Origin: a virus
DNA length: 45,689 nt
Virus genome (UHGV): UHGV-0116669
Direction: 5' to 3' (one strand)
The notes under the pieces: generated by a model
Seen by the model: only the letters and a program-made list of their open reading frames with translations
The model's database searches: none
What the model was told of the DNA's origin: nothing
Translations under genes and position numbers: made by a program
In this document: in pieces, positions 1 to 45,689 of the stretch
Layout of the letters: each line of letters begins with the position of its first letter
How positions within the stretch are numbered: the first letter of the stretch is position 1

Positions 1-3
1 GTG

Positions 4-35
4 TCCCCTGCATACATCTAACCTGATATGCAGGG
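4..35. repeat. Perfect 10-bp inverted repeat (CCCCTGCATA...TATGCAGGGG) with a 12-nt loop, downstream of the AlpA-like gene
   Basis: Read directly from the sequence; no coding context. Confidence 0.5.
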
Positions 36-86
36 GATTGAAAATAATGATGTTTTTTAAGTGTGAAAAATATTTTACTCGTTACT

Positions 87-287
87 TTACCCATCGGAGC
101 GGGACAGGAGCTTTTCTCTGAACTTGCAGTGGTCACTATATAACCACCTCGCTCTGCCGTGGATGAGTTTGGCTTTGGGGAGATCGCCGGACTTAATCCG
201 GTCGTAAATGAAGGTTTTTCCAAAGCCAGTATCCGCCATGATGAATTTCAGATCAACAAGGCTATCTGGTTGCATCTCATGTTTCAT
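87..287 (-). CDS. alpA: AlpA-family phage transcriptional regulator / excisionase-like DNA-binding protein
   Basis: 66-aa ORF; motif FIMADTGFGKTFIYDRIKSGDLPKAKLIHGRARW is typical of AlpA/Xis-type MerR-like HTH proteins; last gene of the leftward operon. Confidence 0.7.
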   Translation of the reverse strand: MKHEMQPDSLVDLKFIMADTGFGKTFIYDRIKSGDLPKAKLIHGRARWLYSDHCKFREKLLSRSDG

Positions 288-520
288 CTTCCACCTCTCG
301 TTACAGCCAAATGCTTACCACGTTCTTCAAGCTCTTCCTGACAGTCAGCACAGCGCTGGCATCCCGCCACAAGTTCCCGGCGCCGTTCGGGTATCTCTTC
401 CCCACAGTCGCGGCAGTGAGTAGCCGATACCGCCGCATGGTTGATGCGCATGTTCTGGATGGTCATTTCCAGCCGGCGCTCTGCCAGCTCGTTGGCCTGA
501 TCGATGAGTTCTGCGCTCAT
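284..520 (-). CDS. TraR/DksA-family C4 zinc-finger protein
   Basis: 78 aa; CRDCGEEIPERRR...CQRCADC four-Cys finger; 4-bp start/stop overlap with neighbours. Confidence 0.55.
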   Translation of the reverse strand: MSAELIDQANELAERRLEMTIQNMRINHAAVSATHCRDCGEEIPERRRELVAGCQRCADCQEELEERGKHLAVTRGGR

Positions 521-708
521 GCTGCACCGCCTTCGCTTTTTTCCGCTTCAACCGCCATCTGCTCAAGCTTTCGTGAAAGCTCGGCAGACAGCGACTGGAA
601 CTCTTCCTCTGTCGCTACCGGGATCGGCACAAAACGGATGCCGATATGAGCGAGGCCATGCGCAGCCTCAAGGCATTTTCTCAAATCAACGGGAGAGGCT
701 TTGTTCAT
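517..708 (-). CDS. hypothetical phage protein
   Basis: 63-aa ORF, translationally coupled within the leftward operon. Confidence 0.35.
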   Translation of the reverse strand: MNKASPVDLRKCLEAAHGLAHIGIRFVPIPVATEEEFQSLSAELSRKLEQMAVEAEKSEGGAA

Positions 709-1349
709 GCTGCACCCCCTTCAACGCGCTTGAACTCGATAACCCAAACCCAGGGGTTGGCATTCCAACTATCTGAGCCGTAGATTGATGCCCACAGGCG
801 CGCGAACACATCAGCTACACAGTCGCCACTTTTCATGTCGGCGGTACTGCAACCTTCGCGTATCGCATCGCCGTCACTGATACTCTTCAGTCGCTCAACC
901 CGCACGCCGGTGATTTCCAGCAGAATGCGGCTGGCCCAGCGCGGCATGTGGATAGATGGTCGCCAGCAGCAATGCAGTTCATCATCTGCATCGTAAAACT
1001 CTGGCGCTGGCACTCCATCAGCCTTGTAAACGCAGAATTCGGGCTTCTCAAACGGAGTGGGGTCTTTGCAATAGCTATCCATTAGGTCGTAGTCGAACAG
1101 TGGCCCCTGAAACGTCTCACGCACCCAAATGCGGTCGCCTGGCTTTCCATAATGGCAAAAATGAGCAGTGGTGCTGCCATTCTTGTGTCTCAGAGATGAT
1201 TTCCAGCCAATCGCTTCTGGGTTAGGGAAAATGCAACGCTCGATATCGTCTGCTGGTTGTGGTGCCATAATCCGCCTGGTCTGTGTCTTCCGACCGTCGA
1301 GAATGGCCCGCACCATCTCAGCATTAAAAATCATTCCGCGCTCAGTCAT
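705..1349 (-). CDS. ASCH-domain-like protein
   Basis: N-terminal MIFNAEMVRAILDGRKTQTRR matches the ASCH-type fold signature (ILxGRKTxTxR). Confidence 0.45.
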   Translation of the reverse strand: MTERGMIFNAEMVRAILDGRKTQTRRIMAPQPADDIERCIFPNPEAIGWKSSLRHKNGSTTAHFCHYGKPGDRIWVRETFQGPLFDYDLMDSYCKDPTPFEKPEFCVYKADGVPAPEFYDADDELHCCWRPSIHMPRWASRILLEITGVRVERLKSISDGDAIREGCSTADMKSGDCVADVFARLWASIYGSDSWNANPWVWVIEFKRVEGGAA

Positions 1350-1686
1350 TCCAGGCCTCCAGCTCGTTCTCTATTTCGTCGTCTATTTCGTCGTTGGTAG
1401 CGTCTTTGTCCAGGTAGTCACGCGCTTCTTTCAGGTACTGTTCATGGCGCTCCCGATACCATGCCGAAAATTCTGGCGTCCATCCGTTCGGCTCACCGTC
1501 ATAGTCAACTTTGGCGTTACGTTCAGCCATACTCTCGACCATGCTGTAGGCGGTGGTAAGAGCCGCTTCGCGGATATACCCGCGCAGGTCACGCTTGCGC
1601 CAGTAAGGGTTAACTTTTGAATCGCAGAAAGGCTTGAATTCCACTTCCCAGCGACGAATGCAACGCGCGTTTAATGACTTGCTCAT
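1342..1686 (-). CDS. hypothetical phage protein
   Basis: 114-aa ORF in the operon, overlapping its neighbours by a few nt. Confidence 0.4.
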   Translation of the reverse strand: MSKSLNARCIRRWEVEFKPFCDSKVNPYWRKRDLRGYIREAALTTAYSMVESMAERNAKVDYDGEPNGWTPEFSAWYRERHEQYLKEARDYLDKDATNDEIDDEIENELEAWND

Positions 1687-1904
1687 GATTCCACTCCATA
1701 GCGGCCGCTAAGCCGCCCAATAACACTGACAAATTTCACCAGGCTGACACCCATCGGCTTTACCTTCTCGTAGTGCTTGCGAAGGATGGGGGGGCATACA
1801 GCGTTCCACTTCGGTTTAGGCTTTACGCTCATCGCTTTTGTTATCTCTTCTGCGCAGCGACGAGCCTGGGCGCGGAGAGCGTTTTCTTTTTCTTCTGGCG
1901 TCAT
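1683..1904 (-). CDS. hypothetical phage protein
   Basis: 73-aa ORF, 4-bp overlaps on both sides. Confidence 0.35.
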   Translation of the reverse strand: MTPEEKENALRAQARRCAEEITKAMSVKPKPKWNAVCPPILRKHYEKVKPMGVSLVKFVSVIGRLSGRYGVES

Positions 1905-2557
1905 GCTGCCTCCGTCTTCACTACGTCGATGGCGCAGCCGGGTATCAGTTCAACGGAAGAGGTGGCGCATTGGTTCCCCCAGTGGCTCCAGCCTGGCGCT
2001 GCGCTGCGACTGAACAGCTCAATCCGCGGCACGTCGCCGTAGAGCAGCTCCAGGCGGTGGCGAACTTCCCACGGTTTCTCGCTGTGTGCGCCGAGAGGGC
2101 TATAGACCACCTGCTTAATGCCGGCGTGCTTGCGTTCCAGCCCGGCGCCGCGGGTGGCGATCAGCACGTCTTCGGTGTTGGCGCGGGTGTGGTTACCACC
2201 GTTCATGCGTGTCTCGGCATTCAGCAGGTCGAGGAAGTCGTAAAAGTCGGTCACATCTCCCTCTGCCAGAGCCTTGGTAATGCGCAGCTCAGCCAGCTGG
2301 TTCAACTTCACCCAGGTGAAGCCCTTCATCGTGCGCACCGTAAATCCCCAGGCCTCGGCCAGTTCGATCGCCGCCTGGTTGTGGGTGCCGGTGTACCACA
2401 TCGCCAACACAGCGTTATCCGCGGCGAGCTGCCACACCGGGAGCCGCTTCATATCGAGCAAGCTCATGGTGGGGTAGTGATCGACGGCGGCACCGTTGCT
2501 GATCGTGTTCCCGTAAGACCAGGCCGGGTCGGCATAGATAAGTGAGTAGCGGTTCAT
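1901..2557 (-). CDS. MT-A70-family DNA N6-adenine methyltransferase
   Basis: 218 aa; N-terminal YSLIYADPAW (a DPPW-type motif) followed by typical MT-A70 architecture. Confidence 0.7.
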   Translation of the reverse strand: MNRYSLIYADPAWSYGNTISNGAAVDHYPTMSLLDMKRLPVWQLAADNAVLAMWYTGTHNQAAIELAEAWGFTVRTMKGFTWVKLNQLAELRITKALAEGDVTDFYDFLDLLNAETRMNGGNHTRANTEDVLIATRGAGLERKHAGIKQVVYSPLGAHSEKPWEVRHRLELLYGDVPRIELFSRSAAPGWSHWGNQCATSSVELIPGCAIDVVKTEAA

Positions 2558-2988
2558 AGGACTGACTCCATTTCATCGATATAGAGGCCAGATGCGATAA
2601 GCCGGCGGCGCCGGGCCGCTTTATCAATACATTTCTGGCGGTTGCCAGAGGCGGCCTGAGCTATCGAGCGCTTAGTGAACAGGCGAGTTTTACCCTGCGG
2701 GGTAATGACCTTTGGCCTTGTGATCAGGTCAAAGGTGCGATCGCAGATGCCGTCCTCGTTGAGCCAGGTTTCCGATGCGATCAGCTGCGCAATGCGGCCT
2801 TCTCCCTTGGTTATGCCGTTCGCAACGCGGTTAAATTCAATAAGCGTCACGCCGAACTTCTCCGCTATTTCGCTGCCGGTAACAGGGCGGCCGCGCGTCT
2901 GGATCATCCATATCACACGCTCGCGAAGGCCGGAGAATTTCCCTGCTTTTCCGGGCCTGCGGTAAAATGGAGTGCGTTTCATTTCCAC
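2554..2988 (-). CDS. hypothetical protein, possible DNA-binding
   Basis: 144-aa ORF coupled to neighbours; very basic C-terminus. Confidence 0.35.
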
Positions 2989-3659
2989 TGCTCCCCGAAG
3001 GTAAAGCCTATCTCCGCCAGCGATTCATCCATCTTGCTGATGAACTCCGGCACCATTTCGTTGAAGACGCTCATGTATTTGTCGTCTCGCTCAACGACCA
3101 CGTGGTGAATGCCTTCTCGCCTCATGCGAGGGTCATAATTCGCGAAATACCAGGCATCCTTCCCGGTTACCCACATGCTGAATTGCACCTGGGCCATGTA
3201 GGCGGATTTGATAGCCTCGAAGCCGCCAAGCCGGAATTTCATGAAGTCGCGAGAGGTGAAAGGACACTTCAGCTCAAGGCCGCGGCCATCACTGCACAGG
3301 CCGTCTGGTGAGCAGGCGGTGCGCATACCTTCGTCACGGAAAAGGATCGGCGACTCGATTACCTTCACGTCGGTGGTGAACTCAAACAGGGTGCGAGCGT
3401 CGGCCTCATACTGTTTCCCCCAGGCCAGCGCCTTGGCGTTAACTTCCGGTGCCGCGCCGGTGCAAACCTCTGCGAGCAGCGTGTGGAAATAAGACATTTT
3501 CATGTCAGTCCACTTGGTGCCTGATCTCGGCTTCGAAATGACGTTATGGACTTCCGAGGCGGTGATCACGCCCAGGCGTAATCGGTGCCAGGATTCATCA
3601 CCCTGCTCAACGCGGGTAACGTCAATGCCAGTTCGCTCGAGGATAATTTTTGGTGTCAT
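2979..3659 (-). CDS. YqaJ-type viral recombinase exonuclease (lambda Exo-like)
   Basis: 226 aa; position immediately downstream of RecT, with a conserved acidic/Lys catalytic pattern (PDG...ELK). Confidence 0.7.
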
Positions 3660-4573
3660 GCGGCCGCCTTATTTTTCAGAAATCCGAGTGCCTTAACGGC
3701 CTCTTCTTGAGTCAGATCTGATGATTCACGAATGTCACGGCGAAAAATCTTTGAACACAGAGGGAGCAGGTCGTCATCCCACGTCTTATTCATCGCAATA
3801 AGAACATCGTTAATCTCTTTAATGATCGATGTTTCTGCCGGGGTGATATCGCGTTCAGGCTGGCGCTGAGCGGCAAAGTTGATACCTTCTTCTCCCTCGG
3901 TGTTGACGTGGTCAATAGCGGCATCCAGGCGCTCACGGCGCGGCCAATATTTCGCAGCCTGCTTAACAACGGTCTTAAGGATCATCTGCTCTTCGTCTGT
4001 AACCCAAGGACACTTCTTGCTGTTGTCAGATTTGTATTTCTTCCACGCCTCAGACCGGTCGCGGATTGAGTAGATGGCATCGATGCGCATCGTATGAGTG
4101 AGGTAATCACCATCGTCAGTTTTTACCGTTACATACGCCCCTACGATGTCCCCGCGCTGCTCTTCGGTATCAAAGTCGTTGTAGATGTGGATCGGCGGCT
4201 TATCGAGCCCTTCGCGGCGGAACTGGTCGTTCCGACGAACTATGGCCGACTGGCACCATTTAATGGCGCCAGACTGCTGCGCAATGTGCATCAGACCCAT
4301 GTAACTGATGTCGAGGCAAATAGCCCCTTTACGCGGAACCAGATAAGCCAACTTCTGCGCTGGGTTGAGCGAAATGCCGATAGCCGCAACGTTGATGATC
4401 GCGTTCTGCGTGCTGGTCTGGTTCTGGAATGCAACTTTGGCGAGGTAGTCGTTGTTCTGAAATAGCTGGATGGCGAACTGGCTTTCCTTCGCCCACACCA
4501 TCCGCTCGTCAGTTGCCGCTTTAATGAAAAGCGGCTCCTGTTGTTTGACGAAATCAACAATGGTTAAGCTCAT
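3656..4573 (-). CDS. recT: RecT-family single-strand annealing protein
   Basis: 305 aa with RecT-like central region; paired with the YqaJ exonuclease. Confidence 0.75.
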
Positions 4574-4582
4574 GGAACCTCC

Positions 4583-4867
4583 TTAAAACGGGCAGCCGGT
4601 GCGGTGATCCCAGTCGTATTCCGCCTGGGCGTAAGCTACTGCCGAGATGAAATCGTTATATGCCTCGCCAGCTGCATCGCTGCGGAGGCCTTCGTATGGG
4701 CTTTTGTCCATCGGTACAGAGAAGCGGAACAGGCCTGACGGCTCTTTCGGCAGGGCGTCGATAATTTCCTGCGCCCGATCGTCAATCCACTTCTGCTTCT
4801 CTTCGGTCAGCGTTTGCTCGGCCCACTTACGCTCTTCGATCACGTCGTATGCGCGGTATGCGTTCAT
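4583..4867 (-). CDS. hypothetical phage protein
   Basis: 94-aa ORF in the leftward operon. Confidence 0.4.
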   Translation of the reverse strand: MNAYRAYDVIEERKWAEQTLTEEKQKWIDDRAQEIIDALPKEPSGLFRFSVPMDKSPYEGLRSDAAGEAYNDFISAVAYAQAEYDWDHRTGCPF

Positions 4868-4948
4868 AGCTCGCTCCTGAAATTTGGTTGTAAGAATCCC
4901 CGGCGCGATGAAAGCCGCCTGATAGTTCAGTTAAATTCTTCGTTTCGA

Positions 4949-5155
4949 TTACCGGCTGAGACCTTGTCCCAACCCGTTCAGATAAACTTCAACCAGCAAG
5001 TCGGTTGTGTAAGTCCGCTCAATCCCGCGATGCAGGTACAGGCGGCCGCGTTTATTTGCTGATGCTGTCCAGGTGCTTTCCCGATGCTTAACGAGCATCC
5101 CTGGCAGAACGGCTCCGCGGTTAACGGTCTGTGTCCCGTAATGATGACTAACCAT
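4949..5155 (-). CDS. hypothetical protein (uncertain)
   Basis: 68-aa ORF that fills the gap in the operon; no recognisable motif. Confidence 0.2.
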   Translation of the reverse strand: MVSHHYGTQTVNRGAVLPGMLVKHRESTWTASANKRGRLYLHRGIERTYTTDLLVEVYLNGLGQGLSR

Positions 5156-5258
5156 TGAACACCCCCGTAACGTGCAGAATTTTGATAATCAACGCTGTCC
5201 AGATAACGACGCAGATCAGCAGGCAGTAAATCAGTGAACGAATGCCTTGTTTGCTCAT
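5148..5258 (-). CDS. small hydrophobic membrane peptide (36 aa), kil-like position as first gene after pL
   Basis: Hand translation gives MSKQGIRSLIYCLLICVVIWTALIIKILHVTGVFNG; GGGGTGG SD-like sequence upstream; below the 60-aa track threshold. Confidence 0.35.
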   Translation of the reverse strand: MSKQGIRSLIYCLLICVVIWTALIIKILHVTGVFNG

Positions 5259-5441
5259 TTGCCACCCCAGCACGGATAGCTAACTGCGAGAACAGCAACC
5301 AAAAACGGAACGACCTTTAACCAAAAACTACGCCATGCAGGCTTGTCTTCTTCGCGGATCATCTCTTCACCTTTGCCTTATCGCGGCTAACGGAGCGTTG
5401 TTACCTATTACCGGCGCCAACGTTGTTGTTTGGATGGAGTA

Positions 5442-5470
5442 AATTTAGCGCGATGCTAAATAAATGGCAA
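5442..5470 (-). promoter_or_regulatory. candidate pL: -35 TTGCCA (5465-5470), 17-bp spacer, -10 TAAATT (5442-5447), overlapped by operator OL1
   Basis: Read on the minus strand; spacing and hexamers fit sigma70; the operator palindrome overlaps the spacer and -10. Confidence 0.45.
5443..5461. promoter_or_regulatory. operator OL1, a perfect palindrome ATTTAGC-N5-GCTAAAT
   Basis: 14/14 symmetric bases; the same motif recurs between cI and cro; weaker copies at 5468-5486 and 5501-5519. Confidence 0.55.
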
Positions 5471-5570
5471 TAGCAAAATACTAAATTATCGCTATGTGGT
5501 ATTTAGCGTTTTGATTTACTTAGGGTTTAATTTTTGGATGAAGTGTATTGGGGAGTTTTTAGGCATAAAA

Positions 5571-5590
5571 AAACCCGCCGGAGCGGGTTT
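5571..5590 (-). terminator. rho-independent terminator downstream of cI (bidirectional hairpin AAACCCGC-CGGA-GCGGGTTT with flanking A/T runs)
   Basis: GC stem plus a T-run on the minus strand, just after the cI stop at 5606. Confidence 0.6.
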
Positions 5591-5605
5591 GTTAAAGGGG
5601 TGTTA

Positions 5606-6283
5606 TCATGGAATATTCAATATCTTAGCATCGACTACAACCCCTACAATCCTACAGTTTCCGTTAATTTCAATCATCGGATACTGTGGGTTTAAGGGCT
5701 TCAGGAAGCGCCTTCCAGCATCAATTACTAACTTTTTGAAAGTGGCTTCATTATCGCCTTCCAACTTGGCCACAACCAATTTCCCATTAATAGGCTCTAC
5801 TTCAGGATCAACCAGGATAGCTGCACCTTCAGGAATGCTAAGGCCGACAGGAGATGTCATAGAATCGCCGTGGACATCTAACCAGAAAGAATCGTCAGAG
5901 CATTCGACGGTTGTTTCATACCAGCGGTCAATCGCTCTACGGTGATAAGGCTCCACTGCTTCCATCCACTGTCCGGCACTAACCCAGCTGATCACTGGGT
6001 AGCTCCCCTGAGGGGTATTTACTGATCTGAATGTTACGTTCGTGTGGTTCTCTTTGGCATGTAACGTATCCATCCAGCCGAAAGGCAGATTGAGTGCAGA
6101 TTCAATTCTACGAGCCATTTTATCGCCGATGTTTCTATGAGGTTTATCACCTATCAGCTGACTCAGCGCTGCTGGGCTTGTATCGATAAGCTCTGCAAAT
6201 TGAGCCTTGTTCAGGCCTGCATCTACACGCTGCTGTTCGATCAAGTTCTCCAGATTCGCTTTTCTAATCTCTTTATTTTCCAT
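5606..6283 (-). CDS. cI: cI-like prophage repressor (XRE HTH plus S24 LexA-like autopeptidase domain)
   Basis: Start placed at the in-frame ATG giving MENKEIRKANL...; HTH motif QFAELIDTSPAALSQL; C-terminal GDSM serine and FKKL lysine of the S24 dyad are both present. Confidence 0.75.
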   Translation of the reverse strand: MENKEIRKANLENLIEQQRVDAGLNKAQFAELIDTSPAALSQLIGDKPHRNIGDKMARRIESALNLPFGWMDTLHAKENHTNVTFRSVNTPQGSYPVISWVSAGQWMEAVEPYHRRAIDRWYETTVECSDDSFWLDVHGDSMTSPVGLSIPEGAAILVDPEVEPINGKLVVAKLEGDNEATFKKLVIDAGRRFLKPLNPQYPMIEINGNCRIVGVVVDAKILNIP

Positions 6284-6300
6284 CTGCTCATTTTTGTCAT

Positions 6301-6319
6301 TTTTAGCAGAATGATAAAT
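6301..6319. promoter_or_regulatory. operator OR3-like site TTTTAGC-N5-GATAAAT (12/14 to the palindrome), adjacent to the cI start
   Basis: Matches the ATTTAGC-N5-GCTAAAT consensus; a further candidate site at 6317-6335. Confidence 0.4.
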
Positions 6320-6340
6320 ATGCAAATTGCTAAATCTTTC

Positions 6341-6369
6341 TTGATTAGTATTTAGCATAACGCTAAACT
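6341..6369 (+). promoter_or_regulatory. candidate pR: -35 TTGATT (6341-6346), 17-bp spacer, -10 TAAACT (6364-6369)
   Basis: Hexamers and spacing sit upstream of the cro-like gene; operator OR1 overlaps the spacer and -10. Confidence 0.45.
6350..6368. promoter_or_regulatory. operator OR1, ATTTAGC-ATAAC-GCTAAAC (13/14 palindrome)
   Basis: Same palindrome family as OL1. Confidence 0.55.
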
Positions 6370-6398
6370 CCATTTTAAATAAGTCACGGGGAGGTCCC

Positions 6399-6632
6399 AT
6401 GAGTAATGAACTTTTACGCTGGCGAAAAGATGCCAGCACAGGCGAGTGGGCTCAGTTGGCAAAACTGGCAAACACAACCGTTGGTTATCTGGATCAAATC
6501 GCCTATGGAAACCGTCGGGCATCGCCTGAGAAGGCAGAGGCAATAGAAGAGGCCACCAAAGGGTTTAGCCATTACCAACCAGTATCAAAAGAGAGCCTTG
6601 TTTTTTCACGTCCGCGATGTTCCGCGGCTTAA
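6399..6632 (+). CDS. cro: Cro-like / YdaS-type HTH regulator
   Basis: 77 aa; divergent from cI; strong RBS GGGGAGG; HTH-like EWAQLAKLANTTVGYLDQIAYG. Confidence 0.55.
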   Translation: MSNELLRWRKDASTGEWAQLAKLANTTVGYLDQIAYGNRRASPEKAEAIEEATKGFSHYQPVSKESLVFSRPRCSAA

Positions 6633-6650
6633 CAACAGGAAATATCACAA

Positions 6651-6971
6651 ATGCAAAGCGCAATAGCCCGAAAGTTAGAACCGCCAATCCTCAACCCGAT
6701 TGAGATAGAAGGCATTTTGCTAAACCGCCTTTTATCCATTGGCCAGAAGGTTTTTGCAGAAATGCGGGGGGTGAGCGAGTCAACAATCAGTCGCCGGAAG
6801 AGTGAAGGTTATTACGCCGAAATGGCGAAAGAAATATCAGTGCTGGGCCTGCAGGTTGTTCCACCGGAGGCGGTGGTAGTTTCCCGCCACTACCTGCAGT
6901 CAGTTGAGACGCTTGCTGATATCGGATTACGTGCAGAGCGGTGCCGACCAGGACCGTTGGGATGGGACTAA
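6651..6971 (+). CDS. cII: CII-family transcriptional activator
   Basis: 106 aa; GQKVFAEMRGVSESTISRRK resembles phage CII HTH proteins; sits after cro. Confidence 0.6.
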   Translation: MQSAIARKLEPPILNPIEIEGILLNRLLSIGQKVFAEMRGVSESTISRRKSEGYYAEMAKEISVLGLQVVPPEAVVVSRHYLQSVETLADIGLRAERCRPGPLGWD

Positions 6972-7057
6972 TGAAGGGCAGAAAAGGCGAAAGCCGCAGT
7001 GGGCAAACACTAACGGCTTTCTACGCGAATTAACTGGATCAATTCACAGGAGTAATT

Positions 7058-7204
7058 ATGCCTAAGAGCAACAGATTTTACCAGGCACAAACACACAAAA
7101 ATGTTACCCGCGATCGCTTCATTCGCTCGGTTAACCCGGTGGTTGGCATGAAAATGCGCGCCATCCTGGAAGAGCTGAAACGGAAGGAGGAAGGCCGTGA
7201 GTAA
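7058..7204 (+). CDS. small basic protein (48 aa), translationally coupled to the O-like gene
   Basis: AGGAG RBS 7 nt upstream; MPKSNRFYQAQTHKNVTRDRFIRSVNPVVGMKMRAILEELKRKEEGRE; overlaps the GTG of the next gene (GTGAGTAA). Confidence 0.3.
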   Translation: MPKSNRFYQAQTHKNVTRDRFIRSVNPVVGMKMRAILEELKRKEEGRE

Positions 7205-8096
7205 CGTTCTCCGCATATCCGATTTTAGAGGGTCTCAGAAGCCCATGGAGAAACCTCAGCCATCAGGGCAGGGGTTGGTATTCCTGCACCGTAAAGTAAG
7301 AGAACTGCCGTTCTACAAGACCGACAGTGAAGCCGTCCATCTGTGGATCCATCTCATCATGGAGGTGAATTCAGCTGACGGGATGGTAACCACAGAGTTT
7401 GGTGAGTATCCGGTTTCCCGCGGTCAGGTGATCACCGGGCGACATACCCTGTCGAAAGACACGGGAATAGCACCTGACAGGGTTAAGTACCTGCTGAACA
7501 AGTTCGCGAAAATGGGCATGATCACCACCCTGGCAAACAAGAAATTTACACTCTTAACCGTCACCAAATATGACGATTATCAGCAATTTTTTGTGCCAAC
7601 AGAATGCCAACAAAGTGCCAACGCAAACCCAGTAACCACGCTGCGTACCGGCGAGGTTGTGCCAACAGAATGCCAACAAAGTGCCACAAACAATATATTA
7701 AATAATATCTCTTCTACTGACGTAGAAGAGAGTGCATCAGCGTCACCAAAATCCGAACCTAAAAAACAGTCTCTCAGCTGTGAGCAGGTTGTCGAAGTTT
7801 ATCACCAGGTGTTACCGGAGGCGCAGGGCATCAGGGTCCTTACTGATAAACGCCGCAACCTGATCCGCTCGTTCTGGCAGAAAGCCAACAAAATTACCCG
7901 TCAGCTTGATGGTCACAGCTTTACCCTGGCCGACTGGGAGTCTTACCTGAGCTACATCGCCAGTAACTGCCGCTGGATGCTTGAGAATCGCCCTGATCAG
8001 CGCACCGGTAAAACTTGGCGCCGCAAGTCGCTGGAATACTTCCTGAACGTCGATGTCTACGCCAAAACGCGCGAGGGGGCCTGTGATGACCTCTGA
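7197..8096 (+). CDS. replication initiator, O-like (N-terminal HTH, C-terminal conserved phage replication domain), with ori iterons inside the gene
   Basis: GTG start with AAGGAGG RBS; internal VPTECQQSA x2 repeat in the protein; C-terminus resembles conserved phage replication-protein C-terminal domains. Confidence 0.65.
   Translation: MSNVLRISDFRGSQKPMEKPQPSGQGLVFLHRKVRELPFYKTDSEAVHLWIHLIMEVNSADGMVTTEFGEYPVSRGQVITGRHTLSKDTGIAPDRVKYLLNKFAKMGMITTLANKKFTLLTVTKYDDYQQFFVPTECQQSANANPVTTLRTGEVVPTECQQSATNNILNNISSTDVEESASASPKSEPKKQSLSCEQVVEVYHQVLPEAQGIRVLTDKRRNLIRSFWQKANKITRQLDGHSFTLADWESYLSYIASNCRWMLENRPDQRTGKTWRRKSLEYFLNVDVYAKTREGACDDL
7593..7715. repeat. putative replication origin: six TGCCAAC(A/G)NAA iterons in two 28-bp direct repeats (7593-7620 and 7659-7686), followed by an AT-rich element (7688-7712)
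   Basis: Perfect 28-bp direct repeat with an internal 11-bp periodicity, then AACAATATATTAAATAATAT; same arrangement as ori-lambda inside O. Confidence 0.55.
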
Positions 8097-9516
8097 TTTC
8101 ATGACACCTCCGCACAGCATTGAAGCAGAGCAGAGCGTACTTGGCGGACTCCTGCTGGACGACGACAACAGCGAGCGTACTCAGAAGGTACTTTCGATTC
8201 TCAAGCCAGAATCGTTCTACTCGCGTCAGCACCAGGTCATTTTCGCAGAAATGCGCCAGATGTACCGCGACCATAAGCCGGTTGATCTGCTGACCCTGTT
8301 TGATGCTCTCGATAGCAAGGGGCTGACGGAAACCGTTGGTGGCTTTGCATACCTGGCTGAAATGTCGAAGAACACGCCAAGCGCGGCGAACATCGTGGCA
8401 TATGCGATGCGTGTTCGTGAGACCGCTATGGAGCGCTACGGCATCGAGAAAACAACGAAGGCAATCGAGTTGCTTTATGCCCGCAACGGCATGACAGCGG
8501 AGCAGAAATTTGACGCTATTCAGGGATTATTCACTGAGATAACCGATCACGTAAAAACAGGTCGACGGACAGGGCTTCGCACGTTCTATGACGCTGTAAC
8601 TGACTGGTCGGCGGAATTCGACGAAAGGCTCAAGCCGGATGGTCGTTCCCGCGGGTTGTCGACCGGGATCCGCTCTCTGGATGAGCTTCTCGGTGTGAAG
8701 CGCATTGTGCGCGGCAGCCTGTTTGTTATCGGCGCACGTCCGAAGATGGGTAAAACCACGCTCTATACCCAGATGGGTGTTAACTGCGCGACGGTCGAAA
8801 ATGAGCCTGCCCTGATGTTCTCCCTCGAAATGCCGGAAGGGCAGATGGTGGAGAAAATCACTGCGCAGAAGGGGAGGATCTCTCCAAACCTGTTTTACCC
8901 GGACATGACGAAGGATGACTACGGCTATCGCGGTGACTGGAACGGCGATCTGAAAAAAGCCACCGGCGTGATGGGGGCGCTGATTGACACCAATAACCTC
9001 CTGATTGATGACACCCCGGGTATTTCACTGGCGCATGTCATGGCTGAGTCACGTCGCATCAAGCGCGAACGCGGCAAGGTTGGGATGATCCTCGTTGACT
9101 ACCTGACGCTGATGACTGCCGATAAGGCAGAGCGAAATGACCTGGCTTACGGGCTGATCACCAAAGGCCTCAAGACCCTGGCGAAGGAGCTGGATTGCGT
9201 CGTCGTTCTCCTGACTCAGCTTAACCGCGAGCTTGAGAAGCGAACCAATAAGCGCCCCTTGCCGAGCGACTCCCGCGACACCGGGCAGATTGAACAGGAC
9301 TGCGATTACTGGCTGGCCATATACCGGGAGGGCGCCTACGACGAGAACGCAAACCAGAGTGACACAGAGCTCCTCCTGCGCCTTAACCGGCATGGTGAGA
9401 CAGGTGTTGTCTATTGCGAGCAGCGTCACGGGGCGATTTATGACTGCGATCAGGAGGCTGCCAGTCAGCGCCGGCGCGAGAAAGAGGAAAAACCAACCAA
9501 ACGGGGTGGATTCTGA
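8086..9516 (+). CDS. DnaB-family replicative DNA helicase
   Basis: IEAEQSVLGGLL N-terminus, Walker A GARPKMGKTT, DnaB C-terminal domain; start chosen at ATG 8086 (GAGGGGG RBS); the track ORF begins at 8053. Confidence 0.85.
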   Translation: MTSDFMTPPHSIEAEQSVLGGLLLDDDNSERTQKVLSILKPESFYSRQHQVIFAEMRQMYRDHKPVDLLTLFDALDSKGLTETVGGFAYLAEMSKNTPSAANIVAYAMRVRETAMERYGIEKTTKAIELLYARNGMTAEQKFDAIQGLFTEITDHVKTGRRTGLRTFYDAVTDWSAEFDERLKPDGRSRGLSTGIRSLDELLGVKRIVRGSLFVIGARPKMGKTTLYTQMGVNCATVENEPALMFSLEMPEGQMVEKITAQKGRISPNLFYPDMTKDDYGYRGDWNGDLKKATGVMGALIDTNNLLIDDTPGISLAHVMAESRRIKRERGKVGMILVDYLTLMTADKAERNDLAYGLITKGLKTLAKELDCVVVLLTQLNRELEKRTNKRPLPSDSRDTGQIEQDCDYWLAIYREGAYDENANQSDTELLLRLNRHGETGVVYCEQRHGAIYDCDQEAASQRRREKEEKPTKRGGF

Positions 9517-9818
9517 TGAAAAAGAACTCGGGCAAACAAGCCGTAATCAATTACGTCGGCCAGCACCCTGGCTGCAGCTTTCAGGATATCCGCCGCGGTA
9601 CCGGGCTTGACTCTTCAGTGGTCAATTCCTCCCTGTGGCAGATGCACCGTGACGGACAGGTTAAGCGTGAGGGTGAGTGCAGGAGCTACCGCTACACCCT
9701 GATCGACACGACAGCCGTAACCGAAAGCGATCCGTCTGTTCAGTATCGCCAGCGTCCTGACGGCGCAAACCCAATGACCAAACTGTTTAACTATTGCCTG
9801 GCGGGAGTAAGAAAATGA
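9516..9818 (+). CDS. hypothetical protein, possible winged-helix DNA binding
   Basis: 100-aa ORF, ATGA overlap with the dnaB stop. Confidence 0.35.
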   Translation: MKKNSGKQAVINYVGQHPGCSFQDIRRGTGLDSSVVNSSLWQMHRDGQVKREGECRSYRYTLIDTTAVTESDPSVQYRQRPDGANPMTKLFNYCLAGVRK

Positions 9819-10303
9819 ATATCAAAACAGTAAAAGAGCTCATTCAGTCGCTGGAGTCTGCGGGCGAGCCGTCGATCAGAGAGCAGAAGTTCCTGAAGCT
9901 GGCGAAAGAGTTCAGCATTTGCAGCGCTTCACTGGATGCCGCCATAAAAACCGGGAATGTGCTGGCAGACCAAAATGCTCAGCTGGCTGCGGAGAATGTG
10001 GCGCTGAAGAATGCTTTTGGCCCCGGCGATTCAGTGCTGAATTTTCTCACTATCGCATTACGCCACACAACGTATGACAGGATTGACCTTGATGACGTCA
10101 CGCTGGCTTTCAAAATGTCACTGCCGGAAACCCCCGCCACCGATCGCATCGTAGCCGGGATTAAGGCTGATGGGGCTAAAGCTGCCGGTGATTATCTGAA
10201 ACTGGAAGCACAGCACATGCCAGTGGTTGAACGCCTGATGATGCAGGATGCGGCTGAAATTTGCTACGGGACTGCCGCAATACTGCGCGAGGGGGCCAAA
10301 TGA
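9815..10303 (+). CDS. hypothetical phage protein
   Basis: Start moved to the internal ATG with GGAGTAAGAAA RBS (MNIKTVKEL...). Confidence 0.35.
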   Translation: MNIKTVKELIQSLESAGEPSIREQKFLKLAKEFSICSASLDAAIKTGNVLADQNAQLAAENVALKNAFGPGDSVLNFLTIALRHTTYDRIDLDDVTLAFKMSLPETPATDRIVAGIKADGAKAAGDYLKLEAQHMPVVERLMMQDAAEICYGTAAILREGAK

Positions 10304-10782
10304 CCGAGCAAACCATTCTAGACATGTGCTGTGGCTCCCGCATGTTCTGGTTCGACAAACAGGACCCGCGTGCAGTGTTCGCCGACATTCGCTCCGAGCA
10401 GCACACCCTGTGCGACGGGCGCAGACTGGTTATCAGCCCGGACATTATCGCCGACTTCCGCGCGCTGCCGTTCGCTGAAGCCTCTTTCCCCATTGTCGTG
10501 TTTGACCCGCCGCATCTTGAACGAGTAGGCGAAAACGCCTGGATGGGTAAGAAATACGGTCGCCTAAACAAAGACACCTGGCGCGATGACCTGCGTGCTG
10601 GGTTTAAAGAGGCATTTCGCGTACTGCGGCCACACGGCGTTCTTATCTTCAAATGGAACGAAACCCAGATACCGGTGAGCCAGATTCTGGCGCTCACTGA
10701 CGAGAAGCCGGCTATCTGGCAACGCACAGGGAAAGCGGACAAAACGCACTGGGTCATTTTCGTGAAAGGAGCGACAGCATGA
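10300..10782 (+). CDS. small SAM-dependent DNA methyltransferase (DPPH motif, N6A/N4C type)
   Basis: ILDMCCGSRMFWFD (motif I-like) and VVFDPPH (motif IV); ATGA overlap with the upstream stop. Confidence 0.5.
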   Translation: MTEQTILDMCCGSRMFWFDKQDPRAVFADIRSEQHTLCDGRRLVISPDIIADFRALPFAEASFPIVVFDPPHLERVGENAWMGKKYGRLNKDTWRDDLRAGFKEAFRVLRPHGVLIFKWNETQIPVSQILALTDEKPAIWQRTGKADKTHWVIFVKGATA

Positions 10783-11210
10783 CTGATATCACCGAACTGG
10801 CGCAGAGGTTAAAACTTGAGGTCCATCGCGCGGTAAGCGATTTCAATCCTCAGATGAATATTAAAACCAGAGACCTAAAGGAGCTGGTAGAGGCGCTGGA
10901 GAAGGCGCAGGGGATGGAAGCCCACTGGAAAACTCAATGCCGTGGGATAGCGGACCACTGCGAGGAGTTGCAGGTGCGCATCGCTGAGCTGGAAGAAAGC
11001 AACGCTCAGGTCATCCAGTCACGCGACCACTACAAACGCATGACCGAGGAAGGGTTAAAGCAGTTGGCGGAGGCCCGCACCGTGAAGCTGCCAGACTTAA
11101 GGCAGATTGTATCTGGGGACAGATATGTCTGGTCTGATGGTGTTTATAACTACAGCCAGGACGTAAAGGTAGTGCTGGCCGCCGCTGGCATCAAGGTGGA
11201 GGCTGAGTGA
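10779..11210 (+). CDS. hypothetical coiled-coil phage protein
   Basis: 143-aa ORF, coupled. Confidence 0.4.
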   Translation: MTDITELAQRLKLEVHRAVSDFNPQMNIKTRDLKELVEALEKAQGMEAHWKTQCRGIADHCEELQVRIAELEESNAQVIQSRDHYKRMTEEGLKQLAEARTVKLPDLRQIVSGDRYVWSDGVYNYSQDVKVVLAAAGIKVEAE

Positions 11211-11503
11211 TGTGGAGAGGAACCGATCGCACCAGAAGCCAGATGATACTGACCGAGTATCGCTACGACCCTAAAGCTAAAGACTCCAAATCCGTTTACC
11301 TGGTGCGGCATAACAGCCGCATTCATCAGACTGTTCTAGAGCAGCATTTGACGATAGAGCGCGATAGTTTCGGTCGTTTCATACCGACTATCGAACTGAA
11401 AGACTTTCCGGAAGGACTTAGCGACCGCGAGTCGATGCTCAAACTTGCCGACTGGCTGCACCGTTTAGGTGTGGCTATCGAGGATAACTGGAGTCAACCA
11501 TGA
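11207..11503 (+). CDS. hypothetical phage protein
   Basis: 98-aa ORF, coupled. Confidence 0.35.
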   Translation: MMWRGTDRTRSQMILTEYRYDPKAKDSKSVYLVRHNSRIHQTVLEQHLTIERDSFGRFIPTIELKDFPEGLSDRESMLKLADWLHRLGVAIEDNWSQP

Positions 11504-12147
11504 CCAAATCAACCATAACCAGAGAGCGCATTCAGCGAATTATCCGAGCCATTAATAGCGAAGCTTATGACGAGGAAGAAATCAGAGAGTGGTTAAGTTC
11601 TGATGAAATCATGGAGCTTTCCCGCATGGCGCTGGCTGCAATGGACGGCGAGCCGGATTGTAATGAGCGAAATCTTTTCTGTTCAACCGATACAGCGAGG
11701 ATGAGGAAGGTAATCTCTGTCTCTGCTGGGATCGAGGGTGCGCCGCTCTATCGCCACGCGCAGCCAGCGCTGGTAATTCCTGACGAGATGACAGCAGAGC
11801 AGGCATATGAAATAGGATATTACTATGGAGACCCGGTAAACGTGTTTGCACGAGGAGCTAACTGGATGCGTCAGCATATCATTGACTCCACATTGGCAGC
11901 CGCCCCGCAGTCACCCGGCAGTGACCCTGCCACCGTGCCGGGTAAATGGATTCCGGTAAGCGAGCGTATTCCTGATAATACTGAGCCTGTTCTTTGTATT
12001 GAAAAACGTGCTGATTTTGGTACTTACGGACAACCATTCGTTTGTTGGCATGATGGAGGTGGATGGGTTGGAAAAACAAATTACCGTCCAATCGTAACCC
12101 ACTGGATGCCGCTGCCAGCCGCCCCGCAGGGGGTGATACATGGCTGA
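11500..12147 (+). CDS. DUF551-domain protein
   Basis: C-terminal ...KTNYRPIVTHWMPLPAAPQ is the classic DUF551 signature. Confidence 0.5.
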   Translation: MTKSTITRERIQRIIRAINSEAYDEEEIREWLSSDEIMELSRMALAAMDGEPDCNERNLFCSTDTARMRKVISVSAGIEGAPLYRHAQPALVIPDEMTAEQAYEIGYYYGDPVNVFARGANWMRQHIIDSTLAAAPQSPGSDPATVPGKWIPVSERIPDNTEPVLCIEKRADFGTYGQPFVCWHDGGGWVGKTNYRPIVTHWMPLPAAPQGVIHG

Positions 12148-12445
12148 GTTACGCGCAGGTGGGCTGGCATTAGTGCTGGCTTCGGAAAACCAGAATGAAG
12201 TTGGCAAAACCGTTACGTTGGTTCGTGTTGTATCAAGCGGGGAATATCACAAATTCCCTGACGGCTGCAGATACACCATGATAGAGCCTGGGCAGCAGAT
12301 ATGGGTTGTATCAGGCGACGTTTCGATTTACACGAGCAAGCCATCGGGAGGTATGTCAATTTTCCCAGCCAAAAGCCTCATGCCAATCGACGGCGACGAC
12401 TTCAGCAATGAAGACGAGCGCCAGAAGGAGCGGGAGCATGCCTAA
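12140..12445 (+). CDS. hypothetical phage protein
   Basis: 101-aa ORF. Confidence 0.35.
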   Translation: MAELRAGGLALVLASENQNEVGKTVTLVRVVSSGEYHKFPDGCRYTMIEPGQQIWVVSGDVSIYTSKPSGGMSIFPAKSLMPIDGDDFSNEDERQKEREHA

Positions 12446-12484
12446 ATCCCCCGCAGAACGAAAAGCCTTCAGCTGAAATCAAAC

Positions 12485-12510
12485 CCCTCTCCGGAGGGGT
12501 TTTATCGTAT
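12485..12510 (+). terminator. rho-independent terminator (AAACCCCTCTCCGGAGGGGTTTTAT)
   Basis: GC stem plus T-run after the 12140-12445 ORF. Confidence 0.55.
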
Positions 12511-12697
12511 ATGCTCATTTTGCTTTTATCCCCGTAACGGGCGATAATTACCTGGTCAGCCTGAGCAACTGACGACTTACTTCCGGCGCCAAGTGGGGAC
12601 ACATGGCGCACAAAACCGTACAGCAAAACCTGTCACCGATGGCGAAAGCCACCGGCGATTTTCTGCATTCAGCGTTTGACCCCTCCGGAGGTGAAGC

Positions 12698-13153
12698 GTG
12701 AACATCCCTCAATGCGGCATAAAGCTGCACAGCGGCAACTTCAGCGCTATAGGCAAGATTCTTCAGGAGCAGCTCTCTTATGGGAAATGCCTGCGCCTGC
12801 AGGTCAAAGAGTGGCGAGAAAAGCGCAGCCTGAGCCAGAACGCACTTAGTCACATGTGGTACGCGGAAATCAGCGAATACCTGATTAACTCCGGACGTCC
12901 CGACGCAACTCCTGAGTGGGTTAAGCGCAACCTCAAAAAGACCTATCTCGGCTGCGAAGAGGTGACATACACCGACTTCATCACCGGTGAGAAAACAATG
13001 ACCTGGGAGCCCCGGCATACCTCCGATCTTGATACCGGCGAAATGCACATCTTCCTGACCAAAGTAGAGGCCTGGTGCGCTCAGTTTGGTCTGACTCTCA
13101 CCATTCCACACGGTTGCGAATATCAGCAGCTGCAGCAAAAGCAGGAGGCCTGA
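12698..13153 (+). CDS. ninB: NinB-family recombination protein
   Basis: GTG start with [28 protein letters not shown] parallels the lambda NinB core. Confidence 0.6.
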
Positions 13154-13320
13154 TGAGCAGCCTTCTCGCCAAAGTAATGGATCGCGGTATTTTCCGCGTG
13201 CCGGCGCGCCGCAAGCGCAAGGTCGAAGTTAAGCCTTCAGACATCCCCACCTTTCACTATACGGCTCACCTGGCGGATGTCCGCTGGCTGCGCCGCGCTG
13301 CCAGAAGGAAAATTGCATGA
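13153..13320 (+). CDS. ninE: NinE-like protein
   Basis: 55 aa; [23 protein letters not shown] parallels lambda NinE (FNYTAHLWDIRWLRRRARK); ATG overlaps the ninB stop. Confidence 0.55.
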
Positions 13321-13985
13321 GCCTCTACCGAAGCATTAATGGTGCTATCTGGCGCAACATCTGGGTTGTTGGCGATCTGCATGGGTGCCATACGCTGCTG
13401 ATGAACGAGCTGGAGAGGGTCAGTTTTGACCCATTGTGTGACCTGCTGATTTCAGTAGGTGACCTTATCGATCGCGGGGCGGAAAACGTCGAATGCCTTG
13501 AGCTAATCACAATGCCCTGGTTCATGGCTGTTCGCGGAAACCATGAGCAGATGATGCTCGACGGACTATCCTCCTCCGGGAACGTGAATCACTGGCTCGC
13601 TAACGGTGGCGGATGGTTTTTTAATCTTGACTACGACAAAGCACGCCGGACTACTGCGTTGGCCGATTTGGTTGCTGGTTTGCCACTCATCATCGAGGTA
13701 ATGACCGAGGGTAAGACGGTGGTGGTCTGCCATGCTGATTATCCTCATAACGAATATGCGTATGGCAGGCCCGTCGATGCAGAACAGGTGATCTGGAATC
13801 GTGAGCGAGTGAGCGCGGCTCAGGATGGGATTGTGAATGAAATATCCGGTGCAGACCTGTTTATTTTTGGTCACACCCCGGCACATCAGCCAAGCCAGTA
13901 TGCTAATCAGATGTATATCGATACCGGGGCTGTATTCTGCGGCCGCCTGACCTTGGTGCAGATCCAGGGTGGTGAGCATGCGTAA
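13317..13985 (+). CDS. lambda-type Ser/Thr protein phosphatase (NinI/ORF221-like)
   Basis: GDLHGC, GDLIDRG and RGNHE metallophosphatase motifs. Confidence 0.85.
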
Positions 13986-14583
13986 ACCAGCACGTCGTAA
14001 ATGCGCCCACTGCCGCGAATGGTTCCATCCTGCCCGGGAAGGGCAGGTGGTATGCAGTTTTGAATGCGCCAGCGCGATCGGCAAAAAACAGACAGCAAAA
14101 GCCCGTGAAGCGGCGAAAGCCAAGGCGGTGAAGCGCCAGCGCGCCGAAGAAAAGGAAGGACGCCAACGGCGTGCTGCACGTCGAAGTGAGCTGAAGCCAA
14201 TTCGCTACTGGGTCCAGATGACTCAGCGTGCTTTCAACGACTGGCGGCGCGAAATGCTGTTGGCTGCCGGGCATGGATGTATCTCCTGCGGGACAAAAAC
14301 CGCTTTTGCGTGGCATGCCGGTCACTACCGCACCACCGCCGCCGCTCCACAGCTTCGCTTTAACCCGGACAATATCTGGCTCCAATGCTCCGCCTGCAAC
14401 GTTCACAAATCCGGGAACATTGAGGCATACCGCGCCGCCCTGGTCGAACTAATCGGCGAAGAGCGCGTGCTGGCGCTGGAATCCAACAACGAAACCCACC
14501 GATACACCCGAGAAGAGCTCGATGGCATCCGCGCCAAGGCCCGGGCAGACCTTCGCGCGCTGGAACAGCAGGAGGCAGCATGA
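13978..14583 (+). CDS. ninG: NinG/Rap-like recombination protein
   Basis: Cys-rich N-terminus, basic region, position after the phosphatase; ATG 13978 overlaps the upstream stop. Confidence 0.6.
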
Positions 14584-14963
14584 GCACAGAAACCGAAATA
14601 GAGCTGGGCAAGGTTGTCGCGTTCCCGACGAAGAATAACGACCTACAGGACGGGCTGGTTATTCAGCGCGAAGGGCAGAAGGTTATGTGCCTGCACTCCA
14701 CTGTTTGGGTGAACGAAAAAGACCGGACTTTACGCTGCCGGAAGTGCGAAACATTGATCGAGCCTTTTGACTTCCTTATGACGCTCTGCGACCAGGAGTC
14801 TCGCTACATGGAGAGCGTGAAATATCTCCGCCGGGAAGAAAAGCAGCGCCGTCAGAATATCGAGAAGCTCATTCAGATTGAGAAGAACGCCAAGTCCCGA
14901 ATTCGCCGTGCCGGGGATAAGTCTCCACTTCCTCTCTGGCAGAACGAGAGGGTTGACGAATGA
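14580..14963 (+). CDS. hypothetical phage protein
   Basis: 127-aa ORF, coupled. Confidence 0.4.
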   Translation: MSTETEIELGKVVAFPTKNNDLQDGLVIQREGQKVMCLHSTVWVNEKDRTLRCRKCETLIEPFDFLMTLCDQESRYMESVKYLRREEKQRRQNIEKLIQIEKNAKSRIRRAGDKSPLPLWQNERVDE

Positions 14964-15100
14964 GCCGTGAAATTATCAAACGCATCCGCGACCGCTGGCA
15001 AAAGCTTCGCCTCCTGCGTAGCCGCGGCACCGTACTGGTTGACTACCGCATACTGAGAAATTTCGTTCGCATCTATCAGACCCTGGGAGAGACAGCATGA
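14960..15100 (+). CDS. small basic protein (46 aa)
   Basis: ATGA overlaps at both ends (14960 and 15097); MSREIIKRIRDRWQKLRLLRSRG... Confidence 0.3.
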   Translation: MSREIIKRIRDRWQKLRLLRSRGTVLVDYRILRNFVRIYQTLGETA

Positions 15101-15786
15101 CAGCTCAATACTTGGAATTCGTTCGCCAGCAGCTGATAGTGGCCACCGCCGATCTGAGCGGCGCGACGAAAGGGCAACTGGTAGCCTTTGCAGAAAATGC
15201 ACAATTCACCGCTACGGCGCGCAGCCGGGGTAGGAAGAAAGTAGCCGACCCGGTAACCGGCCGCATGGTAAACCCATCCAGCCCGCCAATCCCCGGGCAG
15301 CAGTCCCGCGCAAAAGGTTCATCAATCGCTCTCGTTCTGCCCGTTGAGTATTCGACGGCAAGCTGGCGCCGGGCTCTGCTGTCGCTGGAAGAGCACCAGA
15401 AAGCGTGGCTGCTGTGGAACTACAGCGACAATATCCGCTGGGAGCACCAGGAGACGATCACCCGGTGGGCATGGGAGCAAATCAGCGAGAAGCTGGCTGG
15501 CGTACGCATTGCGAAGAAGACTGTCGATCGCCTTCGTCAACTTATCTGGCTGGCCGCGCAGGATGTCAAAGCCGAGCTGGCAGGGCGGGAGACGTATGAA
15601 TACCAAAAACTTGCCGCTCTGGTCGGAGTGACCCCGAAGAACTGGTCAGAAACGTTTACGGAGCGGTGGGAGGAGATGAAAGTCACCTTGCGGAGCCTTG
15701 ATAGCGATTCTCTTTTGCAGGTTACGCGATCACGTTCACAACAAAAGGCGACAAATTTTGACTCAAGTATTGCAAAACTGGATTAA
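15097..15786 (+). CDS. Q: late-gene antiterminator Q-like protein
   Basis: Position between the nin region and pR'/lysis; conserved WLLWNYSD region typical of Q-like antiterminators. Confidence 0.5.
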   Translation: MTAQYLEFVRQQLIVATADLSGATKGQLVAFAENAQFTATARSRGRKKVADPVTGRMVNPSSPPIPGQQSRAKGSSIALVLPVEYSTASWRRALLSLEEHQKAWLLWNYSDNIRWEHQETITRWAWEQISEKLAGVRIAKKTVDRLRQLIWLAAQDVKAELAGRETYEYQKLAALVGVTPKNWSETFTERWEEMKVTLRSLDSDSLLQVTRSRSQQKATNFDSSIAKLD

Positions 15787-15798
15787 ATGCGTCATATT
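15770..15798 (+). promoter_or_regulatory. candidate late promoter pR' (TTGCAA-17-CATATT), overlapping the 3' end of Q
   Basis: Hexamers and spacing; an alternative -35 TTGACT lies at 15758-15763. Confidence 0.35.
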
Positions 15799-15875
15799 TG
15801 AGTCTACTTTGATATGCTGCCTTAACTTTAAGTGGCGGCATGAAGATGATAGTCACATACCAGTTTGTAAAATTA

Positions 15876-15902
15876 GCCTCGGCATCCCGCCGGGGCTTTT
15901 TT
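15876..15902 (+). terminator. candidate tR'-like terminator (GCCTCGGC-ATCCC-GCCGGGGC plus T6)
   Basis: GC-rich hairpin followed by TTTTTT, about 100 nt downstream of the candidate pR'. Confidence 0.45.
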
Positions 15903-15989
15903 ATGCCTGCGATCCGGTCAGGGCTCTTGGGTAGAGACGTGCTGCACGACACGTTGAAACCCTACACGCGCAGAGCCCTGAACCAGATT

Positions 15990-16065
15990 GCTGGTTTAGC
16001 TCAGCAGGTAGAGCGCCTGCCTTGTAAGCAGGATGTCGGCGGTTCGATTCCGTCAACCAGCACCA
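15990..16065 (+). tRNA. tRNA-Thr (anticodon UGU)
   Basis: Cloverleaf folded by hand: acceptor GCTGGTT/AACCAGC, D-arm GCTC/GAGC, anticodon stem CCTGC/GCAGG with loop CTTGTAA, T-arm GGCGG-TTCGATT-CCGTC, encoded CCA. Confidence 0.8.
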
Positions 16066-16070
16066 ATTCA

Positions 16071-16147
16071 GCGCCATTAGCTCAACCGGAGAGAGCAATA
16101 GCCTTCTAAGCTATCGGTTTCAGGTTCGAGTCCTGAATGGTGCGCCA
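16071..16147 (+). tRNA. tRNA-Arg (anticodon UCU)
   Basis: Acceptor GCGCCAT/ATGGTGC (one G-U pair), anticodon stem ATAGC/GCTAT with loop CTTCTAA, T-arm TCAGG-TTCGAGT-CCTGA, encoded CCA. Confidence 0.8.
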
Positions 16148-16285
16148 GATAATGGCCTGACCTGATGACGGGCTCATAATCCAATCCATCGGGGCGTTGT
16201 TGCCGCAACGCAACAGGCCACCATATCCCTCTACCTTGGGACCATTACGGCTACCGCGCCGTCGCTTTTACCCTTGGTATTTCTT

Positions 16286-16307
16286 CCCGCCTTGAGCGGG
16301 TTTTTTA
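16286..16307 (+). terminator. rho-independent terminator (CCCGC-CTTGA-GCGGG plus T6) between the tRNAs and the lysis cassette
   Basis: Hairpin plus T-run. Confidence 0.5.
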
Positions 16308-16430
16308 TTGAGCATGCCCAGGCCCTCGGGAATCATCCCCGACGTGCTTTGTTGATAAATCAGCCCGCAGGGTCTGGGCCTCTTTTCCCCTTTACGCACA
16401 GCGCCATCCGTCATCAACGGAGGTGAGGTT

Positions 16431-16700
16431 ATGACAAAAATGAGCACCATTTACAGCAGACTTTCATACGGCACCGGGACCGCACTGACGGGCTGCGGTG
16501 TCTCAGCAAAGGCGTATGCCGGGGCAGTTAAGGCAGAGGTATGGATTTTGGCCGACAAAATAGCGGGGATGACCCTGAGTGACTGGGCAATTATTGTCGG
16601 TATCGCCTGCACCATTACCACCTGTGGGGTGAACTGGTACTACCGGCGGAAAGAACGTGAGGATCGGCTCAATGGCTATGACACCAAAACTGAGGAATAG
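16431..16700 (+). CDS. class II pinholin-type holin (phage 21 S-like) with a dual-start motif
   Basis: MTKMSTIY gives M1 and M4 separated by a Lys (antiholin/holin dual start); Gly/Ala-rich first TM segment (SAR-like) plus a second TM segment; pattern resembles S21. Confidence 0.65.
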
Positions 16701-17244
16701 CGTTATCGCTGCCGTCGGCGGTGGCGCCATAGCCATTGCTTCTGCGCTCATCACTGGGCCAACTGGTAACGATGGTCTTGAAGGTGTGCGGTACGATCCC
16801 TATCAGGATGTGGTAGGTGTCTGGACCGTCTGCTATGGCCACACTGGCAAAGACATCATGCTCAGCAAGAAGTACACCGAGGCTGAATGCCGTGCGCTGC
16901 TCAGTAAAGACCTGAACACCGTTGCCCGCCAGATTGACCCATACATCCAGAAGCCGATCCCCGAAACAATGCGTGGGGCGCTTTACTCATTCGCGTATAA
17001 CGTTGGCGCTGGCAACTTCCAGACCTCCACACTGCTGCGCAAAATCAACCAGGGCGACCAGAAAGGTGCATGTGATCAGCTGCGCCGCTGGACCTACGCC
17101 AAGGGTAAGCAGTGGAAAGGTCTGGTAACTCGCCGCGAGATTGAGCGCGAAGTTTGTCTGTGGGGTGAAAAACCTCAGAAAGCAGATGATGGGTTTGGTC
17201 CATTAAATCCCGGCGTGCCGCCATCTGCTCCTGGAGTGTTCTAA
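16672..17244 (+). CDS. SAR endolysin (T4-lysozyme fold, phage 21 R-like)
   Basis: N-terminal signal-anchor-release domain [19 protein letters not shown], then GLEGVRY...[18 protein letters not shown], very close to phage 21 endolysin; start overlaps the holin 3' end. Confidence 0.85.
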
Positions 17245-17633
17245 TGAGCCGATTAACCGCCATTATCAGCGCCATTGTGATCTGCCTTGTTGTTTGCCTT
17301 GGGTGGCTGGCAATGCATTACCGCAACGCTGCTGCTGAGCAGAAAACCCGAGCCGATGGCGCCGAGCAGCAGGTAAACGCAGCTCAGGCGATCACATCCA
17401 ACGTTCTGACCACCATGACCATCTTCAACACCATCGCCGAGGCCAATCAGCATGCAAAAGAGCAGATCGCACTGGACGCATCGGGAGCCTCGGCTGATAT
17501 CCGGGTTGCTGTTGCGAATGATGATTGCACTAATCGGCCTGTGCCTGCTGGCGCAGTTAAGCGGCTGCAACAATTCGCGAACGGTCTACGTCAAGGTGCC
17601 GGTGGTCCCGTTACCAGCCAGCCTGACGGCTGA
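17244..17633 (+). CDS. i-spanin (Rz-like)
   Basis: N-terminal TM segment LTAIISAIVICLVVCLGWLAM, then a coiled-coil periplasmic region; ATGA overlap with the endolysin stop. Confidence 0.65.
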   Translation: MSRLTAIISAIVICLVVCLGWLAMHYRNAAAEQKTRADGAEQQVNAAQAITSNVLTTMTIFNTIAEANQHAKEQIALDASGASADIRVAVANDDCTNRPVPAGAVKRLQQFANGLRQGAGGPVTSQPDG

Positions 17634-17769
17634 CACCCCGCAACCGGAAATCCCTGACAACCTGACGTGGGGCCAGAGCCTGGATTTAAACGTCAGCCTG
17701 CTATCAGCGTTGGGGCAGTGCAACCGGGATAAGGCTGATATCAGGCAAGCAGAATCAAAACGTCAGTAG
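17518..17769 (+). CDS. o-spanin (Rz1-like lipoprotein), embedded out of frame in Rz and extending past it
   Basis: Lipobox LAQLSG-C; Pro-rich mature region; overlapped spanin architecture; an alternative upstream start at 17452. Confidence 0.55.
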   Translation: MMIALIGLCLLAQLSGCNNSRTVYVKVPVVPLPASLTADTPQPEIPDNLTWGQSLDLNVSLLSALGQCNRDKADIRQAESKRQ

Positions 17770-17826
17770 GGCATTACAGAGCCACTTCCAGAGGTGGCTC
17801 GATAATGTCACAACGAGGTAAGCCAT

Positions 17827-17970
17827 ATGCGCACTGCTGGAACTCTGACGGCGGAAATTACGTTTCGCCCATACATGAAGCCGCTGCTCATCCTTTCAGT
17901 GCTTTTGCGCTGGGGCTGGCTCACTAAGAAGTGTATCCGGGTTGGCCCTGTAATTGAGAAGAAGGCGTGA
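17827..17970 (+). CDS. small ORF (47 aa) with a hydrophobic segment (uncertain)
   Basis: GAGGT SD 7 nt upstream; hand translation MRTAGTLTAEITFRPYMKPLLILSVLLRWGWLTKKCIRVGPVIEKKA. Confidence 0.2.
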   Translation: MRTAGTLTAEITFRPYMKPLLILSVLLRWGWLTKKCIRVGPVIEKKA

Positions 17971-18091
17971 TTATAAAGTTCTGCAAATGGCGTATTAATA
18001 TCGCCATTGACAGAGTTTTATATAAGTTTGTTGATGCATCGGTGTCGAAATTACCGAGCAAGTATCTTCGGTACCTAGAGGATTGTTCTGC

Positions 18092-18727
18092 ATGACTGAA
18101 AATGACAATCGCAGACCATGCCCTCCCGTCAACTTCACTGGCGAAAACTGGCTGCCATACACCCGGCTGATCCCTGCTACCGAAATCGGCGAATGGGTAA
18201 ATCAGAACATCCTCACCGAAGACGGCCGAATCCATAACCCTGACCATGCGCACTTGGTCGATGCTGATGTGGCATTCATGTGGGCCTCTGGCTCATTCGC
18301 CAAAAGCGGGCGCATTGTGCTGGGTCAGTGTGAGCAGGTAATGATGCGCGCTGGCGGCTGGCAGAAGTCCCGCATGGAGCAGCAGATGCATGAATGGTTC
18401 GGTCGCATACCGAAGTACATCATCACCCTGGCTGCTGACTACTGCGAGCAATGCAACGATCTGGAGTTCTGCGCACTGGTAGAGCATGAGCTTTACCACA
18501 TCGCCCAGGCTACCGATGACTATGGCGCGCCGAAATTCAACAAAGAGGCCGGTATGCCGGTGCTCAAACTTCGCGGCCATGACGTCGAGGAATTCGTCGG
18601 AGTGGTCCGGCGTTATGGCGCCAGTAAAGACGTGCAGGAAATGGTGGATGCGGCGAACAGGCCGGCGGAGGTTGCTCATATCGATGTTGCCAGAGCGTGC
18701 GGGACATGCATGCTGAAACTGGCGTGA
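18092..18727 (+). CDS. HExxH zinc-metallopeptidase-like protein (possibly SprT-like, with split Cys pairs)
   Basis: VEHELYHI motif; CEQC upstream of it and CGTC near the C-terminus; GAGGA RBS; lies upstream of terS. Confidence 0.45.
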   Translation: MTENDNRRPCPPVNFTGENWLPYTRLIPATEIGEWVNQNILTEDGRIHNPDHAHLVDADVAFMWASGSFAKSGRIVLGQCEQVMMRAGGWQKSRMEQQMHEWFGRIPKYIITLAADYCEQCNDLEFCALVEHELYHIAQATDDYGAPKFNKEAGMPVLKLRGHDVEEFVGVVRRYGASKDVQEMVDAANRPAEVAHIDVARACGTCMLKLA

Positions 18728-18757
18728 TTTTATACTGCTTTATACGGACGGTGATTT

Positions 18758-19243
18758 ATGGCTGCACTAAAACCAGAAGTGAGAGCCTTTATCGTTCAAG
18801 AGCTCGCTTGCTTTGATACGCCATCCCAAATCGTCGAGTCCGTACAAAAAGAATTCAAGGTTCAGGTGACGCGCCAGCAGGTGGCATCTCATGACCCGAC
18901 AAAGGTGGCAGGGAAAGGTTTGGCTCAAAAATGGGTCGACCTCTTCAACCGCACCCGAGACCGCTTCCTCAACGAAATATCCGACATCCCGATCGCCAAC
19001 AAGGCCTATCGCCTGCGCGTCCTGCAGCGAATGTCTACGACTGCCGAAGGTATGAAAAACCTCGGCATGACAGCTCAGTTACTGGAGCAGGCGGCAAAAG
19101 AGGTTGGCGATGCCTACAGCAACAAGCAAAAGGTGGAGCTAACCGGCAAAGACGGCGGCCCGCTGAATCAGGTGACGTACACCGCTGAAGACTATGCGAA
19201 GGCCCAGCAGAAGCTGGAGGGAAGGTTAGAAGGGCTGGACTGA
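18758..19243 (+). CDS. terminase small subunit (Sf6 gp1-like)
   Basis: Position immediately upstream of TerL; ...VELTGKDGGPLNQV resembles the Sf6-type TerS C-terminus. Confidence 0.6.
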   Translation: MAALKPEVRAFIVQELACFDTPSQIVESVQKEFKVQVTRQQVASHDPTKVAGKGLAQKWVDLFNRTRDRFLNEISDIPIANKAYRLRVLQRMSTTAEGMKNLGMTAQLLEQAAKEVGDAYSNKQKVELTGKDGGPLNQVTYTAEDYAKAQQKLEGRLEGLD

Positions 19244-19244
19244 T

Positions 19245-20921
19245 ATGAGCGGAATTATCGAATGGGATGACCTGTCATTCCCGGAGCGCGTGATCATCCG
19301 TTCAAAGTCCACGAAGTCATTCCTGAACTTCACCCGGATATGGTTCGAGCTGATTCAGGGCGACCGGCTGCTGGTTAACTGGCATCACCGCCTGATGGCT
19401 TCGAAAATTGATGATCTGCTTGCCGGGCGCCTTGTCCCGCGAAACCTGATTATCAACATCCCGCCCGGCGGTACAAAAACAGAGTTCTTCTCCATCCACT
19501 TCCCGGCGTATGTCAACGCCCTGGTGCAGGAGAAGCGGCTTAAACGCTTTCGCAACCTGAATATCTCTTTTGCTGACACGCTGGTAAAGCGTAACAGCCG
19601 GCGCACCCGCGACATTATCGCCAGCCGTGAATATCAGGAGTTCTGGCCCTGCTCGTTTGGTGTCAACCAGGCGGAAGAGTGGGAGATAAAGGACGAGCGA
19701 GGGCGCTCTATAGGGCAGACGGTATCGCGCTCAAGCAACGGGCAGATCACTGGTGGTCGTGGTGGCTACTACGGACCAGAGTTCTCCGGCATGGTGATGC
19801 TGGACGACTACAACAAGCCGGTGGACATGCTCAGCGAGTCCCGACGCAAAAGCGCGAATACGCTGCTGGTAAACACCATTCGATCACGCCGCGGCGATAA
19901 GTCGAAAGAGCACCCGACGCCATTTGTAAGCATTCAGCAGCGCCTGCACACCGACGATGCAACGGGCTTCATGCTTGCCGGCGGAATGGGCGTGCCGTTT
20001 CACCATGTCGCCATACCAGCCATGATCGACGAGAAGTACATCCAGTCGCTCGATGAGCCATGGCGTTCGCTTTGCTGGGAAACGGTCAAAGATACCGATT
20101 CTGTGGTCGTTGGTGGCGTTCGCTACTGGTCCTACTGGCCGCAGATGGAAGACGTTAACGACCTCCTGCAGCTGTGGGAAAAGGATCGCTATACCTTCCT
20201 GTCGCAATACCAGCAAAACCCGATGGCGCTGACTGGCGGGATCATCGACACCAGCTGGTTCAGAACGTACACCACCCTGCCGAAGCTTACGCACCGCGCC
20301 GTGTATGTCGATACGAACAGCGGGAAGGTAGAGGACTGGCTGGATTACACCGTGTTTACGCTGGCTGGCATGGGCGTGGACGGGAATCTGTACATCATCG
20401 ACGTCGTTCGCGGCCGGTGGGACCCGGAAGACCTCCTGAAGAAAGCAGAAGAGGTTTGGGAAAAGTGGCGCCTGTCTGGCTCCATGCGGGTTATGCCGCT
20501 GCGTCATATGGCCATTGAAGAGAAGCAGGCCGGACAGGGCCTTATTACCACCCTGAAAAAACGTAGTCAGACCCCAGGACAACTCGCCATCCCGGTGAGG
20601 GAAATCCCGCGCGGAACCGGACAGAACAAGCTCGTTCGCTGCCTTAACGTCATCCCCCAAATCAAAACAGGGAAAGTGTTCGTCCCCGCAACGCACACCG
20701 ACGACGGACAGAAGCTTTCCAGCATTTTCTACGAGGACGGCACGATCGCAGGCTCAACGGAGTGGGTGCTGACGGCGATGACGGAATGCGCTGCTTTCTC
20801 CGCTGATGACAGTCACGACAACGACGACATCCTCGATACCTGGATGGACGCAATCGACGACAACCTGATTTCCGGCCCGCAGCCGATGGTTATCGACCCG
20901 AATCAACTCAGGAGAATTTAA
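19245..20921 (+). CDS. terminase large subunit
   Basis: 558 aa with N-terminal ATPase and C-terminal nuclease architecture; size and position. Confidence 0.85.
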   Translation: MSGIIEWDDLSFPERVIIRSKSTKSFLNFTRIWFELIQGDRLLVNWHHRLMASKIDDLLAGRLVPRNLIINIPPGGTKTEFFSIHFPAYVNALVQEKRLKRFRNLNISFADTLVKRNSRRTRDIIASREYQEFWPCSFGVNQAEEWEIKDERGRSIGQTVSRSSNGQITGGRGGYYGPEFSGMVMLDDYNKPVDMLSESRRKSANTLLVNTIRSRRGDKSKEHPTPFVSIQQRLHTDDATGFMLAGGMGVPFHHVAIPAMIDEKYIQSLDEPWRSLCWETVKDTDSVVVGGVRYWSYWPQMEDVNDLLQLWEKDRYTFLSQYQQNPMALTGGIIDTSWFRTYTTLPKLTHRAVYVDTNSGKVEDWLDYTVFTLAGMGVDGNLYIIDVVRGRWDPEDLLKKAEEVWEKWRLSGSMRVMPLRHMAIEEKQAGQGLITTLKKRSQTPGQLAIPVREIPRGTGQNKLVRCLNVIPQIKTGKVFVPATHTDDGQKLSSIFYEDGTIAGSTEWVLTAMTECAAFSADDSHDNDDILDTWMDAIDDNLISGPQPMVIDPNQLRRI

Positions 20922-22442
20922 GTGTGGTGGTTTAAAAAGAAAGAAGTCGCCGCGCCTGAGCCGGCAAAAGAACCTGAAGCGCTGAAGGTCGGGATCAGGC
21001 CCGAGGCCGTGGCCGAAGTCCGCGCATTACCGAAAAGAGAGTTTCAACGCTACGAACCGCCGAAAGGGGTGATCCCCGAGGCTATCAAAAGCGCCATTCT
21101 GGCAATGGACTCCACGCCTTACGATGATCTCAATGCTGCATATGGCGGTTACAGCTACGGCGACTTTGATAGCTTTCCCGGCTACCCGTATCTGGCCACG
21201 CTGGCGCAGAAGCCTGAATATCGCAAGATGGTAGGCACCATCGCGGAGGAAATGACCCGCAAATGGATAAAGCTCAAAACTGTCGGCGATGAAGACAAGG
21301 CGGATCGGGTAAAACAGCTCGAAGAGGCCATGAAGCGGTTTAAGGTGCGCGAGCGCTTTAAAGAAGCCGCAGAACACGACGGCTACTTTGGCGGTGGCCA
21401 GATTTACATTGACGTTCGTTCGCCGCGGGGAATCTCCGCATGGATGGACGACAACGAGCTGCAATCGAAGCTCTTCATGAGCGACAAGAAGATCACGAAA
21501 GGCAGCCTGCAGGGGTTCAGGGTCATCGAGCCCATCTGGACCTATCCGGGGATTTATAACTCCGACAACCCGCTGAGCCCGGATTTCTACAAGCCGACGC
21601 AGTGGTTTGTCATGGGACGGACCGTACATGCAAGCCGGATGATTGATTTCGTCTCGCGGCAGGTCCCTGATCTGCTGAAAGCATCGTATAACTTCCGCGG
21701 CCTGTCTCTCTCGCAGATTGCCGAGCCATACGTCAATAACTGGCTTCGCACCCGCGACAGCGTCAGCGACATGATTCACTCGTTCTCTGTTCCGGTAATC
21801 GGAACAAATATGAGCACGATTCTGCAGGGCGGGGCGGCAGATGGCCTTCTGGCAAGGCTTGATGTCTTCAACCGATGCCGTGATAACCGTGGCGCATTCG
21901 CTAAAGACAACAACCCTACCCAGCCAGAAACGGTTGAGTTCGTTAACGCCCCGCTTAACGGTCTGGATGCCCTGCAGGCACAATCGCAGGAGCACATGTC
22001 AGCGGTTTCGAGCATCCCGCTCGTCAAACTGCTGGGCATCACTCCAAATGGCCTTAACGCAACGTCTGACGGCGAAATCCGCGTTTTCTACGACTACATT
22101 CACGCTCTGCAGCAGTCTGTTTTTAAAGACAACCTGAAGCGTGTGATGGACATCATTCAGCTCTCTGAGTTCGGGGACATTGACGACGGCATAACCTTCG
22201 ACTTTGAGCCGCTGTACGAAATGAGCGCTAAAGAGCGGGCGGAAATTCGCAAAGTAGACGCTGACACGGACGCTGTCTATGTGGCCGCCAGCGTTCTCTC
22301 TGGCAACGAAGTCCGCGAAAAAATCGCCGGTGACCCGGACTCGCCCTATCACTCTCTGGACCTGAATGATGACCTCGAAATCGAAGACGACTACGACGAA
22401 GAGGAAGAAACAGACCCTGACGATAAGGGCGGTTCATCCTAA
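20922..22442 (+). CDS. portal protein
   Basis: 506 aa directly after TerL; GTG start; strongly acidic C-terminus typical of portals. Confidence 0.75.
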   Translation: MWWFKKKEVAAPEPAKEPEALKVGIRPEAVAEVRALPKREFQRYEPPKGVIPEAIKSAILAMDSTPYDDLNAAYGGYSYGDFDSFPGYPYLATLAQKPEYRKMVGTIAEEMTRKWIKLKTVGDEDKADRVKQLEEAMKRFKVRERFKEAAEHDGYFGGGQIYIDVRSPRGISAWMDDNELQSKLFMSDKKITKGSLQGFRVIEPIWTYPGIYNSDNPLSPDFYKPTQWFVMGRTVHASRMIDFVSRQVPDLLKASYNFRGLSLSQIAEPYVNNWLRTRDSVSDMIHSFSVPVIGTNMSTILQGGAADGLLARLDVFNRCRDNRGAFAKDNNPTQPETVEFVNAPLNGLDALQAQSQEHMSAVSSIPLVKLLGITPNGLNATSDGEIRVFYDYIHALQQSVFKDNLKRVMDIIQLSEFGDIDDGITFDFEPLYEMSAKERAEIRKVDADTDAVYVAASVLSGNEVREKIAGDPDSPYHSLDLNDDLEIEDDYDEEEETDPDDKGGSS

Positions 22443-23193
22443 CGCTGGCGTCGAAGCATGGTACCGCCGACAGCTTGATAAGCAGGTGCAGGAAATGCAG
22501 GCATCTGTTGTCTACTGGCTGTCTGCAAACTATCGGGCCAGCGGCGCGGCTGTCGCCATGGATGCATCACCTGCAGTGATGATGCGTAATGCCATGCAGA
22601 AACTGGCTAAGCGCTGGACTCGGCGGTTTGATGACATGGCGCAAAAGCTGGCCGACAGGTTCGCTAACGACGCCATGAAGAACGCAGATGCGTCACTGGC
22701 CACAGCCTTCAAAGATGCGGGGTTTACTGTCGAGTTCAAGATGACCTCGCAGATGAATAACGCTCTTCAGGCGACCATCGCCGAGAATGTCGGCCTTATC
22801 CGATCCATCCCCGAGAAGTATTTCACTGAGGTGGAAGGGCTGGTTATGAGGTCGGTGGCACGTGGGCGAGACCTGTCCTATCTCACCGATGAACTCCAGA
22901 AGCGATACGGGATTACCCGGCGCCGTGCGGCGTTCATTGCCCGAGATCAGAACAACAAGGCTACCTCAGTCGTTCAGTCTGCGCGACAGCAGGCGCTCGG
23001 CATTACCCAGGGAATATGGAAGCACTCCCATGCAGGTAAAAAGCCTCGCCAGTCCCATGTAAAAGCTAATGGCACGCTGTTCGACCTCTCGGAAGGAATG
23101 CTCATTGATGGCGAGCACATCATGCCAGGCGAGTTACCAAATTGTCGTTGCACCTGGGAGGCTGTCATTCCAGGGCTTTCAAAACAGGATTGA
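22366..23193 (+). CDS. head morphogenesis protein (Mu F / SPP1 gp7 family)
   Basis: PNAGVEAWYRRQLD... and C-terminal region typical of Phage_Mu_F; 77-nt overlap with the portal gene (an in-frame alternative start at about 22495). Confidence 0.65.
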   Translation: MMTSKSKTTTTKRKKQTLTIRAVHPNAGVEAWYRRQLDKQVQEMQASVVYWLSANYRASGAAVAMDASPAVMMRNAMQKLAKRWTRRFDDMAQKLADRFANDAMKNADASLATAFKDAGFTVEFKMTSQMNNALQATIAENVGLIRSIPEKYFTEVEGLVMRSVARGRDLSYLTDELQKRYGITRRRAAFIARDQNNKATSVVQSARQQALGITQGIWKHSHAGKKPRQSHVKANGTLFDLSEGMLIDGEHIMPGELPNCRCTWEAVIPGLSKQD

Positions 23194-24366
<1,173 letters not shown>

Positions 24367-24367
24367 C

Positions 24368-24850
24368 ATGGCAGGTTTTCAGACACGAATTAACCAGTAT
24401 CCGGCCCCCGGCGTTGAAGGGGCCTTTGCTGGTACCAACCCTCACGCGACCTATCAGGCTGGAGAGGGCGCTCTGGTTGCTGGCAATGACGGCCTGACTG
24501 TCGGCCGCTTCGCCTGGGCTGTTGACGGTGTGGCTTCCAATGCCGGTAGCGGTGTTCCGTCTGGCTTTGTCCATCGTGATGGGCAGGCGTCGATCACCAT
24601 CTGGCTGGGTCAGGCATCCATGCTTATCCAGCCCGGCCGCGAAATCACCCTGATGGTTGCCGGTGACTTCTGGGCCAAAACGTCAACAGCTGCCACCCGC
24701 GGGCAGAAGGTTTTTGCATCCCTGACCACCGGTGAGGTGCAAGTCGCCGCTGCCGGCGCAACCGTGGCCGGTTTTATCGAGACCGCATTCTATGCCGCAA
24801 GCGATTGTGACGCTGGCGAGAAGGTCAAAATCAGCACCTGGAGCAAGTAA
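24368..24850 (+). CDS. head structural / decoration-like protein
   Basis: 160-aa Gly/Ala-rich protein between the scaffold and the major capsid gene. Confidence 0.4.
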
Positions 24851-25887
24851 TGAACGAATTTCAGCGACACTACGCCGCAGCCAGCGGGAAATATGGCATT
24901 GTGCTGCCCGGCGCGAAGGACTACCTGAAGCCGGAGTTTGCGGAGAATTTCGCGCTGGCGATGGATGCCCAGCCGCAAATGGTTACTGCGAATAACGCCG
25001 GTATCCCGGCCTACTTCACGAACTACGTCGATCCGGAACTTATCCGCGTTCTCGTAACGCCGATGAAGGCCGCAGAGATTATCGGTGAAGTGAAAAAAGG
25101 CGACTGGACGACGCTGACCTCGCAGTTCCCGATCGTCGAGTCGACTGGCGAAACCAGCGCTTACGGCGACTTCAACAACAACGGCATGACGTCCGCCAAC
25201 GTCAACTGGGTGCCGCGCCAGTCGTTCCATTATCAGACTCACACCCGCTGGGGTGAGCGCGAGCTGGACATGTACGGCGCCGGGCGTATCGGCTATGCCG
25301 CAGAGCTCAACGTGGCCTCTGCGCTTGTGCTGAACAAGTTCCAGAACAAGTCCTACTTCTACGGCATCGCCGGACTGGAAAACTATGGTCTGCTCAACGA
25401 TCCGTCTCTGAGCGCTCCGGTGACGCCGGCGGCGACTGGTTCCGGCGGTAGCGTTACCTGGGCAACTAAAGACGGGCAAGCCGTATATGACGACATCTCC
25501 GGTCGTCTCTATAAGCAGCTGGTCTCTCAGACCAAAGGCCTCGTAGAGCGTACCGATCGCATGGTGCTCGGCATGTCGCCGGAAATGGAAGTCAACCTGA
25601 CCAAGACGAACCAGTACAACGTGAACGTCACCGATCAGCTGAAGAAAAACTTCCCGAACATGCGTATCGAAACCGCTGTTGAATACAGCACCGATGCGGG
25701 CGAGCTTGTGCAGCTGATTGTTGAGCGTCTGGGTGAGCAGGACACCGCTTACGCAGCATTCACCGAGAAGATGCGCGCTCACGCTGTCGTGGTGGAAGAG
25801 TCTTCCTGGCGGCAGAAAAAATCCGGTGGCACCTGGGGTGCAATCATTCGTCAACCGCTGGGCATTGCCAGCATGATCGGGGTGTAA
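24850..25887 (+). CDS. major capsid protein
   Basis: 345 aa; position after scaffold/decoration genes; ATGA overlap. Confidence 0.6.
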
Positions 25888-25888
25888 C

Positions 25889-26215
25889 ATGTCCGAAACA
25901 GTAACTGTAGGATGCAAACTGCCGAACGGCCTGATCCTGGAGCAGGGTGGGTACAAAGTGGAGCTTAACGGCTCCAACTCCTCTCTCGTTGTCGGCGGCT
26001 ACGGCCTGACCGAAAACGTGGACAAGGAAGCGTTTGAAGCATGGCTGGCAGTACATGCTGATCAGCCCTACGTTCGCAAAGAGCTGGTGTTTGCCCAGGC
26101 GAAAACCAGCAGCGCCCAGGCGAAAGCGAATGAAAACGCTTCGGAGAAAACTGGTCTGGAAGGTCTGGATCAGAACAACCCGGCTCCGGGCATTGAGAAG
26201 GCGGACAAAAAATAA
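25889..26215 (+). CDS. hypothetical head-associated protein
   Basis: 108-aa ORF. Confidence 0.4.
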
Positions 26216-26658
26216 TGGCGATCGTTGTCTTTGATGTTGCCGCATTTCGTGAGCGTTATCCGGAGTTCGATGCCGTAAGTGAAACGCTGCTTAATGCGTA
26301 CTTCACGGAGGCAACGATTTACCTTGATAACACGGACCGCAGCCTGGTTGCGGATGTTGCTGTCCGCGCCGTCTTCTTGAATATGCTGGTTGCTCACATC
26401 GCGGCTTTGAATTCAGGCGTAAACGGCGAGAAGGCTTCTGGTCTGGTAGGTCGGGTGGCAAGCGCATCGGAGGGGTCTGTATCGGTTTCGACTGATGCGG
26501 GGCCTTCCAGCGCGTCATCGTGGTGGTATCTACAGACGCCATACGGTGCAGCTTACTGGCAAGCTACGGCCCCTTATCGCACTGTGCGATATGTCCCTGG
26601 GTCCTCTCCTTCGATGTACCCTGGCCATTATAACCGCCGCTCTTTCATCCGGAGGTAG
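26215..26658 (+). CDS. head-tail connector/adaptor-like protein (DUF4054-like)
   Basis: Position and size; coupled start. Confidence 0.4.
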
Positions 26659-26660
26659 CT

Positions 26661-27224
26661 ATGGATGGAATGTCAGGCGGCGATAAGCTGATGGAGCACC
26701 TGCAGTCGATCGCAAAGGGGCTGTCCTCTGGCGATGATTTGAAGGTTGGTTTCCTTGAAGGGTCCAAATACCCCGACGGGACGCCGGTAGCACTTGTGGC
26801 AGCCACCAACGAATTTGGCGGCACTGTAAAAATCCCGGCGCATACCAGGGATTTGAACTTTTACGTTCGCCGTGACGGCGTTTCTCGCTTCGCTAAGCCA
26901 TCAAAGGCCAATTTCGCGCAGTCAGTAATGATACCCGAGCATATCGTTACGATCCCATCCCGACCGTACTTCAGGAAGACCATTTCTGAACATGGTCCGG
27001 AGTGGGGCGGAGAGCTCGGGAAGCTCATGAAGGCAAACGATTTTGACGCCCGCAAAAGCCTGGCGCTGATGGGGGAGCGGATCAAGGGGCAGATTCAGTC
27101 GTCAATCATCGCCTTTTCTGAGCCGCCGAACGCAAAAAGCACGGTCGACAAAAAAGGGTTTAATGACCCGTTAATCGACTCGGCCCACATGCTGAACTCG
27201 GTCGACTACGAGGTGAAAGAGTGA
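26661..27224 (+). CDS. hypothetical neck/tail protein
   Basis: 187-aa ORF. Confidence 0.4.
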   Translation: MDGMSGGDKLMEHLQSIAKGLSSGDDLKVGFLEGSKYPDGTPVALVAATNEFGGTVKIPAHTRDLNFYVRRDGVSRFAKPSKANFAQSVMIPEHIVTIPSRPYFRKTISEHGPEWGGELGKLMKANDFDARKSLALMGERIKGQIQSSIIAFSEPPNAKSTVDKKGFNDPLIDSAHMLNSVDYEVKE

Positions 27225-27589
27225 ATCTTCATTCCATAGTGCGAAGCGCCATTAGCGCGGTTAATCCTCGCGTCGAGGCGCAGATTTACCGCTCGATCGG
27301 ACCAATCAAAAACCCGGATTACTCGACCTCTCCAGGTTTCGCGCCGCCGGTAACGATGATGGTGCAAAAGCAGGCGCTGAGTCAGGCTGATATCAGGCAC
27401 ATGGATAACATGAACATCCAGGGGGTGCTGGTCAGTATCTGGACGGATGGCAACTGGTGCGGGATTAACAGGGAACGGCAGCAGGGCGGCGATAAGTTCG
27501 TTATCGGCAATGAAACGTGGCTGGTTGTGGATGTGCCTGAAATCTGGCCAGACTGGACGAGGGTTATCGCATGTCAACAATTGACGTAG
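27221..27589 (+). CDS. hypothetical tail completion-like protein
   Basis: 122-aa ORF, coupled. Confidence 0.4.
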   Translation: MNLHSIVRSAISAVNPRVEAQIYRSIGPIKNPDYSTSPGFAPPVTMMVQKQALSQADIRHMDNMNIQGVLVSIWTDGNWCGINRERQQGGDKFVIGNETWLVVDVPEIWPDWTRVIACQQLT

Positions 27590-28122
27590 GCCTGCAGGTC
27601 ACTGAAAGCGATCTGTTTAAGGCGACTGGCGATTTCCTTTCTGTCCTCTTCCCGGATTCAGAGATCACGCAGACTCAGCAAAATCAGACCCCCATGCCGA
27701 AAGGCGGTTTCATTACTATGACGCCGCTTTTTCTGACTGACCTCTCAACCAGTGCTGTCAATTACGAGTATGACGGCGTTAGCGATTACGGGCGGGCAGA
27801 ACTTCGCCGCGTTGATGAATGGCAATGTCAGCTCGATTTCTACGGAGATCAGGCGCAAAACAATGCCAGCATCTTTTCGCGCATTGCCCGCTCCGAATTC
27901 GCATGCACCTGGTTCAGGGAAAACGCGAATGTCCTGGTACCGCTTTATTCCGGCCCCCCACGGCAAACCTCGATGATCAACGGCGAGAAACAGTGGGAAT
28001 CCCGCTGGACGCTTGAATTCCATGCAAACCCGCTGATTGTCGTCAGCGTTCCTCAGCAGTTTATGACAGGCGCAGATGTGATATCGCAGCCGGTCGACGT
28101 GAGATTTCCTCCGGAGAAATAA
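27571..28122 (+). CDS. hypothetical tail protein
   Basis: 183-aa ORF immediately upstream of the sheath gene. Confidence 0.4.
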   Translation: MSTIDVGLQVTESDLFKATGDFLSVLFPDSEITQTQQNQTPMPKGGFITMTPLFLTDLSTSAVNYEYDGVSDYGRAELRRVDEWQCQLDFYGDQAQNNASIFSRIARSEFACTWFRENANVLVPLYSGPPRQTSMINGEKQWESRWTLEFHANPLIVVSVPQQFMTGADVISQPVDVRFPPEK

Positions 28123-28125
28123 TAA

Positions 28126-29607
28126 ATGGCAATTTCGCTATCAAAAATCGCCCAGATGCTTCCCGGCGTACTGAAGGCGACAGGGACAGCTATTGATCTC
28201 AATGGCCTGTTCCTGACCGACAGCGCATACGCGCCGGTTGGTGCAGTACCCTCATTTTCCAGTGCGGATGAGGTAAAGGCGTACTTCGGCAGCGCGTCGA
28301 TTGAGTACACCGCCGCGGTGCTGTATTTCGCCGCATTCACCGGTAAAACACAGATGCCTGGCAAGCTGTATTTTAGCCGATTCAATACTGCAGCAGTGGC
28401 GGCATTCCTTCGTTCCGGATCGCACGCTGCGACCACGCTGGCACAGCTCAAGTTGCTTTCGGGTACGCTAACTCTGACCGTTGACGGTACGGAGGAGACT
28501 TCTGCGGCTATCAACCTAAGCGGAGCCACCAGTTTTGATAACGCGGCAGAGCTGATTGAAACCGGCATTGGCTCCTCGGTTGTAGTGACCTGGGATAGCG
28601 TGCTGAAGAAATTCATCATCACCTCTGCCACCACAGGCGTGGATAGCACCATTACCTTTGCCGATGAAGGTACGCTTGCTACGGGTCTGAAACTGACCGA
28701 AGCGACCGGCGCGGTGATCTCTCAGGGTGCGGCGCAGGCAGTGATTGACGATATCTTTACTGCCATTCTGGCCAAAGAGCAGGACTGGGTAACATTCTCC
28801 ACGACGTTCGCTGTCACCAAAGACCAGGCTAATGCGTTTGCGCTCTGGGCAAACAGCCAGAACCACCGCTTTGCCTATGTCCCATGGGACGCATCAGGAA
28901 CGGCAATCGTGGCGGGCAGCTCGAATGCACTGGTGTACGACATCATCAACACCTACGCCTATAACGACATCTGCCCGGTGTATGGTTATCCGAACCACGC
29001 AGCAAACGCTATGGGGTTTGTGGCTGCGCTGAACTTCACGCAGGCCAATGGGCGCTGTTCTCTGAATGGTCGTCAGGTGTCCGGCCTGCTGCCGATGATC
29101 AGCAACGATACTGATTACGAGGCGGCTAAGGCCAACGGCTATAACTTCTACGGCAACTATGCCTCGAATGCGGTCGAAACCAACCAGTGGGCGCCTGGCT
29201 CTATTACCGGTGATTATGGGTGGCTTGACGCCTGGGCTGGTCAGGTATGGGTAAATGCTCAGCTTCAGGCGGCTCTCGTTGCGCTGTTCCAGCAGGCGAG
29301 CAATCTGCCTTACGCAGCAGCCGGGAAAGCTCGTATTGAGTCGTGCATGAAGCCGACCATTGAGCAATTCAGGGCATGGGGTGGCATGACGGCGGGAACC
29401 GATCTTGACCAGTCGCAGATCGACCAGATTAACGCCATCGCTGGCGTCGATGTTACGGATTCGCTTATGGCTGAAGGGTATTACGTCTACATCGGCCCGT
29501 TCACCCCGGCAATGCGCGCCGCGCGTACCAAGCCAACGGTTTACTTCTGGTACACCGACGGCGGGATCATCCAGGGTATCACCGTTAACAGCGTGGAGGT
29601 GCAGTAA
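28126..29607 (+). CDS. contractile tail sheath protein (DUF3383-like)
   Basis: 493 aa, directly followed by a small tube-like protein; Mu-like tail gene order. Confidence 0.6.
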   Translation: MAISLSKIAQMLPGVLKATGTAIDLNGLFLTDSAYAPVGAVPSFSSADEVKAYFGSASIEYTAAVLYFAAFTGKTQMPGKLYFSRFNTAAVAAFLRSGSHAATTLAQLKLLSGTLTLTVDGTEETSAAINLSGATSFDNAAELIETGIGSSVVVTWDSVLKKFIITSATTGVDSTITFADEGTLATGLKLTEATGAVISQGAAQAVIDDIFTAILAKEQDWVTFSTTFAVTKDQANAFALWANSQNHRFAYVPWDASGTAIVAGSSNALVYDIINTYAYNDICPVYGYPNHAANAMGFVAALNFTQANGRCSLNGRQVSGLLPMISNDTDYEAAKANGYNFYGNYASNAVETNQWAPGSITGDYGWLDAWAGQVWVNAQLQAALVALFQQASNLPYAAAGKARIESCMKPTIEQFRAWGGMTAGTDLDQSQIDQINAIAGVDVTDSLMAEGYYVYIGPFTPAMRAARTKPTVYFWYTDGGIIQGITVNSVEVQ

Positions 29608-30050
29608 TGTCCGGTCAAAATATTACGTCGGCAGACGCGATCATTGAGCTGGTAATCGCTGAGCTCTACCCGTCCGGGTTTAACCTGGAGCAGTTCGAAG
29701 CGCAGAACATCTTCGAAATGGGTGATACCGACACGGCAGAGTACCAGCGTACTGCTGACGGGAAACTGCTGGGCGGTTTTGTTTATGGTGATCTGCCGTG
29801 GACATTCCATCTGGCTGCATCCTCACCGTCGATTAAGTACATCGACAACTGGCAAACCACGCAGATGACCACGCGGTCTGTGCTGCGTGTTAATGGGACG
29901 GTGATCCTGCCGTCGCTGGGCAAAAAGTACATCATGACCAACGGCATCCTGCAGCGTGCACGCCGCATGCCATCTGCCGGCCGTGTTCTTCAGCCGGTAA
30001 CTGGACTCATCCAGTGGGAAACTGTTACCCCAGCAGACTACTCAGCATAA
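29607..30050 (+). CDS. tail tube protein (DUF3277-like)
   Basis: 147 aa directly after the sheath; ATGA overlap. Confidence 0.6.
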   Translation: MSGQNITSADAIIELVIAELYPSGFNLEQFEAQNIFEMGDTDTAEYQRTADGKLLGGFVYGDLPWTFHLAASSPSIKYIDNWQTTQMTTRSVLRVNGTVILPSLGKKYIMTNGILQRARRMPSAGRVLQPVTGLIQWETVTPADYSA

Positions 30051-30057
30051 AAAAATC

Positions 30058-30083
30058 AGCCCGGCTAAGTCCGGGCTTTTTTA
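30058..30083 (+). terminator. rho-independent terminator (AGCCCGG-CTAAGT-CCGGGCT plus T6)
   Basis: Hairpin plus T-run right after the tube gene. Confidence 0.65.
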
Positions 30084-30229
30084 TACCCGCAATACCCCGC
30101 GCTTCACACGCGCACATCACAACACAGAACCTTTCAGGATGACCCTTGAGGATACCGGTTTGGCTATCGGTGCCTTTCTGTGGGCCGGATTCCTGTGTGA
30201 CAAGGTTCATCACTAAAAGGTAAGCCGAT

Positions 30230-30787
30230 ATGAAATATCCAACAGTAATTAATGGGTTAGACTTCCGCGATCTGATTTTTGTGGCCGATAACGACCCGGT
30301 AACTGACTCGTTTATGGTGGCTAAGGCATTTGGAAAGCGTCCTGACAACGTTATTCGTGATATCGAAAAAACTATTAAGGCATGCCCTGAAGAGTTCGAT
30401 ACAAAACTCAATTTTGAGGTTTGCTATAAAAACAATGAGTTGCAGAACGGAAAGCCGCAGAAGTTCTATCGCCTCCGCAAAGATGGATTGATGCTTCTGG
30501 TTATGTCCTACACCAAAAAAGAGGCGATGCGTATCAAGATCGCCTACATCAACGCCTTCAACTGGATGTACGCGATGCTTCAGGTTGGGCGGCGCCAGTT
30601 TGAAGAAGAGCGTAACGCCGTCATGCTGGAGTTCCTTAAAGAGAAGGATGTTGCCAGTATGTCTGGTCGTCTGTTGCGCCGGTGGGGGAAAGAGAAGAAG
30701 CCCCAGCTACTTTCACGCATTGAGCAACTGGACAAGCAAGGTCAGTTGGCATTGCCCGGTTTTCCTGGTGCGCTTACCGAATCATGA
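30230..30787 (+). CDS. rha: Rha-family phage regulatory protein, inserted as a moron in the tail cluster
   Basis: N-terminal FVADNDPVTDSFMVAKAFGKRPDNVIRDI matches the Phage_pRha domain; own upstream non-coding region and two downstream terminators. Confidence 0.7.
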   Translation: MKYPTVINGLDFRDLIFVADNDPVTDSFMVAKAFGKRPDNVIRDIEKTIKACPEEFDTKLNFEVCYKNNELQNGKPQKFYRLRKDGLMLLVMSYTKKEAMRIKIAYINAFNWMYAMLQVGRRQFEEERNAVMLEFLKEKDVASMSGRLLRRWGKEKKPQLLSRIEQLDKQGQLALPGFPGALTES

Positions 30788-30836
30788 AAACCACAAATTC
30801 GTGGTTTTTGAATGGCCCACTACGGTGGGCTTTTTT
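30787..30836 (+). terminator. tandem rho-independent terminators (AAAACCAC-AAATTC-GTGGTTTTT and GCCCAC-TACG-GTGGGC plus T6)
   Basis: Two hairpins, each followed by a T-run. Confidence 0.6.
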
Positions 30837-30866
30837 ATTGCCAAAAAACTCATTCAGGAAACAAAA

Positions 30867-31343
30867 ATGGCTCGTAAAAGCATCGTATTCACGGTTGAAG
30901 CAGATAACCGTGACAAGGGTAAGCAGTTCAAAATCACCGAAATGCCGGCGAGAAAGGCCGAAGAGTGGGCGATCCGCCTGGCGTGCGCCGTGATTGGCGC
31001 CGGCGTTACCGTTCCCGAAAATATGATGATGGCCATCAGTGCTGCGGTGGCGCCGGCCCCAGCCGAGGATAACGCAGAAGCTCGCGAGCTGTATGAAAGC
31101 GTGATGGCCAGCGGCATGGCAGGTCTCGCTCAGTGGGGTATCACTTCACTGGCTAAAGTTCCGTTCGCACAGTCAAAGCCTCTGCTTGATGAGCTGCTTG
31201 GCTGCGTGAAATTCCTCGGGGGTAACGGTATCGAGACAGCGCTTGTTGACGAAGGGCAGATCGAAGAAATCAGCACCTGGTCACGCCTGAAAATCGAAGC
31301 CTTCAAACTCCATATCGCTTTTGTAGCAGCCACCGCAAGTTAG
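30867..31343 (+). CDS. tail assembly chaperone (G-like)
   Basis: 158 aa; start at the internal ATG with a CAGGAAACAAAA RBS; lies between the tube and the tape measure. Confidence 0.55.
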   Translation: MARKSIVFTVEADNRDKGKQFKITEMPARKAEEWAIRLACAVIGAGVTVPENMMMAISAAVAPAPAEDNAEARELYESVMASGMAGLAQWGITSLAKVPFAQSKPLLDELLGCVKFLGGNGIETALVDEGQIEEISTWSRLKIEAFKLHIAFVAATAS

Positions 31344-31564
31344 AAATCCCCTTATCCGTTCCTGAAGATTCAGATCGCGGCTTCATACAGTATGCGAATG
31401 TACCGCGCACCATCGCCGCGGTGATCTCCGGGAAAATGGCGACACTCCACGAACTGGACACCGTATACAGCGTCCAGGATATGTGGTGGCTGATTGAAAT
31501 AATGACCGTGGATAACACCAACAGAGCCATAGCGGAGAGTGATCATGGCAGCAACGGTAATTGA
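31320..31564 (+). other. putative -1 programmed-frameshift extension of the tail assembly chaperone (GT-like fusion), open to TGA at 31562-31564
   Basis: The -1 frame stays open from before the chaperone stop through 31564; encoded ...ELDTVYSVQDMWWLIEIMTVDN...; possible slip at GCTTTTG (31317-31323). Confidence 0.4.
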
Positions 31565-33470
31565 CGCCCTCCTGGTGACGCTGGGCCTTGATGCTTCTCA
31601 GTTCCGCAAAGGCCAGCAGGAAGTCAGTGACGACCTGAAAAAGCAGCGCGAAGACGCCAAAAACACCGCCAAGGAAATGGCGGAGCAGGGCAAGAAAGCC
31701 GCTTCGTTCTTCAGCAGCATAAAGACGGAGCTGCTGGCACTGACTGGCGTTACCGTCACTGCTGGCGGCCTGATAAGCTTTGTGAAAAGCACCACTTCCG
31801 GCCTTATGGATTTGTCGATCCAGTCGAAAGCGCTGGGGCTATCGGCCCGTGAGCTTGACGGTTGGTCAAAGTCAGCAGAGGCAGCGGGGAGTTCAGCTGA
31901 GAAGATAAGCGCTTCTCTGCAGGGATTTCAGGGCGCCATACAGGGCGCGAGGGTCGGCGATTACAGTAGCTCTATTTTTGGTGGTCTGGCGCAATTAAAT
32001 GCGCTAACAGGCCAGAATTTTGACGTGTGGGGACAGGACGCCAGTTCTCTGGCCAAAACATCCCTTGATGCGCTACGGAAAATCAGCGATCCAAACCTTC
32101 GCCGGCAGGTCGGGTTAAGTCTTGGATTTGATGATGCAACCTTGCAGCGTAATCAGGAAGGGAAATTCCTGCCTGACGTTGATCGCCTGACTAAAAACTC
32201 AGGGATTTCTGATGAGTCAATAAACGGGGCCAAGGAATTCAATTCTGCATGGGCTGAATTAAACCAGAACCTTGATACCACAAAAAACCAGTTTTATACC
32301 TTCCTGATCCCGTATGTCCGCGAGTTCAATGGCGTACTTCTTCAGTTATCAAACTGGATGAAATCTCATCCAGATGAGATGAGACAAAAAGTCGAGTCCT
32401 TTTTTGGAGCCATTGAGAGCGGAGCTAAGGTGGCAGATAACGCTGCGAGATCTGTTGGTGGTTGGGAAAACGCGATCAAGCTACTCATAGGCTTAAAGGT
32501 TGCGACATGGGTGATGGGAATCACAAAGGCTTTTACTGGATTGTTCGCCCTCACACCACCTGCGTGGTTTGTCGCTGCCAGTGCTGTGGGGGTAGGGGCT
32601 TATCAGAACATATCGAATGCCGCAACCAAAGCAGACCATACTGATTCTCTTTGGGAGTCAATAAAACAGCGCTGGTCTGCAGGTGGTTGGTATAACAACC
32701 AGCAAAATATACAAGCTGTATCACCAGAGCAAAGGAAGAAAGATCAGGATGAGCGCTCATTCTGGGAATCAACTAAAAATCTTCTTTCACAGGCTGTGAA
32801 TGCATTAATTTCTCCGGCTGGGGCAGCATCCATGCAGCCAAATATTGTTGGCGGCTACCAGCCCAACGTTCCGCTTAACGCGCAGGCCGCTCGCCTTGGC
32901 GCCAAAGGAAGGGCATTTCTTCAGGCAATGGCTGGCGAGTTTGGTGCGCTGGAGGGTAAATATGGACTCCCCGCTGGGCTGCTGTCTTCGGTGGCTGGTA
33001 CTGAATCAGGTGGTGACCCGTTCGCAGTATCCCCCAAAGGGGCGAAAGGCCCATTCCAGTTTATGGATGGAACTGCCAGAGATTTGGGTTTGAAGGGGAT
33101 GGACGTTTATGACCCCCACAAGTCAGCTGATGCCGCTGCAAGATACTTGCGCTATCTGCTGGATGCTACTGGTGGCGATCTGGAAAAAGCCCTTGCCTCC
33201 TATAACTGGGGGCTCGGAAACGTCCAGAAGAAAGGCATGGATAACCTGCCGTCGGAAACTCGCAATTACGTCCCAAAAGTCATGGCCGGAATGCGCCCCG
33301 GCGCCGGGATGGCTGTAGACCGCTCGATGCCCGGGCAGTCCGGTGCGACTTATCAGTTTTATGGCACCAAAATCACCACCCAGGCCCAGAACGTGGAACA
33401 GCTTACCAGCGACATCAAAAAGCACGGCGACAACCGTGTCATGCTTTTGGCTGGCTACTCAGGACAATAA
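31539..33470 (+). CDS. tail tape measure protein with a C-terminal lytic transglycosylase (SLT) domain
   Basis: 643 aa, Ala/Gly-rich and helical; C-terminal AGTESGGDP...GAKGPFQFM...YNWG resembles SLT catalytic motifs. Confidence 0.7.
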   Translation: MIMAATVIDALLVTLGLDASQFRKGQQEVSDDLKKQREDAKNTAKEMAEQGKKAASFFSSIKTELLALTGVTVTAGGLISFVKSTTSGLMDLSIQSKALGLSARELDGWSKSAEAAGSSAEKISASLQGFQGAIQGARVGDYSSSIFGGLAQLNALTGQNFDVWGQDASSLAKTSLDALRKISDPNLRRQVGLSLGFDDATLQRNQEGKFLPDVDRLTKNSGISDESINGAKEFNSAWAELNQNLDTTKNQFYTFLIPYVREFNGVLLQLSNWMKSHPDEMRQKVESFFGAIESGAKVADNAARSVGGWENAIKLLIGLKVATWVMGITKAFTGLFALTPPAWFVAASAVGVGAYQNISNAATKADHTDSLWESIKQRWSAGGWYNNQQNIQAVSPEQRKKDQDERSFWESTKNLLSQAVNALISPAGAASMQPNIVGGYQPNVPLNAQAARLGAKGRAFLQAMAGEFGALEGKYGLPAGLLSSVAGTESGGDPFAVSPKGAKGPFQFMDGTARDLGLKGMDVYDPHKSADAAARYLRYLLDATGGDLEKALASYNWGLGNVQKKGMDNLPSETRNYVPKVMAGMRPGAGMAVDRSMPGQSGATYQFYGTKITTQAQNVEQLTSDIKKHGDNRVMLLAGYSGQ

Positions 33471-33473
33471 CTC

Positions 33474-34313
33474 ATGTCGTTTTCTCTGAATGTCTCGACA
33501 GTGCTATCCGCCATTCAGGGAGGAAGCCTGTTATCCGTCCTTAACAGCGCCCTGTCGCCAACTTACCGGATCACCTATAACACCGTTGACGAGTCGCTTT
33601 TGACGGCTGCAGCCGGGCAGGAGGTTTTCTCTCCTTCCGGCTGGGTTAGTGTTGATCGCTACGGTGATGCGGCGGTAACTAAGGGGCCGGTAGAAAAGGG
33701 CCGGTACACGTCCTACAACAAAGTGAAACAGCCGTCTGAACTGAGGATCATTTTTGCCCTTGAGGGATGGACGGCTTTTTCCGGGTCACTGCCTAACCTG
33801 ACCAATTTCTCTCTGCTAAGCCGGAACAATTTCATTCAGAAACTGGATGAGATGAAAAACACGGCCAGCACCTACAACATCGAGACGCCGGACACGGTGT
33901 ATTACAGCTACGATCTGACCCACTTCGATTATTTTGTGGGGTCATATCGCGGGCAGACGTTGTTGATGGCGAACTGCACTTTCGAGGAGATCATGGACGG
34001 CGGGGAGGTCATGCTTTCAAATGCTGTTATTGAAGGGCCGCCGACCAGCAACGCGAAAACCAACAATGGCGCCGCAGCCTCAACGCAGGTGATCACCGGG
34101 GCAACGAAAGAGGTGACATTGAGCGATGTTAAGAATGCCTGGTCAAGTGCAGATACAACCTTATCAGACGCTCTTCAGACGACTGGGGCGGCGATTGTGT
34201 CTAACGTTAACTCGGCAGCCGAGTCGGTATCTAAGTCGTGGGACAGCTCTTCTACTGCAGTTTCTAAGCAGATAAAAAGCACCGTCTCCGACTTTCTGGA
34301 AAAGGTGATGTGA
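33474..34313 (+). CDS. tail/baseplate structural protein
   Basis: 279 aa directly after the tape measure gene. Confidence 0.45.
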   Translation: MSFSLNVSTVLSAIQGGSLLSVLNSALSPTYRITYNTVDESLLTAAAGQEVFSPSGWVSVDRYGDAAVTKGPVEKGRYTSYNKVKQPSELRIIFALEGWTAFSGSLPNLTNFSLLSRNNFIQKLDEMKNTASTYNIETPDTVYYSYDLTHFDYFVGSYRGQTLLMANCTFEEIMDGGEVMLSNAVIEGPPTSNAKTNNGAAASTQVITGATKEVTLSDVKNAWSSADTTLSDALQTTGAAIVSNVNSAAESVSKSWDSSSTAVSKQIKSTVSDFLEKVM

Positions 34314-34314
34314 C

Positions 34315-34620
34315 ATGCAGGAAATTAGCTTATCACCGTCACTATCCCAAAAGGTCTATGTCACGCTTGGCGGCCAGAACTGCGCGATCAAGTTACATCA
34401 GCGTTCAACCGGGTTTTACGCCGATCTGTATGTCGATGACAAGCCGATATTTCAGGGTGTTCTCTGCCTGAACTGCGTTTACCTGGTTCGGTATAAATAT
34501 CTGGGGTTCAGTGGCGATCTGGTTTTCGTTGACTCAAAAGGTACAGCCGATCCTTATTACGACGAAATCGGCACCAGATTCAAGCTGTATTATGCGACGA
34601 GCAGTGAGGTCGGCAGATGA
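34315..34620 (+). CDS. small tail/baseplate protein
   Basis: 101-aa ORF. Confidence 0.4.
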   Translation: MQEISLSPSLSQKVYVTLGGQNCAIKLHQRSTGFYADLYVDDKPIFQGVLCLNCVYLVRYKYLGFSGDLVFVDSKGTADPYYDEIGTRFKLYYATSSEVGR

Positions 34621-35486
34621 GTTACAAGGAGAGAGAACTTACCGTATCGTTCACGCTGGCCAACGGTACGTTTGACGGTGGCATTGGTAACACGCTGACG
34701 GTTAAAGGCTTCAAGTGTGAAGCTGCTATATCTGCCTTTGGCGGCGCTACAGGCACAATGATGGAGCTAAGCCTGTGGGGCCTGTCGCTGGAGAACATGG
34801 CCAAGCTGACGACCAACGCGCAAAAAATAATCGCCTCCGAGCAAAATGCTATCGTCGTTTATGCTGGCGACACCCGTGTTTTTTCCGGGTCAATAACATC
34901 AGCCAGGATTAACCTGAACCAGATGCCGGATGCGCCGATTGAGATAACCGCGGCGGCCGCCGGCAGGGAGCGCCTGATCCCCTGTGAGCCCACATCCATT
35001 CGCGGCGATGCGGATGTGGCTGATATGATTCGCGCTCTTGCCTTTAAAGTTGGCCTGAAATTCATCAATGTCGACGTCAAAAGCACCGAGCGCAACCCGG
35101 TGTACAAAGGCAATGCTATAAAGCAGATCATTGAAATAGCAGCTGCGCATAAAATAACGGTAAATATTGATTTTGGCACCGTCACTATTTACACCGGGAA
35201 GAAACCCTCTGACTCTGTCGTTCCATATGTTTCTCCATCAACAGGGCTTATTGGGTATCCGATTTTTTATGACATGGGAATTAACTTTCGCTGCATTTAC
35301 TCTCCATCTCTGAAACTGAATACCAAAATCATCCTTGAGACTGACCTGCCGCACGCAAGCGGGGAGTGGATTATTCAGGCAGGAACTACTCATTATCTTT
35401 CCTGTAAAGTTCCCGGTGGCCTGTGGGAAACGTTCGTTGTGGCCGCGCCTGGGTATCTTGTAAAAGGGGATGAAAATGCTAACTAA
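34617..35486 (+). CDS. baseplate hub-like protein
   Basis: 289 aa; position before the spike gene as in Mu-like tails. Confidence 0.45.
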   Translation: MSYKERELTVSFTLANGTFDGGIGNTLTVKGFKCEAAISAFGGATGTMMELSLWGLSLENMAKLTTNAQKIIASEQNAIVVYAGDTRVFSGSITSARINLNQMPDAPIEITAAAAGRERLIPCEPTSIRGDADVADMIRALAFKVGLKFINVDVKSTERNPVYKGNAIKQIIEIAAAHKITVNIDFGTVTIYTGKKPSDSVVPYVSPSTGLIGYPIFYDMGINFRCIYSPSLKLNTKIILETDLPHASGEWIIQAGTTHYLSCKVPGGLWETFVVAAPGYLVKGDENAN

Positions 35487-36063
35487 CCAGACCCCTGAGA
35501 GTGTGTCATCGCAGGGTAACGCCATATTATCGCTGCTACATTCAGCGCTGAAAGGAATGACGTTTGTTGATATTGTTCTGGTTAGGGAGGTTGAAGGCGA
35601 TGTGTTGACCGTTCTCCCCCTGGTTAATGATGTAGACGTTTCAGGCCGGGCCATTGCCAATCAGGACGTTTACCAGATCCCATACCTCAGACTTCAGGCG
35701 GGAAACAGCGCGGTAAAAATGGAGCCAAGGCCAGGAGACATTGGTCTGGTTGTTATCTGCGACAAGGACACCACGAACGTTAGGGAAACCAGATCAGAGG
35801 GGCCCGCACCAACTCAGCGCCGCCACTCGTATTCCGATGCGATGTACATAACCGCAATAGCCAGCATGAATGGGGAACCTACTGAATTTGCTGAATTTAC
35901 TGGAAGTGGCATAAATATAAAAAGCCCTGGCGTGGTTAACATCAATGGCTTGAAAGTCCACTCAGATGGCAAACTTGAGCTTGTCGATGGCTCTATCGTT
36001 GATGGGCATGACCATGGCGGGGTAATATCAGGTGGAAGCCGAACCGATCCCCTGGAGCCGTGA
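35470..36063 (+). CDS. baseplate spike protein (gpV / Mu gp45-like)
   Basis: 197 aa; position; C-terminal Gly/His-rich tip DGHDHGGVISGG. Confidence 0.5.
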   Translation: MKMLTNQTPESVSSQGNAILSLLHSALKGMTFVDIVLVREVEGDVLTVLPLVNDVDVSGRAIANQDVYQIPYLRLQAGNSAVKMEPRPGDIGLVVICDKDTTNVRETRSEGPAPTQRRHSYSDAMYITAIASMNGEPTEFAEFTGSGINIKSPGVVNINGLKVHSDGKLELVDGSIVDGHDHGGVISGGSRTDPLEP

Positions 36064-36851
36064 TGAAAAAATTAATAGTCATTTCAGCATTTATCCTTTT
36101 TGCCTTATCTCCGCCAGCCATATCAAAGCAGATAACATCACATTTAAAAATGGTTGATGGCTATTTTAATGGAATTCTCACGGCAAATGATGACGAGCCG
36201 ATATGGTTTGGTATCTTAGAGTTTGACTTTTTGGGCGGCCAGCACCTAACCTGCAGAATGGACTCAATGCATACCTCCGGAGATGCGCCGGACAGGATGT
36301 CGTCAGTTAACTACCGTTGCCAAAACGGGTTTTCTGTCCAGCTATCAAAAAAAGAAAATGAAAGGTACGCTACTTTAAGCCTACAAAACATAAACTTCGA
36401 CAGTGGCGATGAAAGGCAGTTAGGTAGTTACAAGGTTACCTCTTCAATCCCTTTAACGATGATTGAAAATAATAAATATAATGATGATTTGTTCAATAAG
36501 AGGAACTCCGAGAGGGAGCGATGGATAAAGGAAAATACTGTTGACGTTTTTTCAGCGTGCGACATTATTATGTCATCCCACCTTCTGGCTTATCAAATGG
36601 TAAATACTGGAACACAAAATAACAGCGCAGGCAGGAATGAAATAAGGGATGCGCTGTCAAAACTTTACCCAAAAAATGCGGATGAAATGGCTCAATCCTT
36701 TATAAGCTTTCACTCTGGAGACAAAGAGCCTTTCGGGATGCCGCTTACATTTGGAGTTAAGGGGCGCATGATTAAAATGTGCATGGATCAGCCTGGTGAT
36801 TACATTCCTGAGTTTGGCTCGCTGGTCATGTCAGGTAAAATATTCAGATAA
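36063..36851 (+). CDS. secreted/periplasmic protein of unknown function (low-GC moron)
   Basis: Signal peptide MKKLIVISAFILFALSPPAISKQ; markedly AT-rich codons compared with flanking genes; own terminator; interrupts the baseplate cluster. Confidence 0.5.
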   Translation: MKKLIVISAFILFALSPPAISKQITSHLKMVDGYFNGILTANDDEPIWFGILEFDFLGGQHLTCRMDSMHTSGDAPDRMSSVNYRCQNGFSVQLSKKENERYATLSLQNINFDSGDERQLGSYKVTSSIPLTMIENNKYNDDLFNKRNSERERWIKENTVDVFSACDIIMSSHLLAYQMVNTGTQNNSAGRNEIRDALSKLYPKNADEMAQSFISFHSGDKEPFGMPLTFGVKGRMIKMCMDQPGDYIPEFGSLVMSGKIFR

Positions 36852-36890
36852 AAATCTCTTATTTATAAACCACAGTAATTAAACAATAGA

Positions 36891-36913
36891 CCTCGCTTCG
36901 GCGGGGTTTTTTT
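36891..36913 (+). terminator. rho-independent terminator (CCTCGC-TTCG-GCGGGG plus T7)
   Basis: Hairpin plus T-run after the moron. Confidence 0.6.
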
Positions 36914-36926
36914 ATGGGCGAAATCC

Positions 36927-37283
36927 ATGAAAACAATATCTCTCAAACTCGATCCCGACACCTGGGATCTTGTCCTTGATGAGCTGGGTAATATCGCCAC
37001 GGTTGAAAATCCCTACGCCTGCGCTCAGGACGTGGCGACGGCATGCCTGGCCATACGCGGCGAGTGCATTTACGAAAAAGACACCGGCGTTAATTACAAA
37101 GAGCTTCTGAACGTTAAGGCCAGCACCGGCGCCATGGCGGCCGCGCTTCAGGTTGAAGCGTTGCGGATGAGCTATATCGCGCGCGCTGAGCCGACGCTGA
37201 TTAACAACCGCGATACGCGCCGCACTACCGGCGTTATTGCGATCGTGGATACCAACGGCCTGGATTCCAGCGTCACCCTGTGA
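36927..37283 (+). CDS. baseplate wedge protein (gp25/GpW-like)
   Basis: 118 aa, immediately upstream of the baseplate J gene. Confidence 0.45.
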   Translation: MKTISLKLDPDTWDLVLDELGNIATVENPYACAQDVATACLAIRGECIYEKDTGVNYKELLNVKASTGAMAAALQVEALRMSYIARAEPTLINNRDTRRTTGVIAIVDTNGLDSSVTL

Positions 37284-37290
37284 GGAAAAA

Positions 37291-38523
37291 ATGACGACAA
37301 TCTCTACGGCGGTACCGGCCGTGACATTTTCCACCACTGGCCTTGATGTTCCAGATGAGGGAGACATTCTTGCCGGGCGTATAGCAGATATTGGTTCTGC
37401 ATTCGGGACGGCGATGAGCACGAACCTCAAGACGCCGCAGGGGCAACTGGCGGTCACTGATACTGCAATCATCGCAGACAAGAATGATCAGCTTCTGGCT
37501 ATCGTCAACAACATGAACCCGGACTTTTCCTCCGGCAGATTTCAGGATGGCATCGGTAGGATTTACTTCCTCGATCGCATTGCTGCTGCGGGTACGGTTG
37601 TAACAGCCACATGCTCCGGCGTACCGGGAACGGTGATCCCGGCACAGTCCTATGCAACCGACGATAACGGTTATATGTACGTGTCCCTGGCAGCAGGAAC
37701 GATAGGCGCCGACGGGACGGTAAAGATCGAGTTCCAGAACCTGACTACCGGGCCGATAGCTTGTCCCATCGGTACCCTGACAAACATCTATGTCGCGGTA
37801 AGTGGCTGGTCGAGTATCACCAACGAGACCGCGGGTGTGCCGGGCTCGAATGTTGAAGGGAGATCTGCATTTGAGTATCGCCGTCGCCAGTCAGTGGCAC
37901 GTAACGCCTTCAACACGGCAGCGGCTGTGCGGGCTTCCGTTCTGGAAGTCGACGGGGTGCTTGATGTTTATGTCATCGACAACAAAGAGCCCACTTCTGT
38001 CGAAAAAGGTTCCACGAATTACACGCTGCTTGCCAGCTCGATTTATATCGGGGTTTATGGCGGGGCAGTGGCAGACATTGCAGCGGCCATCAATAAAAAA
38101 CTTCCCCCGGGCACCGTTATGAACGGTGACACCACCGGGACCGTGCAGGATACCGAAAATTATGACGCCCCTTATCCGGAGTACACTTACAGGTGGAAAA
38201 CGCTGGACGCGGTGAGTGTTCATATCAAGGTGGAATACGAGGCGAATGATGGCCTTCCGTCAGATATCAACGAGCAGATCAGAACGGTCGTCCTGAATGC
38301 CTTCACCGGAGCAGATGGCGGTACCCGGGCGCGTGCCGGCGCGCGAATTTATGGCAGCCGGTATATCGGACCTATCCAAGCGCTTGATGCACAGAACATG
38401 AACGTTCTTTCTGTCCAGGTCTCTCTGGACGGAACCACCTGGTCTAGTGCGCTGACTATGGGGATAGATCAGGAGCCGACTCTCGATGCGACAAACATCA
38501 TAACGGAGGCGGTAAGTGAATAA
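37291..38523 (+). CDS. baseplate J-family protein
   Basis: 410 aa from the ATG with GAGGAAAAA RBS; size and position typical of Baseplate_J. Confidence 0.65.
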   Translation: MTTISTAVPAVTFSTTGLDVPDEGDILAGRIADIGSAFGTAMSTNLKTPQGQLAVTDTAIIADKNDQLLAIVNNMNPDFSSGRFQDGIGRIYFLDRIAAAGTVVTATCSGVPGTVIPAQSYATDDNGYMYVSLAAGTIGADGTVKIEFQNLTTGPIACPIGTLTNIYVAVSGWSSITNETAGVPGSNVEGRSAFEYRRRQSVARNAFNTAAAVRASVLEVDGVLDVYVIDNKEPTSVEKGSTNYTLLASSIYIGVYGGAVADIAAAINKKLPPGTVMNGDTTGTVQDTENYDAPYPEYTYRWKTLDAVSVHIKVEYEANDGLPSDINEQIRTVVLNAFTGADGGTRARAGARIYGSRYIGPIQALDAQNMNVLSVQVSLDGTTWSSALTMGIDQEPTLDATNIITEAVSE

Positions 38524-39103
38524 TGTCGACTGGACGATCTACGCGCAGTACGTGAACTCAACCAGCCTGCGGTCACTGATTGACACCTTTAACGCTTCTG
38601 TAGCGCCAGAGGACTGGATAGACACGTTCTATGACCTCGTATTCAACATCGAGACCTGCGGCGATTACGGTCTGATGTGCTGGGGTAAAATCGTTGATGT
38701 AGAGCGTTTGCTGACTGTGACGCCATCCCAGCAGTTTCTGGGGTTTGGCGAAGCGACCAGCACCCCGGCAGAACTCACCGACCCGCAACCCTTTAACCAG
38801 GCGCCTTTCTATACCGGCGTGCAGGACACGAACACTGTGGTCCTGACCAATGAGGCATACCGTAAGCTGATCATGTGCAAAGCCATGGCAAACATCAGCG
38901 ACTGCACTGTGCCGGTCATGAATCGCATGCTGGTGTACATGTTTGGCGCCAGCGGACGAGCTTACGTGCGTGATGATGGCAACCATGTCATGAGCTACGT
39001 ATTTGAATTCGCCCTGTCAGATGTAGAGTTAGCCATAGTACAGAGTTCCGGGGCGCTTCCTTCCCCTCCCGGAGTAAAAGTAAACATCATTCAGGAGGTC
39101 TGA
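38516..39103 (+). CDS. baseplate/tail protein (gpI-like, DUF2612-like)
   Basis: 195 aa between the J gene and the tail fiber. Confidence 0.45.
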   Translation: MNNVDWTIYAQYVNSTSLRSLIDTFNASVAPEDWIDTFYDLVFNIETCGDYGLMCWGKIVDVERLLTVTPSQQFLGFGEATSTPAELTDPQPFNQAPFYTGVQDTNTVVLTNEAYRKLIMCKAMANISDCTVPVMNRMLVYMFGASGRAYVRDDGNHVMSYVFEFALSDVELAIVQSSGALPSPPGVKVNIIQEV

Positions 39104-39104
39104 A

Positions 39105-40130
39105 TTGAATAATTCAGCCATGCCACTGCGTCTGACGGTGGTCTTTGCCGCGTCTGGCGATCGTAACAGCATTCCTACCGACGCCACCACCGAAACACTG
39201 AATGGGGGAAAGGCATCATTCGATGTTGGCTTCCCCCCAATCACCAGAGTCGCTCTCTCATCAGGCGGGAAACCACCTCAAGGTCAGGATTTTAACGGTA
39301 TATTCTATGAGTCTTTTTTGAGGCACCAGTGGAATCAGGCTGGGGGTGGATATCCATTTGATTCGGCTTATGCAACCGCTATTGGCGGTTACCCAAAAGG
39401 GGCCGTTGTTCCATTTAGCACTCTCGACGGTCTTTGGCTGAACACCCTCAATAGCAACAATGGGACACCTGAAAATACAGGTGGTGGCGCATCAGGGTGG
39501 GTCCCTTTGTCAAGTTATGGTATTTCGTCAATAACTGCATCCGGATCTGCAAATATCACGCTGACTGCCTTGCAGGCATCACGTCCAGAAATAGTTATCA
39601 GCGGAGTGCTAACTGGGAATATTTATTTGTATTTCCCTCCGTGGATTAAAGAATGGAAGGTCACAAATAATACCTCTGGTGGATTTAATGTCGTTTGCAA
39701 AACAATTGGCGGGAGCAATACGGCAACATTATATCCTGCAGGGCGGGGACATATTCACTGCGATGGAACGAATGTTTATTTCGTAGATGCTACCAGTGGC
39801 CCCGGGCAGTCCGGAGGGTTACTTTTTGGGAATGGTGCTCGTCTTGCCTGGGGTTATACGGATGCCAATTGCAATGTTGCTGGGGCCGATGGTGAATACG
39901 AAACGGATAACATTTTTGTTACCCCAACGTTTACAACCAGCGACGGGGTATTTGGATTTAATACCATCTGTTCGGTAAAAGTGATGCCGGTTGATATTTC
40001 TGGGGTCGGACAGAATGAACGCTCATGGCTTATGGACTCGACGTTTTCAGGAAATGGTTTTTCATTTCGTTCTGCATGCAAGACGCAGAACGCAACCATT
40101 AGAACTCGCTGGGAAGTAATAGGATTCTGA
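39105..40130 (+). CDS. tail fiber protein
   Basis: N-terminal LNGGKASFDVGFPPITRVALSSGGKPPQGQDFNGIFYESFLRHQWNQAGG is a typical fiber N-terminal attachment domain; AT-richer than neighbours. Confidence 0.65.
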   Translation: MNNSAMPLRLTVVFAASGDRNSIPTDATTETLNGGKASFDVGFPPITRVALSSGGKPPQGQDFNGIFYESFLRHQWNQAGGGYPFDSAYATAIGGYPKGAVVPFSTLDGLWLNTLNSNNGTPENTGGGASGWVPLSSYGISSITASGSANITLTALQASRPEIVISGVLTGNIYLYFPPWIKEWKVTNNTSGGFNVVCKTIGGSNTATLYPAGRGHIHCDGTNVYFVDATSGPGQSGGLLFGNGARLAWGYTDANCNVAGADGEYETDNIFVTPTFTTSDGVFGFNTICSVKVMPVDISGVGQNERSWLMDSTFSGNGFSFRSACKTQNATIRTRWEVIGF

Positions 40131-40131
40131 T

Positions 40132-42558
40132 ATGGCAACTACAGACACCCAACAGGCCGCGCAATTTTCTGCTGAGGCAGCAGTTAGTGCTGCCGAAGCA
40201 AAACAATATTTAATTGAAGCTCAGCAGGGATACCAGGACACAAGCGAAGCCGCGCAGGAAGCGAAAAATGCAGCTGAATCAGCTTCGTCATCGGAACAAA
40301 ATGCAGCTACCTCAGAAGCTAATGCGTTACAGTCAGCTACAGAGGCTAGCGCAGCAAGGGACGAGGCTGTGGTTGCAGCATCAACCGCGTCAGAATTCGG
40401 CGACAATAAATTCACTTTCTACAAAACCTCAAGTGACCCGGATGGAACGATAGCGGGTCTGGCAGCTACAACCAATGGGCAGTCGTTTCGTGTAGCTCAG
40501 GGTGTAGATGGAACTGATGCTTTCATTACCTACCAGAACGACAATGGCGTGGCTGTGGCTCAAGCCGCACAGCCTGGGACTGCAGCTATCACTGGTACAG
40601 TGAGGGAATATTCTACACTCTCGCTTGCTGAAAACGATGTTGCGGCTGGGAATATTCTTGATGGTTCAAAATGCTGGGTCGCAAATGATAATCTCGTTCT
40701 CTCCGATGAATATATCAATAACGGTGGGACGTTAGAGAAAACAGGCAGGACGGCAACATCTAAAGAATATATTGATAATTTAATTTATCTGGAAGTTGCC
40801 AGGATAATGGCGTCTGGAGCAGCGCAAACTGCCAGTATTTATCCCGATATTGCACAATTAACTCTGGACGAAGTAGGTCACGCAACATACAGGCGCTTGT
40901 CAGATGGAACCAGCCAATTTCCTGCTCTGATGGTTGGCGCTGAGATTGAGTTTGTGCAACTGGAAGGCGGTGGATTTGTCTGTCAAAGGCGTGCCACTGG
41001 CGAAGAAATATTTAATATTTCTTCGCTGGGTTACATTACTAATGGAAACCTGACTTCGTGGTTTACAGATGATGAAAGTATCAGTGACTATTCTGAAATT
41101 CACATGGATCCACAGGGCCGGATTTACCGAAGGGTGCGCAGGGATGGTACCGTTGAGCAGGTGGGCGATGACACACCTGATGATGACGCCTCTGAATTCC
41201 CAATGGTTGCTTCAGTAGATGGAAATATCATTGCGGTAGATGGCAGCGATGTAACTCAGATCACGAACGACTCCGGAGTTTCAAATATTGCGCCAGTGGC
41301 ATATGCGGAATTTTTGCGTTATTTGTCGAATGTCAGCGGCAACTACATCACTTATCGATCCACTTATGACGGGAATTACCGGGCGCGAGAGTCATTGCGC
41401 TTTCTTGTACACCTGATTATAACTGGCCAGTCTCTTGCTGCAGGCGGCTCAACGCAAGCACAAAGCCCTGTAACGACAACAGCGCAGGCAGATTACGGCA
41501 TACTCTCGTTTGAGACCGGCCCGAAAGTCGATTTTAAGTATGACACGCTGAATGAATCGCTCCTTGAGGCTGTCATCCCATGCCGGGAGAATGCTGGGAC
41601 GCGACCTGGACAGGAGTCGCCATCAAGCGGTATGGCGTTTAAAATTCATGATCTCACCGGGCATACGGTTCTGGTTTCCGATGCGTGCTCATCCGGTACT
41701 GCAATTGCCGACATTTCATCCGGTTCAGCGACTTTTACCGGTGCAACGAAAATGATTCAGTCAGCTGTAGCCATGGCTGAAAAGCTGGGTATGCAGTATG
41801 TTCCCGTAATGGTGCTTATTCACGGTAATCAGAATGCAGCAGCAGGCACATCTATATCCAGTTATCGCGCCGCAATGGAGACTCTCCGTGCTCAGTATGA
41901 GTCTGTCATTAACGCGGCAACAGGAAAAAGACAGTCGCTTCACATGTTTGTCGGCCAGCTATCTAATACCATTCCATACGGCGGAACTGCCGGCACGACC
42001 AAAACCAATAACATCGGTATTGCACAGTACCAGGAGGCCCGTGATAACGCATTAATCCATCTTGCCAGCGCACAGTATGCCCGCCCGTATTCAGACGGTG
42101 AGCATCTGACCAGCGCAGGGTATCGGACAGAAGGCGAAGTTATTGGCGCGGTGGTTGGTGGGTGGCTGAATGACAATACAAAATCCTCTCTCGCGCCGAT
42201 AGAGTCTGGTGTTGTGCAGTCCGGAACCACAATCACTATTCCAGTGGCGGGTTGTGTTGGTGATCTCGTGATTGACACCTCGAGGGTTACCGATCCAGGC
42301 AACTACGGCTTTGTCCTGACCGGGGCCACTATTGCTTCGGTAGCCGTTAGCGGAAGCGGAACAACAGCAAAAATAGTTATCACCAAGACCGATTCTACCA
42401 CTGCGACATTGATATCTTATGCAAGCCAGGGGATTGCCGGACAAAACCCCGGGCCTGTAACTGGTTCACGCGGGTGTATCAGAGATTCCCAAACAGGGAC
42501 GTCACTATCAGGCCTGCCTCTCTATAACGACCTTTGCGTTTTCTCCATTCAGCTTTAA
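40132..42558 (+). CDS. large tail fiber / tail spike with a C-terminal SGNH/GDSL-type esterase-like domain
   Basis: 808 aa; N-terminal Ala/Ser/Glu repeat rod; RFLVHLIITGQSLAAGGS (GQSxxxG esterase motif block) in the C-terminal half. Confidence 0.6.
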   Translation: MATTDTQQAAQFSAEAAVSAAEAKQYLIEAQQGYQDTSEAAQEAKNAAESASSSEQNAATSEANALQSATEASAARDEAVVAASTASEFGDNKFTFYKTSSDPDGTIAGLAATTNGQSFRVAQGVDGTDAFITYQNDNGVAVAQAAQPGTAAITGTVREYSTLSLAENDVAAGNILDGSKCWVANDNLVLSDEYINNGGTLEKTGRTATSKEYIDNLIYLEVARIMASGAAQTASIYPDIAQLTLDEVGHATYRRLSDGTSQFPALMVGAEIEFVQLEGGGFVCQRRATGEEIFNISSLGYITNGNLTSWFTDDESISDYSEIHMDPQGRIYRRVRRDGTVEQVGDDTPDDDASEFPMVASVDGNIIAVDGSDVTQITNDSGVSNIAPVAYAEFLRYLSNVSGNYITYRSTYDGNYRARESLRFLVHLIITGQSLAAGGSTQAQSPVTTTAQADYGILSFETGPKVDFKYDTLNESLLEAVIPCRENAGTRPGQESPSSGMAFKIHDLTGHTVLVSDACSSGTAIADISSGSATFTGATKMIQSAVAMAEKLGMQYVPVMVLIHGNQNAAAGTSISSYRAAMETLRAQYESVINAATGKRQSLHMFVGQLSNTIPYGGTAGTTKTNNIGIAQYQEARDNALIHLASAQYARPYSDGEHLTSAGYRTEGEVIGAVVGGWLNDNTKSSLAPIESGVVQSGTTITIPVAGCVGDLVIDTSRVTDPGNYGFVLTGATIASVAVSGSGTTAKIVITKTDSTTATLISYASQGIAGQNPGPVTGSRGCIRDSQTGTSLSGLPLYNDLCVFSIQL

Positions 42559-42571
42559 AGGACTGTAAATC

Positions 42572-43324
42572 ATGACTACCCGATTTTATGTTGATAACGG
42601 TGTGACAGCCACGCGTTACCTTGACACTTACCCTTATCCAAACGACATCACCCAACTTCCGGCCTTAATACCGGGGATTATCCTGCAGGCTGATTTTGAC
42701 GTAAACGACACTGCATCATTAACCCGAAACCGGGTTGGGGCTGCCATGTCCGTTGTTGGCTCTCCTGCTCTGGGTGATTACGGAGTCAGCCTTACTGAGG
42801 CTAACCACCTTGATACGAACATCGACATAGCAGCATATAACGGCAGCGATCTGACAATGGTGACAATAGCCGTCCATCCAGGGGTAATTGGTGCTGTTGT
42901 GGGCCGGGTGCAGATGAACGCGCCACAGCGTACTCGTGGCACACAAACTACGGCTACAGCGTGGAGAGCTAAATGGTTGACAGCAGCAGGTGCAGCGCAA
43001 CAGGCCGACCTCATACCGTCTAGTGCCGCAACCGATGGCGAAATGGCAGTCAGTCGGTTTGTGCGAAACAACGGTAGCGGATCAATGCTGACTAAGCTTG
43101 ATCTGCCACGCACATCACAGTCAGCAACCGGCACCGCAGCGACGACTCCTTATGCTGTACCTTCGTCAAAAATTCTGCTGGGCGGTTCTGTCGAGGGAGC
43201 CACGACTGCCACTATCTTCATGCGGGCATGCCTGATTGTATCCAGGGCAATAACGGATGCTGAAATGGCGACTATTTACACCTGTTACAAAAACTACTAT
43301 CAGCTGAAAGGCAAAAACATTTAA
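42572..43324 (+). CDS. hypothetical tail-associated protein
   Basis: 250-aa ORF after the fiber genes. Confidence 0.4.
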   Translation: MTTRFYVDNGVTATRYLDTYPYPNDITQLPALIPGIILQADFDVNDTASLTRNRVGAAMSVVGSPALGDYGVSLTEANHLDTNIDIAAYNGSDLTMVTIAVHPGVIGAVVGRVQMNAPQRTRGTQTTATAWRAKWLTAAGAAQQADLIPSSAATDGEMAVSRFVRNNGSGSMLTKLDLPRTSQSATGTAATTPYAVPSSKILLGGSVEGATTATIFMRACLIVSRAITDAEMATIYTCYKNYYQLKGKNI

Positions 43325-43333
43325 GGAGTGCAT

Positions 43334-43528
43334 ATGGCTGGCTATATTGCGGATTATCAGGCGACAAAAAACGGTGAGGTAATTTATTCAGGAACGCTTG
43401 CTGTTGAATCAGAAGGAAATGATGCAGCGATAAAAGAAGCAGTGATGGCGGAGCTGAATGCAATAAATATGAAATTTGGTGGTGGAATACCTGATTCTGT
43501 CACAGTAAATTCATGGTCTGCTGAATAA
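43334..43528 (+). CDS. small hypothetical protein (64 aa)
   Basis: AAGGAG RBS 5 nt upstream of the ATG. Confidence 0.4.
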   Translation: MAGYIADYQATKNGEVIYSGTLAVESEGNDAAIKEAVMAELNAINMKFGGGIPDSVTVNSWSAE

Positions 43529-43573
43529 TCAAAACGTTAGCACAGAAGTGTGAATTGATAGTCATGAGCTATA

Positions 43574-43616
43574 TTGATCTTCTCTCTCCATAAAACTACT
43601 GTATATAAAAACAGTA
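43574..43616 (+). promoter_or_regulatory. SOS-regulated promoter: -35 TTGATC (43574-43579) and LexA box TACTGTATATAAAAACAGTA (43597-43616) overlapping the -10
   Basis: Perfect CTGT-N8-ACAG with an AT-rich spacer; strong GGAGGG RBS, then ATG at 43635. Confidence 0.7.
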
Positions 43617-43634
43617 TTTATCGGAGGGCAGATC

Positions 43635-43874
43635 ATGCTTCGACAGTCAGACATCGCCGCGGCTTTCCGCGAGTCGGTATTGCGCAACGCCAAAGGCTAC
43701 CAGTACCTGTACACCCGAGACTTCGTTACCGCGCTGCGCCGGCGCGGCATCCATTTTTCCGAGGTGGAAGCGAACTCCTGGATCGCGCGCGAGCAAACGT
43801 ATTTCGTCGATAAGACGCCGGACCATAGCGAAAACAGGCTGTGGATGATGGCCAACATGGGGAGGGTGATCTAA
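43635..43874 (+). CDS. LexA-controlled small protein of unknown function (79 aa), possibly antirepressor-like
   Basis: First gene after the LexA box; stop overlaps the start of the next gene (TAATG). Confidence 0.5.
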   Translation: MLRQSDIAAAFRESVLRNAKGYQYLYTRDFVTALRRRGIHFSEVEANSWIAREQTYFVDKTPDHSENRLWMMANMGRVI

Positions 43875-44191
43875 TGGGCTTTCCTTCGCCGGCGTCAGAC
43901 TACGTCGAGCAGCGTCTGTCTGTTAACTCGATCTGCAATGTAGGTCCAAACACGCTAGTTTTCGAGCGGTCTGGCGGTTACGTTGTGTTGGATATCTCCC
44001 TGAAACCAAGGCAGGGTAGTCAGGTTCTGATCCAGCACGGCGGCGGGACGGAACTTGCCACGTTGAGAGGGCGGTCGCTGATAACCGAAGATGGCGAAGC
44101 AATTGAAGGTGAGGCCTTGGATGATGTCACTGTCGCAGGCGTCGTGACGCACATCATTTGTGATGTGCGAAGCGATAGCCTGGCGGTTTAA
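43874..44191 (+). CDS. UmuD'-like protein, pre-truncated and lacking the S24 catalytic Ser
   Basis: Begins MGFPSPASDYVEQR, aligning to UmuD immediately after its Cys24-Gly25 cleavage site; C-terminal VAGVVTHIICDV aligns to the UmuD C-terminus (VFGVVIHVVKAM); SGDSM is replaced by SGGYV. Confidence 0.55.
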   Translation: MGFPSPASDYVEQRLSVNSICNVGPNTLVFERSGGYVVLDISLKPRQGSQVLIQHGGGTELATLRGRSLITEDGEAIEGEALDDVTVAGVVTHIICDVRSDSLAV

Positions 44192-44365
44192 CAATGAAAA
44201 AGTGGTGCGCACCGTAACTACAACAAGTATGTCCGCAGTTATGGTGCGATACCTTGCGGATTGAGTAAACGGCCAGTGTTCATTTCTGGATATCTGCTCG
44301 CAGATTTTGGCATCTAAGGAGGTGGCGCAGATGGAACCTGACCCTGGAAGAGTTCGCGTAATGGC

Positions 44366-45526
44366 TTACTGGACTGCACGACCATCGATGTAATCAGCCC
44401 ACCACTGCATCATCTCTCTGCGTTTATCCAGATACTGAGCATGGTTGTAAATTCCGCGTATTGACCCGCTGGCGGTGTGCGCGAGTTGTTTTTCAATCGC
44501 GTCCGCTGGCCAGCCATGCTCATTCATTATTGTGCTGAACTGGTGGCGGAATCCATGCCCGCTCGCCAGCCCCTCATAGCCAATCTGTCGAATAACTAAT
44601 AATACGGCATTTTCGCTGATGGGCTTTTTCTTATCATTCCGCCCGGCGAATACAAAAGAGGAAACAGGGCTTGTGATCGGTTTGAGAGTATTCAGGAGAT
44701 TTATTACCTGATCTGACATCGGAACCACATGAACGCGGCGCCCTTTCATTACCTCTTCGTCGATGGTTATCATCCTGTTTTCAAAGTCGACGTTTTCCCA
44801 TTGCATAGAACGGAGTTCTTTTGTACGCAGCGCAGTATATTGCAAAACCTGTGTGGCAATTTTCGAAATAATACTTCCGGAAAAGCCAGATAGCGCGTTA
44901 TTGAATGCTGGTATCTGATCTGCAGGAAGGAAAGGGTAGTTTTTCTTTCTATATCCCTTCATGGCATCAGCAAGGTCAGGAGCCGGATTATATTTGGCCC
45001 TTCCTGTAACGATCGCATACCTGAATACCTCGCCACATCTTCTTCTGGCTTTATTTGCCCTCTCCATTGCCCCACGTTCTTCAAACCTCCGGATCACCTC
45101 CAGTATCTGCATCGGCTCAATGTCCTGTATTTCCAGATATCCGATCATTGGCAGAATATCGTCACGGAACATGCGAGAAAGTTCATCCGCATATCCTTCT
45201 GACCAAACCTGCCGCTTATGGTCGTACCATTCATGATAAATAGCTGAAAATGAATTGTCCTTCACAGACAACTTTTTGGCCTTAACCGGATCGACCCCGA
45301 CAGAAACATCCTTCCTTGCAGTCCACGCTTTATCCCTGGCTTCCTGCAATGACATGAGAGGGTATTTGCCCACAGTCAGCACCTTCTCTTTGCCGTCGAG
45401 CTTATAGCGCAATTGCCACACCTTTTTGCCAGAGACCGGAACGTACAGGTACAGGCCATTGCTGTCGAGCATTCGGTAGGGTTTGTCTTTAGGCTTGGCG
45501 GCCTCTATCTGCTTAACAGTGAGCAT
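44366..45526 (-). CDS. int: tyrosine integrase, P4/CP4-57 type
   Basis: N-terminal MLTVKQIEAAKPKDKPYRMLDSNGLYLYV arm-binding (DUF4102-type) domain; C-terminal catalytic region with R..HxxR..Y. Confidence 0.9.
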   Translation of the reverse strand: MLTVKQIEAAKPKDKPYRMLDSNGLYLYVPVSGKKVWQLRYKLDGKEKVLTVGKYPLMSLQEARDKAWTARKDVSVGVDPVKAKKLSVKDNSFSAIYHEWYDHKRQVWSEGYADELSRMFRDDILPMIGYLEIQDIEPMQILEVIRRFEERGAMERANKARRRCGEVFRYAIVTGRAKYNPAPDLADAMKGYRKKNYPFLPADQIPAFNNALSGFSGSIISKIATQVLQYTALRTKELRSMQWENVDFENRMITIDEEVMKGRRVHVVPMSDQVINLLNTLKPITSPVSSFVFAGRNDKKKPISENAVLLVIRQIGYEGLASGHGFRHQFSTIMNEHGWPADAIEKQLAHTASGSIRGIYNHAQYLDKRREMMQWWADYIDGRAVQ

Positions 45527-45552
45527 GGGTAAAATTCCGGTGGGTAAAGTTG

Positions 45553-45572
45553 TTTTACTCGTTTTTTACCCG
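45553..45572. repeat. direct repeat TTTTACTCGTT(T)TTTTACCC, matching 73-92 at the left end of the window
   Basis: 11-bp exact core plus about 8 flanking matches; partner TTTTACTCGTTACTTTACCC at 73-92. Confidence 0.5.
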
Positions 45573-45643
45573 CCAAAAGGCGCGGTTGTCAACGGTCTTA
45601 GGCGAACTACCGCGAACAGAGATTTCATGAGAGGCTTGATACT

Positions 45644-45683
45644 GGCGGGATTCGGCGGACTATGGCGGATTGCGGCGAACTCT
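45644..45683. repeat. four tandem imperfect 10-bp repeats GGCG(G/A)NYTNY upstream of int; candidate integrase arm-type sites
   Basis: tGGCGGGATTC / GGCGGACTAT / GGCGGATTGC / GGCGAACTCT in helical-turn phasing. Confidence 0.4.
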
Positions 45684-45689
45684 AAACAA

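Follow-up and report, generated by a model that had tools for sequence, protein, structure and literature searches.

A probable attP of the KplE1/HK620/Sf6 type at the joined ends of a Klebsiella prophage genome, and the nature of its direct repeats

The window, the whole stretch of 45,689 nucleotides analysed here (UHGV virus genome UHGV-0116669), is very probably a Klebsiella prophage opened exactly at its own attP, which is of the KplE1/HK620/Sf6 type and lies between an RDF gene orthologous to torI and an int gene orthologous to intS. We observe this topology together with the integration site, the crossover core, the orthology of both proteins and the colinear conservation of every site. 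Once the ends are joined, attP covers 250 bp (window 92 to 1, then 45689 to 45527, minus strand). A direct repeat of about 20 bp present near both ends most likely consists of two integrase arm-type sites in tandem (GGGTAAA-N4/5-GAGTAAAA), such a pair lying in each arm, as judged from motif content, conservation and colinearity with KplE1.

Integration site, crossover core and the tRNA gene argW

The Klebsiella virion genomes vB_Kpn_Chronis and RCIP0114 are contiguous across the 45689/1 junction, at 94-97% identity. The right end of the window followed by its left end falls on adjacent coordinates in Chronis (...25903/25904...), and a 363-nt query spanning the junction matches both genomes end to end at 94-95% identity. 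The Chronis record, which derives from sewage, begins with the terminase and carries int, attP and the RDF gene mid-genome. On the minus strand of the circularised form the order is RDF, attP, int, as the sequence-only reading had foreseen when it described an excisionase-then-integrase order upon circularisation.

The integrated form is found in K. pneumoniae. Many chromosomes with the exact Int protein read fadL-mlaA-yfdC-tRNA-Arg(CCU)/int at the int end, and tRNA-Arg(cct) stands directly before the P' arm in three lysogen loci. At the other end, host DNA begins about 90 bp past the exact RDF protein (RDF/DUF6016...LysR-type gene). Collection blocks indexed with the identical Int protein number 505, and those with the identical RDF protein 6118. 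An unoccupied site is present in K. pneumoniae ATCC 13883, where both host flanks meet at an intact 75-nt tRNA-Arg(CCU). A 38-nt pattern for the empty attB had no match in the genome-contig scan because of one SNP in the host flank (TATAAAAG vs TATAAACG); a shorter pattern matched 61 loci, ATCC 13883 among them. The element is thus inserted in argW (tRNA-Arg before the P' arm, empty site in ATCC 13883), and host genes are found beyond both ends, on the tRNA-Arg side at int and on the DUF6016/LysR side at the RDF gene.

After integration int, whose promoter is inside attL, lies at one prophage end and the RDF gene (attR) at the other, and the virion genomes have attP between the two genes. Lysogen junctions and empty site therefore agree with the suggestion of an integrated prophage bounded by att sites, with int and an excisionase-type gene at opposite ends. 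A permuted complete genome had been offered as the alternative to a prophage. Both descriptions hold, as the integrated and excised forms of one element, and they do not compete.

The left end of the window carries the following features:

1-12, minus strand: att core TGCAGGGGACAC, the only stretch identical in attP, attB, attL and attR
1-25, minus strand: diverged version, carried by the phage, of the argW 3' part: CAGGTTAGATGTATGCAGGGGACAC, matching the tRNA at 21/25 positions (local alignment)
4-14 / 27-37, no strand assigned: perfect inverted repeat of 11 bp, 100% complementary, with a 12-nt loop

The core was defined by comparing the window junction, the ATCC 13883 empty site, eight attL copies and seven attR copies. 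From this four-way comparison it follows that the window runs from just past the attL core up to and including that of attR. The core occurs once in the window and corresponds to the T-stem/acceptor portion at the 3' end of tRNA-Arg(CCU), as far as the first C of CCA; two loci, one of them ATCC 13883, confirmed the argW sequence. The 25-nt tRNA fragment at the left end was not called by ARAGORN, as expected for a fragment. An attB had been anticipated in uninfected hosts as a single copy of the repeat core: the empty site exists, but its core is TGCAGGGGACAC and the repeats are absent from it.

After the core, the Klebsiella attP continues with TT and not with CAT (ACAC/TT vs ACACCAT), and the attL copies (8/8) read ...GGGGACAC/TTGTTT. 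Since the core ends before CCA and TT follows, argW loses its encoded CCA in lysogens; the length given by ARAGORN for tRNA-Arg(CCU) is 73 nt there vs 75 nt when the site is empty. In an eight-phage attP alignment (described below), ACACCAT is kept by the members from Erwinia and E. coli. The core of KplE1 has 16 nt, CTGCAGGGGACACCAT (PMC2951348). This CCA-restoring core is not found here, where 12 nt are common to the four att sites, a lineage-specific variant. For Kapi1, it has been emphasised that integration leaves the tRNA intact (PMC8787464).

It is conceivable, though unlikely, that lysogeny acts as a translational switch for AGG codons, provided that the CCA-less argW measurably lowers or delays the supply of mature tRNA-Arg(CCU), for example through dependence on the CCA-adding enzyme and 3' trimming. 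A separate conjecture is that the hairpin formed by the core and its inverted copy might, in the excised form only, serve for conditional termination or for processing between the RDF gene and int. The window also encodes a tRNA-Arg(UCU) (16071-16147). That this tRNA makes up for the damaged argW is unsupported as a general rule, since Chronis shares the CCA-less attP and only a tRNA-Asn is annotated in it.

The perfect inverted repeat described earlier at the left end is present, although it spans 11 bp at 4-14/27-37 and not 10 bp at 4-35. One of its arms is the att core itself. The CCCCTGC...GCAGGGG repeat is conserved in eight of eight attP sequences and its loop is free to vary. On the minus strand it forms an RNA hairpin (-21 kcal/mol, z = -3.6) just downstream of the RDF gene; the equivalent KplE1 hairpin has -17.7 kcal/mol. 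The repeat may function as DNA, or else in termination or RNA processing after the RDF gene. Taken as a pair of core-type Int sites, its arms are 12-17 bp apart, which exceeds an ordinary overlap region; covariation cannot decide on this reading, since the tRNA dictates the right arm.

The direct repeats and the integrase arm-type sites

The left copy of the direct repeat, TTTTACTCGTTACTTTACCC (73-92), extends across the stop codon (87-89) that ends the ORF at 87-287 on the minus strand. The right copy, TTTTACTCGTTTTTTACCC (45553-45571), lies 27-45 bp upstream of the int ATG (45526). The two share the 11-mer TTTTACTCGTT, which has no third copy in the window, and can be aligned locally over about 33 columns, including a 1-nt indel, in agreement with the 11-bp exact core and the flanking similarity over about 30 bp first noticed. 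The shared 11-nt word alone is modestly unusual: between terminal 250-bp segments it is reached by 22/2000 shuffles and by 43/2000 random real segment pairs. The shorter motif GRGTAAA is far more telling, with 6 occurrences in the 325 bp around the junction, where its frequency in the remainder of the window predicts 0.12 (Poisson P ~4e-9). Four of these candidate TAAA arm-type sites are on P' and two on P:

73-80, minus strand: P arm, core-proximal arm-type site (by homology), GAGTAAAA; homologue GGGTAAAA in KplE1/HK620 attR, in an invariant G.GTAAAA column block
85-92, minus strand: P arm, core-distal arm-type site (by homology), GGGTAAAG; overlaps the RDF stop codon, with ATGGGTAAA invariant in eight phages
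45564-45571, minus strand: P'1 arm-type site (by homology), GGGTAAAA; right half of the right repeat, overlapping the -10 box, with CGGGTAAAAA invariant in eight phages
45553-45560, minus strand: P'2 arm-type site (by homology), GAGTAAAA; left half of the right repeat (KplE1 has P'1-P'4)
45542-45549, plus strand: P'3 arm-type site (by homology), GGGTAAAG; inverted with respect to P'1/P'2, with TTTACCC invariant in eight phages
45527-45534, plus strand: P'4 arm-type site (by homology), GGGTAAAA; inverted and abutting the int start codon, with TTTTACCCATG invariant in eight phages

The core-proximal P-arm site forms the left half of the left repeat.

The attP alignment includes eight phages: the window, Chronis, RCIP0114, KplE1 (whose attP was rebuilt from attR and attL), HK620, Sf6 and the Erwinia phages 49 and Midgardsormr38. 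The sequences are colinear over about 297 bp, interrupted by a single 1-nt gap. Sharply delimited blocks without any variation coincide exactly with the core, TTGACA, the six GGGTAAA-type sites and the five GTTCG-type sites. The GGGTAAA-type sites are invariant at the same positions in all eight phages, which come from four host genera. The members of a pair are spaced by 12 bp in the P arm, and in the P' arm by 11 bp in 6/8 phages and by 10 bp in the two Erwinia phages; this spacing is kept while the flanking bases diverge.

KplE1 has four IntS arm-type sites, P'1-P'4, all with TAAA, of which P'1 lies over the -10 box (PMC2951348). The genome coordinates of that study were converted onto K-12 and then colinearly onto the window. 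The site assignments made in this way depend on identities to KplE1 of 75% for the DNA and 84-86% for the proteins. The P-arm sites are assigned on the shared motif, their conservation and the HK620 GenBank record (2001), which annotates the homologous P-arm pair as 'repeat_region attP'; they should be taken as putative.

AlpA-binding repeats in a CP4-57-like alpA-int unit had also been proposed; on this view the AlpA/TorI-like RDF, and not the integrase, binds the repeats. Direct repeats in one arm of att are common targets of RDFs. Moreover, one copy adjoins the RDF gene, and the other lies over the int promoter, a site of repression by the RDF in KplE1. However, the TorI sites of KplE1 are GTTCG/GTCCG/GATCG and are all on attL, its TAAA sites are IntS arm-type sites, and the published coordinates map unambiguously. 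The repeat is present on both arms, as is the case for arm-type sites, and the protein has no Pfam Phage_AlpA match at E<=0.01. Binding of the repeats by the RDF is thus very unlikely, and the colinearity with the TAAA integrase arm-type sites of the experimentally dissected KplE1 attL indicates that they are probably not AlpA-binding sequences.

Another explanation would be that the two copies resemble each other by chance or through other constraints (an A/T-rich -10 box on the right, the C-terminal codons and stop of the RDF gene on the left), with no DNA-binding function in common. An 11-mer shared by two 250-bp segments does arise in 1-2% of controls, and the right copy contains the -10 box as the left one contains the stop codon. 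Because of these overlaps, part of the conservation could indeed reflect such constraints. This would not account for six copies of one 7-mer in 325 bp, two of them inverted and serving neither constraint, nor for a pair spacing conserved across eight phages whose flanks have diverged. In addition, mutagenesis in KplE1 identifies the P' TAAA sites as IntS sites. We consider this explanation extremely unlikely.

Finally, there is next to no chance that the repeats are attL/attR cores duplicated by integration: they are near both window ends, in direct orientation and with an exact 11-mer in common, but the four-way att comparison refutes them as cores, since the sequence common to attP, attB, attL and attR is TGCAGGGGACAC at the very terminus (window 1-12), whereas the repeats sit 61-80 bp and 119-137 bp inside the prophage ends, differ by an indel, are absent from the empty attB and occur together in the single attP of virion genomes.

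Recombination proteins, RDF sites and the int promoter

The arm-type site pairs are accompanied by the following genes and sites:

44366-45526, minus strand: int, 386 codons, for an IntS orthologue; the product is a tyrosine recombinase of the heterobivalent kind, its arm-DNA-binding domain being N-terminal
87-287, minus strand: RDF gene, TorI/HkaC orthologue (previously labelled alpA), 66 codons, last gene of the leftward early operon
45655-45682, minus strand: RDF-site block I1;2 (by homology), GAGTTCGC (45675-45682), 12 nt, TAGTCCGC (45655-45662), colinear with KplE1 CAGTTCGC-N12-CAGTCCGC
45592-45619, minus strand: RDF-site block I3;4;5 (by homology), CTGTTCGC-GG-TAGTTCGC-CT-AAGACCGT, colinear with KplE1 CAGTTCGT-CA-TGGTTCGC-TT-CAGATCGT
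45563-45592, minus strand: predicted int promoter in the P' arm, -35 TTGACA (45587-45592), 18-nt spacer, -10 TAAAAA (45563-45568), with hexamers and spacing as in the mapped PintS of KplE1

Int is identical to E. coli K-12 IntS at 324/385 positions (84%). It matches PF13356 (Arm-DNA-bind_3), PF22022 (Phage_int_M) and PF00589 (Phage_integrase), all above cut-off, and thus has the arm-binding, central and catalytic domains of an IntS orthologue. The RDF is orthologous to TorI/HkaC. It shares 57/66 residues (86%) with K-12 TorI and matches PDB 1Z4H (the TorI NMR structure, 'Tor inhibition protein') over its full length (E = 9e-38). Its gene is included in a series of overlapping minus-strand ORFs (87-1686), the others lying upstream of it. 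The protein has no Phage_AlpA match in Pfam at E<=0.01, only HTH_17 at 16.6 bits, under the cut-off of 27, and no NCBIfam match. The name alpA is therefore a loose label, and the CP4-57-like AlpA unit proposed for this region gives way to a TorI orthologue.

In KplE1, TorI binds cooperatively to five sites on attL, with GTTCG/GTCCG/GATCG (PMC2951348). They are arranged in two blocks, 8-12-8 and 8-2-8-2-8, the latter beside the -35 box (PMC2951348). Five putative RDF sites (GTTCG/GTCCG/GACCG), conserved in sequence and spacing, are found in the P' arm of the window. The motif CGRWC occurs 5 times in 110 bp vs 0.44 expected, and is not found in the P arm. GTTCGC and GT(C/T)CGC of block I1;2 are conserved in eight of eight attP sequences; block I3;4;5 has a 10-bp phasing and abuts the -35 box.

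Four 10-bp-phased GGCG(G/A) units are present at 45644-45683, as had been noticed from the sequence. They had been taken for integrase arm-type sites; they contain instead the homologues of TorI sites I1 and I2, which correspond to the first and third phased units counted from the window end. Klebsiella attL copies differ in the second unit (AATCCGCC, AATTCGTA, AATCCGTA), as would be expected if only I1 and I2 are under constraint.

The int promoter of KplE1 has been mapped, with the hexamers TTGACA and TAaAAa (PMC2951348). The promoter predicted here is called on its identity to this mapped PintS. A generic promoter scan called no promoter at the right end of the window, because the -10 box TAAAAA is without the T at position 6 that the scan rule requires.

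Which protein binds which site, and how the module is regulated, are proposed here by homology with KplE1. The N-terminal domain of Int would occupy the six arm sites and its catalytic domain the core, forming an intasome. Int and host IHF would then recombine attP with the 3' end of argW, strand exchange taking place inside the 12-bp core TGCAGGGGACAC common to both. The int promoter is overlapped by P'1 and flanked by I4/I5, so that repression by Int and the RDF would be expected. Following the KplE1 precedent, Int acting at P'1 and the RDF acting at I4/I5 would keep int at a low level in the prophage. Upon induction, the RDF made from the early operon would coat the five attL sites cooperatively and direct excision.

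Relation to known recombination modules

KplE1 (CPS-53) of E. coli K-12 is at the same locus, yfdC-argW/.../LysR-type gene (PMC2951348, PMC3509656). Int (84%) and RDF (86%) identities are high and the attP sequences align almost without gaps. KplE1 also shares the four P' and two P-arm TAAA sites, the five GTTCG-type RDF sites in the same two blocks, the -35/-10 hexamers with the 18-nt spacer, and the location of int and RDF gene at opposite prophage ends. However, its core has 16 bp (CTGCAGGGGACACCAT) vs 12 bp here (TGCAGGGGACAC/TT), the encoded CCA being lost in Klebsiella lysogens, and its inverted repeat at the core has 7-8 bp vs 11 bp here. KplE1 is a 10-kb defective remnant, whereas the window is a full-length phage genome of 45.7 kb.

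HK620 and Sf6, like Kapi1, CUS-3, HK633, IME10 and N7, have the order RDF-attP-int in the virion or circular genome. The attP regions of these seven phages and of the two Erwinia phages are about 75% identical to that of the window, for HK620/Sf6 across 358 bp. The HK620 record places three 'repeat_region attP' features, an attP core and int promoters at positions homologous to those of the window. The members of the HK620/Sf6 group are P22-like podoviruses of E. coli and Shigella, whereas the window has a Klebsiella backbone, as do Chronis and RCIP0114; the presence of the att module on a different phage backbone therefore reflects the usual mosaic exchange. The location of int and the RDF gene at opposite prophage ends had been regarded as unusual. 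It is in fact the defining feature of the KplE1/HK620/Sf6/Kapi1 module (PMC2951348, PMC8787464) and results from the position of attP between int and xis in that group (PMC8787464).

Phage lambda resembles the window in its heterobivalent tyrosine integrase, its arm-type and core-type sites, and its small winged-helix RDF acting on phased sites in one arm and encoded at the end of the leftward early operon. In lambda, however, attP lies beyond int, so that the prophage keeps xis next to int and both are transcribed jointly from pL. In the window attP separates the two genes, so there is no adjacent xis-int cassette; the int promoter lies inside attL, expression is uncoupled, and the candidate RDF sites are on the int-proximal arm (attL), not on attR.

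The AlpA-IntA pair of CP4-57 is similar in combining a P4-family-type integrase (DUF4102/Arm-DNA-bind_3 N-terminus), inserted in a small-RNA gene, with a small HTH protein promoting excision. CP4-57 is inserted at ssrA, its AlpA is a transcriptional activator of intA, and both genes are near the same prophage end. In the window the insertion is in argW, the genes are at opposite ends and the RDF is a TorI orthologue that gives no Phage_AlpA match at E<=0.01.

The finding is thus real but ordinary: this is a Klebsiella member of the already described KplE1/HK620/Sf6 module. All the features of the module that can be tested by sequence are present, with one exception, the 12-nt core followed by TT. 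The exact att boundaries, core, arm sites, RDF sites and int promoter provide an annotation for a widespread K. pneumoniae prophage group, and the experimentally dissected KplE1 model of E. coli transfers site by site to Klebsiella phages. No new question is opened by this result. The sole non-trivial point is that the Klebsiella phages of this module leave the host argW without its encoded CCA.

The 3' end of argW after integration

In the Klebsiella lineage the attP core is directly followed by TT rather than CAT (window 1-12 with 45688-45689). In all eight lysogens examined (attL loci L002-L009, about 2826-2845), the tRNA-Arg(CCU) gene ends in ...GGGGACAC followed by TTGTTT and lacks the encoded CCA, while attR holds the displaced 3' end of the gene, CCA included. 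This differs from the E. coli and Erwinia relatives, where the CCA is restored on integration; the Klebsiella-lineage attP does not restore it.

The window also carries tRNA genes of its own:
window 15990-16147, adjacent genes for tRNA-Thr(UGU) and tRNA-Arg(UCU)
A tie between phage tRNA genes and the damaged argW is not supported, because Chronis, whose attP matches that of the window, is annotated with tRNA-Asn only.

One locus shows an atypical junction (L017; GCA_900451725.1, UGLI01000001.1; 3270-3420). Its prophage RDF protein is identical and its P arm near-identical, with single-base differences. The prophage junction reads TGCAGGGG joined to CAACGCTGCC, and a truncated MgtE-like ORF follows at once in place of the argW flank. 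This corresponds either to integration at a secondary site or to a rearrangement.

Sequence and annotation of the attachment site

The RDF sites I1 and I2 of the P' arm are constant across the Klebsiella attL copies (L002-L009), whereas the unit between them (window 45660-45672) varies as AATCCGCC, AATTCGTA, AATCCGTA or AATCCGCT. The ATCAAG at window 45627-45632 (minus strand) is kept in six of the eight aligned phages and differs in the two Erwinia phages. It resembles half of an IHF consensus.

Two small ORFs, 'hypothetical' in the public records, cross attP:
Chronis (L001) 2727-2912, gp28, over the P' arm and core
HK620 (L080) 211-351, hkaB, over the P arm and core
These are probably not genes, because integration would split both ORFs in a prophage.

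The window holds eight copies of the motif GGGTAAAA, where shuffles predict about one. Six of the eight fall outside the attachment site:
window 2688, 8748, 8893, 16266, 21307 and 38683, scattered GGGTAAAA copies, both strands
Codon or stop-codon context may possibly be the cause of these copies.

Genes beside the integrase

Although the integrase is identical among L002-L009, the neighbouring genes on its downstream side (about 4300-7161) vary between lysogens. They include GDSL lipase-like tail proteins and an acyltransferase; L007 has a reverse transcriptase (RVT_1) there, and L008 has SRAP together with a Y-family polymerase. Differing phage backbones or cargo have this recombination module in common.

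Follow-up and report, generated by a model that had tools for sequence, protein, structure and literature searches.

Tail fibres with SGNH esterase domains are already known from Klebsiella prophages, and papers of 2025-2026 place SGNH domains among the most prevalent enzyme domains of the receptor-binding proteins (RBPs) of these prophages (PMC13123978, PMC12115436). A preliminary description of the locus studied here had held esterase RBPs to be rarer than lyase or hydrolase tailspikes, which does not apply to temperate Klebsiella phages in view of these two papers. Two such fibres, 164_08-KL2 (717 aa, SASA type) and 174_38-KL55 (839 aa, Lipase_GDSL_2 type), hydrolyse pNPA but lack depolymerase activity on capsule (PMC13123978). 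Esterase tailspikes are also carried by virulent phages, namely G7C of E. coli, Moo19 and B2 of Shigella, ViI of Salmonella, Aristophanes of Acinetobacter and Possum of Pectobacterium (PMC11654681, PMC8471582, PMC9569702), and SGNH RBPs of Mydovirus are mentioned in a 2026 preprint. The CE20 enzymes, SIAE, the CE6-like proteins 1zmb and 2apj, and NanS are glycan O-acetylesterases; CE20 enzymes consist of an SGNH core between N- and C-terminal seven-stranded beta-sandwiches, and in CE6 and CE20 the Gln of block I serves the oxyanion hole, taking over the role of the block III Asn (PMC12313940).

Here we analyse an 808-aa RBP encoded in the 45,689-nucleotide virus genome UHGV-0116669; this whole stretch is called the window below, and positions refer to it. 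The protein is a new putative member of the known SGNH-esterase fibres and adds a lineage to them. We consider it likely that the protein is the tail fibre of a temperate K. pneumoniae myovirus whose tip is a carbohydrate O-acetylesterase acting on host surface polysaccharide. Like 164_08-KL2 and 174_38-KL55, it is a prophage RBP from the same host genus built from an anchor at the N-terminus and an SGNH domain at the C-terminal tip. It has the block I sequence GQSL in common with 164_08-KL2, which is likewise of the SASA type (HHpred match of 164_08-KL2 to SIAE, 8F9O). The esterase domains of the two proteins nevertheless belong to different lineages: the RBP has no direct Pfam SASA match, its esterase gave no significant BLAST match to the N-terminal ~400 aa of 164_08-KL2, and hhalign over block I returned a probability of 17.6%.

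The RBP gene lies in the fibre module of a temperate myovirus

The window encodes a terminase, portal, capsid, sheath, tape measure and baseplate hub, a fibre module and an integrase. The 808-aa gene sits among the baseplate and fibre genes of this phage, a temperate myovirus of Klebsiella pneumoniae, where the following features were located.

37237..39103, + strand: two wedge proteins, one baseplate J-like and one of the DUF2612 family, the structural genes directly upstream (Pfam, PHROGs)
39105..40130, + strand: 341-aa tail fibre, candidate second RBP (phrog_12796 at 1e-86; tblastn)
40132..42558, + strand: RBP gene, 808 aa and stop, tail fibre with a predicted C-terminal acetylesterase module (ORF and PHROG tail-fibre families)
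42572..43324, + strand: ORF250, 250-aa protein of predicted ConA-like/LamG lectin fold, directly 3' of the RBP gene (AF2, Foldseek)
44366..45526, - strand: tyrosine integrase, prophage end, ~1.8 kb 3' of the RBP gene (phrog_1 at 9e-79)

The 808-aa ORF of the preliminary description is real, and its exact coordinates and strand were recovered. It starts with ATG, carries a Shine-Dalgarno sequence (AGGA) 7 nt upstream and begins 1 nt past the stop of the upstream gene. The tail-fibre family phrog_4201 matches residues 80-807 at 2e-78, and at least 22 public contigs of K. pneumoniae carry an identical 808-aa protein (P0049). The wedge genes were identified through Pfam Baseplate_J (8e-11) and DUF2612 (2.9e-51) together with phrog_6 and phrog_587. 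The separate upstream fibre noted earlier was confirmed by its PHROG tail-fibre match and by a Bcep1-like N-terminus: its N-terminal 224 aa are conserved and its C-terminal tip of ~115 aa is variable, and tblastn aligned only residues 1-224 to the tail fibres of Bcep1-, Burkholderia-, Ralstonia- and Klebsiella-phages. Pfam Phage_integrase was matched in the identical loci L004/L005. As far as about position 39150, where the RBP cassette starts, the phage backbone shares 92-97% identity with temperate phages of Klebsiella, and a promoter and terminator scan of this cassette stayed at background level.

The RBP is a modular fibre with an exchangeable N-terminal part

The protein was divided into five segments.

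40132..40416, + strand: Ala/Ser/Glu/Gln-rich heptad-periodic segment, residues 1-95 (composition; period-7 self-similarity)
40417..40821, + strand: conserved adaptor/anchor module, residues 96-230, common to RBPs with other C-termini (PHROGs, identity)
40822..41388, + strand: linker/shaft, residues 231-419 (breakpoint profile over 108 homologues)
41389..42186, + strand: predicted SGNH/SASA-type carbohydrate acetylesterase domain, residues 420-685 (AF2, Foldseek, family profile, Pfam SASA matches of relatives)
42187..42555, + strand: C-terminal beta-sandwich, residues 686-808 (AF2 all-beta; conservation; Foldseek)

The first 100 residues contain 28 Ala, 13 Ser, 11 Glu, 10 Gln and 9 Thr and are self-similar at periods of 7, 14, 21 and 28, a level that none of 500 shuffles reached; TRF found no DNA tandem repeat beneath this Ala-rich region. 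The Ala/Ser/Glu-rich "repeat rod" described earlier can thus be specified, by composition and shuffle test, as a heptad coiled-coil-like pattern, and residues 1-95 would form a trimeric coiled-coil rod. The N-terminal part matches phrog_31000 (residues 1-215) and phrog_14987 (residues 92-230). The anchor module is 50-66% identical to the N-termini of related Klebsiella phage RBPs, and residues 158-289 are 33% identical to the adaptor region of 164_08-KL2 (residues 64-189 of that protein). Among 108 homologues, recombination breakpoints are concentrated at about residues 170-210, with further exchange near residues 290, 340 and 410, and DNA identity with E. coli begins at about position 40903. 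The esterase module occurs in proteins of at least 20 different total lengths, with breakpoints at about residues 170-410, and is present on four phage backbones. Candidate beta-hairpin-like repeats in residues 236-345 were dropped, as their score was not significant against shuffles (32 versus 28.4 +/- 4.8).

With its tail/baseplate location, exchangeable N-terminal part and putatively enzymatic C-terminal part, the protein has the architecture of a phage esterase RBP. The preliminary description spoke of a "tail spike"; the protein is rather a fibre that ends in a globular, predicted enzymatic tip, and not a beta-helix tailspike.

The fibre tip has a predicted SGNH esterase fold

The AF2 model of the C-terminal part (residues 420-808) reached a pLDDT of 89.7 and a pTM of 0.91, with strands alternating with helices. 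Together with Foldseek, it indicates the three-layer alpha/beta/alpha SGNH fold with a central parallel sheet. Foldseek returned 26 PDB matches at E <= 0.001, essentially all of them SGNH esterases. The tailspike of the cyanopodophage Pan3 (9vyh) ranked first (8.8e-21, TMq 0.77), and the matches included XAC1771 (3e-11), dog SIAE (7e-11), 1zmb (1e-7), 2apj (2e-7) and NanS (3.5e-5), with 7kmm, 8f9o and 3pt5 among the PDB entries. The esterase-active tailspikes Moo19 gp82 and B2 gp48/49 were also among the matches, and BFVD yielded the ViI tailspike and the RBPs of KP8, PP99 and Possum. Spanning E = 1e-21 to 1e-7, the Foldseek matches to esterase tailspikes and carbohydrate acetylesterases bear out the earlier assignment of an SGNH/GDSL-esterase-like domain to the C-terminus.

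Direct searches of Pfam, NCBIfam and PDB sequences with the whole protein and with residues 420-808 gave no match, and Pfam SASA (PF03629) was unmatched by either query even at E <= 1. With no such match of its own, the RBP is assigned through its family profile, its fold and transitive homology. An initial word-indexed search found 33 homologues, mostly near-identical, and a wider set was collected through profile iteration; the wider esterase family comprises ~6,000 clusters. In hmmsearch, the family profile recovers 9vyh (1.6e-24) and 2apj (0.011), and blocks III and V line up. At E <= 1, Pfam SASA was matched by 28 of 44 diverse relatives, the best of them at 6.5e-12, and at E <= 0.001 by 18 of 30. 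One relative, P0154, scored 26.7 bits, where the cutoff is 24.8. Judged by these sequence comparisons, the RBP lineage is a divergent sister of Pfam SASA that is reached transitively, without direct membership by the curated test. The SGNH/SASA assignment is therefore upheld by Foldseek, the profile and the Pfam SASA matches of relatives, although not by a Pfam SASA match of the query itself, and the analogy drawn earlier to GQSN-type sialate O-acetylesterases was right in that relatives match SASA and that the structural or profile matches include SIAE and 2apj. The esterase domain is under purifying selection (dN/dS 0.056 and 0.135).

The predicted catalytic residues are conserved

The motif block pointed out in the preliminary description, RFLVHLIITGQSLAAGGS, corresponds to residues 423-440. 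Because GQS also occurs at residues 116-118, the bare motif is uninformative, and its significance comes from profile, fold and conservation. Three blocks were assigned.

41428..41433, + strand: Gln433-Ser434 codons, block I (TGQS), with the Gln predicted to serve the oxyanion hole and the predicted nucleophile Ser
41821..41835, + strand: His564-Gly-Asn-Gln-Asn568 codons, block III (family consensus HGExD)
42094..42105, + strand: Asp655-Gly-Glu-His658 codons, block V (DxxH), predicted triad acid and base

In the AF2 model, Ser434 opens the first helix after strand beta1 (residues 424-432), the position of block I. Conservation in the wide family was assessed on 150 representatives clustered at 50%. 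Block I Gln is present in 145 and Ser in 146 of 147 ungapped representatives, and in block V, His is present in 150 and Asp in 130 of 151. Overall, S434, Q433, H658, E495, H564 and G565 are 96-100% conserved among the 150 representatives and D655 is 86% conserved; all seven are invariant in the 109 sequences of the close clade. D655-G-E-H658 has the DxxH block V of the SGNH superfamily, aligns to the corresponding blocks in 2apj (DNLH) and 9vyh (DFVH), and lies just before the last long helix. A candidate Ser/His/Asp set thus occupies the canonical block I and V positions, as anticipated, in 109/109 close-clade sequences. Gly522 (S-S-G-T), a candidate for the oxyanion-hole Gly of block II, aligns with A-S-G-G-T of 2apj in the profile alignment; it is invariant in the clade and less than 75% conserved in the wide family. 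In block III, where the SGNH superfamily has GxND, HGNQN follows a beta-strand, and its E566N/D568N substitution is clade-specific and invariant within the clade.

Relation to described esterases and esterase tailspikes

The Pan3 tailspike is the best structural and profile match. It resembles the RBP in its esterase followed by a C-terminal beta-sandwich, in its GQSL, HGE and DxxH blocks and in an Ala-rich N-terminal region, but the two are only 18-19% identical and Pan3 is a podovirus of a cyanobacterium. A literature search found no paper on the function of the Pan3 tailspike or 9vyh.

The CE20 enzymes (XacXaeA/XAC1771, Fl8CE20_II, PpCE20_II), SIAE, 1zmb, 2apj and NanS share with the RBP the SGNH core, a GQS-type block I whose Gln serves, or in the RBP would serve, the oxyanion hole, and a beta-sandwich after the catalytic domain (PMC12313940). 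Identity to this group is 9-15%, and unlike its members, the RBP has no inserted ancillary domain and is fused to a phage fibre. The CE20 combination of GQSNM in block I and DxH in block V, with a water-mediated triad or a dyad as active site (PMC12313940), is absent from the RBP, which has GQSL and a DxxH of classical spacing; of the two CE20 sandwiches, the C-terminal one is present.

With G7C gp63.1, Moo19 gp82, B2 gp48/49 and the ViI, Aristophanes and Possum proteins, the RBP has in common a shown or proposed deacetylation of host polysaccharide. These tailspikes differ from it in weaker fold matches (TMq 0.18-0.41), other SGNH subfamilies and other spike architectures, and G7C gp63.1 is absent from the top 50 PDB Foldseek matches of the RBP tip. 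VIK251_00051/00050 of the Mydovirus vB_KpnM_VIK251 is a direct homologue pair of the RBP and ORF250: identity is 59% for the RBP homologue (residues 108-808) and 68% for the 249-aa downstream protein. In contrast to the present phage, VIK251 is virulent, a myovirus of 142 kb that carries many RBPs. The two genes bear the annotation "hypothetical protein", and a literature search yielded no functional data for the pair.

A protein of predicted lectin fold is encoded directly downstream of the RBP

The C-terminal beta-sandwich always accompanies this esterase and contains strongly conserved residues (D715, GF726-727, YA763-764, G781-x-x-R-D785 and L797). The Foldseek alignments to XAC1771 and SIAE cover both esterase and beta-sandwich (415-456 columns).

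ORF250 adjoins the RBP gene in loci L001, L002, L003, L004 and L007 and on four phage backbones, with a dN/dS of 0.07-0.09. Its AF2 model (pLDDT 89.7) gave 231 PDB matches at E <= 0.001, led by the lectin-like HCN domains of clostridial neurotoxins. BLAST against P0032, a homologue bearing LamG, was not significant (E = 3.6), and Laminin_G_3 was touched by one of 21 ORF250 homologues (0.019). Given such BLAST and Laminin_G_3 results, the ConA-like assignment rests on the structure model. Occasionally, a cellular homologue has Laminin_G_3 fused to this esterase module, as seen in P0032 and in 2 of 30 representatives. In E. coli XJW9B277, dS was 0.065 for the beta-sandwich and 0.18 for ORF250, compared with 0.91 for the esterase core. 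The N-terminal ~25 residues of ORF250 have low pLDDT yet are near-invariant.

Strict adjacency, co-inheritance of the sandwich and ORF250, the Laminin_G_3 fusions and the conserved unstructured N-terminus led us to a tentative model, which we hold to be possible rather than probable, of a two-component unit in which the N-terminal ~25 residues of ORF250 might dock on the beta-sandwich and supply glycan specificity. Such a mobile cassette of an esterase and a detachable lectin might pass between myo-, sipho- and virulent Vequintavirinae phages of Klebsiella and E. coli. Alternatively, ORF250 could be an assembly chaperone or an unrelated neighbour.

Proposed function of the RBP and its alternatives

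In the mechanism that we favour, the heptad rod and the phage-specific anchor module would attach the fibre, presumably as a trimer, to the baseplate, leaving as distal tip a two-domain unit of a SASA/CE6/CE20-like esterase (420-685) and the beta-sandwich (686-808). His658, oriented by Asp655, would activate the nucleophile Ser434, and the oxyanion would be stabilised by Gln433 of TGQS and a backbone Gly, probably that of Gly522, as in CE6/CE20. The enzyme would remove O-acetyl groups from acetylated capsule or O-antigen and leave the polysaccharide chain uncut. We infer a role in adsorption, in which deacetylation would let the fibre bind, process and travel through the glycan layer, as has been shown for G7C gp63.1.

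The present data do not separate capsule from O-antigen, and an active esterase whose natural substrate is O-antigen or a broadly shared enterobacterial glycan, with a host range not restricted by K-type, is a variant of the main explanation that does not contradict it. Near-identical modules occur in Klebsiella species, E. coli and Raoultella (87-95% identical DNA in E. coli prophages; 75-100% identical homologues in K. oxytoca, K. michiganensis, K. variicola and Raoultella), and the target therefore need not be a K-type-specific capsule. G7C gp63.1 and Moo19/B2 target O-antigen acetyl groups (PMC11654681; PMC13123978), SGNH RBP clusters are on average less K-locus-specific than beta-helix depolymerases (PMC13123978), and a search with five peptide strings did not find the RBP in the supplements of that study, from which no K-locus association was obtained. 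Other Klebsiella prophage SGNH RBPs, however, are GWAS predictors of KL2, KL8, KL11, KL16, KL24 and KL55 (PMC13123978), and we regard a non-capsule substrate as a real but minority prospect.

The SGNH-like domain could also be a non-catalytic, lectin-like module that recognises an acetylated or other glycan epitope, as the replacement by Asn of the near-invariant block III Glu and Asp in the clade (HGExD to HGNQN) and a query score below every curated esterase HMM might suggest, and the activity of prophage RBPs is not reliably predictable from sequence or structure according to a PLoS Biology study (PMC13123978). Pseudo-enzymes, however, typically lose catalytic residues of the kind that are invariant here in the clade and near-invariant across the family (Ser, oxyanion Gln, block V His and Asp), the block III Glu and Asp lie outside the catalytic set described for CE20/CE6 (PMC12313940), and dN/dS is as low as 0.056, which makes a loss of catalysis improbable. 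Most characterised RBPs of Klebsiella phages are tailspikes that depolymerise polysaccharide as lyases or glycosidases. The genome position and size of the present protein are typical of depolymerase RBPs, and some database records label relatives "tail spike", but this reading was rejected as extremely improbable: the RBP searches gave no family or fold match to a beta-helix, pectin lyase or glycosidase anywhere, the SGNH domain and beta-sandwich account for all C-terminal 389 residues, residues 231-419 leave too little room for the beta-helix domain of a depolymerase, and tested Klebsiella SGNH fibres had no depolymerase activity on 118 K-types (PMC13123978).

Implications for temperate Klebsiella phages

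Esterase RBPs alter surface polysaccharide without degrading it and are now thought to be a main host-recognition route of temperate Klebsiella phages, and K-locus typing cannot see the O-acetylation state. The RBP lineage is widespread, being identical or near-identical in many K. pneumoniae with close relatives in E. coli, K. oxytoca and Raoultella, and annotation pipelines label it "hypothetical" because curated HMMs miss it. It matters for the prediction of prophage host range and may serve as a probe or tool for capsule or O-antigen acetylation. Its lectin-fold partner ORF250 offers a concrete lead on how esterase fibres may acquire specificity.

The 808-aa protein is encoded in a variable receptor-binding cassette

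The window represents a temperate Klebsiella prophage of myovirus type. Its terminase, portal, protease and major head genes are followed by the tail sheath and by a tape measure that has a transglycosylase domain, and then by the baseplate hub, Baseplate_J, DUF2612 wedge proteins, a 341-aa fibre and the 808-aa protein. Small ORFs of 250, 64, 79 and 105 aa and a tyrosine integrase on the opposite strand come after. Positions 16000-39150 share 92-97% DNA identity with Klebsiella temperate phages such as ST899-OXA48phi17.1, ST15-VIM1phi2.1 and RCIP0114, and this similarity ends where the fibre genes begin, which marks 39105-43400 as a variable receptor-binding cassette. Two of its genes are:

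40132..42558, + strand, esterase fibre, ATG start, 808 aa
42572-43324, + strand, ORF250, a 250-aa protein

The position given for the esterase fibre in the preliminary description holds. Its ORF has an AGGA Shine-Dalgarno sequence 7 nt upstream and starts 1 nt past the stop of the preceding gene, and the identical protein is found on at least 22 public K. pneumoniae contigs with constant gene order. The separate fibre proposed upstream is supported by the tail-fibre PHROG match of the 341-aa protein (1e-86) and by its architecture, since only its N-terminal 224 aa are conserved (Bcep1-like tail fibres) and the ~115-aa C-terminal tip is variable.

Residues 1-100 of the esterase fibre contain 28 Ala, 13 Ser, 11 Glu, 10 Gln and 9 Thr. 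BLOSUM self-similarity of this rod peaks at offsets 7, 14, 21 and 28, with a maximum matched by none of 500 shuffles, a heptad periodicity that fits an alpha-helical coiled-coil rod. The earlier description as a repeat rod is borne out by this periodicity, but not at the DNA level, as no tandem repeat was found beneath the Ala-rich N-terminus.

Several other features of the prophage were observed. Adjacent phage-borne tRNA-Thr (tgt) and tRNA-Arg (tct) genes lie at 15990-16147 (+). The C-terminal third of the tape-measure-like protein at 31539-33470 (+) contains an SLT lytic transglycosylase domain, recognised by phrog_2013 ('lytic tail protein') and, in the identical locus L004, by Pfam SLT. 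A 263-aa ORF at 36060-36851 (+), between baseplate genes, has 42% GC compared with 48-56% in its neighbours and a signal-peptide-like N-terminus; PHROG and Pfam searches with it gave no match. A strong terminator-like hairpin with a T-run (36888-36909) directly follows it, and because of this hairpin and its insertion among baseplate genes the ORF looks like a moron. Arc-family and antirepressor genes occupy its slot in the sister prophages L005 and L006. Related prophages are integrated beside a Form_Nir_trans (formate/nitrite transporter family) gene, mlaA and a fadL-like (Toluene_X) gene (L004/L005:13721-17085, L007:9866-13715), a neighbourhood shared by K. pneumoniae and E. coli, so one integrase/attachment region is used across genera.

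The C-terminal half has the fold of an SGNH/SASA-type acetylesterase

Direct searches of the 808-aa protein against Pfam, NCBIfam and PDB sequences gave no match, and consequently all database copies are named 'hypothetical protein'. The GQS-type block noticed earlier, RFLVHLIITGQSLAAGGS, is present at residues 423-440. Residues 420-808 and divergent homologues were used to build a profile (A1), which at E <= 0.001 picked out 6,123 of 1.84 billion representative clusters; 3,267 of these reached E <= 1e-30. When family members were searched singly, 28 of 44 matched Pfam SASA (PF03629) at E <= 1 (best 6.5e-12), as did 18 of 30 multidomain members at E <= 0.001; since many members are at or below the SASA threshold, curated models cover the family poorly. 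A wider profile (A2) had two matches among PDB sequences, the tailspike of cyanopodophage Pan3 (9vyh, 1.6e-24) and an Arabidopsis SASA-family esterase (2apj, 0.011), with the HGE(S)D and D-x-x-H blocks aligned in both.

The AlphaFold2 model of residues 420-808 (44-sequence alignment; pLDDT 89.7, pTM 0.91) consists of an alternating beta/alpha domain (420-685) followed by an all-beta domain (686-808). Its Foldseek matches include the following PDB entries:

Foldseek PDB matches of the model of residues 420-808
9vyh, Pan3 tailspike: 8.8e-21 (TMq 0.77)
7kmm, XAC1771, CE20 acetylesterase: 3e-11
8f9o, dog sialic-acid esterase SIAE: 7e-11
1zmb, CE6-like esterase: 1e-7
2apj, Arabidopsis esterase: 2e-7
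9h4u and 9ega, CE20 enzymes: about 1e-6
3pt5, NanS: 3.5e-5

Tail proteins of Shigella phages Moo19 and B2, whose esterase activity has been measured (PMC11654681), were also matched; the viral models matched include RBPs from KP8 (Klebsiella), PP99 and Possum (both Pectobacterium), as well as the Salmonella ViI tailspike. The XAC1771 and SIAE alignments are 415-456 columns long and thus cover both domains. CE20 enzymes have an SGNH core and then a C-terminal beta-sandwich (PMC12313940), the same order as in residues 420-808. The SGNH/SASA-like domain suggested in the preliminary description is therefore backed by esterase fold matches and by relatives that match Pfam SASA, and the modelled structure supports an SGNH/SASA-type acetylesterase with a beta-sandwich.

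The family is very large and mostly cellular (6,123 clusters at 50% identity), and the unit often lies within 1,000-2,500-aa proteins with fn3, PG_binding_1, LysM, SLH, Por_Secre_tail or dockerin domains.

Predicted catalytic residues are conserved

Conservation was tabulated for 150 representatives, clustered at 50% identity:

Residue conservation in the esterase domain
Gln433: 145 of 147 ungapped representatives
Ser434: 146 of 147 ungapped representatives
Glu495: 149 of 151
His564 and Gly565: 150 of 151 each
Gln609 and Tyr649: 151 of 151 each
Asp655: 130 of 151
His658: 150 of 151

In the model, Ser434 lies directly past strand beta1, where the first helix starts, HGNQN comes after a beta-strand and DGEH before the last long helix; as modelled, the three motifs thus occupy the places typical of SGNH blocks I, III and V. 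Block III reads HGNQN in the Klebsiella/E. coli clade, in contrast to HGExD in the wide family. In CE6/CE20 enzymes the Gln of GQS(NM) takes part in the oxyanion hole, replacing the block III Asn (PMC12313940), and conservation of Gln433 accords with this role. All 13 esterase-domain residues checked (including Q433, S434, G522, D655 and H658) are invariant across the query and 108 full-length clade members, which are 75-100% identical in the esterase module. Compared with its E. coli counterparts, the esterase domain has a dN/dS of 0.056 (20KM2222) and 0.135 (XJW9B277).

The esterase module occurs on several phage backbones

PHROG families match either the N-terminal part (residues 1-215, 4-217 and 92-230) or regions covering the esterase (430-804 and 80-807). 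Similarity to related Klebsiella phages is limited to residues ~26-280 (50-66% identity), and that to Acinetobacter and Pseudomonas phages to 427-808 (24-25%). The 108 close homologues have 23 different lengths (699-847 aa), and the stretch that closely resembles the query starts at residue ~170-210 in 72 homologues, ~290 in 4, ~340 in 9 and ~410 in 10. The module and its downstream genes occur on four other backbones:

L001, Mu/P2-like E. coli prophage
L003, lambda-like E. coli prophage with TipJ
L007, E. coli prophage of the window's own family
L002, virulent 142-kb Mydovirus VIK251

Directly upstream of the homologous fibre gene in L001 (E. coli 20KM2222), and divergent from it, is an Acyl_transf_3 (AT3) acyltransferase gene (L001:6017-7108, -; Pfam 4e-15), which would place an acetylating conversion gene beside a deacetylating RBP. 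The window has no AT3 equivalent.

A lectin-fold gene accompanies the esterase fibre

ORF250 had no match in Pfam, NCBIfam or PDB sequences and a PHROG match of unknown function only. AlphaFold2 models it as a lectin jelly roll of ConA-like/LamG type (pLDDT 89.7). This model has 231 PDB matches at E <= 0.001, with the lectin-like HCN domains from tetanus and botulinum toxins at the top. The gene lies directly downstream of the esterase RBP in 5/5 other loci examined (L001:9670-10422, L002:8104-8853, L003:7667-8419, L004:10441-11193, L007:5727-6479), the VIK251 copy being 68% identical, and its dN/dS of 0.07-0.09 indicates purifying selection. Between 41389-43324 and E. coli XJW9B277 (L003), the esterase core has 83% aa identity (dS 0.91), whereas the beta-sandwich has 97.5% (dS 0.065) and ORF250 97.2% (dS 0.18). 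The beta-sandwich and ORF250 thus travel together, and this mosaic indicates recombination between the catalytic domain and the beta-sandwich. In cellular homologues, Laminin_G_3 is occasionally fused to the esterase module (P0032 and 2/30 representatives). The first ~25 residues of ORF250 are modelled with low pLDDT yet are nearly invariant, which would fit a docking peptide. Together, adjacency, purifying selection, co-travel, the fusions and the invariant N-terminus suggest a functional link, and we regard ORF250 as a lead: it may be a lectin-like subunit that physically associates with the fibre, or a factor dedicated to assembly.

Proposed function and relation to known SGNH fibres

The initial observation is confirmed and its interpretation as an esterase fibre is supported. 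The fibre, most likely a trimer, would be anchored through the N-terminal rod and adaptor, and we predict that its tip binds a surface polysaccharide carrying O-acetyl groups and removes these by ester hydrolysis, with Ser434 as putative nucleophile, His658 as base and Asp655 as acid; the oxyanion hole would consist of Gln433 and a backbone Gly. The chain would be left uncut, as the analogy with G7C gp63.1 and with the Klebsiella fibres assayed in PMC13123978 suggests. The predicted target is a host surface polysaccharide, which may be capsule or O-antigen. Because near-identical esterase modules also occur in E. coli, K. oxytoca, K. michiganensis, K. variicola and Raoultella, the epitope is probably not restricted to a single K-type of K. 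pneumoniae.

Such proteins had been called rarer than lyase or hydrolase spikes, which is outdated for temperate Klebsiella phages, because SGNH esterases are prevalent among tailspike enzymes of clinical K. pneumoniae prophages (PMC12115436). In an analysis of 8,105 prophages, the fibres 164_08-KL2 and 174_38-KL55 hydrolysed pNPA and did not depolymerise capsule (PMC13123978, PLoS Biol 2026); according to its supplement, 164_08 is of SASA type (PF03629; HHpred match to SIAE 8F9O) and 174_38 of Lipase_GDSL_2 type. 164_08 shares the adaptor region with our fibre (33% identity, residues 158-289) but has no significant similarity in that part of the esterase which lies within the ~400 aa of 164_08 compared, and the 808-aa protein was not found among the supplement sequences. 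A 2026 preprint describes SGNH RBPs in Mydovirus as 'capsule surface remodellers', and the idea of an acetylation/deacetylation arms race is already published. Given this published class, the dissimilar esterase part and the absence from those supplements, the esterase fibre, by sequence comparison, is a separate lineage inside a known class, with predicted activity. Recent work shows SGNH fibres to be common, with partial validation by experiment; what remains new here is an HMM-invisible lineage and its conserved lectin-fold partner gene.

Follow-up and report, generated by a model that had tools for sequence, protein, structure and literature searches.

LexA-controlled phage homologues of UmuD' are already known, the described examples being P1 HumD and N15 gp26. 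P1 HumD is reportedly a functional UmuD' homologue that can replace UmuD'. Together with phiKO2 gp23, these proteins begin M-G-F-P-S-P-A at the position of UmuD Gly25 and have a UmuD' fold, and their genes lie directly behind a LexA box without an accompanying umuC. In chromosomal umuD, codons 1-24 encode a cleavable peptide together with protease and clamp-binding determinants. Pol V, in turn, drives the mutagenesis that follows DNA damage, from which resistance mutations selected under fluoroquinolones also arise.

Here we describe a two-gene cassette with the same operator arrangement and the same type of UmuD' start in a lambdoid temperate phage of Klebsiella. The window, meaning the whole stretch of DNA that was analysed (45,689 nucleotides; UHGV virus genome UHGV-0116669), has a cI/cII immunity region and structural genes and encodes RecT, tail fibres and a tyrosine integrase, and its nearest deposited relative is phage RCIP0114, with a cassette identity of 92%. 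In our preferred reading, to which we assign a probability of about one half, the second gene of the cassette encodes a UmuD' surrogate that is derepressed from LexA, acts independently of RecA-mediated cleavage and engages the host UmuC, with the product of the first gene serving as an accessory.

Layout, promoter and position of the cassette

The features of the cassette and its immediate surroundings are as follows.

43554-43561, + strand: ATTGATAG element, left recombination boundary of the cassette, conserved in the Klebsiella and E. coli umuDC promoters and in related cassettes
43574-43579, + strand: -35-like hexamer TTGATC, 17 nt upstream of TACTGT, inferred by homology
43597-43616, + strand: LexA (SOS) box TACTGTATATAAAAACAGTA, 20 bp, the only one in the window, with the sequence of the umuDC operator of E. 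coli K-12
43604-43609, + strand: TATAAA, the alternative to the likely -10 element, which is formed by the first six bases of the LexA box (TACTGT)
43623-43628, + strand: Shine-Dalgarno sequence GGAGGG of ORF1, read from the sequence, in a leader conserved in relatives
43635-43874, + strand: ORF1, 79 aa, orphan winged-helix protein, PHROG 3893
43859-43866, + strand: Shine-Dalgarno sequence GGGGAGGG of ORF2, within the 3' end of ORF1, read from the sequence
43874-44191, + strand: ORF2, 105 aa, pre-truncated non-catalytic UmuD'-like protein of the short clade PHROG 3469
44192-44365, no strand: spacer from ORF2 to int, presumably the attP region, as judged from the attP location in HK140 and mEp390
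44366-45526, - strand: tyrosine integrase (context; Pfam Phage_integrase, Phage_int_M and Arm-DNA-bind_3)

ORF1 and ORF2 are translationally coupled, overlap by a single nucleotide in a TAATG stop/start at 43872-43876, and both genes are under purifying selection (dN/dS of 0.17-0.18 for ORF1 and 0.05-0.12 for ORF2). When the 45.7-kb window was searched for the palindromic consensus TACTG(TA)5CAGTA, with up to three mismatches tolerated, the LexA box in front of these genes was the only site recovered (one found against 0.01 expected from shuffles). It differs from this consensus at two positions and agrees with the E. coli K-12 umuDC operator, as taken from the annotated genome, at 20/20. LexA is predicted to bind this box in vivo. 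An earlier description made from the letters of the DNA (the sequence-only reading) had placed an SOS box ahead of two coupled genes beside the integrase, and all of this is borne out. It had also placed the box over a sigma70 -10 element, a proposal that stands as far as the layout is homologous to that of umuDC promoters, but a generic promoter scan called no plus-strand promoter at the cassette, because TACTGT fits the -10 consensus at just three of six positions.

The promoter therefore rests on homology and conservation. The layout ATTGATAG...TATTGATC-17-TACTGT is common to the phage cassette and to the umuDC promoters of Klebsiella and E. coli, and the TTGATC hexamer with its 17-nt spacing is kept in divergent cassettes as well as in both chromosomal operons. 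Alignment of the phage upstream region with the umuDC promoter of Klebsiella gave 74% identity over 92 columns and a score of 40, compared with -8.9 +/- 4.8 for shuffles (maximum 7). The Klebsiella promoter was taken from an operon lying 1.4 kb from the cassette in one related locus (L018), the umuD of which matches annotated umuD in 5,418 of 5,426 E. coli genomes; canonical umuDC is carried by Klebsiella hosts. Judging from this homology, the cassette promoter appears to be a captured umuDC promoter.

On the map, the cassette follows the last genes associated with the tail fibres and precedes the integrase. In the annotations of HK140 and mEp390, attP sits between the UmuD-like gene and int. 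No attP core site could be located from blastn alignment ends, which cluster within the 3' end of ORF2 and not at any core. In blastn comparisons with relatives, the shared segment starts at 43553-43574, right at the promoter, and mostly stops at 44148-44169, limits that indicate the behaviour of a self-contained cassette. We conclude that the tail-fibre/attP end of the phage carries an SOS "moron" that forms a unit of its own.

Such a location, among lysogenic-conversion morons near Cor and the tail fibres, is typical of exclusion genes, and the cassette could on these grounds be a defence or superinfection-exclusion moron with no link to Pol V. PADLOC, however, returned no match for ORF1 or ORF2, and a cassette that has kept both the umuDC operator and precisely the N-terminus of UmuD' speaks for the SOS/TLS pathway. 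We accordingly give this reading hardly any weight.

The UmuD'-like protein

ORF2 belongs to PHROG 3469, annotated "UmuD-like" (1.4e-45, over 1-102 of 106). It has the S24 beta-fold, in a structure model of moderate confidence (pLDDT 75), and gave no match to the Peptidase S24 family of Pfam (PF00717) at E<=1. Residues 2-43 align with UmuD 25-66 (PDB 8gmt/1umu, E ~1e-5), and the N-terminus MGFPSPASDYVEQR matches UmuD G25-FPSPAADYVEQR, with an M-G start at the position of Gly25. In the alignment to UmuD, ORF2 has neither the N-terminal peptide nor the (Cys/Ala)-Gly site at which it is cleaved off. As a general rule, the initiator Met is removed before Gly, and mature ORF2 would therefore begin GFPSPA, as does processed UmuD'.

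The arm that follows this start is the most constant part of the protein.

43877-43915, + strand: ORF2 codons 2-14, N-terminal arm GFPSPAsDYVEQR, essentially invariant among relatives

Among 153 unique pairs, the residues G2, F3, P4, S5, P6, A7, D9, Y10, E12 and R14 are each at least 90% conserved. The constant elements are the arm (GFPSPAxDYxExR) and a C-terminal strand (V87, G89, V90 and T92), while the core between them is exchanged. Both the start at the UmuD' cut site and the retained C-terminal UmuD block had been anticipated in the sequence-only reading, and both agree with these alignments. The loss of the catalytic Ser, which it had also noted, took a different form from the one proposed: instead of a substitution of SGDSM by SGGYV, a segment of about 12 residues bearing Ser60 is deleted, as seen on alignment with UmuD, P1 HumD, N15 gp26 and others, and the Lys97 column is occupied by Ala. 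With the Ser-Lys dyad lost, ORF2 is predicted to be catalytically dead.

The same loss extends across the relatives of ORF2. Related loci supplied 136 distinct ORF2 sequences for comparison. In the 119 short forms, without exception, the Ser60 column is missing and the Lys97 column contains A, G or V, while the 17 long forms comprise three with Ser/Lys, ten with Thr/Lys and four with other residues. On the NCBI HumD equivalog model (NF051876), ORF2 scored 50.7 bits, below the cut-off of 120, compared with 221.8 bits for HK140 gp28, and the long forms that occur together with ORF1 are true HumD equivalogs. An earlier description of ORF2 as HumD-like is thus apt for its architecture and not for its score, and to judge by sequence ORF2 is a member of a short clade (PHROG 3469) distinct from the HumD equivalogs.

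A protein of this kind could also act on RecA. As a binder or decoy of the RecA* filament, a non-cleavable ORF2 dimer in the RecA groove would damp the cleavage of LexA or cI and provide feedback on the SOS response and prophage induction. UmuD, LexA, lambda CI and DinI use common features of the RecA groove, with UmuD making its contacts through Y52, position 54, F94, D91 and E93 (PMC9926225). ORF2 is strongly acidic (pI 4.4-4.5), and a dinI gene is divergently adjacent to the cassette in 79 related loci; there is no dinI in this window. The contacts are not conserved, however, with UmuD D91, E93 and F94 replaced by G, G and T in ORF2 and variable in the clade, and F18, from the N-terminal peptide of UmuD, also missing. 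These replacements weaken the decoy function that had been listed as a candidate at the outset, and we consider it improbable.

The winged-helix partner and the Pol V models

While the sequence-only reading had placed the first protein in no recognisable family, we found ORF1 to be a member of PHROG 3893, a family of unknown function (6.1e-40, over 1-79 of 79). ORF1 had no Pfam or NCBIfam match, its profile showed no relationship to PDB sequences, and a BFVD search returned its own family alone, save for one weak match labelled AntA/AntB (E 0.09). The family is small: among 1.84 billion representatives it accounts for 79 clusters at 50% identity. An AF2 model of ORF1 is confident (pLDDT 91) and has the H-S-H-H-S-S topology of a winged helix. 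We considered and rejected a DinI/ImpC-type protein, given an hhalign probability of 0.2% against DinI, no match to Pfam DinI and a differing topology. We found nothing in the literature on ORF1 or on the ORF1-ORF2 pair, nor any experiments on a member of the short clade.

Winged-helix domains raise the question of DNA binding, and ORF1 might be the DNA-binding half of a split LexA/UmuDAb-like regulator, with the ORF2 dimer as its non-cleavable dimerisation module and the whole acting as a damage-induced transcription factor. Against this, comparison of the ORF1 profile with the LexA N-terminal domain gave a probability of 0.1%, helix 3, the usual recognition position, is net negative in 104 of 119 members (-1 or -2), and the UmuD'-like gene also occurs in phages that have no ORF1. 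We regard such a regulator as highly improbable. The family as a whole is mildly basic (median pI 9.4, net charge about +2), and the negative helix 3, this mild charge and the acidity of ORF2 lead us to lean towards a winged helix that binds protein; from its sequence, ORF1 more probably works in this way than by binding DNA.

The pairing of ORF1 with a UmuD'-like gene is ancient and widespread in lambdoid phages of Enterobacterales. Across the fetched loci, which contain 197 ORF1 copies that are not independent samples and whose counts are thus descriptive, a CTG-N10-CAG box within 90 nt upstream and 11-24 nt before the ATG accompanies 181 copies, including ORF1 relatives at 35% identity. An ORF with a UmuD' N-terminus is coupled to ORF1 in 189 of the 197, and in 161 of 179 coupled loci, by a strict-motif count, the two share the 1-nt TAATG overlap. 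Copies that depart from this pattern have frameshifts or IS or invertase insertions, or lie at contig ends or at insertion junctions that cut the box. An ORF1-like gene stands directly upstream of the UmuD'-like gene in HK140 (gp27/gp28), mEp390, HK225, Cronobacter phiES15 and Enterobacter and Erwinia phages, and in these the pair always lies between the tail fibre and attP/int; metagenomic relatives at 35-36% identity have an identical arrangement. A umuC gene never occurs within the cassette, and the sole umuC-like match among the 197 loci belongs to the neighbouring host operon in L018.

This dependence is asymmetric. ORF1 is almost never found without a UmuD'-like gene, whereas a UmuD'-like gene without ORF1 stands behind a LexA box in P1 (HumD), N15 (gp26) and Klebsiella phage Kp4873-4, the last having an operator and leader as in the cassette joined straight to a short form. 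A single ORF1 cluster has 11 long and 51 short forms as partners, and 629 locus pairs combine ORF1 proteins at least 75% identical with ORF2 cores at most 45% identical, compared with three pairs for the converse. A tightly co-adapted interface is not evident from this shuffling of ORF1 lineages against ORF2 classes.

The association of ORF1 with UmuD'-like genes also bears on an antirepressor function, which had been raised by analogy with Gifsy-type prophages. In the latter and in phage 186, the repressor does not cleave itself, and an antirepressor is hence needed. ORF1, like 186 Tum or the Gifsy antirepressors, would inactivate cI or a heterologous repressor and so provide a second SOS input. 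It is a LexA-controlled small protein encoded far from the immunity region, and the weak AntA/AntB label mentioned above could be read in the same sense. The repressor of this phage is, however, equipped for self-cleavage, as had been surmised.

5606-6439, - strand: cI-type repressor (context), HTH_3 and Peptidase_S24 (Pfam 7e-29 for S24), with GDSM and KK intact

The true start of this repressor is probably internal to the ORF. ORF1, moreover, has no similarity to DinI/Tum proteins or to the Pfam Ant families, and it tracks UmuD'-like genes across phages with differing immunity regions. The analogy is not supported, and we find an antirepressor very unlikely.

Models of the Pol V mutasome offer a closer view of what the short form may do. 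In AlphaFold models that their authors compared with published experimental results, one UmuD' arm reaches into UmuC with its conserved N-terminal end, close to the active site, and the C-terminal LLRVK-COOH of UmuC docks on UmuD' residues S36, T71, K73 and E69; armless UmuD' dimerises yet is non-mutable (PMC11791011). In UmuD numbering (+24), the docking residues are S60, T95, K97 and E93, which in ORF2 are deleted, E, A and G, respectively. The short form has kept the UmuC-inserting arm and the dimer elements and has lost the modelled pocket for the UmuC tail, and productive Pol V assembly is uncertain given that all four docking residues are lacking.

The C-terminus of ORF1 may be relevant here. 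Of 132 distinct ORF1 proteins, 110 terminate in G-R-[VI]-x-COOH. The corresponding end of E. coli UmuC is L-R-V-K-COOH, a likeness which suggests that the ORF1 tail might mimic that of UmuC. We treat this as a lead and not as a finding, since the resemblance amounts to two residues, was spotted post hoc and concerns a tail missing from the NPNGGx clade. Covariation of the ORF1 tail type with ORF2 residues 55-65 (about UmuD 90-100) was set aside as confounded by phylogeny and hypervariability. Taken furthest, ORF1 would represent a new type of Pol V regulator, a winged-helix adaptor with its G-R-V-x tail docking in place of L-R-V-K on the sheet edge of a UmuD'-type dimer, either the phage protein or host UmuD', thereby allowing prophages to gate when or whether UmuC is loaded. 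Widespread prophages of Klebsiella and E. coli would then be able, with such an adaptor and a UmuD' mimic that has kept just the UmuC-inserting arm, to reprogramme SOS mutagenesis; this extended scheme is speculative, and we think it quite unlikely.

Alternatively, the cassette may antagonise Pol V. The short form would bind UmuC through its arm, or heterodimerise with host UmuD or UmuD' through the conserved helix and the C-terminal strand, to give inactive complexes, so that the replicating phage genome is spared SOS mutagenesis; ORF1 may then occupy the docking site of the UmuC tail. An arm and C-terminal strand that are kept while the residues holding the UmuC tail are gone, in every one of the 119 distinct short forms, would suit such a role, as would the UmuC-like ending of most ORF1 proteins. 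P1 HumD, the only tested phage relative, however, reportedly promotes mutagenesis, and ORF1 also occurs with long HumD equivalogs in which Thr/Ser and Lys are retained. The tail likeness is subject to the reservations given above. An antagonist is, in our view, rather unlikely.

In the preferred reading, that of a UmuD' surrogate, the cassette would descend from an enterobacterial umuDC operon that kept its promoter and operator, kept umuD from the Gly25 codon onward and lost umuC, with ORF1 coming to occupy the place of umuD codons 1-24. In a lysogen, LexA bound to the operator overlapping the -10 element would hold both genes silent. Following DNA damage, RecA*-stimulated cleavage of LexA would jointly derepress ORF1 and ORF2. 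Having the N-terminus of UmuD' once its Met is removed, ORF2 would require no RecA*-dependent cleavage and would itself cleave nothing. It may engage the host UmuC via the invariant arm and the dimer-forming core and, like P1 HumD, set the activity of Pol V early in the SOS response. ORF1 would be an accessory winged-helix protein acting on or with the UmuD'-like dimer.

Significance and comparison with known systems

The cassette is very common in prophages of the Klebsiella pneumoniae complex, the short UmuD'-like protein forming about 1,900 clusters at 90% identity, and also occurs in E. coli, Enterobacter, Cronobacter and Erwinia phages. Prophages may thus tune error-prone DNA repair in an important pathogen. 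If UmuD' function is supplied or blocked without RecA*-dependent cleavage, prophage content would alter the timing and level of error-prone repair, and the mutation rates of lysogens and their survival of UV and drugs would be affected. The short form is in addition a natural separation-of-function variant of UmuD', in which the arm is kept and the active site and UmuC-tail pocket are lost, and as such it offers a test of the Pol V mutasome models. The cassette also yields an uncharacterised partner protein in ORF1.

Pairs of a UmuD homologue and a small additional protein have been described elsewhere. In the Acinetobacter DdrR-UmuDAb system, a small lineage-specific protein reportedly acts with a UmuD homologue, as we propose for ORF1. 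Unlike the cassette, UmuDAb is described as a full-length, DNA-binding, self-cleaving repressor and ddrR as divergently transcribed, and none of our searches detected homology between ORF1 and DdrR. The impCAB-type plasmid operons are LexA-controlled and, as in the cassette, have an accessory gene of about 80 aa preceding a umuD-like gene. ImpC is a small, DinI-like protein encoded upstream of the UmuD homologue ImpA, and a third imp gene reportedly exists. The cassette differs in that ORF1 is a winged helix and not DinI-like, and in that there is no polymerase gene.

The resemblance is closer to Hendrixvirinae HK140 (gp27/gp28) and mEp390, which share with the window the ORF1 family, the order of tail fibre, cassette, attP and int, and the LexA box. 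At about 50% identity, both have a divergent dinI that shares the operator region, in contrast to the window; mEp390 carries the short form, as here, and HK140 the long HumD-equivalog form. P1 HumD is about 35% identical to ORF2. It is a protein of 129 aa that retains Ser and Lys and is encoded by a single gene, whereas ORF2 has 105 aa, is without the Ser60 loop or Lys97 and is preceded by ORF1. With the chromosomal umuDC operons of E. coli and Klebsiella, the cassette has in common an identical or near-identical operator, a homologous promoter, the 1-nt stop/start coupling and a homologous UmuD' part, but it is without umuC, an unrelated 79-aa gene replaces umuD codons 1-24, and the dyad is lost. 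Relative to these systems, what is new here is a dominant short clade with neither the dyad nor the modelled UmuC-tail pocket, an apparent origin on a captured umuDC promoter, and a conserved, uncharacterised winged-helix partner.

Features of the window within and outside the cassette

The features listed here lie outside the LexA-box cassette, except for one flagged inside its first gene, ORF1, which encodes the 79-aa winged-helix protein.

15990-16147, +, a pair of tRNA genes carried by the phage, tRNA-Thr(tgt) and tRNA-Arg(tct)
39105-40130, +, large tail fibre or spike protein, 341 aa
40132-42558, +, large tail fibre or spike protein, 808 aa
43328-43528, +, 66-aa ORF, preceded by the 250-aa tail-fibre-associated gene and followed by the cassette
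43729-43747, +, terminator-like flag within ORF1, where a T-run follows a GC-rich hairpin

The 341-aa and 808-aa proteins had no match in a Pfam search, and the 66-aa ORF, which falls just beyond the cassette's left recombination boundary on the outer side, had none in Pfam and PHROG searches. The hairpin and T-run could be a chance occurrence or could serve as an internal attenuator separating ORF1 from ORF2, the gene for the UmuD'-like protein.

Variation in the operator, gene content and annotation

Among the related loci, the LexA box is disrupted in two groups of natural variants, in both cases upstream of position 2501. In L059, L130, L157 and L194, the left half of the box is lost at an insertion junction, where ...GGGAAGACCC meets ATATAAAAACAGTA. 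In L014, L037, L039, L040, L044, L068, L080 and L093, other sequence takes the place of the entire promoter and box, as far as about -18. LexA control should be lost in both groups. Klebsiella phage Kp4873-4 (L011, 2441-2821) has a lone short-form UmuD'-like gene with the same operator and leader upstream, an arrangement that reads as if ORF1 had been cleanly deleted or had never been inserted. Next to this gene on its upstream side is the gene for a putative acyltransferase, a multi-pass membrane protein of 387 aa.

The mEp390 homologue of ORF1 (NC_019721; L013, 2262-2501) is unannotated in RefSeq, with an opposite-strand 42-aa ORF annotated in its place, and in Erwinia phage records the homologue is wrongly labelled "DNA polymerase V".

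Association with SOS genes of phage and host

In two named phages, a divergent dinI gene adjoins ORF1.

L004, 1910-2176, divergent, dinI of HK140
L013, 1909-2175, divergent, dinI of mEp390

The same arrangement is present in 79 IMG/VR loci. Because the genes are divergent and adjacent, one LexA box region probably serves both dinI and ORF1. Together, dinI and the cassette pair make a three-gene SOS-modulation island in HK140, mEp390 and the 79 IMG/VR loci; the divergent dinI is absent from the window. At a further locus (L018, 600-3414), a cassette-bearing prophage remnant lies 1.4 kb from a canonical Klebsiella umuDC operon, whose operator, TACTGTTTATAAAAACAGTA, is near-identical.
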